From IMG/VR virus record IMGVR_UViG_3300024265_000044: a DNA stretch of 20,000 nucleotides; one strand, written 5' to 3'. Below the pieces are notes generated by a model. It did no database searches and had not been told where the DNA came from. It was given only the letters and a program-made list of their open reading frames with translations. Below, piece after piece: positions 1 to 20,000 of this stretch (position 1 is the stretch's first letter; each line of letters opens with the position of its first letter). The stretch comes from an uncultured virus (IMG/VR IMGVR_UViG_3300024265_000044) (lineage: Duplodnaviria; Heunggongvirae; Uroviricota; Caudoviricetes). The translations under genes and the position numbers were made by a program.

Positions 1-2
1 GC

Positions 3-236
3 GAGCGAGCTCAACTCCACCGAGCTCGTCACCTCGCCAAGAAGCGCGGCGAGAACATTGCCCCGCTCGACCGGCGCTCCACGTTGCGTGAGCGGAGCGA
101 GAGCGAGCGAGCCGACTTGCGGATCGAGGTCCTCGTTGAGGTCGAGCGCGCTTGGCTCGACTCGAAGAGCTCCGGCGACTTCACGATTTGGCTCAGTCGG
201 CAGATCATCAAAGGCAAGAAGGACACCGCGGCATGA
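3..236 (+). CDS. Hypothetical protein, 5' truncated by window edge
   Basis: Frame 3 is open from the window start (ERAQLHRARHLAKKRG...KKDTAA) to TGA 234-236, which overlaps the next ATG at 233. Confidence 0.7.
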   Translation, partial: ERAQLHRARHLAKKRGENIAPLDRRSTLRERSESERADLRIEVLVEVERAWLDSKSSGDFTIWLSRQIIKGKKDTAA

Positions 237-463
237 TGACCAGTGAACGAACGCGCATTACGCGCGCGCTCAAAGTCCTCACTCGGCTCAACGAGGTCAG
301 GGGGCAACCGGACGAAGTCCGCGCGACTCTGTTCGTCGAGGAAGCCGCGCTGGAGGATGAGCTCGACAACATCGACGGTGAAGGTCGGTTCAACCGCAAG
401 GATACGGAGTGGTATGTGCGCGGCCGACCGGGTCCTATGCAACCCGGAGAGCGGAAGCGGTGA
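233..463 (+). CDS. Hypothetical phage protein
   Basis: ATGA overlap upstream, GTGA overlap downstream; MMTSERTRITRALKVL... Confidence 0.7.
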   Translation: MMTSERTRITRALKVLTRLNEVRGQPDEVRATLFVEEAALEDELDNIDGEGRFNRKDTEWYVRGRPGPMQPGERKR

Positions 464-687
464 GCAAGCAACCGACAACCGCGACGAGCTCGCCGATCGA
501 GACCTCGTGGAAAGTTATCCTCAAGTGTCCGAATTGTGACGTCCGGATCGGGCCGATCGCGGACGTCACAACGCAACGGCATGATGATGCGCTCAAGGCT
601 GCGGAAGCCAAGACCGGGATCCCTCGCGAGTGGCTTGAGGTTGTGGCCTACGACGTCGGCGCGCTCGGGCCAACGGTGAAGGCGTGA
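460..687 (+). CDS. Hypothetical protein with CxxC
   Basis: GTG 460 overlaps the upstream TGA; LKCPNCDV; coupled to the next gene. Confidence 0.65.
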   Translation: MSKQPTTATSSPIETSWKVILKCPNCDVRIGPIADVTTQRHDDALKAAEAKTGIPREWLEVVAYDVGALGPTVKA

Positions 688-1121
688 GCAATTACATCGA
701 TCTGACCGGCGCGCGGGTCGGACGCCTCAGGGTATTCGGTCGCGATTTCAGTCGAGGAGCGACGGGCCATGTTCGTTGGCTTGCTCGATGTGAATGCGGT
801 GAGATCGTGAGTCGCGAGGGGCGGCACCTTCGATGCGCGATCGAGAACGATTGGAATTCGGCTTGCCGCAAGTGCCAGAGCATTGGACGGCGCGGGCCCG
901 GTTTCTGTTGCAACGAGTGCGGCCAGAGTGGCCACAACCGAAGCACTTGCCCGATCCTCGCGGGAGTCGTCTCGCGGTTCTGTGGGACATGCGCCGGCCT
1001 CGCACATCGGCGGCCAAGGAATCGCGTTTGCGACTGTGGCGAGGAGTATTACCCGGACCGCGTGCGGTGGTCGCGAGTGTTGGAGCTCCCACGAGATGAC
1101 CGGACGGTGAACCCGGCATGA
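684..1121 (+). CDS. Cys-rich Zn-binding protein: HNH-associated N-terminal module plus CCHC zinc knuckle
   Basis: IDLTGARVGRLRV...WLARCECG module; CNECGQSGHNRSTC = C-x2-C-x4-H-x4-C; further CxxC/CxC; no HNH catalytic motif seen. Confidence 0.75.
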   Translation: MSNYIDLTGARVGRLRVFGRDFSRGATGHVRWLARCECGEIVSREGRHLRCAIENDWNSACRKCQSIGRRGPGFCCNECGQSGHNRSTCPILAGVVSRFCGTCAGLAHRRPRNRVCDCGEEYYPDRVRWSRVLELPRDDRTVNPA

Positions 1122-1363
1122 GCGTTTACATCGTCACCGACGAGCACGGGATCCGACTCAGGATCCCGCATCCATACGATGAGCGCGCGGTTGCGACGCA
1201 TTTGCTCGGGATCGGGCCTGAGCTCGCTCGTTCGCTCACCGTTGTCGAGGTCCTCGAAACGATCAGACACGACCCGGCGCGCTTCTTTTGGCTCGGCGAT
1301 GACCGCGGGCCTCTCGAGACCATCCGCGACGCGTACAACGAGACGAAAGGGCCGAAGCGTTGA
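1118..1363 (+). CDS. Hypothetical phage protein
   Basis: ATGA/TTGA coupled on both sides. Confidence 0.7.
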   Translation: MSVYIVTDEHGIRLRIPHPYDERAVATHLLGIGPELARSLTVVEVLETIRHDPARFFWLGDDRGPLETIRDAYNETKGPKR

Positions 1364-1587
1364 CAACTTGGTGCATCGACTGTGAGCTCAATCTCGGCGC
1401 GGTGATCCGTCCGGACGGCTCGCAAGCGTCGGCATGCAACGAGGCCGACGCCGAGGACGTCGCGCGCGCCTTCGAGGATGACGAGGACGATGGCCTCGGT
1501 GACACCGAGTGGCTCGCCAGGTTTAAGGCATGCCGCGCAGCGGTGCCCGTTGAGCTCGACATGTTCGATCGGCCGGTGCGGCGATGA
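1360..1587 (+). CDS. Hypothetical acidic protein
   Basis: TTG start overlapping the upstream TGA; acidic stretch EDDEDDG; ATGA-coupled downstream. Confidence 0.65.
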   Translation: MTTWCIDCELNLGAVIRPDGSQASACNEADAEDVARAFEDDEDDGLGDTEWLARFKACRAAVPVELDMFDRPVRR

Positions 1588-1826
1588 GCGTCGTTATCAT
1601 CCAGAGCGTCGTTGTGATGCATCCACTCGTCGAAGGCGGCGACCCGATGCATTTCGAGGTCAAGCAGCCCGAGGCCATGTGGTTTTGGGTTGGCTTGTTC
1701 CGAATGCCACTCAAGGACGCTTGCGCCGTCATTCACCGGCGCGACAACCTCGACGAGTGCAACCGCATTGCCAAGGCCGCATGCGCGAGGGCTTACGGCG
1801 AGCCGCCGCCGTTGGTGGAGTTATGA
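1584..1826 (+). CDS. Hypothetical phage protein
   Basis: ATGA overlaps at both ends. Confidence 0.65.
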   Translation: MSVVIIQSVVVMHPLVEGGDPMHFEVKQPEAMWFWVGLFRMPLKDACAVIHRRDNLDECNRIAKAACARAYGEPPPLVEL

Positions 1827-2521
1827 GATTGCGCGACGTGGAAGTGAGTCGGCATATCTTCGAGAAGCATCGTCTCGTATACGACGCGCGCGCGGTCCTC
1901 ATCGATAGACGCGAGCCAGTCGTCTGGATCTCGGTCGCGTTTTCGACTGTTACACGAGCGGCAAGCGGGGACGATGTTCCACGGCGTCGTTGTTCCGCCC
2001 TTGGAGACCGGTACGATGTGATCCCAACTTTCGGCCGGGTTGCCGCAATAAGCACACTCGCCGTCGAAATAATCAAGCAACACCTCACGCGCCTCCAGAG
2101 GCACGGCATCGACGCCACGACGGCGTTTGCTCACTTGGTTTTTCCGATAGTGTCTAAAAGCGGCGTCGTTTGCATAGCGGCGTCGCTCGTCGGCGTTGCG
2201 ATGAACCTTGCACCGACCATTGCGGATCGCATTCGTCGGGAACCATCGAGCACAATCACAGCACCACGATTCGCCAACGCTCGCGCGCACGCGTCGTTCT
2301 CGGTTTGTCGGTCGGCCGTCAGACACTTGGTCGCGACATTCGATGCAGGCCGATGCTCGACCGTCGCCGCGACTTTTATCGCGTCCGAAGGCGTCGCGCT
2401 GTTTCCACTCCCGACATCGGTTGCACCATTTCTCACCGGACAGAATCTTGGACGCATAAGCGGCCGGATTAAGTCCGAGCCGATGCGCGGCAACTTTCAT
2501 CGCTCCATGTCGACTTCCCAT
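1793..2521 (-). CDS. HNH endonuclease with N-terminal Zn-finger repeats
   Basis: CAYCG...WDHIVPVSKGGTTTPWNIVPACRSCNSRK is a classic HNH motif; N-terminal KWCNRCREWK...DGRASACIEC; the only credible minus-strand gene in the window. Confidence 0.9.
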   Translation of the reverse strand: MGSRHGAMKVAAHRLGLNPAAYASKILSGEKWCNRCREWKQRDAFGRDKSRGDGRASACIECRDQVSDGRPTNRERRVRASVGESWCCDCARWFPTNAIRNGRCKVHRNADERRRYANDAAFRHYRKNQVSKRRRGVDAVPLEAREVLLDYFDGECAYCGNPAESWDHIVPVSKGGTTTPWNIVPACRSCNSRKRDRDPDDWLASIDEDRARVVYETMLLEDMPTHFHVAQSHNSTNGGGSP

Positions 2522-2539
2522 GCGGAGGCTTCAGAATGA
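1823..2539 (+). CDS. Antisense 'bridge' ORF overlapping the HNH gene (may be translated, product may be non-functional)
   Basis: ATG 1823 overlaps the upstream TGA 1824-1826, and its TGA 2537-2539 overlaps the DUF5131 ATG 2536; codon-in-register antisense to the HNH; no recognisable motif. Confidence 0.45.
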   Translation: MRLRDVEVSRHIFEKHRLVYDARAVLIDRREPVVWISVAFSTVTRAASGDDVPRRRCSALGDRYDVIPTFGRVAAISTLAVEIIKQHLTRLQRHGIDATTAFAHLVFPIVSKSGVVCIAASLVGVAMNLAPTIADRIRREPSSTITAPRFANARAHASFSVCRSAVRHLVATFDAGRCSTVAATFIASEGVALFPLPTSVAPFLTGQNLGRISGRIKSEPMRGNFHRSMSTSHAEASE

Positions 2540-3588
2540 CGAAGATCGAATGGGCGCGCAACAAGGACGGCTCGGCGGGCAAGACGTGGAACCCCGTCGG
2601 CGGTTGCTCGCGGGTCTCGCCCGGTTGCGATCACTGTTACGCGATGCGCTTCGAGCATCGATTCAGTGGACCGGGGCAACGCTCGGAAGGGCTCACGATC
2701 CGCCGCGACAAGAGCGCGCGGCGGCCTGGCGTTGATTGGTCGGGCGTCGTGAGGTTCCTACCTGAGCGGCTCAAGGTGCCGATGCGCGTCAACAAGCCGA
2801 CAACTTGGTTTGTCAACAGCACCTCGGATATGTTTCACGAGAGGTTGACCAACGCCGAGATCGCCGCGGTGTTCGGTGTGATGGCGGCTTGTCCTCAACA
2901 CACCTTTCAAGTTCTCACCAAGCGCGCGCGACGGATGCGGGAATGGTTCGAGGGCGCCGAGGAGCATGGCGGGGCTTACGACCTATGCCGGTACGACATT
3001 CCGAACGCGCTTTTGACCTGTGCATGGGAGGCGTGTACCTCATTAGCCGGCGACGACCGCCCCGATTGGACGATGCCAACGGCGGAAGTGTTTGGCGACG
3101 CTTGGCCGCTTCCCAACGTTTGGCTCGGCGTCTCGGCCGAGGATCAACAGCGCGCGGACGAGCGGATCCCTGAGCTCATGCGGACACCGGCGGCGGTGAG
3201 GTTCGTTAGCGCGGAGCCATTGCTAAGCGGGATCGACTTGTCTCCATACATGGTCGAGTGCGACGCGTGCGATCGGGAAGGCGCTACCGCGGGCGGGACC
3301 GTTACCCCGCTCGAGTATCATACCCACGGCAGAGCAAAGCTCGATTGGGTCATCACCGGCGGTGAGTCGGGCAACGGCGCGCGGGTGTGTCACCTCGAAT
3401 GGATCCACGACATCGTGACGGATTGCGCGCGCGGCGGTGTCGCGTGCTTCGTCAAGCAAGTCGGCGCCCATCCAACAACGCGCGACATGGCGCTTGATAT
3501 GGCTCCACCTTGGAAGAGCTCTGACAAGAAGGGCGGCACACCAAGCCTATGGGCGGAACCACTTCGAGTGCGGGAGATGCCGCGGTGA
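2536..3588 (+). CDS. DUF5131 / phage Gp37-Gp68 family protein (radical-SAM-like three-Cys motif)
   Basis: TKIEW...TWNPVGGCSRVSPGCDHCYA, FVNSTSDMFHE, HTFQVLTKR, NVWLGVSAEDQ, RFVSAEPLL, DWVITGGESG, FVKQVG; SD GGAGG at 2524-2528. Confidence 0.93.
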   Translation: MTKIEWARNKDGSAGKTWNPVGGCSRVSPGCDHCYAMRFEHRFSGPGQRSEGLTIRRDKSARRPGVDWSGVVRFLPERLKVPMRVNKPTTWFVNSTSDMFHERLTNAEIAAVFGVMAACPQHTFQVLTKRARRMREWFEGAEEHGGAYDLCRYDIPNALLTCAWEACTSLAGDDRPDWTMPTAEVFGDAWPLPNVWLGVSAEDQQRADERIPELMRTPAAVRFVSAEPLLSGIDLSPYMVECDACDREGATAGGTVTPLEYHTHGRAKLDWVITGGESGNGARVCHLEWIHDIVTDCARGGVACFVKQVGAHPTTRDMALDMAPPWKSSDKKGGTPSLWAEPLRVREMPR

Positions 3589-3824
3589 CCGGAGCCATTT
3601 CACATCGCAAGCGACGGGAATTGCGCGAGCTCGAAACGCGACTCGATAAGCCGTCGCCGTTCGTTCCGACATCGATGCGACGCAAAGCACTACCGACGGG
3701 CGAGGCAAAGTTGCGCGGCGACATCTTGCGCGAGGTCCAAGCCGAATTCATGCGGCGGCCGATGCGGATCTTTGGCGAGTGGCTCAAGACCGAGCTCGCC
3801 GCGCTTGGACGGACTCACGAATGA
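3585..3824 (+). CDS. Hypothetical basic protein
   Basis: GTGA overlap with the DUF5131 stop; ATGA overlap downstream. Confidence 0.65.
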   Translation: MTGAISHRKRRELRELETRLDKPSPFVPTSMRRKALPTGEAKLRGDILREVQAEFMRRPMRIFGEWLKTELAALGRTHE

Positions 3825-4027
3825 GGGAATGTGTTTGCATCCTCGAAGCGCGGACGTTCAACCGCGCCGAGCCTCGGCCGTGTTGGGTGTGCGGTCGTGG
3901 CCGCGATGACCGGCAACCCACCGAGGCACACCGACAAGACTTTTTCGACTTTCACATTCGACACAACAACCAAGCCACGGCGAGGGAGAAAGCCAATGGA
4001 CTGCAACAGCGAAGGAATCGCACTTAA
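3821..4027 (+). CDS. Hypothetical small Cys-containing protein
   Basis: ATGA-coupled start; CVC...CWVC. Confidence 0.55.
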   Translation: MRECVCILEARTFNRAEPRPCWVCGRGRDDRQPTEAHRQDFFDFHIRHNNQATAREKANGLQQRRNRT

Positions 4028-4889
4028 CCGGGTGGAGCTCGTCGCGCTCCTCTCATTCACATCAGTCGAGAAGTCGAGCCGCGACTACTATGGCGCGGCG
4101 TTCACCGTCGAGGGCGATCGGTGTTACGCGCGCGCGACCGATGGCAAGAAGGCCGTCGAGGCCGACGGGACAAGCGACAAGAAGTTTGCCAAGGGCGGCA
4201 AGCGCGAATGGTTCGTGTATCGCGACTTTTTGATCGCGTGCCGCAAGCTCATTACCGGCAACCAAGTCGCGCGCCTGATCTTTAACGGTGCAAGCCTCCA
4301 TGAGGCAAAGTTCGAAGGCGTCGGCGACGACGATGACGGCGACATTTCGACGCTCACAACCCGCAAGGACGCGGCGAACGCACAAGCGAACATCCCCGCC
4401 ATCGCGAAGCAAACGAAGCTACCCTCGACGACACGCGACGTCGCGCGATGTGTGACGCTCGCCGGCCCGTACCTGGCGACGCTCAACAAGGTCGCCAAGG
4501 CCGCGGCAACCGAGGCGATCGATTGCTACCCGCCAAAGGATAAGGATACCGCTGCGGTGTTCCGAATCGGGGACGGCAAAGAGACGCAATGGACCGTCGC
4601 GATCATGCCGGTCAAGAGTGTCGCCTCTCACGAGGCGTCCGCCTCGACGAAGCGCAACAAGAAGAGCGCGGCGGCGCGCCAACAAGGCCTTTACGACGGC
4701 CAAGGCAAGGAGCTCGACCCCAAGACCGGCAAACCACTCGAAGCCACGGACACCAAGGGCAAGGGCAACGTGAGCAACATCGCCGACGCGCGCAAGAAGA
4801 AATCCGGCAAGAAGGCGCCGGCCAAGAAGGCCGCCAAGAAGCCACGCAAGAAGGCGCGACCGCGCAAGAAGGCGCCAGGCAAGAAGTGA
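3996..4889 (+). CDS. Beta sliding clamp (DnaN domain II-III)-like protein with Lys/Ala-rich histone-H1-like tail
   Basis: SD GAGGGAG before ATG 3996; SRDYYGAAF...ARATDGKKAV resembles DnaN R..LnGv...vATDGHRL; PYLATL...WTVAIMPVK resembles the DnaN C-terminus YL.d....yvvMPmr; tail KKAPAKKAAKKPRKK. Confidence 0.65.
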   Translation: MDCNSEGIALNRVELVALLSFTSVEKSSRDYYGAAFTVEGDRCYARATDGKKAVEADGTSDKKFAKGGKREWFVYRDFLIACRKLITGNQVARLIFNGASLHEAKFEGVGDDDDGDISTLTTRKDAANAQANIPAIAKQTKLPSTTRDVARCVTLAGPYLATLNKVAKAAATEAIDCYPPKDKDTAAVFRIGDGKETQWTVAIMPVKSVASHEASASTKRNKKSAAARQQGLYDGQGKELDPKTGKPLEATDTKGKGNVSNIADARKKKSGKKAPAKKAAKKPRKKARPRKKAPGKK

Positions 4890-5032
4890 GCACGCGCCCC
4901 ACCGCGATCCTCGTCCGCTTGCCGCTTCCACTTTTGAAGCGCGTCAAGAAAGCCGCGGGCGATCAAACCCTGAGCGTCGCGGCTTGGGTGCGAACGGCGA
5001 TTTTAGCGGCTCTCAAAGAGGCAGGCGCATGA
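4886..5032 (+). CDS. Ribbon-helix-helix (CopG/Arc-like) DNA-binding protein
   Basis: 48 aa; AILVRLPLPLLKRVKKAAGDQTLSVAAWVRTAILAAL fits the strand-helix-helix pattern; GTGA/ATGA coupled. Confidence 0.75.
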   Translation: MSTRPTAILVRLPLPLLKRVKKAAGDQTLSVAAWVRTAILAALKEAGA

Positions 5033-5310
5033 TCGGCAAACCAGTCAGCGCGACCCTGTGGGGCGTCGCGTACCGTTTTCGCAACTTCGATCCGCCGCTT
5101 GTGACACTCACCGCGGGTGAGGCGCCTGAGCACATCGAGGGCACTTGCAACGTGCTCACCGCGGATCCGACCGGTTGCGACTTGCTCGACGTCACCGCGC
5201 GCGAGGTGCTCGGCCCCAAGCTCAAAGCAGATCACGAGTTTACGTTGACTCACGTCCATCGCGTTTTCGACGTCAACGGCTTGGCCTCGGTGAAAGGTGG
5301 CGATGACTAA
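5029..5310 (+). CDS. Hypothetical phage protein
   Basis: ATGA-coupled; MIGKPVSATLWG... Confidence 0.65.
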   Translation: MIGKPVSATLWGVAYRFRNFDPPLVTLTAGEAPEHIEGTCNVLTADPTGCDLLDVTAREVLGPKLKADHEFTLTHVHRVFDVNGLASVKGGDD

Positions 5311-5560
5311 GCGAGCTCGACCGTTTTGGTCTTTGGTGAAGTGTCCGCGCCGCGGTCGCAACACCATCGCGCTTCGCGCCGACCTTCCGAAGCACGTCGA
5401 GCTCGCATTCGCGCGCAAGTGGCACAAGTTGGTTTGTAGGAGATGCGGGGCGGTCCGTCGCGGCGTCGTTGCATACCGCACCGGCCGATCGAAACGGTCG
5501 CAACTCTTCCTCGAAGTGATGGACCGCGTGTGGATGGACGAGCACGGAGCATGCACATGA
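5303..5560 (+). CDS. Hypothetical basic protein with CxxC
   Basis: SD-like AAGGTGG before ATG 5303; LVCRRCG. Confidence 0.6.
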   Translation: MTKRARPFWSLVKCPRRGRNTIALRADLPKHVELAFARKWHKLVCRRCGAVRRGVVAYRTGRSKRSQLFLEVMDRVWMDEHGACT

Positions 5561-5829
5561 TTTTTCTCGTCGAGCTACGGAATGAGCCCGGGAGTCTATG
5601 TCGCTTTCTGGGATGCCTCGTCAGCGTGAATCTTGTGGGCTTAACGTCTTGCCCGGTGCATGGCCATGTGGGGACGATGTTCTTTCTGTTCGAGGCGGAG
5701 TCGGAATCACCCGACGTAGAGAGAACGGTGGAGCAGCACACGATACAGTCCCGACGTCTGCCCGAGTGGCCACCAGACTTCTATACCAGCGGCTACCTCG
5801 TGCCGATGGCTCCGAAGGGCTCTTCGTAA
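5557..5829 (+). CDS. Stand-alone ACT-like domain protein (PheA/aromatic hydroxylase regulatory type)
   Basis: IFLVELRNEPGSLCRFLGCL..VNLVGLTSCP...FFLFEAE resembles the PheA ACT consensus f.l.n.PGaL...L..f....iNLt.ieSRP....y.Ffid.eg; SD GGAG and ATGA overlap. Confidence 0.55.
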   Translation: MIFLVELRNEPGSLCRFLGCLVSVNLVGLTSCPVHGHVGTMFFLFEAESESPDVERTVEQHTIQSRRLPEWPPDFYTSGYLVPMAPKGSS

Positions 5830-6017
5830 TGAATCGTTCAGAAGAACAAGCGGCTCAAGTGCCGATCTACTGGGAGGTGGGTTCATTTCCGCCAGATTAC
5901 ATTCTGGATAAGCCTGTCGGGTGTGGGCATTGCCACCTCACGTCACGGATGGCGTACGTCGACATAGATGGTTTCATCTTCTGTTCGATGAGGTGTCTCC
6001 ACTGGGGGCGCCGATGA
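5829..6017 (+). CDS. Small Zn-finger-like protein
   Basis: TAATG overlap; CGHC...FCSMRC (TRASH/MYM-like pattern). Confidence 0.6.
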   Translation: MNRSEEQAAQVPIYWEVGSFPPDYILDKPVGCGHCHLTSRMAYVDIDGFIFCSMRCLHWGRR

Positions 6018-6029
6018 ATCGTTCAGAAG
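5829..6029 (+). repeat. 16-bp direct repeat ATGAATCGTTCAGAAG at the starts of two adjacent genes
   Basis: Exact copies at 5829-5844 and 6014-6029. Confidence 0.9.
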
Positions 6030-6634
6030 TCGTAGGCACCACTTTTGGACTCTGGGTGGTCGTTGAACACATCAGCGGTCGGCATGTGCGCGCGCGTTGC
6101 GCCTGCGGTGTGGTTAAGATCGTGCGTTTGGATACTTTGAAGTTTGGGCAAAGTCGCTCTTGTGGATGTTCGAAAGTCACAGGCCATTGGCAATCGTGCA
6201 TCGTATGTGGCGCGCCTGTTTGGATAACTGGCAGAAGGAAGAAACTGAATTCAAGGTTCTGCTCTCTTTCGTGCTCGGTGAAGGATCAACACCGAAAACG
6301 CATTGAGGCTGAACCGGTTGGCGCACGGTTTGCTCGATTCGTTCGTCTGAATGGTGAGTGTTGGGAATGGAGTGGCGCGGTCAACCTCCAAGGCTACGGA
6401 ACATTCATGCGAGACGGGCGAGTCGCGGGACCGCGCGCTTCTGAATTGGCGCATCGTGTTTCATGGACGTTGATCAACGGGCCGATACCGGATGGATTGT
6501 TCGTCTGTCACAAGTGCGACAATCCACCGTGTGTGCGACCAGATCACCTTTTTCTTGGTACACCGGCCGCCAACAACCGAGACAGGTGCAAAAAGGGTCG
6601 TTGCCGTCATCCTGGTCATCAGAGGGCGTTGTGA
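6014..6634 (+). CDS. HNH homing endonuclease (HNH_3 type) with N-terminal Zn modules
   Basis: ECWEWSGA..GYG...AHRVSWTLINGPIPDGLFVCHKCDNPPCVRPDHLFLGTPAANNRD; N-terminal GTTFGLWVV..RCACG..SRSCGC and CIVC..FCSLSC. Confidence 0.93.
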   Translation: MNRSEVVGTTFGLWVVVEHISGRHVRARCACGVVKIVRLDTLKFGQSRSCGCSKVTGHWQSCIVCGAPVWITGRRKKLNSRFCSLSCSVKDQHRKRIEAEPVGARFARFVRLNGECWEWSGAVNLQGYGTFMRDGRVAGPRASELAHRVSWTLINGPIPDGLFVCHKCDNPPCVRPDHLFLGTPAANNRDRCKKGRCRHPGHQRAL

Positions 6635-7137
6635 GAATTCCCGTGTTGGCCGTGGATCCAGGCGTTGCAAATTTCGGCATCGCAGCGATCGACTGGACGC
6701 CGCGCGGGCCGCGAGTGATCGCGATGGGTTACATGGAGACCGAGATGCGACGCAAGGAGATCGCAGAGGATGCGCGCGAGCGGATCGATCTCATAATGCC
6801 GATGCTGGATCAGTGGTACGAACGCCACCGACCGACGCGGATCGTCGCCGAGGCCTTCACCTTCCAACAACGAGGGATCGATTGGAAGGCGATGCAAACG
6901 CTCAGGCTCCTCGGTCGACTCGAAGAGTGGGCCGTCCAACATGGTTGCACCTATGAGGAGATCCCGACCGGCTCGGTTAAGAGTCGGATCGGTGCCGGCA
7001 AGAAGGCGACCAAAGAGGATGTGCAACGGTGCGTCGTGCGGCTCACCGGTTGCAAGCTTCCACCAACCAAGAAGAAACGCAGCCACATCGGCGACGCCAT
7101 CGCCGTCGGTGTCGCCGCGGGAGGTACCAGACGATGA
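6631..7137 (+). CDS. ruvC: RuvC-like Holliday junction resolvase
   Basis: VLAVDPGVANFG (catalytic D), IVAEAF (catalytic E), VKSRIGAGKKATKEDV, HIGDAIAVG; GTG 6631 overlaps the HNH stop. Confidence 0.88.
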   Translation: MRIPVLAVDPGVANFGIAAIDWTPRGPRVIAMGYMETEMRRKEIAEDARERIDLIMPMLDQWYERHRPTRIVAEAFTFQQRGIDWKAMQTLRLLGRLEEWAVQHGCTYEEIPTGSVKSRIGAGKKATKEDVQRCVVRLTGCKLPPTKKKRSHIGDAIAVGVAAGGTRR

Positions 7138-7343
7138 CAGGACAATACCAGACACCGAGATCCCTCAAGGAGCAAAGGCGTTTAATGAGAGTCGGGGTGT
7201 TTCACGTTTTTGAATGGCGATTCATGCTCACGCCGTTGACCGTTTCCATCCTTGTCGTTGAAAACGCGACGCATGTAGTCCGGTGGGGCGAGCTTTACGT
7301 TTTCGGTGTGCGCTTTGTGCGGTGGAAGTTGGCCGCGCCATGA
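7134..7343 (+). CDS. Hypothetical protein
   Basis: SD GGAGG and ATGA overlaps at both ends. Confidence 0.6.
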   Translation: MTGQYQTPRSLKEQRRLMRVGVFHVFEWRFMLTPLTVSILVVENATHVVRWGELYVFGVRFVRWKLAAP

Positions 7344-7687
7344 ACAACAAAGAAATATTGGAATTCTGGGGTCGCGTCGCTGGTATCGTTCGGCGAGACA
7401 TCGACGAACCGAATGAAGAAACCGACGACGAGCTAAGGGCGCGCATCCTCGACCATCACATGCCAGTCGGGAGTCTCGCGCGGGCCGAATACGAGCTCAG
7501 AGATGTCATCCATCAATGGGGCCACGACTGCTTACCGATCACGGTGATGCTCGGCGTCAACGTCAAGATCGGTGAGCCGGCCGCACCGGGTGAGCTCATG
7601 CTCATCGTGAGGACCGAGACGAAGTGGGAGCGGCGGTTTCGTATGGCGCGGGCATGGCTCGCGGAGAGGTGGCGACGATGGAGATGA
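7340..7687 (+). CDS. Hypothetical phage protein
   Basis: ATGA-coupled; contains ETDDELRARIL. Confidence 0.65.
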   Translation: MNNKEILEFWGRVAGIVRRDIDEPNEETDDELRARILDHHMPVGSLARAEYELRDVIHQWGHDCLPITVMLGVNVKIGEPAAPGELMLIVRTETKWERRFRMARAWLAERWRRWR

Positions 7688-8007
7688 CCGAGACCCAGCT
7701 CAGGGCGAGCCTCAGAGCAGAGAACGCGCGGCTCAAAGACGAGATTGTCGCATTTCGCGATGGTCTCAGACGGATCCTCGCCAAGTTCGACGAGCTCCTA
7801 CACGTCGAAGAGCCAAGCGGTGACGATTGCCTACACGCGCCGGACTATTCGACGATCGCAGAAGCGACGGGCGCGAAAGGGTCTTGTTTGGTCATTTGCT
7901 CGCGTTGCGACCGCGGCGGGTATTTTCACTTTGACTTTGCACACCGCGCGACGATTTGGTGGACAGGCCCGATCCTGAAACGGCGCAGCGGGGAGCAGAA
8001 GCCATGA
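7684..8007 (+). CDS. Hypothetical protein (coiled coil plus Cys/His cluster)
   Basis: ATGA-coupled (alternative ATG at 7678); LRAENARLKDEI; CLH...CSRC. Confidence 0.65.
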   Translation: MTETQLRASLRAENARLKDEIVAFRDGLRRILAKFDELLHVEEPSGDDCLHAPDYSTIAEATGAKGSCLVICSRCDRGGYFHFDFAHRATIWWTGPILKRRSGEQKP

Positions 8008-8321
8008 GACGCGCCGAGCTCGAAGCGTTATTAGCCAAAGCGCCATTCACTTGCGACGACGCTTGGAAGGTGTCGCTCGAAGTCCCCACGCTCATCAAAG
8101 AGCTCGAAAAGGTTTGGGCCAAGCTACTCGAGGGCCAACGGCACAAGGACGGATCCGAATGCAAGGAGGTTGTCGGATGCGGGTTGCCGCATGTGTCGAA
8201 GCGAGCGATCGACGCGGCGATGATCAAACACCTCGAAGCCGAGCTCAACGAAGCCAAGGCGACGATCCGACTCTATGAATCTGAACCCGCAACCGAGGAG
8301 ACCGCCCCCGATGGAGATTGA
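8004..8321 (+). CDS. Hypothetical phage protein
   Basis: SD GGGGAG, ATGA overlap. Confidence 0.65.
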   Translation: MRRAELEALLAKAPFTCDDAWKVSLEVPTLIKELEKVWAKLLEGQRHKDGSECKEVVGCGLPHVSKRAIDAAMIKHLEAELNEAKATIRLYESEPATEETAPDGD

Positions 8322-8754
8322 AATCGACACCGCGTCACGCGCCACCGCCGAGGCCCTCGAGCCTCACCTTGTCGACGAGCTCGGACGCGTACCGGATCGC
8401 GATAGCCTCACCGGCCTCGACTACATCACCGCCGCGGCCGAGGTCGCCGGTCTAACGGTCGCCGACCTCATCGGCAAGGACAGACACCGCCCGATCTCGC
8501 GGCCTCGTCAAGTGGCGATATGGTTGATCCGGCGCGATCTCCGTTGGTCGCTCCCATACCTCGGGCGCGAATTCGGGAAGCGCGACCACACGACGATCAT
8601 GGCCGCATGTCGGCGCATCGACGAGCTCCGAAACCGGGAGGATTCAGACACCTTGCGGCTCATCGCTCGCGTCGAGGCTCGGTTGTGCCGCGCGGGCCCT
8701 GGGGTGACCGCGGCGCGACCGTCGTTGACGGTCAACGATGTCAAAAGCGCGTGA
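8311..8754 (+). CDS. Stand-alone DnaA domain IV (Bac_DnaA_C) HTH protein
   Basis: DLIGKDRHRPISRPRQVAIWL...SLPYLGREFGKRDHTTIMAACRRI matches the DnaA C-terminal signature; SD GAGGAG; no AAA+ domain. Confidence 0.9.
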   Translation: MEIEIDTASRATAEALEPHLVDELGRVPDRDSLTGLDYITAAAEVAGLTVADLIGKDRHRPISRPRQVAIWLIRRDLRWSLPYLGREFGKRDHTTIMAACRRIDELRNREDSDTLRLIARVEARLCRAGPGVTAARPSLTVNDVKSA

Positions 8755-8786
8755 TGTTTGACATACGTTTGACGGTTCAGTATCAG
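8722..8786 (+). promoter_or_regulatory. Putative sigma70-type promoter overlapped by five GTCAA/TTGAC boxes
   Basis: TTGACA 8758-8763, 17-nt spacer, TATCAG 8781-8786; ATG 8795 follows with no SD (possibly leaderless); lies in one of the few intergenic gaps. Confidence 0.55.
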
Positions 8787-8794
8787 GCGTGAAC

Positions 8795-9043
8795 ATGCTC
8801 CGAAAGTGGATCTTGGTCAATCGCGGCGCGGTCCCTGAGCCGCCGCAAAGCGAGATCGAGTACTCGTGCCCACGGTGCGGCAAGGACTCGCTATTGCCGA
8901 TCCTCGGCGCGGCGATGGCCCAGATCAATGGCGGCGTCGTGTTCGACGTCGGCCCGCATGCGATGCCGGTCGAGATCCGGTGCCCACATTGTCGGCGCGA
9001 GTTTGTCACCGAGGGCGATATCCCTGGCGTGTTCGAGGCCTGA
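8795..9043 (+). CDS. Zn-ribbon protein
   Basis: YSCPRCG...IRCPHCRR; alternative GTG start at 8789. Confidence 0.75.
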   Translation: MLRKWILVNRGAVPEPPQSEIEYSCPRCGKDSLLPILGAAMAQINGGVVFDVGPHAMPVEIRCPHCRREFVTEGDIPGVFEA

Positions 9044-9046
9044 GCG

Positions 9047-9976
9047 ATGGGTTACGGCAAGTTTTTCGCGAGTGCTTTCACCGGCTCCATGGCTGGATCC
9101 GGCGCTGAGATTTTCGCGGTTTGGGGCTACATCATCGCCACGACCGTCGACTCTGTCGTCGAGGTCAATCCAATCGTCTGCGGCGCGTCGATCGGCATGC
9201 CGCCGGAGAACGTCGAGCGGTGTCTTGCGTCACTCTGCGAGCCCGATCCGAAGAGCCGCAACGAGGAACACGACGGCCGTCGGCTCATCAAGACCGGCCC
9301 GTTTACATACGATGTCGTGAGCCATCGGATCTATCGCGACCTACGCAACGAGGAAGAGCGGCGCGAGTACAACCGCACGAAAAAGCGCGAGTCCCGTGAG
9401 CGCCAGAGGGTCAAACAGAACGTCAAAGCGTCAAACGCGATGTCAAACAAGTCAGCCCAAGCAGAGGCAGAGGCAGAGGCAGAGGCAGAGGCAGAGGCAG
9501 AAGCAGAAGCAGAAGCAACAGGCGGTGGCGGATCTGAGGCGCCTCTACTGACGGCCGACGAGCTCCCCGAGGGATCGCCTCGCCGCACCCGCCTCGAGCG
9601 GTGGATTGAGCGGACCGGCAAGGACACGATCGAGGACGGACCGCCAGCGCGTCACGACCCAATCCATGAGCGGATCCGGTTTGTGGATTGGTTCCCGTCG
9701 CAACGGCTCGTCGATTGGGTCAAGGCACTCGGACTCACCGATCGCAACTTCGACGAGATGCTTTCGCAGGCGCGCGAGAACATCACCGGCAAGCATGACG
9801 TCGAGTGGCTCGACAACAAGATCGCTCGTTACGTCAAGACGGCCATCGCTCAACAGAACGGGAAACCGGCCGGAGGCAAGCGCGGACACCGGCAACCGGA
9901 TCACGGTGTCGTTAGTCCGGATGACTTCGACGCACCGACGGGCACGATCGGATCCTCGAGGAAGGTGCAGGTATGA
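9047..9976 (+). CDS. Phage replication initiator protein
   Basis: YGKFFASAFTGSM...PDPKSRNEEHDGRRL...YRDLRNEEERREYNR N-terminal domain, low-complexity linker with iterons and (AE)n, C-terminal domain; lies upstream of a DnaC-like ATPase. Confidence 0.75.
   Translation: MGYGKFFASAFTGSMAGSGAEIFAVWGYIIATTVDSVVEVNPIVCGASIGMPPENVERCLASLCEPDPKSRNEEHDGRRLIKTGPFTYDVVSHRIYRDLRNEEERREYNRTKKRESRERQRVKQNVKASNAMSNKSAQAEAEAEAEAEAEAEAEAEATGGGGSEAPLLTADELPEGSPRRTRLERWIERTGKDTIEDGPPARHDPIHERIRFVDWFPSQRLVDWVKALGLTDRNFDEMLSQARENITGKHDVEWLDNKIARYVKTAIAQQNGKPAGGKRGHRQPDHGVVSPDDFDAPTGTIGSSRKVQV
9410..9455 (+). repeat. GTCAAA iteron-like repeats (putative replication origin)
   Basis: GTCAAA at 9410, 9422, 9430, 9442 and GTCAG at 9451, inside the initiator gene as with the lambda O iterons. 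Confidence 0.7.
9461..9514 (+). repeat. Hexamer tandem repeat (GCAGAG)6(GCAGAA)3 encoding (Ala-Glu)9
   Basis: Counted directly; purine-rich strand adjacent to the iterons. Confidence 0.95.
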
Positions 9977-10350
9977 CCACAGACCTGGAAGAGCGCTCGC
10001 TCGATAACTTACGCGAGACCCTGTACCTCAAGCTTGAAGGGCGGAAGGCGGATGCGCTCCTCGCAGAGGGAACGTTGGTTCACCTCGAACATCTAAGACG
10101 CCAACGCGACGATCTCGTTGAGGACGTCAAAAAGCTCAAACTCCGACACGATGAGGCGATGGCGGCGTTGCGCCGATCGACTGACGTCATTGCAGAGCAA
10201 CGCGACGCCGCGGCAAAGGAGCGCGACTTGCTCGTCACTTGGATGCGCAACCTTCCGAGCCCGGAGGACATCGATCTCGCCAGGCTTGAGATCGAGCGCA
10301 GCCCCGATGTCATCGCGGCAATCCGCAAACTGAACGAGGCGAGCGAATGA
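9973..10350 (+). CDS. Hypothetical coiled-coil protein
   Basis: ATGA-coupled; heptad-like Leu/charged pattern. Confidence 0.7.
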   Translation: MTTDLEERSLDNLRETLYLKLEGRKADALLAEGTLVHLEHLRRQRDDLVEDVKKLKLRHDEAMAALRRSTDVIAEQRDAAAKERDLLVTWMRNLPSPEDIDLARLEIERSPDVIAAIRKLNEASE

Positions 10351-10700
10351 CCGATCAAGAAGTCAACGAGCTCGCCTTGCGACTGTGGAGGGCCATCGAA
10401 CGGGTGCGCCATCTCGGCGGACGCGTCGTGCCTGCGGTGTCAATGTTCCAGCCGGCCGACTGTTGTTGTCCGTTCGGCGCGCTCCTCGGCTATCCAGCGG
10501 CTCCCTCGCTAATTCCCAACTATCCGCACTACTCGGCGGTTGAATCTGTCGGCGTTTCCCGGCTTGATGCTCTGTCGTTCATGCGTGGATTCGACGCACG
10601 CGGCGGCCGCCCAGATAGTCCGTACGATCGGCTCCATGACCTCGGCGCGACGTTCCGCGAGGAGTGCGTTGCATTCGATGAGGCAAAGGCCGGCGCATGA
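10347..10700 (+). CDS. Hypothetical phage protein
   Basis: ATGA-coupled; CCCPFGALL. Confidence 0.7.
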   Translation: MTDQEVNELALRLWRAIERVRHLGGRVVPAVSMFQPADCCCPFGALLGYPAAPSLIPNYPHYSAVESVGVSRLDALSFMRGFDARGGRPDSPYDRLHDLGATFREECVAFDEAKAGA

Positions 10701-11404
10701 TGACGGCGCGCGACAAGCCAGGCCAGCCGATGAAAACGCTCAACGAGACGATCGCCGAGGCGCGCGACCACTTTGAGGGCGTATGGGCGGACCAACGCGC
10801 CAAGGCCTTGGAGTTTCGCGCAACGCCGGCCGGTGAGCGGGCGAGGGAGGCGCGCGAGCTCGTCAAGGACCGGTTGCCCCCATTCGTGACGGGGCCCGCA
10901 AGCGAGCTCAAGGCGCGGTGTAACGGCCGGCTATACGATGCGGCGATGGGTTGGACTCCCGAGGACCATAGCCTGGCGCTCATCGGTCCGACCAAAGCGG
11001 GCAAGACAACCGCGGCGGGTCTGTTGTTCCGCAAGCAAGTCGCGGCGGGTGCCAAGGCCGGCGGCGAGCTCTGGTACTGGGCCCAACGCTTCCACTGGGC
11101 GCACGCGTCGAGGCTCGCGACAGCGCGCAAGCGTCACCCGCTAGGACGAGACGAGGCGCCGATCGTGTTGGAAGCGATGGGCGCGACGGTGCTCGTCCTC
11201 GACGATCTCGGTTGGGACCGTGCCACCGGCGACGACACCGCGATCGAGGACGTCCTCAACGAGCGCTATGAGCGGGAGTTACCGACGATCATCACGTCGG
11301 GACTGACTCAAAAGCAGATTCTCGACCGCTACGGTGAGGCGGTTTTTCGTAAGGCCTTCGAGGGCGGCGGCCGAGGCAAGATCGTCGAGGTGTTTTCGAA
11401 ATGA
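10697..11404 (+). CDS. DnaC/IstB-like AAA+ ATPase (helicase loader)
   Basis: Walker A LIGPTKAGKTT, Walker B VLVLDDLG, VLNERYERELPTIITS. Confidence 0.88.
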   Translation: MMTARDKPGQPMKTLNETIAEARDHFEGVWADQRAKALEFRATPAGERAREARELVKDRLPPFVTGPASELKARCNGRLYDAAMGWTPEDHSLALIGPTKAGKTTAAGLLFRKQVAAGAKAGGELWYWAQRFHWAHASRLATARKRHPLGRDEAPIVLEAMGATVLVLDDLGWDRATGDDTAIEDVLNERYERELPTIITSGLTQKQILDRYGEAVFRKAFEGGGRGKIVEVFSK

Positions 11405-11802
11405 GCGTTGCCGAAATAAGTCTCCAGAGAGCGTTTGACCATTTCATGGCCGAGCTCACCGAGCTCGACGTCGGTGACGAAATCGTCATCACCGCCGCGC
11501 AATGGGAGAAGCTCAAAGCGTTGGCCGGTCCACAAGACGAGACCGACCAAGCGCGGTTGGTACGTTGCACGAGCGAGCTCGCCGAGCTCCTCAAGGTCGG
11601 TCGCTTCGACGCCAGCATGATGCGGTTTCTTGAGTTTTTCCTCCGCGCGGCGCTCAAGGGAGTCGAGAAAACGATGCATGACAAATTCGGCATGCTCTTA
11701 CAAGCCGAGCTCACCACCAAGGATCGCGACATCGTCAACGCGCAACTCAAACGCGCGATGAACCTACCAGGACCGCACAACTCGAAAGGCAACGGCGGAT
11801 GA
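11401..11802 (+). CDS. Hypothetical phage protein
   Basis: ATGA-coupled at both ends. Confidence 0.7.
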   Translation: MSVAEISLQRAFDHFMAELTELDVGDEIVITAAQWEKLKALAGPQDETDQARLVRCTSELAELLKVGRFDASMMRFLEFFLRAALKGVEKTMHDKFGMLLQAELTTKDRDIVNAQLKRAMNLPGPHNSKGNGG

Positions 11803-12038
11803 CACCATTGGAGCAACTCATTGAAGCGAAGGCGCGGTTGGCCGACGAGATCCTCAAGCTCAAGGGCGAGGGCGAGACGTCGATCCGCGTCGCGGACCTC
11901 CAACCGTTTTTCGAGGAGATTACGCGCGCCGGTCGCGCCGCTGGTCAAATCAAAGGCACTGGCCGAATCAAGGTCAAGGCCGGCGTCGGCGCGCGGGCCA
12001 AGGCCAACCTCGGAGTCGGAAAGCAGCGCCAGTCATGA
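11799..12038 (+). CDS. Hypothetical basic protein
   Basis: ATGA-coupled at both ends. Confidence 0.65.
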   Translation: MTPLEQLIEAKARLADEILKLKGEGETSIRVADLQPFFEEITRAGRAAGQIKGTGRIKVKAGVGARAKANLGVGKQRQS

Positions 12039-12265
12039 GCGCGCACCACATCAAGCCGCGCGGCCAATACGACTCGGAGGATTGGCTCGACTTCCTCGAC
12101 GGTTGGCATGAGGTGAGCTCGGAGACGTTTCACACCAAGCGCAACCCCGAGCGGATCATCCGTTGGCGCGAGGGCGTTGGACCGATGTCGGCCTTCCAAG
12201 GCTATTCGCGGACCACCATCGAGGAAGGCCAACGCCAACGGCGCAACCTGGATCAAGTGGCATGA
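12035..12265 (+). CDS. Hypothetical phage protein
   Basis: ATGA-coupled at both ends. Confidence 0.65.
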   Translation: MSAHHIKPRGQYDSEDWLDFLDGWHEVSSETFHTKRNPERIIRWREGVGPMSAFQGYSRTTIEEGQRQRRNLDQVA

Positions 12266-12558
12266 GCGAGCGGACGATCATCACCGGTGGGCCGCTCCCC
12301 GATGGCATCGAGCGGGTCTGTTGTCGCGCGCGCGCGGCGTTCCTGTTCGGAGCGGGCTCGCCGCCACATCTCGCGATGGTCGCGCATGAGACCAACGAGA
12401 TCGATCGGTGGCGCGACGGCATGGCGAAACTCGAGCGCGAGGTCAAGGAGCTCCACGGTGTCGCTCAGATGGTCAACCGTCGGTTTGTTTGGTTGCGCGT
12501 CGCGCTCGGTATCTCAGCGGCGCTCAACGGTTACTGGATCGGGAATGTATTCCAATGA
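12262..12558 (+). CDS. Small protein, coiled coil plus C-terminal hydrophobic helix
   Basis: ATG 12262 overlaps the upstream TGA; FVWLRVALGISAALNGYWIG. Confidence 0.65.
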   Translation: MSERTIITGGPLPDGIERVCCRARAAFLFGAGSPPHLAMVAHETNEIDRWRDGMAKLEREVKELHGVAQMVNRRFVWLRVALGISAALNGYWIGNVFQ

Positions 12559-12740
12559 ACGATCCGATACAGAGAGCTATACAAAACGCGCAAGCCGACG
12601 AGCTCCGACGGTGGCGCGAGATGGTCGCACGACTTGAGGCCGACCTCGTCGCGCGCACCAACCGCGGCGAGTGGACCGGCCTAGCGTTGGCGCTCTCAAT
12701 CGTTCTGAACGTCGTCTTGGTGGCGATGTTGTTTAGGTAG
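12555..12740 (+). CDS. Small tail-anchored membrane protein
   Basis: ATG 12555 overlaps the upstream TGA; WTGLALALSIVLNVVLVAMLF transmembrane-like segment. Confidence 0.7.
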   Translation: MNDPIQRAIQNAQADELRRWREMVARLEADLVARTNRGEWTGLALALSIVLNVVLVAMLFR

Positions 12741-12763
12741 ACGGCTCGAAGGGAGATCATCGA

Positions 12764-13057
12764 ATGGCAACGAAACGAACAACGCGCGTAGGCGCACGAC
12801 CGGCACTCGGCGATCGAGTGCAAGACCAGATCAGCGGATTCAAGGGCATCGTCTGTTGCATCTCGACTTGGCTCAACGGATGCGTCCGCGTCACGCTCGA
12901 GCCTGAGAAACTCAGCAAGGACGGCAAGGCGCTCGACAACGGGACTTTCGACGAGCACCAACTCAAAGTGATTCGCCGTCGGGTCATGCCGACGCCAGCG
13001 ACCGCACCCGGCGGACCTCGACCGGAGCCATCGCGACACGCCGCGCCGACGAGGTAA
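12764..13057 (+). CDS. Conserved phage hypothetical protein (SH3-like beta pattern)
   Basis: SD AAGGGAG; LGDRVQDQISGFKGIV...WLNGCVRVTLEP...FDEHQL is a pattern I recognise from other phages. Confidence 0.8.
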   Translation: MATKRTTRVGARPALGDRVQDQISGFKGIVCCISTWLNGCVRVTLEPEKLSKDGKALDNGTFDEHQLKVIRRRVMPTPATAPGGPRPEPSRHAAPTR

Positions 13058-13060
13058 GGC

Positions 13061-13315
13061 ATGAGCAGGCTCATCGCGTCCGCATGGGATAGCTACAATC
13101 GGGAAGTGTTGCCGCCGACAGCCGGCGACATTCAGCGCATCGAATCCCGGCTTGCTTTCTATGCGGGCGCGGCGGCGCTATTCATCGGCCTCGTCAAGTC
13201 CGTCGGCAACGAGGACGAACCGAGCGCGGACGATCTCGCGATGTTGGACAGCGTCAAGACCGAGCTCCAAGAGTGGAAAGAGGAAGCGAAGCGCGCGGCG
13301 AGGGCGAGGCGATGA
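13061..13315 (+). CDS. Conserved phage hypothetical protein
   Basis: [11 protein letters not shown]...[21 protein letters not shown]. Confidence 0.78.
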
Positions 13316-14283
13316 GCAAGCGCAATCGGAACCTTTTCGAGATCGGCGACGAGGTTGGTGAGCTCACCGTCGAGGCGTTGAGCGAAAAGGATCCAACGAG
13401 GTATGGACGCTTTTGGGATTGCCGTTGCCAGTGCGGCGCGCCACAGGTACGCAGCTCGGTACAGCTCAACGGCGCTATCCGAGACAACACATCGCCGATG
13501 TGTCCTCGGTGTTTGAGCGAATGGCGTCGCGGCATGTCGCTCGAGCGCGACGCGCATCGCCGGAGCGGACTCGCCCGACATTTCGAGACGACGCGCTCAC
13601 TCTATGGCCATGGTTGGGACGAGCGATTTGAGAATGGATATCGAGCGGCGCTTTGCGCGGAGCTCGGTCCGATGGCCGCGCTCGATGAGCCGCGCGGTGA
13701 TGACGTCGAGCCATACAGCGCGCCAAGCACCGGCGGTATCAATTGGCCTGGCCTGTATCCGATGAGCGGTTTCGTTTGGAAGTGTGAGCAGTGCAAGAAA
13801 AAGCGATCGGTCGGTTGGGGTTGCGTCGATTGCATGACGTGGGCTTGTCGCGAGTGCGTGACGGCCGGCAACTGTTGCCGGTGTCTCAACAGGGAGGGGA
13901 CGCTCGAATTTATCGGCAAACACTTCGGCGTCACGCGCGAGCGCATGCGCCAGGTCGAGGCCAAAGCGCTGAGGAAAATGCAGAATCCCAAATGCACGCG
14001 ACTCCTTGCGCCGTTCGTAGAGTTAGACAACGCGGATCGCGTCACGGGCCGGTTCTCGTCGTCGCGCGCGCTGTATGAATACGCCGAGCTCGTTGGCTAC
14101 ACGCCGGCCGGTGCCATTCTCAACGCGATCCGCTTCAACGACCAAGGATGTTTGAAGTTGTTGCGCATGGCCGACAAGCTCACCGCACCGGCGCGGAGGG
14201 TGCTTGTTTTCAAGCTCATCCGAATGAACAGTCGAGAGCTCATCGAGCTATTCACCGAAACCGACAAATTGATCGCGGCCTGA
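13312..14283 (+). CDS. Zn-finger / sigma70 region 4 fusion protein (putative transcription regulator)
   Basis: [30 protein letters not shown] closely matches RpoD region 4.2 ([30 protein letters not shown]); N-terminal [13 protein letters not shown] module; CEQC..CVDC..CREC..CCRC cluster; no region 2. Confidence 0.82.
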
Positions 14284-14297
14284 ATTGACGGGGACCA

Positions 14298-15155
14298 ATG
14301 AGCAAACGCAGTCGGCAACGCAAGCGCAAGAAGAGCCGCGAGAAGGACAACCAAGGTTGGCGCAACGGTGGGATCGTCGCGCTCGACCTCGACCCCACCG
14401 ACCACGAGGACGATCCGAACCGGAAACCGAGCCCGCGCATCCATGGCGTCGCGGTGTTCAGAGGCCTCGAGGCGTTTGGCGCGATCCCCGAGCTCGCTTG
14501 GCTGTTCTCGGCGTCGGCGTGTGAGCTCGGCTTCACGTCAAGTTGGGACTCGCTCACCGCGATCGCCATGATCGGCGGTGGCGAGAAGGCACACGGCGAC
14601 GCCAGCTCGACGCTAGGGCCGCCAGAGCACATGCAACGAGCCGCCGGCCTACAGCGGCGGATCCTCGGCCGGCTGAAACAACTCCCGCCGCGGCTCCAAG
14701 CCATCATCGAGATCGCGTACACCGATCGCCGTTACCGAAATCCGGACGTCAACAAGTATGGGCCCGGCATCGTGGCGATCGTCAAGCGAGCGCACTACGC
14801 CAAGGCCGCCCTCGCGCGCTCCCCGCTCGGTCAAGAGCTCGCCCTACTCCAAGCGCTGTTGATGGGCTTTGCGGATATCGTCAAGACGTTGCCGGATTGG
14901 TCACCGCTCGAGGCCGAGCTCCACGAGGCGCACGAGGATCTTGACATGCGCGAGCTCAACGCCGCGCAATCCCTGTTGACGCGCGCCCATGAGGCCTACA
15001 GGCGGACCAAGGCACCGCCAGAGGTGCGCAAGCGGAAGCGCCGCAAGCCGTCCAAGCGGCGGCCGGCCGACTCGATGTTCATCGCTGAGGCGTCCACGGG
15101 GGCCGGGAAGCGTCGGTTGGTGCCGGTGCCGATGGCGATGGCGTGCAACCTCTGA
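14298..15155 (+). CDS. Hypothetical protein, possible late-gene regulator
   Basis: Long ORF with typical codon usage; LKQLPPRLQAIIEIAY weakly resembles the sigma region 4.1/Q-like pattern; function inferred from position only. Confidence 0.6.
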   Translation: MSKRSRQRKRKKSREKDNQGWRNGGIVALDLDPTDHEDDPNRKPSPRIHGVAVFRGLEAFGAIPELAWLFSASACELGFTSSWDSLTAIAMIGGGEKAHGDASSTLGPPEHMQRAAGLQRRILGRLKQLPPRLQAIIEIAYTDRRYRNPDVNKYGPGIVAIVKRAHYAKAALARSPLGQELALLQALLMGFADIVKTLPDWSPLEAELHEAHEDLDMRELNAAQSLLTRAHEAYRRTKAPPEVRKRKRRKPSKRRPADSMFIAEASTGAGKRRLVPVPMAMACNL

Positions 15156-15442
15156 GCATCGCCGATGCTGCCAAGCGGTTGCGCATGACCAAGCGCGGCG
15201 CGCTGGAATACCTGCGCGAGATGGACGAGAAGCACCGGGCCAAACATGGCGCGCTGTTGTTCCGTCGAAGCGCCAAACCCAACGGCAAGCTATGGGTCGA
15301 CATCGCGGTCCTCGCCAAGATCCGGCCGGACAAGTTCGCCGAGCTCACCGAGGTATCGGCGATGGTCGCAATCAACTCGCGCCTCGAGGCCCTCGAGGAC
15401 GAGGTCGAGGACATCAAGCGAGAACGGAAGCCGCGCCGATGA
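15143..15442 (+). CDS. HTH DNA-binding protein (excisionase/MerR-like) with C-terminal coiled coil
   Basis: LSIADAAKRLRMTKRGALEYL...GKLWVD; stop overlaps the MTase ATG. Confidence 0.65.
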   Translation: MQPLSIADAAKRLRMTKRGALEYLREMDEKHRAKHGALLFRRSAKPNGKLWVDIAVLAKIRPDKFAELTEVSAMVAINSRLEALEDEVEDIKRERKPRR

Positions 15443-17346
15443 CGGATTGGGGTTGGCGGATCGAGCTTGGCAATTGCCTCGACGTTTTGGCGATGCTTCC
15501 CGATGAGTGCGTTGACGCCGTAGTCAGCGATCCGCCTTACGGTCTCGGGTTCATGGGCAAGGCCTGGGATCACAGTGTACCGGGGCCGGAGTATTGGCGA
15601 GCGGTGTTGCGTGTCATGAAGCCAGGTGCACACCTCGTCGCGATGGGCGGAACGCGGACGGCTCACCGGCTCGCATGCGCGATCGAGGATGCCGGCTTCG
15701 AGCTCAGGGATTCGATCGCTTGGATTTATGGGAGCGGATTCCCAAAAAGTTTGAATATATCGAAAGCGTTAGCGGATGAAAGATGTGGTTGTGATGAGAG
15801 ATCCAAAGGATCCGAGCCGGTTTTGCAACACGACATGCGACCGGTGCGGAGCGGGGATGTATCGGCGGCCGTGTCGACTGCGAGAGAACCGGGGCAAGTT
15901 TTGCAGCCGGTCATGTCGGAACAAGGTGCACCTAAACACCGGCCCGCGGAAACCGTTGCCGCAAATGCGCGGCGCGAACAACCCAGCGTGGAAGGGGGGC
16001 GTTACCTACCGGAGGCGCAAGGGGAACTACCCGATCTCGGTGAAGTACGTTCGCTGCCCGGCGGAATTGATGACGATGGCGCGCAAAGACGGTTACGTCA
16101 TGGAGCATCGACTGATCATTGCGAGGTTGGCGGGTCGACCGTTGACGCGAACGGAAGTGGTGCACCACGTCGATCACAATCCGATGAACAACAACCCGCC
16201 GAACCTGGAATTGTGGCCGGACAATCGGAGCCACAAGTTAGCGGAGCATGGCCGGCATGTGGAAGGTGCGGCAAACCGCGTATCCCTAGCGGCCTAGGCA
16301 CCGCGCTCAAGCCGGCATACGAGCCGATCATCGTCGCGCGCAAGCCGCTCGACGGCACGGTTGCCGCCAACCTCGAGCGACATGGCACGGGCGCGATCAA
16401 TGTCGACGGGTGCCGGGTCGGGACTGACAAGCGAACATACAAGGGGAGCGGCGTCAGTCACCAACGATACAGCGATGCGGGTGCGGGTCTCAGAGATGGC
16501 CGCGGCGCGGAAATTGAGTTTTCGGCCAACGGTCGTTGGCCGCCCAACTTGCTCCTCGCGCATTTGCCCGAATGTCGGCGGGTCGGGACGAAACGGGTGA
16601 AGGGTGCCCAGAATACTGCGGGGCCGCTTGGCGGTTATTCAGGCAGCGAGGGGAGCTACGAAAGGGGAACGGGGCGCGAGTACGGTGAGGCCGAAACCAT
16701 CTCCGCTTACGATTGCGCCGACGGTTGCCCGGTGCGGGCTATGGGCGAGCAGAGCGGGGAGCGGCCCGGCATGTCGGGCGGTGGCTCCCATGCGCCGGAC
16801 TATCCCGGCGGCATGTTCGGCGGCATCGACGCGCCGCACTTGGCGCGCAACGACTCCGGCGACGCTTCCCGGTTTTTTCCACAATTCGAGCTCGGTGAGA
16901 TGGACGCGCCGTTCCGTTACGTCGCCAAGGCGAGCAGAGCAGAACGCGAGGCCGGTTGCGAGGACCTACCCGCCAAGACGGCGGCCGAGGCGACGCATAG
17001 CAAGGAAGGGCAAGCGCGGCTCGACTCACCGCGCACCGGCGCGGGTCGGACCGCTGAGAGCGTCCGCAACCATCACCCCACCGTCAAGCCGGTCGAGCTC
17101 ATGCGGTGGCTCTGTCGGCTCATCACGCCACCGGGTGGGCTCGTCCTCGACCCGTTTTGCGGATCGGGAAGCACCGGCGTCGGCGCGACCGCGGAGGGTT
17201 TCCGGTTCATCGGCATCGACAAGGATCCGGACTATGTCGCGATTGCGTCGGCGCGCATCACTCACCGGGTCGGCGACGTCGGCGCCATGAAGCCGCCGCA
17301 AGCGCCAAGCAACCACAACCGCGCGCCACAGTTAAAGCTGTTTTGA
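15439..17346 (+). CDS. Orphan DNA methyltransferase, N4C/N6A beta class, 635 aa, with large internal insertion
   Basis: VVSDPPYGL (motif IV) precedes VLDPFCGSGSTG (motif I); WIYGSGFPKS, GTALKPAYEPI, GRWPPN, HPTVKPVELMRWL; ATG 15439 overlaps the upstream TGA. Confidence 0.95.
   Translation: MTDWGWRIELGNCLDVLAMLPDECVDAVVSDPPYGLGFMGKAWDHSVPGPEYWRAVLRVMKPGAHLVAMGGTRTAHRLACAIEDAGFELRDSIAWIYGSGFPKSLNISKALADERCGCDERSKGSEPVLQHDMRPVRSGDVSAAVSTAREPGQVLQPVMSEQGAPKHRPAETVAANARREQPSVEGGRYLPEAQGELPDLGEVRSLPGGIDDDGAQRRLRHGASTDHCEVGGSTVDANGSGAPRRSQSDEQQPAEPGIVAGQSEPQVSGAWPACGRCGKPRIPSGLGTALKPAYEPIIVARKPLDGTVAANLERHGTGAINVDGCRVGTDKRTYKGSGVSHQRYSDAGAGLRDGRGAEIEFSANGRWPPNLLLAHLPECRRVGTKRVKGAQNTAGPLGGYSGSEGSYERGTGREYGEAETISAYDCADGCPVRAMGEQSGERPGMSGGGSHAPDYPGGMFGGIDAPHLARNDSGDASRFFPQFELGEMDAPFRYVAKASRAEREAGCEDLPAKTAAEATHSKEGQARLDSPRTGAGRTAESVRNHHPTVKPVELMRWLCRLITPPGGLVLDPFCGSGSTGVGATAEGFRFIGIDKDPDYVAIASARITHRVGDVGAMKPPQAPSNHNRAPQLKLF
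15776..16297 (+). CDS. HNH homing endonuclease nested in the +1 frame within the methyltransferase
   Basis: CDRCG..FCSRSC, GANNPAWKGG, DGYVMEHRLIIARLAGRPLTRTEVVHHVDHNPMNNNPPNLELW...H; alternative ATG at 15794. Confidence 0.9.
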   Translation: MKDVVVMRDPKDPSRFCNTTCDRCGAGMYRRPCRLRENRGKFCSRSCRNKVHLNTGPRKPLPQMRGANNPAWKGGVTYRRRKGNYPISVKYVRCPAELMTMARKDGYVMEHRLIIARLAGRPLTRTEVVHHVDHNPMNNNPPNLELWPDNRSHKLAEHGRHVEGAANRVSLAA

Positions 17347-17358
17347 GGAGCCCATACG

Positions 17359-17718
17359 ATGAGCGATGACGGAAACTACTCGGCCAACGGCGAGCACCCG
17401 CCGATCGACCTCGACGAGCTTGCGGCATTGATGGCGCGCTTGGAAGCCAAGCCCGATCCGCTCGTTGCGCTCTGGCTAGGCACCGAAGCCTTCGAGGAGT
17501 TCAAAGAACGCGCCGAAGAGCTCGCGACGATTCCCGATGACAGTTGCGACCGCTATGCGCTCCAAGGAGTCGAGATTCGGCCGCATGCAAGCCTCAAGGG
17601 CCGGACGGTCGTGCCGGTCTATCGGTACCGTCGAGAGCTCACACCGGCGGAGCGGTTTCGCAATCCGCGCGGCGAGTACACCGGGACGCCTTTCAAGCTC
17701 GCCGAGTCGAAGCCATGA
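17359..17718 (+). CDS. Hypothetical phage protein
   Basis: SD GAGGAG; ATGA overlap downstream. Confidence 0.72.
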   Translation: MSDDGNYSANGEHPPIDLDELAALMARLEAKPDPLVALWLGTEAFEEFKERAEELATIPDDSCDRYALQGVEIRPHASLKGRTVVPVYRYRRELTPAERFRNPRGEYTGTPFKLAESKP

Positions 17719-18107
17719 CGAGCGTGCCCATCGTTCAACAGTGCGCGACGTGTCGACATTGGGAGCTAGATGTTGGCGAGGACGAAGCACTATTGCCGCT
17801 CCGAGAGTGTCAGCGTGACGACGAGTCTCAAGTCATCGTTGTTTGCATGGCGGAGGGCGGCATCGGCGCGAATCTATTCACCGCACCCGGTTTTGGCTGC
17901 TACGGGTGGGAGCACCGGACGCCGGAAGTTTTGGCCGCGCAACGACGCAACCGATGTCGTGAGCACCTCGGCCATTACTTCGACATTCTCGGTTACATGC
18001 TCCGCGAGGTCTCCGGCCGAGGTTGGTCGCGTGACACCCACAATTGGAAGGTCCGCGGGCGACAACTCCGCGAGGAGCTCGCCAAGGCCGAGGAGTTTGG
18101 CGCGTGA
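17715..18107 (+). CDS. Cys-rich hypothetical phage protein
   Basis: CATCRHW...EC...TAPGFGCYGWE; ATGA-coupled. Confidence 0.72.
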   Translation: MTSVPIVQQCATCRHWELDVGEDEALLPLRECQRDDESQVIVVCMAEGGIGANLFTAPGFGCYGWEHRTPEVLAAQRRNRCREHLGHYFDILGYMLREVSGRGWSRDTHNWKVRGRQLREELAKAEEFGA

Positions 18108-18343
18108 TCCGGTTCGTCGACATTCGAGGCGCCGACATTGCCGGTTGTCGGTTCTCGTTTTGGGACACCGTCAAAGACCGGTACATCGGAGTACCCGGTG
18201 AGTGGGCTTGGGAGACGTTCGAACAATTCGAGGAAGCGCTTGAGAGCTACTTCGACGTTTTGGGACACAACAAGGCCGAGCTCGTTGAGCGATGCAAGGA
18301 CCTCGCGCCTTGGTGGGCATTCTTGCCAGAGGTCGCGCCGTGA
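18104..18343 (+). CDS. Hypothetical phage protein
   Basis: SD GAGGAG, GTGA overlaps at both ends; VIRFVDIRG...FSFWDTVKDRY. Confidence 0.7.
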   Translation: MIRFVDIRGADIAGCRFSFWDTVKDRYIGVPGEWAWETFEQFEEALESYFDVLGHNKAELVERCKDLAPWWAFLPEVAP

Positions 18344-18687
18344 TCGCCGACAACCGGCCGACGAACGTCTACAGCTACGATCGGATGGTGATCTACATCA
18401 ACGGCGTCGAAGTCACCGCCGATTGGGCGACCATGGTGCGTGATGCCATCGAATCGCGGCCGCCGTATCGTGCGCCGCGGGATCCGTTCGAGGATGAGCT
18501 CCGCGACTTCCGCACCGCGGTCGAGCGACGCCGCGACGAGATCCGCGCGTGGACTCGCGAGGCGTTGTTGAGTCGGAGCGCCGCGGAGCGCGTTTGCCGA
18601 GCTCGCGATCCGTCGCAACGCGAAAGCGGCGAGTTTCGGATCCGCGTTCGCGCTTGTGGCTCGGCGTGGAGGACCACTTTGCGATGA
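18340..18687 (+). CDS. Hypothetical phage protein
   Basis: SD GAGGT, GTGA overlap. Confidence 0.6.
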   Translation: MIADNRPTNVYSYDRMVIYINGVEVTADWATMVRDAIESRPPYRAPRDPFEDELRDFRTAVERRRDEIRAWTREALLSRSAAERVCRARDPSQRESGEFRIRVRACGSAWRTTLR

Positions 18688-18869
18688 GGTCTGACCAGTT
18701 CCCGAAACTCAGGGGCCCGAGTTTCCGCGGCCCAAAACGCCCCCCGCGAATGCGTCTTTTTTGGACTATTTTGGACACAAGTGAACGCAAATCCACTGGA
18801 CACGCGCACACGCGCGCGCGCCCCCGCACATGTATTTGTGAAGGCACCCGGATCGGGGGTCTCGGATGA
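18684..18869 (+). CDS. Possible short coupled ORF across a regulatory-looking region
   Basis: SD GGAGGA; ATGA overlaps at both ends; atypical composition. Confidence 0.35.
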   Translation: MRSDQFPKLRGPSFRGPKRPPRMRLFWTILDTSERKSTGHAHTRARPRTCICEGTRIGGLG

Positions 18870-19090
18870 CGAAGATCATCCTCCACACCGACGGGATCCG
18901 TTGCGCGTTCTGCGGGAAGCCGAAGCGCGAGGTCCTACACCTCATCGCCGCGCCAGAGGGCTACGCGATCTGCAACGAGTGCATCACCGTATCGATAGGG
19001 CTCATCGCGCTCGAGATCGGCGTCCGGCCTAGTCAGGTTTACGGTGTTTTGATTTTGCGCCAAGCGCAGCAACGAGCGAAGAGCAAATGA
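18866..19090 (+). CDS. ClpX C4-type zinc finger protein (stand-alone)
   Basis: RCAFCGKPKREVLHLIAAPEGYAICNECI matches the ClpX N-terminal CSFCGK...LIAGP..ICDECV. Confidence 0.88.
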   Translation: MTKIILHTDGIRCAFCGKPKREVLHLIAAPEGYAICNECITVSIGLIALEIGVRPSQVYGVLILRQAQQRAKSK

Positions 19091-19782
19091 GCCGCCAAGA
19101 TTTCGACGCCGACATGGACGAGATGTTGAAGCTCGCGTTGGAGCTCGACAAGGTGAGGACGCAAGCCATCCCCCACGCTACCCGTAACAGCCTGAATGAG
19201 TCGGCCTTCCTCGGTCGGTTCACATGGCAAGGGGCTATCCGCACGAAGCTCATCACCCGAAACCGATTCACTGAGCGGCGGATAGGCGTCAACAAGGCCA
19301 GAGGCACCAACCTGCCAACGATGGAGGCCGTACTAGGGCACACCGAGCGCTACATGCGAACGCAGGAGGACGGGGGCATTGATAGGGGTGCCGTTCCCAT
19401 GCCTGCCGCCTCAGGTGAAAAGACCAAGCCAAGGCTCAGGCTAGTAAGACGCGCCAATGCAATGAAGGCTATCAGCCTGGCCATGCGAGGACGTAAGGGG
19501 AGCAAGCGCCAGAGAAACGCGGCAAGCATTCGCATCGCGCGCAAGGCAGGGAGGAAGTTTGTTTTCCTTCACACTGAACGAACCAAGGGCATCTTTCGCA
19601 TGCGTGGTGGTAAGCGGAAAGTCAAGTTCGACATGATTTGGAATCTGAAAACAAAGAGCAGGTTCATCAAGCCCACGCCAACGCTCGAGCCCACGATTCA
19701 GTTCATCAATCCGAAACTCCCACGACTGCACATCAAGTCTCTGAAGTTCCAGCTTAGGCGGCTTCGACTGATGGGGTTCTAG
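19087..19782 (+). CDS. Basic phage protein, lambda gpZ-like (tail completion/minor tail Z-like)
   Basis: QAIPHATRNSLNESAF resembles the q.pfA.a.aLn.tA pattern; Arg/Lys rich; sits just before a cosQ-like site. Confidence 0.55.
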   Translation: MSRQDFDADMDEMLKLALELDKVRTQAIPHATRNSLNESAFLGRFTWQGAIRTKLITRNRFTERRIGVNKARGTNLPTMEAVLGHTERYMRTQEDGGIDRGAVPMPAASGEKTKPRLRLVRRANAMKAISLAMRGRKGSKRQRNAASIRIARKAGRKFVFLHTERTKGIFRMRGGKRKVKFDMIWNLKTKSRFIKPTPTLEPTIQFINPKLPRLHIKSLKFQLRRLRLMGF

Positions 19783-19953
19783 TGAAAGGCCAGGGCCTAC
19801 AGGAAAAGCAGCACGTTTCGTGCAGGTTGAAGAGGGCACGGAACCCCTTTAAACGTAGTTGTTTCGCGATCGATCAGAATAACAGCATGAAAAGCGGTAC
19901 AGCGTGAAGTCACGAAACCCCTTAAAACATGCTGTTTTAGCCATCGAGCGAGC

Positions 19954-20000
19954 GGGTCCTGTGCGCAAGGGCCCCCCCCGGTGCCGTTCAGATTCGCGAC
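19954..20000 (+). other. Putative cos packaging site (cosQ-like GGGTCCT plus downstream cosN-like region)
   Basis: GGGTCCT 19954-19960 is identical to lambda cosQ and lies in non-coding DNA; TCGCG at 19994-19998 is within 1 nt of the lambda cosQ-to-TCGCG spacing. Confidence 0.55.

Follow-up and report, generated by a model that had tools for sequence, protein, structure and literature searches.

We suggest that an HNH endonuclease gene lying against the direction of an operon in the DNA of an uncultured virus (Caudoviricetes; IMG/VR record IMGVR_UViG_3300024265_000044) is a cassette targeted to DUF5131 genes, and that the frame running across it on the operon strand is kept open for the passage of ribosomes. 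As the best overall explanation of the data, we give this reading a probability of roughly 0.7. The data come from the 20,000-nucleotide stretch of viral DNA that was analysed, here called the window, and from relatives of its HNH gene. We refer to the open operon-strand frame as the bridge. The relevant features of the window are the following:

1584..1826, plus strand: upstream operon gene, 80 amino acids, with no family match and a GC3 of 0.80; its TGA (1824-1826) overlaps the ATG of the bridge
1793..2521, minus strand: HNH endonuclease gene, 242 amino acids, assigned by PF01844, HNH_5, the family alignment and an intact catalytic motif
1859..2521, minus strand: conserved HNH block (family profile positions 1-221), containing no TTA, CTA or TCA codon
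1823..2539, plus strand: bridge ORF of 238 codons and a stop, in codon register with the HNH gene on the other strand and with ATGA at both ends
2524..2528, plus strand: GGAGG, resembling a Shine-Dalgarno sequence, in the gap that separates the HNH and DUF5131 starts and 7 nt upstream of the DUF5131 ATG
2536..3588, plus strand: DUF5131 gene of the Gp37/Gp68 type, host to the cassette, assigned by PF07505; its ATG overlaps the TGA of the bridge

The first 3.8 kb of the window consist of a run of plus-strand genes that are joined via four-base NTGA overlaps. An earlier reading of the window made from the letters alone (the sequence-only reading) had listed ten such junctions (233, 460, 684, 1118, 1360, 1584, 1823, 2536, 3585 and 3821), and NTGA is read at all ten. 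The last of them stands as a four-base motif and is doubtful as a gene start: it opens an ORF of only 68 codons, which is overlapped by a 352-codon ORF starting at GTG 3831 with a GC3 of 0.79, and there may be no gene start at position 3821. Scans detected no sigma-70-like promoter within positions 1-6000 and no terminator-like site between positions 1 and 4185.

The minus-strand HNH gene, which had been read from 2521 to 1793, proved to be real. Its product matches PF01844 (E 3.6e-11; 43.5 bits, curated cut-off 21.4) and HNH_5 (40.6 bits, cut-off 27.5), and the catalytic and zinc-binding residues (C.YC ... DH ... N ... C..CN..K) are found in it as CAYCGNPAESWDHIVPVSKGGTTTPWNIVPACRSCNSRK, in columns that are invariant across the family alignment. 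Because the window protein starts with MGSRHG and a start of the form MGSR.G is common to the family members, ATG 2521 is confirmed as the start codon. At its 3' end, the HNH gene overlaps the upstream gene by 34 nt (1793-1826), with the final ~11 HNH codons antisense to the 3' end of that gene, and TTA, CTA and TCA codons are absent from the whole HNH gene. Downstream, the host gene is a clear DUF5131 member (PF07505, E 3.8e-71, 239.9 bits, cut-off 28.9, residues 2-316); its match to rSAM_mob_pairA is weak and below threshold (29.8 bits, cut-off 355).

The sequence-only reading had also described a 238-codon plus-strand ORF that covers the HNH gene from ATGA 1823 to ATGA 2536, and this geometry was borne out: there are no stop codons over 1823-2536, and the frame ends at TGA 2537-2539 inside the DUF5131 start. 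At the upstream end, the ATGA at 1823 is present and overlaps the upstream stop as claimed, yet it is not the true beginning of the frame, as ATG 1823 is internal to a longer frame that is open stop-to-stop from 1406 and has its first ATG at 1478 (353 codons). The bridge protein has no match in Pfam, PHROG or NCBIfam.

A search of viral contigs with the single HNH protein gave no match, and alignment-based scans then gave the family loci. Approximately 35 full-length homologues with 33-53% identity were recovered, and for 24 further family members (profile E<1e-40; metagenome, genome and viral contigs) DNA was available, giving 25 loci with the window. These loci were gathered by HNH protein similarity alone, and the antisense frame played no role in their choice. 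In 23 of the 25, the HNH gene directly adjoins a DUF5131 gene, in one of two orientations. Eleven loci are backward, with the two genes head to head (the window, L018, L019, L098, L099, L100, L101, L104, L107, L109 and L179), and twelve are forward, with HNH followed by DUF5131 (L020, L102, L105, L106, L108, L110-L113, L115, L178 and L180). The two exceptions are L114, in which the HNH gene is at a contig edge and which is nearly identical to L109, and L103. The latter has the leader MADGSLIEWTDLEL, joined to the upstream gene by ATGGCTGA, and a backward HNH gene without a stop on the far strand, and its bridge ends in an ATGA at a different gene of 115 amino acids.

The forward loci reveal where the cassette is placed. 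Their HNH proteins start with a DUF5131-like leader (M..T.IEWTDAT...), and the HNH gene stops -13 to +5 nt from the DUF5131 start in all 11 forward loci that have such a start, with TGATG and ATGGCTGA junctions; in L102, only a C-terminal remnant of DUF5131 is left. From the leader and the position of the stop, it follows that the cassette sits a few codons after the 'IEWT' of DUF5131 and brings a restored 5' end. The cassette is present or absent at this one site and is spread over unrelated hosts, as expected of a free-standing homing cassette: family members occur in Actinomycetota, Pseudomonadota, Planctomycetota, Chloroflexota, Acidobacteriota, Gemmatimonadota, Bacillota and candidate phyla, and isolate genomes that carry one include those of a Nocardioides (L107, backward) and a Streptomyces (L108, forward). 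Judged from these comparisons, the HNH family is one of predicted homing-type cassettes that occupy, in one orientation or the other, the extreme 5' end of DUF5131 genes, and it is newly defined by this target.

A separate query with DUF5131 gave 17 loci in viral contigs, and the family HNH ORF is absent altogether from 14 of these; it lies directly upstream of DUF5131 in L001 and L007 and ~5 kb away in L012. In 14 of the 17 loci, and in 12 of the 15 that have no HNH-like ORF upstream, no more than 5 nt separate the DUF5131 start from the stop of the ORF before it, and the junction types before DUF5131 are alike in loci lacking such an ORF. For the window itself, the phage collection contained no close relative (the best matches cover at most 3% of the query and are inside DUF5131). 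An insert-less close relative of the window phage was found neither in this collection nor in the contigs of one DNA run, and the contigs of this run, which probably derives from the source sample of the window, had no joint skipping the HNH gene.

We counted TTA, CTA and TCA codons, which make stops in the codon-aligned opposite frame, within the HNH block of each locus. The sequence-only reading had proposed that HNH homologues be examined for depletion of these codons, and in the backward ones the depletion is pronounced: 10 of the 11 backward loci have none, and the total of 2 compares with 54.8 expected from 167 other HNH ORFs binned by GC content. By contrast, all 12 forward loci contain such codons (1-6 each), with 38 observed against 34.9 expected on the same basis (zero versus non-zero, backward versus forward, Fisher P 9.6e-6). 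Per codon, stop-making triplets account for 2 of 2367 in the backward HNH genes, 40 of 2830 in the adjacent DUF5131 genes (P 5.7e-9) and 38 of 2234 in the forward HNH genes. The sole backward locus with stop-making codons is L101, which has both of them and an intact HNH gene. The backward loci span GC contents of 0.39-0.71, and the stop-free ones include L018 (0.39), L109 (0.41) and L019 (0.46). The other two antisense frames of the backward HNH genes contain 1-13 stops. In other words, the openness of the far-strand frame tracks the orientation of the cassette.

On a maximum-likelihood tree of the 25 HNH proteins, orientation changed 4-5 times, and at least 2-3 of these changes are forced by well-supported branches. 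The tree offers three sister contrasts: L107 (backward, 0 stop-making codons) with L108 (forward, 2; support 100/95), L104 and L179 (0 and 0) with a forward clade of five loci (2-5; support 89/86), and L098 (0) with L102 (6; support 93/74). Because family members share only 40-50% protein identity and have largely randomised synonymous sites, the stop-free state of each gene must have been maintained rather than inherited by inertia. All 11 backward HNH frames are intact, and the motif C.YC...DH...N...CNS.K is kept in 11 of 11 (by a looser motif expression and inspection), and both strands are thus under selection. The pattern is that of an ambigrammatic gene, with a stop-free reverse frame over nearly the whole HNH gene and, in the relatives, openness beyond the expectation from codon usage.

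Taken by itself, the window would be much less telling. TTA, CTA and TCA together make up 1.3% of its 4384 codons, and the probability of finding no antisense stop in 242 codons is 0.042 when calculated from this codon usage and 0.061 when calculated from the Leu and Ser content of the HNH protein. Among other HNH ORFs with a GC content of 0.55-0.62, 0 of 29 are stop-free and stop-making codons occur at 1.76% per codon, corresponding to a probability of 0.02. The two frame coincidences at the bridge junctions add a factor of roughly 1/9. Thus, the openness in the window alone is mildly unusual and, given the very many windows scanned, suggestive and not decisive. Similarly, for the relatives L099, L104 and L107, all of them GC-rich, an open frame would not be a rare chance event (P 0.15-0.19).

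The two ends of the bridge in the relatives were informative. All 11 backward bridges stop between -48 and +16 nt relative to the DUF5131 ATG, nine of them no more than 17 nt away from it (individual values -10, -17, +16, -30, +11, -48, +5, +5, -5, +5 and +1 nt). At the other end, a displaced DUF5131 leader opens the bridge in L018 (MPTKIEWA), L019 (MSNTSTIEWTDAT), L100 (MATKIDW), L104 (MADKTGIEWT), L179 (MSTKTGIEWTDA) and L109 (MSTKSSSEWT), and decayed leaders are seen in L098, L107 and perhaps L099. The bridge start overlaps the upstream stop as ATGA in L179 and the window, as ATGGCTGA in L104 and as GTGGCTGA in L107, and it is 1, 2 and 8 nt from that stop in L100, L109 and L019, respectively. 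Of the eight loci with a placeable start, seven therefore have it at the upstream stop or at most 8 nt away; the exception is L018, with the upstream stop ~50 nt ahead of the leader ATG. Thus, as the sequence-only reading had proposed looking for in homologues, the bridge is tied to neighbouring starts and stops at both ends in most relatives, in the geometry of translational coupling, with an upstream stop that overlaps or abuts the next start. The same reading held that the element carries its translational bridge with it. This is correct for the open frame and not for the start, which in most relatives is the displaced original DUF5131 start with its first 11-14 codons.

No DUF5131 leader is recognisable in the window bridge, whose first 12 codons (MRLRDVEVSRHI) were considered as a decayed leader, a candidate that was dropped as unsupported. 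These codons stand opposite an HNH tail that is common to the closest homologue, P0003, and for this reason ATG 1823 is not assignable as the old DUF5131 start; the DNA around the bridge start and the present DUF5131 start has weak identity (~7 of 15 bases by eye).

Bridges are not limited to the loci assembled here. When the bridge protein was compared with 1.84 billion representative proteins, 59 matches (E<=1e-3) of 143-287 amino acids were obtained, 54 of which have at least 200 amino acids, and these align across most of the bridge. The consensus of the aligned look-alikes starts with xxxTxIEWTDxxL, and I[EQSGD]W is present in the first 22 residues of 42 of the 59. One match, P0156, appears to be the L104 bridge, as its first 45 residues match this bridge and both have 221 codons. 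At the level of predicted proteins, the matches show a wide spread of such frames and are no measure of their frequency, since a frame must be open to be predicted as a protein.

Based on these observations, we propose the following model for the accommodation of the cassette. The cassette would insert a few codons after the 'IEWT' of a DUF5131 gene, bringing a restored DUF5131 start, and the HNH endonuclease would cut DUF5131 genes that lack the insert. After insertion, an open frame on the operon strand would lead from the old DUF5131 start (in the window, from the ATG overlapping the stop of the preceding gene) to the new start. In the forward orientation, this frame would be the HNH gene itself, while in the backward orientation it would be the codon-aligned antisense frame, which could stay open without costing the HNH protein anything, with only the synonymous codons TTA, CTA and TCA being avoided. 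In the window, ribosomes arriving from the upstream gene would translate the 238-codon frame into a probably functionless product, terminate at ATGA 2536 and pass on to DUF5131. As a consequence, the operon messenger would not be left untranslated over ~700 nt, and Rho-type polarity, decay and loss of coupling would be avoided. We infer that bridge translation preserves downstream expression, with the avoidance of polarity as its most likely benefit.

In this model, the bridge is helpful rather than indispensable. DUF5131 has its own GGAGG at an ideal spacing, and each of the 10 remaining backward loci has a similar purine run ahead of the DUF5131 start, so that its translation need not depend on coupling. 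Together with the broken bridge of L101, this Shine-Dalgarno-like run argues that the bridge is no absolute requirement. The same run leaves room for an alternative in which the translating ribosomes serve to protect the operon RNA, for instance against pairing with an HNH transcript and against RNase, and in which Rho polarity and start-stop coupling are not the point, since coupling to DUF5131 may be dispensable. Protection would call for the same selection for openness, and protection by ribosomes has been proposed for the ambigrammatic narnaviruses in the consulted part of the work on them (PMC8316113). However, protection alone does not require the bridge to end near the DUF5131 start, as it does in 11 of 11 loci, nor to start at the upstream stop or within 8 nt of it, as it does in 7 of 8 (~50 nt in L018), and the promoter scan of positions 1-6000 revealed no promoter-like site for the putative HNH transcript. 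We therefore regard this alternative as unlikely, if the strongest of those that we weighed.

Somewhat less probable still is that the bridge encodes a working protein, e.g. a regulator or inhibitor of the HNH endonuclease, in a true antisense overlapping gene pair. A frame that is open in 10 of 11 backward relatives, and that is called as a protein in 59 cases elsewhere, fits this idea. By contrast, the product itself shows little sign of being under selection, beginning with the lack of a Pfam, PHROGs or NCBIfam match. At conserved four-fold codons, third-base identity in five pairs is 0.40, 0.14, 0.34, 0.34 and 0.27 in the HNH gene against 0.57, 0.26, 0.41, 0.48 and 0.29 in the adjacent DUF5131 gene; it is not higher in HNH in any of the five pairs, and the bridge amino acids are thus not conserved beyond the level imposed by the HNH protein. 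AlphaFold2 with a 45-sequence alignment gave no confident fold (mean pLDDT 54.9, pTM 0.22), which argues weakly against a folded bridge product. Moreover, the N-terminus of the bridge is a displaced DUF5131 leader and, in the forward relatives, the slot between the old and the new DUF5131 start is filled by HNH itself, i.e. the open frame is conserved and not the product. This comparison indicates that the conserved trait is a frame leading without interruption from the old DUF5131 start to the new one, and translation across the insert, rather than a bridge protein, is the likely target of selection.

Finally, chance, by which a codon-aligned antisense frame would be open as often happens in GC-rich DNA and both ATGA ends would be coincidental, could account for the window alone (P 0.02-0.06) given that very many windows were scanned and that 10 of 38 other HNH ORFs with a GC content above 0.62 are stop-free, and it is nevertheless highly improbable, excluded only because of the counts of stop-making codons by orientation in the relatives, in that frames in the low-GC relatives (0.39-0.46) are stop-free too (P 7e-5 for L018, 7e-5 for L109 and 0.008 for L019), the backward total falls far short of its expectation while the forward total does not, and openness goes with orientation in at least three sister contrasts.

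ATGA and GTGA overlaps of start and stop codons, and the translational coupling that goes with them, are known from bacterial and phage operons, and the ORFs coupled in this way ordinarily both encode working proteins. The cassette uses this NTGA device at both ends of the bridge; here, one of the ORFs appears to be a mere spacer for translation. The literature search returned no published description of an antisense endonuclease gene with a stop-free bridge on the operon strand and none that joins DUF5131 and HNH. Three known systems resemble the arrangement in part. The first is the ShiLan domain, an out-of-frame HNH domain inside an actinophage DNA methylase gene (Arsenault, Gosselin and Gogarten 2025, PMC11855218). 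As described in the consulted part of that paper, it is likewise an HNH homing-type insert in a phage gene, with overlapping ORFs and a host frame that is stop-free across the insert; the HNH is read in an alternative frame that starts with GTG and stops with TAA inside the insertion, while the methylase frame continues, so that the insert adds residues to the methylase. The paper contains none of the words reverse, antisense, complement and opposite. Unlike in ShiLan, the HNH gene described here is on the opposite strand, the bridge is a separate ORF that ends at a restored host start, and the DUF5131 cassette is found in both orientations at one site.

The second system is that of the ambigrammatic narnaviruses, which have a reverse ORF over the RdRp gene (Retallack et al. 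2021, PMC8316113). According to the consulted part of this work, the opposite-strand ORF is stop-free over nearly the whole gene, is selected and has a product without known homology, and the authors propose that translation itself matters. However, narnaviruses infect eukaryotes and have RNA genomes, with both RNA strands present (PMC8316113), whereas the cassette is a DNA element of bacteria and phages, and its frame is part of a host operon messenger and is tied to neighbouring starts and stops.

The third comprises the T4-type free-standing homing endonuclease genes, which sit between or in phage genes (review PMC2988022). In the consulted part of the review, these selfish genes, too, must suit the expression programme of the host; mobE overlaps the nrdA stop, suggesting translational coupling, and segD is antisense to its neighbours, with very low transcript levels inferred by the review. 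An open operon-strand frame across an antisense endonuclease gene is not mentioned in that part. Moreover, the T4 endonuclease genes are mostly intergenic (PMC2988022), whereas the cassette is located inside the first codons of a gene and has a duplicated leader.

We lean towards the more general idea that selection generally makes homing endonuclease genes ambigrammatic when they lie backward in bacterial and phage operons, with the host messenger translated across them into a throw-away polypeptide. If this is true, a backward insert would be invisible to the transcription-translation coupling of the operon, the arrangement would add a new class to the ways in which mobile DNA and its host accommodate each other and would be the first counterpart, in a DNA genome, of the ambigrammatic RNA viruses, and the DUF5131 cassette, with both orientations at one site, would amount to a natural experiment. 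When long antisense ORFs are met in bacteria and phages, they are nearly always written off as noise. The cassette family provides unusually clean comparative evidence, from 39% to 71% GC, for an antisense ORF that is kept by selection, and it suggests a simple rule by which selfish nucleases spare host operons. It also offers a case in which translation itself, rather than a protein, seems to be the selected trait. For annotation, the warning is that both strands can be 'real' in different senses.

Some further observations concern the DUF5131 gene and the remainder of the window. In the literature searched, as far as the consulted parts of the sources go, DUF5131 appeared only in a paper on radical-SAM resources. 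The sequence-only reading took the HNH gene for the only credible gene on the minus strand; two other ORFs of that strand, at 4963..5556 and 13159..13581, have no match in Pfam or PHROG. With genes for RuvC, a protein with a DnaA-C-type HTH, an IstB-like ATPase, a sigma-like protein and a DNA methylase, the window looks like the replication region of a phage or prophage, and further ATGA overlaps are found in it at 9973, 10347, 10697 and 11401.

The bridge, that is, the stop-free plus-strand ORF codon-aligned antisense to the backward HNH gene, also occurs apart from DUF5131. At locus L103 of a relative (reverse complement 2277-3604), an HNH gene of the main family lies opposite a bridge free of stops. 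The displaced leader of DUF5131 is present as well, but the bridge ends in an ATGA at a gene of 115 aa that is not DUF5131; DUF5131 is absent from the 7-kb locus. A further bridge case, beyond the DUF5131 family, is likely at L241. Here, an HNH gene of a family other than that of the main HNH (2930-4198; 361 codons, GC 0.44) has no codon-aligned antisense stops, and the ORF opposite it, of 422 codons, ends 13 nt within the next gene of that strand, which is followed by one more co-directional gene. At L102 (4001-5217), the HNH, a member of the main family, has an N-terminus typical of backward copies and lies forward relative to a DUF5131 remnant, the match to which is limited to profile positions 114-312. 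This HNH gene contains six antisense-stop codons (TTA, CTA or TCA), as would be expected if the constraint were lifted where the start to bridge to is missing.

In L098 (990-3950), the DUF5131 and HNH pair adjoins other ORFs with N-termini that appear to resemble Ffh/SRP54 and ribulose-phosphate epimerase. Therefore, DUF5131, the host gene of the cassette, may also be found in ordinary chromosomal contexts.

Other features in the window are as follows:
684-1121, plus strand: Cys-rich protein, 145 aa, weak zinc-knuckle match
GTG 3831, within 3821-4889, plus strand: 352-codon ORF, GC3 0.79, Lys/Ala-rich tail
4963..5556, minus strand: candidate ORF, 197 aa
5921-6634, plus strand: HNH_3 gene (PF13392, E 3.6e-14)

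For the Cys-rich protein, there is a partial match, to positions 191-238 in the 617-position profile of PHROG 374 (“HNH endonuclease”), with no match to the HNH catalytic motif. Across the six small genes ahead of the main HNH (233-1826, plus strand), TTA, CTA and TCA account for 1 of 532 codons, the sole instance being the TTA preceding TGA 1824, and codon-aligned antisense frames are, therefore, open through much of this region too.

Downstream, ATGA 3821, the tenth of the NTGA junctions (four-base start/stop overlaps) in the sequence-only reading, starts an ORF of only 68 codons that is overlapped by the 352-codon ORF, for which no family match was found; either of the two starts may be the one in use. 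No convincing plus-strand gene was seen in 4890-5920, and the minus-strand candidate has no Pfam or PHROG match; the main HNH may, therefore, not be the only minus-strand gene. The HNH_3 gene is unrelated to the main HNH and in the forward orientation, and is probably another mobile endonuclease; it contains three TCA codons, and its GC3 of 0.53 is well under the 0.7-0.8 of the adjoining genes.

Follow-up and report, generated by a model that had tools for sequence, protein, structure and literature searches.

The locus studied here raises the question of how a complete endonuclease gene can be read inside an uninterrupted methyltransferase gene on the same strand, and what has kept both reading frames intact. 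The window, i.e. the whole stretch of 20,000 nucleotides that was analysed, appears to belong to the replication module of a phage or prophage and was recovered from a metagenome. The initial annotation had described a stop-free methyltransferase frame together with a 173-aa HNH endonuclease read in the +1 frame, and the coordinates of both were reproduced in our analysis.

The methyltransferase gene and the nested HNH gene

The features of the locus that are needed for the argument were located as follows:

15143..15442, + strand: upstream ORF of 99 aa, its stop overlapping the methyltransferase start as ATGA
15439..17346, + strand: DNA methyltransferase (MTase) gene, 635 codons, beta-class N6-adenine/N4-cytosine type
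15529..15540, + strand: catalytic motif IV DPPY, residues 31-34, at least 90% conserved in a 93-sequence alignment
15725..15800, + strand: A+T-rich 5' junction, GC 0.44-0.49 versus about 0.65 around it
15763..16287, + strand: insert relative to short-loop empty alleles, about K109-P283, 175 codons (about 525 nt), edges uncertain by a few codons
15776..16297, + strand: nested HNH endonuclease gene, 173 aa, with an N-terminal Cys4 zinc finger and an HNH_3 core
15776, 15785, 15791 and 15794, + strand: candidate HNH starts in the A+T-rich stretch (ATG, GTG, GTG and ATG, respectively)
16297..16314, + strand: conserved motif GTALKP, directly 3' of the insert, its first G being the last base of the HNH stop
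17155..17178, + strand: SAM-binding motif I FCGSGSTG, residues 573-580, from the translation

The MTase-frame ORF is stop-free from 14989 to 17346 with the insert included, and the ATG at 15439 is its likely start. The ATGA overlap with the upstream ORF suggests coupled translation; the 99-aa product itself had no family match in Pfam or PHROGs. The 635-aa MTase matched Pfam N6_N4_Mtase (E 1e-26), and its DPPY precedes FxGxG, which is the motif order of beta-class amino DNA methyltransferases. Within motif I, conservation across the 93 aligned sequences reaches at least 90% at F573, G575 and G577. The MTase core was predicted by AF2 with pLDDT above 90, and Foldseek matched the model to CcrM (6pbd_A, E 1.4e-8) as well as to M.BceJIV, M.MboIIA and M.RsrI, with 8urk, 1g60 and 1nw8 among the matching entries. 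A downstream FxGxG was not recognisable in nine of 41 insert-bearing ORFs, some of which are cut by contig ends. The window as a whole has about 65% GC and contains numerous spurious long ORFs.

Since (15776-15439) mod 3 = 1, the HNH ORF lies in the +1 frame of the MTase. It sits between GSGFPKSLNIS and GLGTALKP, where it had been placed from the sequence at the outset: its ATG falls in MTase codons D113/E114, directly 3' of GSGFPKSLNISKALAD, and its TAG (16295-16297) straddles L286 and G287 of GLGTALKP, taking two bases from the end of the former codon and one from the start of the latter. The boundaries of the insert were derived from the alignment with three insert-free alleles (L119, L113 and L152; ...SLNLG/NGRGTALKP, the slash marking the site). 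Accordingly, the insert runs from about K109 to ...KPRIP/SG, with the HNH ATG about 13 nt inside it and the stop codon borrowing the G of the GTALKP glycine codon.

The nested ORF matched Pfam HNH_3 (E 9.1e-6; 25.7 bits versus a cut-off of 24.8) and PHROG 20891, annotated as HNH endonuclease (1.6e-19). Among 40 sequences of the HNH family 47 columns are at least 90% conserved, and the window copy matches 46 of them, including H111, H130, H131, N143, N150 and H153; it also keeps the zinc-finger cysteines and has no internal stop. In a set of 49 sequences no variation occurs at H131, N139 and N143, and conservation reaches at least 90% at H130, N150 and H153; all six residues are present in the window. 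We take the conserved His/Asn/His residues to be the beta-beta-alpha-metal site, in which the catalytic roles of individual residues are putative. The AF2 model of the HNH protein had a mean pLDDT of 85.7, and its best structural match with VIA-align was I-HmuI (1u3e_M; Z 5.5, rmsd 4.8, 79 residues aligned), followed by a match with Z 3.3. Foldseek against the PDB gave no match to the model at E up to 0.001 (best E 0.79), and phmmer of the sequence against the PDB gave 0 matches at E up to 1. Altogether, the predicted fold provides modest evidence for likeness to I-HmuI.

Selection on the host frame and on the HNH frame

Selection has maintained the open host frame, as had been guessed from the window sequence. 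When the HNH ORF was subjected to 20,000 synonymous-codon shuffles, the MTase frame was open in 0.28% of them and the mean number of stops was 4.5, while the remaining (third) frame of this ORF has 12 stops versus 11.7 expected. In 41 distinct inserts of the window type (window included; GC 0.38-0.67) the MTase frame contained 0 stops versus 258.7 expected from synonymous shuffles, and the third frame contained 373 versus 337.8 expected. Even in relatives at 38-44% GC, where 10-12 stops are expected, the MTase frame is open. The initial annotation had proposed to look for MTase-frame stops in homologous inserts; this check spoke for the open frame, as the host frame was stop-free and the insert length divisible by three in 88 of the 90 MTase loci in which an HNH lies between both MTase halves. 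In all such loci the HNH is in the +1 frame, the exceptions being two loci of the ShiLan type (see below) with +2. Among loci fetched with the HNH, the host frame was open in 80/95.

Codon-phase entropy was computed on 37 sequences, values being given for host codon positions 1/2/3. At the flanking motifs the entropy was 0.39/0.29/1.62, indicating that the host frame is selected there. In the HNH core it was 1.41/0.96/0.83, with the variation mainly at the third codon position of the HNH, which indicates that here the HNH frame is selected. Thus, the core of the insert is under purifying selection on the HNH frame, and its two ends are under selection on the host frame. The latter carry two blocks of conserved cysteines:

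15784..15792, + strand: N-side cysteine pair C116-G-C118 in the MTase frame, the aligned columns being Cys in 32/37 relatives
16249..16278, + strand: C-side block W271-P-A-C274-G-R-C277-G-K-P280 in the MTase frame, Cys in 31/37 relatives

The MTase-frame translation of the insert had been called motif-less and disordered. Disorder was confirmed for the middle, where residues 128-263 of the AF2 model of the 635-aa MTase had pLDDT below 50; the lack of motifs was not, given the conserved cysteine pairs at both ends, where residues 111-120 and 271-280 reached 83 and 91, respectively. The four cysteine columns had an entropy of 0/0/0.80 and TGT/TGC ratios of 21:11, 20:12, 19:12 and 2:29, and this synonymous mix indicates that the cysteines are selected in the MTase frame. 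Likewise, W, G and P of the C-side block are conserved despite variation at the third codon position. Both pairs were found in 34 of the 41 inserts, the C-side pair alone in three and neither in four, and they were absent from all 74 insert-free loops. Through a bound metal, the four cysteines may hold the two ends of the loop in place. We are evenly divided on whether the cassette supplies its own host-frame adaptor in this way, namely a split four-cysteine (probably zinc) clasp that ties the ends of the loop of about 175 residues, so that the MTase folds as if the loop were short. If true, the clasp would be a third harmless route besides introns and inteins, with structural sequestration in place of splicing, and it would explain how an unspliced insert of 175 residues is tolerated. 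As a design rule, it could also guide the insertion of cargo into proteins or the construction of entangled gene pairs.

A probable homing cassette and its alternatives

The mechanism put forward in the initial annotation, a splice-free nested homing HNH gene, fits all comparative tests (open frame, zero stops, codon phase, patchiness), and we consider it quite probable that the locus is a two-frame cassette of this kind in a read-through loop of the MTase. A mobile cassette of about 525 nt would occupy a surface loop between GSGFPKS and GTALKP of a beta-class MTase, its +1 frame encoding a putative zinc-finger HNH endonuclease of the I-HmuI/HNH_3 homing type and its host frame a stop-free, mostly disordered linker with the conserved ends CxC and WPxCxxCGKP. 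The MTase would be translated straight through and stay active with the linker looped out, and the HNH would be translated from an internal start in the A+T-rich stretch, either the ATG at 15776 or a nearby GTG or ATG. The HNH protein would then cut insert-free alleles near SLN..G.GTALKP, and recombinational repair during co-infection would copy the cassette in, i.e. homing would take place.

Among MTase alleles, the occurrence of the cassette is patchy. On the MTase tree, 21 changes were needed to explain the window-type inserts, and well-supported branches make at least 10 of these unavoidable. The tree was built with FastTree and contains many weak forks, and separate queries had been used to retrieve loci with and without the insert; as the tree is weakly resolved, the patchiness is supportive of homing and indecisive. 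Since within-gene recombination is known in this MTase family (PMC9957025), the patchy distribution could also reflect loss or recombination. The correlation of HNH identity with MTase identity was low (Mantel r 0.21), partners with 65-72% identity to the window HNH had MTase cores of 46-54% identity, and the HNH is more conserved than its host MTase gene. Carriers of the window-type lineage were mostly uncultured phages and Gram-negative prophages, one relative (L002) being located in a Cupriavidus prophage. A tblastn search with the window HNH (1e-5) matched one phage record, an uncultured phage, and no mycobacteriophage; the window MTase had blastn matches in 327 Mycobacterium phage records.

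The strong conservation of the HNH, with its 47 columns at or above 90% in 40 sequences and thus above the host gene, and its constant linkage to one MTase family would also be expected if the two proteins formed a domesticated pair, e.g. a compact restriction-modification or exclusion module that cuts host DNA, or the DNA of rival phages, if it is unmethylated. The nested arrangement would then ensure that the nuclease is never inherited without the protecting methylase. Arsenault et al. consider that the HNH might serve the methylase as a DNA-binding module (PMC11855218). However, there are 74 insert-free loci, many of them close MTase relatives without the HNH, the distribution is patchy rather than clade-wide, and nothing ties the specificity of the HNH to methylation. 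Moreover, enzymes of the HNH_3/I-HmuI type are typical homing enzymes, and relatives of this HNH are carried by an intein close by, which is a classic setting for selfish elements. We regard a domesticated pair as unlikely.

Signals for translation of the HNH were faint. Shine-Dalgarno sites were not enriched upstream of the HNH starts (mean best -4.97 versus a null of -4.58 kcal/mol, 18/40 beating the null, p 0.79), the best site of the window HNH was weak (-3.3 kcal/mol), and no sigma-70-like promoter was found near the 5' junction on the + strand. Among sequencing runs, one DNA run contains the stretch and may be its source, and no RNA run is listed as containing it. The A+T dip at the 5' junction is deeper in insert-bearing than in insert-free alleles. 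Programmed frameshifting from the MTase into the HNH frame was rejected, because a TAG in the HNH frame one codon before the ATG leaves no room for it. The window HNH could be a relic that is now unexpressed or inactive, the frame being kept open solely because the MTase is needed and the cassette being inherited vertically. The lack of a convincing ribosome-binding site or promoter before the window HNH would agree with this, and in one relative (L060) an early stop in the HNH frame is accompanied by an MTase frame that is still open. On the other hand, the window copy retains 46/47 conserved residues, including the zinc-finger cysteines and H/N/H, without an internal stop, and variation in the family core falls mainly on third positions of the HNH codons. 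A relic is therefore just as improbable to us as a domesticated pair.

Homing endonucleases usually ride introns or inteins, and relatives of the window HNH occur in an intein about 10 codons upstream, which could speak for removal of the insert by protein splicing of a non-canonical kind or by a self-splicing RNA that escaped recognition. A permissive cmscan search of positions 15000-17500 with 4227 Rfam families (E up to 10) gave one unrelated match with E 7.7, and a group I or group II intron was rejected. An intein was rejected as well, since Pfam detected no Hint family and the termini are not of the C/S/T...HN type, the insert having neither C, S or T as its first residue nor HN at its end, in agreement with the missing intein termini pointed out earlier; AF2, moreover, predicts a disordered middle. 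Thus, neither an intron of the families searched nor an intein is present at the insert, although an RNA class outside these families would escape such a search. Introns, furthermore, need neither a length divisible by three nor an open host frame, and 88/90 loci have both. Synonymous variation of the insert's Cys codons, as read in the host frame, indicates that this frame is translated and argues against removal at the RNA level. Removal by splicing of any kind is consequently very improbable. That the host frame is open by chance, as long open alternative frames are common in G+C-rich DNA and would need no selection in a window with such a GC content and so many spurious ORFs, is practically negligible and was rejected by the synonymous shuffles of window and family (0.28% open; 0 versus 258.7 stops) and by the open frames at 38-44% GC.

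Comparison with known systems

The splice-free homing cassette proposed here has a close precedent, so that the initial view of an undescribed system was not borne out. The ShiLan domain, an out-of-frame HNH in the mycobacteriophage DNA methylase gp65, was published earlier (Gosselin 2023, PMC9957025; Arsenault 2025, PMC11855218), and it likewise leaves the host frame open, is neither an intron nor an intein, and has a disjunct distribution from which homing was deduced. The two elements reside in the same MTase family, with 69-76% identity in N-terminal blocks and a BLASTP E value of 1e-34 to gp66 of Starcevich. Their HNH proteins are homologous (32% identity over 128 aa, E 6e-16) and have I-HmuI as the best structural match. 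Both comprise an HNH on the same strand in another frame and a stop-free, frame-keeping insert without intron or intein signature, both are disjunctly distributed, and in both the element diverges less than the host gene, homing being the conclusion drawn.

The ShiLan site lies after GTALKP and before A/S-x-EP (in Starcevich KP/SYEP.../AFEP, slashes marking the boundaries, with GTALKP/SYEPVCVAVKP at the first of them), whereas the window insert lies before G-x-GTALKP, about 7 codons upstream. The ShiLan HNH is read in the +2 frame ('third frame') from a GTG that lies 18 nt inside its insert, and its end is TAAC; the window HNH is read in the +1 frame and has an ATG start and a TAG stop. In addition, cysteine pairs in the host frame occur at either end of the insert in the window lineage, whereas none were seen by eye in the ShiLan insert of Starcevich. 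Cysteine pairs are not mentioned in the ShiLan papers, the word 'clasp' being absent from PMC11855218 and 'cysteine' and 'zinc' from PMC9957025. Judged from these sequence comparisons, the window element is a lineage separate from ShiLan, and it is widespread.

Inteins with homing endonucleases out of frame or antisense are described in a preprint by Gosselin, Arsenault and Gogarten (bioRxiv 10.1101/2025.01.02.630785). The out-of-frame case described there is an endonuclease VII-like enzyme in frame 3 and in other host genes (10.1101/2025.01.02.630785). Relatives of the window HNH sit in the same manner in an intein of the present MTase, at a site about 10 codons upstream of the window's insert. 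In three intein-type relatives Pfam (E up to 0.01) detected no intein family, and their ends match a published mycobacteriophage intein. Unlike these inteins, the window has no intein, and the in-frame product of its insert would stay in the mature protein.

Further parallels are HNH homing endonucleases that are free-standing or encoded in group I introns, e.g. I-HmuI (PDB 1u3e), and mobE, which, in work by Gibb and Edgell from 2007, is said to lie inside nrdA of Aeromonas phage Aeh1. They belong to the same enzyme class and presumably spread into a conserved phage gene by the same double-strand break and repair. Elements of this type are spliced at the RNA level, are intergenic or divide the host gene into two parts, each of them translated, whereas here the host gene is one uninterrupted ORF.

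Compared with these systems, the principle of the out-of-frame HNH is already known, and what differs is the separate lineage, the other site and frame, and the host-frame cysteine pairs, the last of which were not encountered in the literature consulted. The published mycobacteriophage cases are few, and the principle is statistically much better founded with the dozens of divergent copies analysed here (38 to 67% GC), in which the relation between the frames is constant and stops are avoided altogether. Standard gene callers report the long MTase ORF only, and nested out-of-frame homing endonuclease genes are invisible to them; such genes are thus probably under-counted. As the same HNH lineage also occurs in the upstream intein, both solutions can be compared within one enzyme family, and the three neighbouring insertion sites in this MTase family (intein, loop and ShiLan) provide a natural setting in which the colonisation of a gene by selfish nucleases can be studied.

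Nested HNH frame in the methyltransferase gene

The methyltransferase (MTase) gene of the window and the reading frames that matter here are as follows (+ strand where a strand is given).

14989-17346, + strand: stop-free MTase frame (ORF scan)
15439-17346, + strand: MTase, 635 aa, with a plausible start at ATG 15439 that overlaps, as ATGA, the TGA of a 99-aa ORF upstream
15776-16297, + strand, +1 frame relative to the MTase: nested HNH endonuclease ORF, 173 aa, from ATG 15776 to TAG 16295-16297 (ORF scan)
5921-6634: second, free-standing HNH endonuclease ORF (PHROG 826, 2.4e-25)
6463-7137: RuvC-like resolvase ORF, overlapping the free-standing HNH ORF by 172 nt as listed

The 635-aa protein fell into the Pfam family N6_N4_Mtase (E 1e-26), and because DPPY (residues 31-34) precedes FCGSGSTG (residues 573-580) it shows the motif order of the beta class. 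Its AlphaFold2 model, calculated from an alignment of 93 relatives, had a confident core, for which Foldseek returned CcrM (6pbd_A, E 1.4e-8), M.BceJIV, M.MboIIA and M.RsrI. The nested frame starts at MTase codons 113/114, directly after GSGFPKSLNISKALAD, and the last base of its stop is supplied by the glycine codon of GTALKP; its product matched Pfam HNH_3 (25.7 bits, cut-off 24.8) and the PHROG HNH endonuclease families (best 1.6e-19). ORFs, family matches and junctions bear out as written the observation of the initial annotation, an HNH nested in the +1 frame of an open MTase. The neighbouring genes (free-standing HNH, RuvC-like resolvase, DnaC-like loader, minor tail protein) point to phage or prophage DNA; the true start of the resolvase is probably later than listed.

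Compared with 40 HNHs of the window type (insert before GTALKP, HNH in +1), the window HNH carried the consensus at 46 of the 47 columns with at least 90% conservation, the sole exception being I115 (M in 36 of the HNHs). Among the conserved residues are four zinc-finger cysteines as well as H111, H130, H131, N139, N143, N150 and H153. The AlphaFold2 model of the HNH reached a mean pLDDT of 85.7; phmmer gave no match in the PDB and the best Foldseek hit had an E of 0.79. In an all-against-representatives alignment I-HmuI came first (1u3e_M, Z 5.5, rmsd 4.8, 79 residues), followed by a row at Z 3.3, with His-Me nucleases lower in the list and the N-terminal 56 residues resembling treble-clef zinc fingers. 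This mixed fold evidence is modestly consistent with a homing-type HNH.

Shine-Dalgarno sites were not enriched before the best candidate HNH starts of 40 window-type loci, compared with start-like triplets at other places in these genes (mean -4.97 versus -4.58 kcal/mol, null beaten in 18 of 40 loci, p 0.79); a site of -6 or stronger was present in 14 of 40, and the best one in the window (-3.3) precedes GTG 15785. A search of the + strand found no promoter-like site for the nested HNH, and a search of sequencing runs gave no RNA run containing the stretch. The 5' junction of the insert (15725-15800) is A+T-rich, with a GC of 0.44-0.49 compared with about 65% for the window. Rare A/T-ending codons were seen in the same stretch (AAA AGT TTG AAT ATA TCG AAA GCG TTA). 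In all 40 insert-bearing loci the bin directly after GFPKS lay below the GC of its own gene, by 0.148, versus 0.055 in 48 insert-free controls. Such a junction would fit an unstructured initiation region, for which it is weak evidence.

Open host frame compared with chance

When synonymous codons of the window HNH ORF were shuffled, the MTase frame was open in 0.28% of 20,000 trials (mean 4.5 stops), and the third frame of the window held 12 stops versus 11.7 expected from the same shuffles. The open host frame exceeds chance, and the relatives are much stronger evidence for this than the window alone. Searches with the HNH protein yielded 15 loci in reference genomes and MAGs that span several phyla; together with the best 80 of 132 relatives in IMG/VR these made 95 loci. 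In 80 of these, both MTase halves lay in one frame around an HNH one base ahead, and the MTase frame was free of stops between them. Five had no match to the MTase C part downstream of the HNH (some lie at a contig end; L005 and L056, two of these five, have other layouts), two had the C half of the MTase alone on the contig, and five had a strand without MTase, the most distant HNHs being among them. The MTase halves differed in frame in two loci, and in one the MTase frame was broken by a stop. A further 80 loci were added with the MTase C part as query. Where the HNH stood between two MTase halves, the host frame was open in 88 of 90 loci and not open in 2.

The 41 distinct window-type inserts (window included, GC 38 to 67%) contained no stop in the MTase frame versus 258.7 predicted from synonymous shuffles, and 373 in the third frame versus 337.8 predicted. 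The initial annotation had taken the long open shifted frame as a sign of selection and named frequent MTase-frame stops in homologous inserts as a refuting result; shuffles and relatives uphold this view.

Single loci showed further arrangements. In L056:2113-3075, a split form, a stop at 2556 ends the N part of the MTase; next comes the HNH as an ORF of its own, read in that same frame, a layout resembling gene-in-pieces arrangements. In L060:1631-2137 the HNH frame is stopped four codons into the match and the MTase frame is still open; this may be a decaying nuclease inside a retained insert. L041:3495-5198 has a window-type insert and then, after GTALKPAFEP, a second long in-frame insert without HNH match.

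Codon-phase selection and cysteine pairs

Since the HNH is read in +1, position 3 of an MTase codon is position 2 of an HNH codon, and this offset lets the two kinds of selection leave distinct footprints. Column entropy by host codon position 1/2/3 was calculated from a codon alignment of 37 inserts. The flanks GFPKS and G.GTALKP gave 0.39/0.29/1.62, so the host frame is under selection there. The insert core gave 1.41/0.96/0.83, with the HNH third position varying most, which places the HNH frame under selection.

Four cysteine columns near both ends of the insert had entropies of 0/0/0.80, with TGT:TGC ratios of 21:11, 20:12, 19:12 and 2:29. In the host frame the block on the C side is W-P-x-C-x-x-C-G-K-P, with third-position variation in its G and P codons as well. 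Cysteines kept with synonymous codon variation indicate that the MTase frame is translated inside the insert, which speaks against the insert being removed from the RNA. The splicing-free mechanism of the initial annotation, an element residing in a permissive loop, is to this extent supported by the selection tests, namely stop avoidance and codon-phase entropy.

In the window the cysteines are C116, C118, C274 and C277 (MTase numbering). Both pairs were present in 34 of the 41 distinct inserts, the C-side pair alone in 3 and neither in 4; insert-free MTase loops, about 7 to about 135 residues long, had cysteine pairs in 0 of 74 cases. Alignment with the nearest empty alleles (GSGFPKSLNLG-NGRGTALKP) puts the insert boundaries near K109 and P283 and both pairs within them. 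In the MTase model residues 128-263 had a pLDDT below 50, and the blocks with the cysteine pairs had 83 and 91. We infer that the four cysteines may contact one another.

Related elements, mobility and the ShiLan domain

The HNH lineage of the window also occurs in about 36 relatives that have it inside an intein, again in the +1 frame. This intein interrupts the MTase at YG|SGFPKS, where mycobacteriophage methylases have a LAGLIDADG intein.

Related loci
Intein-type: L004, L006, L008, L010, L044, L052-L055, L059, L061-L063, L065-L068, L070, L072-L075, L077-L080, L083-L086, L088-L090, L092-L095, L098, L170, L173 (example, L061:2577-3593)
MTase ORFs with two nested HNH genes: L044:2349-5072, L068:2073-5528, L070:2352-4463, L079:2259-4946

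The in-frame ends of the intein-type relatives matched the mycobacteriophage methylase intein (E 2e-6 and 3e-15), and in 33 distinct sequences the codon-phase entropy followed the intein frame at both ends and the HNH frame in between. No Pfam intein family was reported for three of these relatives. A preprint of 2025 (bioRxiv 10.1101/2025.01.02.630785) described inteins with an out-of-frame endonuclease, an endonuclease VII-like enzyme; among the cases in its accessible text there is no HNH read out of frame within a methylase intein. Four loci had two nested HNH genes in one open MTase ORF, one in +1 and one, at the ShiLan-like position after GTALKP, in +2, so that three frames of one strand are coding within one gene. 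The mycobacteriophage methylases of Awesomesauce (L096:1456-3906) and Willsammy (L097:1459-3639) have, at G|SGFPKS, the LAGLIDADG intein already known; the methylase gene of Willsammy and its relatives is annotated as two or three pieces.

Mobility was assessed on a FastTree tree of 115 MTases from their N and C parts, inserts omitted (55 insert-free, 32 window-type, 27 intein-type, 1 other). On this weakly resolved tree, whose insert-bearing and insert-free loci came from different queries, the distribution of the window-type insert required 21 changes (gains or losses), with at least 10 forced by well-supported branches; shuffled labels gave a mean of 28.2 changes, and a count as low as the observed one came up once in 500 shuffles. 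Pairwise identities of HNH and MTase core were weakly correlated (r 0.21, 5 of 500 permutations as high), and the window HNH was 65-72% identical to partners with MTase cores 46-54% identical. In the accessible text of PMC9957025 (Gosselin et al. 2023) the same kind of pattern served to infer that the ShiLan domain had been transferred, and recombination within this methylase gene family is documented, a caveat on reading these patterns as mobility.

The ShiLan domain is a 202-aa insert in the mycobacteriophage methylase gp65; its host frame has no stops, it is neither intron nor intein, it hides a third-frame HNH and its distribution is disjunct (Arsenault, Gosselin and Gogarten 2025, PMC11855218; PMC9957025, accessible text). 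We located the element in gp66 of phage Starcevich, after GTALKP and with the HNH in the +2 frame. The Starcevich MTase is a homologue of the window MTase, and the two HNHs are homologous as well (32% identity, E 6e-16), so this kind of system was already known, and the initial proposal of an undescribed system does not stand. The window insert differs in two defining details, site and frame, and also has the host-frame cysteine pairs. No mention of such pairs was found in the accessible text of the ShiLan papers or in a wider literature search, although the supplements and the authors' GitHub may hold a wider survey; 'clasp' occurs 0 times in PMC11855218, and 'cysteine' and 'zinc' 0 times each in the accessible text of PMC9957025. 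Judged from sequence comparison, the window element is a variant, with its own site, frame and cysteine pairs, of the kind published in 2023-2025.

Follow-up and report, generated by a model that had tools for sequence, protein, structure and literature searches.

Conserved cysteine pairs probably clasp, through zinc, the base of a read-through insert that hides an HNH endonuclease gene in a viral DNA methyltransferase

Introduction

Within essential or useful genes, endonuclease genes of the selfish kind are thought to persist through removal of the inserted element, which takes place at the RNA level in the case of introns and at the protein level in the case of inteins. A 20,000-nucleotide stretch of DNA from an uncultured virus of the Caudoviricetes (IMG/VR record IMGVR_UViG_3300024265_000044), referred to here as the window, contains a DNA methyltransferase gene interrupted in its coding sequence, but not in its reading frame, by an insert with a gene for an HNH endonuclease that lies out of frame. 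The locus raises the question of how an enzyme copes with a selfish element that would stay in its chain. An arrangement of this kind, the "ShiLan domain", has been reported in PF01555 methylases of actinophages, where a read-through insert conceals an out-of-frame HNH gene (2023, PMC9957025; 2025, PMC11855218); in the available text of these papers the insert is not removed, and how the host enzyme copes is left open. The portable, conserved Cys pairs described below offer a concrete answer, namely a loop whose base is predicted to be tied by a metal ion.

Results

The methyltransferase ORF is located on the plus strand at 15439..17346 and spans the insert uninterrupted, the translated range 15439-17343 giving 635 amino acids. 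An ATG further upstream in the open frame (14989) was rejected as the start, and ATG 15439 was taken as the true one. The product matched PF01555 (E 1e-26) and contained the methylase motifs DPPY (15529-15540) and DPFCGSGST (17149-17175). A Foldseek search with its AlphaFold2 (AF2) model retrieved CcrM (6pbd, E 2.4e-9), M.BceJIV, MboIIA, PvuII and RsrI. The Pfam and Foldseek matches identified the host of the insert as an N6/N4 DNA methylase with the beta-class fold.

The last conserved methylase motif ahead of the insert is GFPKS (G100-S104; 15736..15750, plus strand), in which G100, F101, P102 and K103 were invariant in the alignments A1 and A3. The insert, or cassette, comprises residues 105-284 of the methylase frame (15751..16290, plus strand), as delimited by alignment A1, the loop lengths and the AF2 pLDDT values, and its junctions in this frame read ...ADE|RCGC and ...PRIPS|GLG. 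The conserved methylase core restarts with GLGTALKPAYEPI (16291..16329, plus strand), where G285, G287, A289, L290, K291, P292 and E295 were invariant and a strand (E293-301) was modelled. Methylase homologues with a minimal loop have just 7-10 residues at the position of the insert.

The HNH homing-endonuclease ORF runs on the plus strand at 15776..16297 in frame +1 of the methylase, encodes 173 amino acids from ATG 15776 or 167 from ATG 15794, and terminates at the TAG at 16295-16297. Residues 111-149 of the 173-aa product matched PF13392 (HNH_3; E 9.1e-6, 25.7 bits against a curated cut-off of 24.8), and four relatives that occupy this position shared 49-56% identity with the ORF. The predicted catalytic core (H124, H125, H128, N133, N137, N144, H147, K148 and E151 of the HNH frame; 16163..16246, plus strand) was invariant in alignment A2, as were the four Cys (C15, C18, C37 and C41 of the HNH frame) of a putative N-terminal Cys4 zinc finger (15836..15916, plus strand), which gave a weak zf-FCS match below the cut-off (E 0.0071). 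By sequence, therefore, the insert is filled by a putative HNH_3 endonuclease ORF in another frame, with its catalytic and finger residues invariant. The survey took in 278 IMG/VR stretches confirmed by tblastn as well as metagenome-assembled genomes (MAGs) of many bacterial phyla and some archaeal bins, over a G+C range of 0.29-0.71, and showed the hidden-HNH arrangement to be widespread and not an actinophage oddity. A tblastn search of the window HNH against 50,697 phage records hit a single record, from an uncultured phage, and none from actinophages.

A survey of loci found via the HNH alone yielded 82 distinct read-through inserts, 16 within a true intein and 66 non-intein. The HNH region lacked any methylase-frame stop in all 82, at locus G+C contents from 0.29 to 0.71, while synonymous-codon shuffles of the HNH gave a mean of 1.1-11.3 stops across the loci. 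For the window, the shuffles contained 4.5 stops on average and left the frame open in 3/1000 cases, against 0 stops in the actual insert. Eleven HNH relatives without read-through contained 1-35 stops in the equivalent frame, and the third frame contained 1-19. These data showed dual coding, with selection for a stop-free methylase frame.

The sequence-only reading had described an insert opening with R-C-G-C and closing with C-G-R-C-G-K, with only one other Cys in between, and the translation bore this out. The N-side motif (R115-C118; 15781..15792, plus strand) contains C116 (15784-15786) and C118 (15790-15792), and the C-side motif, a CxxCG knuckle extending to K279 (16258..16275, plus strand), contains C274 (16258-16260) and C277 (16267-16269); the single Cys between them is C228. 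That both motifs lie beneath the extremities of the HNH ORF but outside its recognisable motifs was likewise confirmed from the positions in A2, because the CxC falls in the first six codons of the HNH ORF, upstream of ATG 15794, and the CxxC begins 12 nt past the last invariant HNH residue (E151) and ends 28 nt ahead of the end of the HNH stop.

Terminal CxC and CxxC motifs were conserved in other methylases with a nested HNH, both being present in 55 of the 66 distinct non-intein read-through inserts and in 57 of 105 anchored methylase homologues among the 120 matches listed. At the N-side Cys columns the commonest residue accounted for at least 0.9 of the 55 sequences, compared with 0.1-0.3 at the neighbouring columns. 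The C-side pair is found in either of two registers, as PCAFC or, 12-14 residues further on, as xCxxCG; this and the length variation blurred the CxxC columns in the MAFFT alignment, and the C-side was judged by motif counts. In control windows of the distinct non-intein read-through relatives, C.C was found in 1/65 for the middle of the insert (72 aa) and in 0/65 for the C-terminal part of the methylase, and the corresponding numbers for C..C were 10/65 and 4/65 (60 aa). On these counts, the terminal Cys motifs exceed chance. No Cys motif was detected in seven of the 66 inserts (L095, L096, L100, L113, L116, L128 and L131), and four were one-sided, with an N-side CxxC only in L092 and L106 and a pair scored on the C-side only in L134 and L157, although L157 has a CxC further upstream. 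The presence of 11/66 inserts without a full clasp indicated that the loop is tolerable without it, and that the clasp is not obligatory.

The AF2 model of the methylase gave a pLDDT of 80 at residues 111-120 and 87 at residues 271-280 (WPACGRCGKP), the latter adjoined by values of 48 before and 64 after, whereas residues 121-270 remained at 32-49. In the middle of the insert, the conservation seen in the methylase frame merely shadowed that of the HNH frame. Both results supported the earlier view of the intervening residues as a junk loop. For L113, a relative without the Cys, pLDDT at the ends of the insert reached only 51-57 and 44, the alignment depths of the two models being different (57 vs 28 rows). 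The AF2 models contain no metal; a complex prediction with the two end peptides (103-134 and 255-290), their A3 alignments and Zn gave a score of 0.11 and a mark of 0.32, values that favour neither contact between the pairs nor its absence.

The Cys motifs were shown to be portable with the cassette and to be lost jointly. In L105-L109, CxC...CxxCGKP occurs at a different insertion site that precedes GSGFPKS, and the loop of the host is left intact. The mycobacteriophages Optimus, HanShotFirst and SG4 have RCDC...CSWCGLP enclosing an unrelated HNH, whereas Baka, with flanks near-identical to those of the Optimus group, has a Cys-free 146-aa module instead. Both Cys pairs were kept in Abrogate (83-aa loop) and Oogway (78-aa loop), which have lost the HNH through two independent deletions, as these have different end points and are both frame-preserving; recent deletions of the middle could by themselves account for this retention. 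Both halves are absent in L113 and L116 and present in their sisters L129 and L135. An underpowered tree test of coupled change gave p 0.5 in the sign test, with just 2 independent pairs on starred branches.

It was considered whether the methylase itself makes use of the four Cys as a zinc knuckle, for example in DNA contact at the start of the target-recognition region, with the HNH loop hanging from the knuckle. The recognition domain of beta-class enzymes is reached through the region that follows motif VIII. In L025 and L069, two methylases without an interruption, this loop contains KCDxCGKW-8aa-PCxCP, and this compact CxxC...CxC suggested that a Cys4 unit might serve the methylase; a CxxC...CxC unit is also present in P0007 and RitaG gp62, though in a different loop of the family. 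However, the order of the pairs in L025 and L069 is reversed (CxxC, then CxC), the clasp has shifted together with the HNH to a different site in L105-109 and comes and goes with the cassette when Optimus is compared with Baka, and the minimal-loop homologues need no Cys at this position. A role of the knuckle in the methylase itself is thus unlikely. Insertion of the cassette into an ancestral zinc knuckle of the host was set aside on the replacement of the whole loop (Optimus vs Baka), the site shift in L105 and the reversed order in L025 and L069.

The codons used for the four Cys bear on another explanation, that their conservation has a nucleotide-level or HNH-level cause and not one in the methylase protein, such as start or stop signals of the HNH gene, RNA structure or homology of the homing site. 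The HNH ORF has the CxC at its 5' edge and the CxxC close to its stop, TGT followed by G provides GTG in the HNH frame, and a start at a GTG lying 18 bp inside the ShiLan insert has been proposed in the available text of PMC11855218. The TGT/TGC counts at Cys 1-4 (n=55) were 34/21, 38/17, 34/21 and 10/45; TGC, used in 17-21 of the 55 sequences at each of Cys 1-3 and in 45 at Cys 4, gives GCN and no start. The HNH frame accordingly reads Val or Ala at these codons, and its conservation beneath the CxC was 0.1-0.2. As the alternation of TGT and TGC flips Val and Ala in the HNH frame, selection acts on the Cys of the methylase frame. The residues that separate the Cys are variable, the start of HNH homology lies 1-136 nt from the CxC, the C-side pair occupies two registers, and both pairs persist after deletion of the HNH, leaving a nucleotide-level cause very improbable.

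A class-1-like intein was found at YG|SGFPKS in 16 distinct relatives, with an HNH of the same clade inside it in frame +1. This intein was recognised only through a profile of 14 aligned inserts (A4) compared with PDB sequences, which matched the AceL NrdHF intein (6zgq) at E 3.3e-8 and the Spl DnaX mini-intein (7cfv) at E 0.0024; Pfam and NCBIfam did not detect it in L169, L179, L176 or L119. Profile A4 matched the window only at profile positions 133-292, corresponding to residues 122-267, that is, the linker between the two Cys pairs. The window insert was rejected as an intein, as A4 revealed no counterpart of the Hint blocks A/B/F/G and Pfam no Hint, and as its junctions do not show the N-terminal Cys/Ser and the C-terminal Asn with a following Cys/Ser/Thr that mark an intein. 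The suggestion of the sequence-only reading that the Cys pairs act as a structural substitute for protein splicing gained support from this comparison, because the sister HNH copies sit in the +1 frame within a real intein at a neighbouring methylase motif and the A4 match is restricted to the linker.

The same comparison bears on the possibility that the Cys pairs drive self-excision or cleavage by thioester-based chemistry, like an intein without the Hint fold, to give a mature methylase without the insert. Inteins use Cys nucleophiles, and as a module the cassette stands where the Hint halves would be, with the A4 match falling exactly between the pairs. The insert is nevertheless too small to accommodate a Hint fold and has no equivalent of its blocks, no Asn or Gln precedes a nucleophile at the C-side junction, Pfam finds only the methylase, and Cys-free inserts persist. 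Self-excision was thus regarded as highly improbable.

HNH genes are often carried by group I introns, and T4 gene 60 is a known case of ribosomal bypass. Removal of the insert from RNA or skipping by the ribosome, with the open frame incidental, is still the least credible explanation, since neither process selects against stops, yet all 82 frames are open when compared with the shuffles, and the HNH ORF leaves no room for a ribozyme. An Rfam search of 15300-16800 at up to E 10 detected no intron family, the sole row being a chance IRES_Bip match (E 3.6). A group I intron was rejected on the lack of a ribozyme core in this Rfam search and on the extent of the ORF (15776-16297), which spans the insert (15751-16290).

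Discussion

As a whole, the observations are best explained, in a reading that we favor with some reservation, by a mobile cassette with a hidden HNH gene that is read through and tolerated as a zinc-clasped disordered loop. The ShiLan-like cassette at 15751-16290 would have been inserted just after GFPKS of a phage beta-class methyltransferase, and its HNH would be translated separately in frame +1. The ribosome would read through the insert because selection keeps the methylase frame stop-free, so that the enzyme would have approximately 155 extra disordered residues, an off-frame shadow of the HNH. The cassette itself would supply a methylase-frame Cys pair at each end, CxC and then CxxCG, and the four thiolates most likely bind one Zn ion in the manner of the CD4/CD8-Lck clasp. 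With the base of the loop tied in this way, the two halves of the methylase may fold as in the relatives with a 7-residue loop. The conservation of the Cys pairs, together with the analogy to the known clasp, suggests that they probably bind zinc and tie off a useless loop.

Such a clasp is likely to represent a third way, besides introns and inteins, for these elements to spare the host gene. A more general form of this view is put forward tentatively: cassettes with a homing endonuclease gene (HEG) may become harmless without splicing through an open host frame and a zinc clasp that replaces the Hint halves. This state may have arisen more than once, as suggested by the two C-side registers and the unrelated mycobacteriophage cassette, and may alternate with an intein at the same motif within one HNH family. 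Since the same out-of-frame HNH is also found in the working-looking intein of sister elements, a single family gives access to the step from a spliced to a tolerated element. A small clasp, complete in itself, that holds about 150 foreign loop residues could also serve protein engineering.

Several known systems share features with the present locus. Free-standing homing endonuclease genes, for example those of T4-like phages, split the host gene into two ORFs. As in the window, their HNH gene lies within the gene of a conserved enzyme and is not housed in an intron or intein, but the window methylase is unsplit and read through. Among the HNH relatives, L150 and L153 are of this split form, as their methylase is broken up on either side of the HNH and the equivalent frame contains 18 and 35 stops. 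Inteins share with the cassette the in-frame insertion at a conserved motif and the spread by a homing endonuclease. Inteins whose homing endonuclease is encoded in a different frame or strand are covered in bioRxiv 10.1101/2025.01.02.630785, and an out-of-frame HNH in a methylase intein is not among the cases in its available text.

The CD4/CD8-Lck zinc clasp, formed by CxxC of Lck and CxCP of CD4/CD8, is described in the available text of PMC7355011 (citing Kim et al. 2003). The layout, with CxC(P) and CxxC on separate segments, is shared with the window, and there one zinc joins two otherwise unstructured peptides. That clasp joins two proteins, whereas the pairs in the window, to which zinc is predicted to bind, are approximately 155 residues apart in one chain.

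The closest parallel is the ShiLan domain. Both have a PF01555 host, the window methylase being 35-40% identical to mycobacteriophage methylases, and the ShiLan-type cassette of Optimus, HanShotFirst and SG4 occupies the same gap between GFPKS and GTALKP as that of the window. Stop-free read-through, an HNH ORF in another frame, the absence of a detectable intron or intein, and a predicted loop are also common to them. The HNH families differ, however, with HNH_3 and an FCS-like finger in the window and a classic HNH after an HTH-like part in ShiLan, and window-type cassettes range far beyond actinophages, into IMG/VR contigs and MAGs, whereas ShiLan occurs in actinophages. Our translation placed the mycobacteriophage HNH in frame +1, while the published description, in its available text, gives the third frame. 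Judged by sequence, the window cassette is of a ShiLan-like kind but of a different lineage, with no sequence homology to the ShiLan-type cassette in the tblastn search of phage records. The available text of PMC9957025 and PMC11855218 mentions no methylase-frame Cys motifs, and 'zinc' there concerns the HNH frame only. The general hidden-HNH arrangement is already published, and what is new here is the conserved Cys clasp motifs.

The HNH gene nested in the methylase gene

The methylase gene is located on the plus strand from an ATG at 15439 to a stop codon at 17344-17346 and encodes 635 aa, the same frame being already open far upstream. The product belonged to the PF01555 N6/N4 DNA methylases (Pfam, E 1e-26), and its AF2 model structurally matched CcrM, M.BceJIV, MboIIA, PvuII, and RsrI. 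The loop between the conserved motifs GFPKS and GTALKP comprised approximately 180 residues when compared with 7-10 in short-loop homologues, and was entirely spanned by an HNH ORF (15776-16297, plus strand; second ATG at 15794) in frame +1 of the methylase, showing HNH_3 above the Pfam cut-off. In the methylase frame, R-C-G-C (15781-15792, plus strand; residues 115-118) and C-G-R-C-G-K (16258-16275, plus strand; residues 274-279) were separated by a stretch with C228 as the sole Cys. Methylase-frame translation and the HNH_3 match thus bore out the sequence-only reading, which had described terminal Cys motifs, one Cys between them, and an overlying HNH ORF.

The G+C content fell to 0.44 at 15700-15800, the 5' junction of the cassette, against approximately 0.60-0.70 in the rest of the window; the stops and start codons of the HNH frame sit in this low-G+C stretch. 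The region was phage-like, with HNH genes, a DnaC-like loader, and a minor tail protein, in a contig from a subsurface metagenome. Homing-type nucleases were abundant, as three further ORFs (684-1118, 5921-6631, and 13273-14280), the third carrying a sigma-like tail, matched the HNH-endonuclease PHROGs phrog_374 and phrog_826.

Distribution of the insert and selection for the open methylase frame

This insert was shared by many methylase homologues (40-50% identity), in which it is also read through as part of the methylase ORF. Both anchor motifs were found in 105 of the 120 methylase proteins listed, and in 57 of the 105 the loop (166-261 residues) opened with CxC and closed with CxxC. As a methylase protein search was able to find read-through forms only, loci were gathered via the HNH protein alone, using the HNH alignment A2 and then 80 IMG/VR loci, drawn from 278 stretches that had been confirmed, and 27 loci on genome contigs, which gave 108 loci including the window. 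The HNH was in frame +1 of an open methylase ORF with methylase homology on both sides in 88 loci. Seven others were open but truncated by contig ends (five scored partial; L166 and L177 open across the entire short contig), the methylase C-part was missing in L170, and the frame changed in L173. Read-through was absent in 11 (L121, L150, L153, L154, L172, and the distant L180 and L182-L186).

Each HNH region was shuffled 1000 times with synonymous codons, holding protein and codon usage constant. The shuffled regions had on average 1.1-11.3 stops in the methylase frame, when none was detected in any of the 82 distinct read-through regions (locus G+C 0.29-0.71); for the window, the shuffle mean was 4.5 and only 3 of 1000 were open. 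The 11 relatives without read-through had 1-35 methylase-frame stops, and the third frame contained 1-19 throughout. The absence of stops against the shuffle expectation indicates that ribosomes translating the methylase continue across the HNH gene, firmly showing dual coding in which selection keeps the methylase frame open. Continuous translation of this kind excluded an intron or bypass as the main route; Rfam found no intron in 15300-16800.

In the low-GC loci L150 (1545-3093) and L153 (1103-2701), the methylase was encoded by separate ORFs around the HNH, with the N-part ending just before it, and the frame equivalent to the methylase had 18 and 35 stops, respectively. These loci represent either a decayed copy or a variant of this invasion in which the methylase gene is split. 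The methylase homologues P0013 and P0066 possessed a LAGLIDADG domain (PF00961) in addition to the clasp insert. Several homing elements converge on this methylase family as a hot spot.

Conservation and portability of the Cys pairs

Among the 82 distinct read-through inserts, 55 had both CxC and CxxC, including L181, a distant HNH relative in which the motifs may be there by chance. Sixteen were inside an intein, two had N-side CxxC only (L092 and L106), two were scored C-side only (L134, and L157 with its CxC further upstream), and seven had no Cys motif. The conservation of the terminal motifs that the sequence-only reading had proposed to check thus held for the 55 inserts, and not for the seven Cys-free and four one-sided forms. 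In control windows, the motifs were scarce (C.C in 1/65 and 0/65; C..C in 10/65 and 4/65). The TGT/TGC codons at the four Cys positions were divided 34/21, 38/17, 34/21, and 10/45, and each change between them swapped Val and Ala in the HNH frame, therefore what is conserved is the methylase-frame Cys. When conservation was profiled in both frames, the two N-side Cys columns reached at least 0.9, with 0.1-0.3 for neighbors and overlying HNH-frame residues; in the core, the HNH frame showed 0.8-0.9 and the methylase frame was conserved solely where shadowed by HNH motifs. Methylase-frame selection on the four Cys was firmly shown.

The Cys pairs were also firmly shown to be portable with the cassette. 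In L105-L109 (L105:1574-3730), a CxC...CxxCGKP cassette was located before GSGFPKS rather than after, with a partial duplication of the host motif (IARFYGD ... LAWVMGSGFPKS) and an intact host loop of the usual form, DVSKAIDK, downstream. Between the same anchors as in the window, the mycobacteriophages Optimus, HanShotFirst, and SG4 had a 232-residue cassette whose HNH, likewise in frame +1, was of a different type and whose methylase-frame translation contained RCDC...CSWCGLP. At that site Baka, with flanks nearly identical to those of Optimus, had a Cys-free 146-residue module. In Abrogate gp58 (L193, 592-1749) and Oogway gp58 (L194, 592-1845), two different in-frame deletions had removed the HNH core of the mycobacteriophage cassette, and RCDC and CSWCGLP were kept within loops of 83 and 78 residues, respectively, as natural forms of a minimal clasp. 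The C-side pair occurred in two registers: a low-GC clade had PCAFC, whereas in the window, L104, L140, and L151 the pair was xCxxCG and lay 12-14 residues later.

The Cys-free forms required four changes on the HNH tree, at least three of them forced by well-supported branches. Both halves were missing together in two sister comparisons (L113 versus L129 and L116 versus L135). A formal pair test of coupled loss had too few pairs for significance.

Predicted structure of the proposed clasp

The AF2 model of the window methylase (57 aligned sequences) gave pLDDT of 80 for residues 111-120, containing CxC, 32-49 for 121-270, 87 for 271-280 (WPACGRCGKP), and 64 for 281-290. In the Cys-free L113 (28 sequences), the N-side end was only a weak helix (107-119, pLDDT 51-57), with 44 at the C-side end. 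In CD4/CD8 and Lck, CxC(P) plus CxxC forms a zinc clasp joining two unstructured peptides (PMC7355011).

The main rival explanation is a zinc knuckle serving the methylase itself. Cys4 knuckles were recurrent in this methylase family, with compact CxxC...CxC(P) units in HNH-less methylases, in the same loop in L025 (1789-2001) and L069 (1253-1444), and between FMGKxWD and LRVLKPGG in P0007 and RitaG gp62 (L190:259-1773). We regard a zinc clasp, with the metal binding and geometry that we infer, as the best and a rather probable reading of the Cys pairs. The clasp is not obligatory, because Cys-free forms exist.

Intein-like relatives

At 16 distinct loci (L119, L139, L148, L149, L155, L166, L167, L169-L171, and L174-L179; for example, L169:953-1969), the same HNH family was read through in frame +1 inside an insert between YG and SGFPKS of the methylase. 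The insert starts with CLSEDTE, contains a TDQIVSRNHRC block, and ends with VWCxxVPTGAFVARRNGKVFxTGN, followed by S. Pfam and NCBIfam missed an intein here; a profile of 14 inserts (A4) matched, among PDB sequences, the AceL NrdHF intein 6zgq (E 3.3e-8) and the Spl DnaX mini-intein 7cfv (E 0.0024). Judged by sequence, these inserts are class-1-like inteins. Their endonuclease slot was a mere off-frame shadow of the HNH.

The intein profile matched the window only at profile positions 133-292, corresponding to residues 122-267, which coincide exactly with the segment bounded by the two Cys pairs. This restricted match indicates a layout of Hint-N, linker, and Hint-C in one branch and of CxC, linker, and CxxC in the other; the intein and clasp HNH branches were separated with SH-aLRT of 95%.

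Comparison with published systems

The portions of PMC9957025 and PMC11855218 considered here made no mention of methylase-frame Cys motifs. A 2025 preprint described inteins whose endonucleases lie in a different frame or on the other strand (bioRxiv 10.1101/2025.01.02.630785), and the portion of it considered here reported no out-of-frame HNH in a methylase intein; the combination of this HNH family, frame +1, and a methylase intein was not found in the portions of the literature compared. This kind of element is itself already published as the ShiLan domain (PMC9957025) with its hidden HNH (PMC11855218), for which the authors concluded that neither an intron nor an intein is involved and that a predicted hairpin-like loop may not disturb the enzyme. 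The mycobacteriophage cassette is the published one, and 18 phage records share it with an identity of at least 99%. Applejack is among them, and an out-of-frame HNH within its methylase was noted when the genome was announced (PMC12613952). In 2023, several homing elements were likewise described as having a hot spot in actinophage methylases (PMC9957025). L172 (1140-2639, a Curtobacterium plasmid record) had a longer free-standing HNH ORF of the intein branch just downstream of an intact methylase gene (553-1725), a layout recalling the arrangement described for Tiff81 and Sashimi (PMC11855218).
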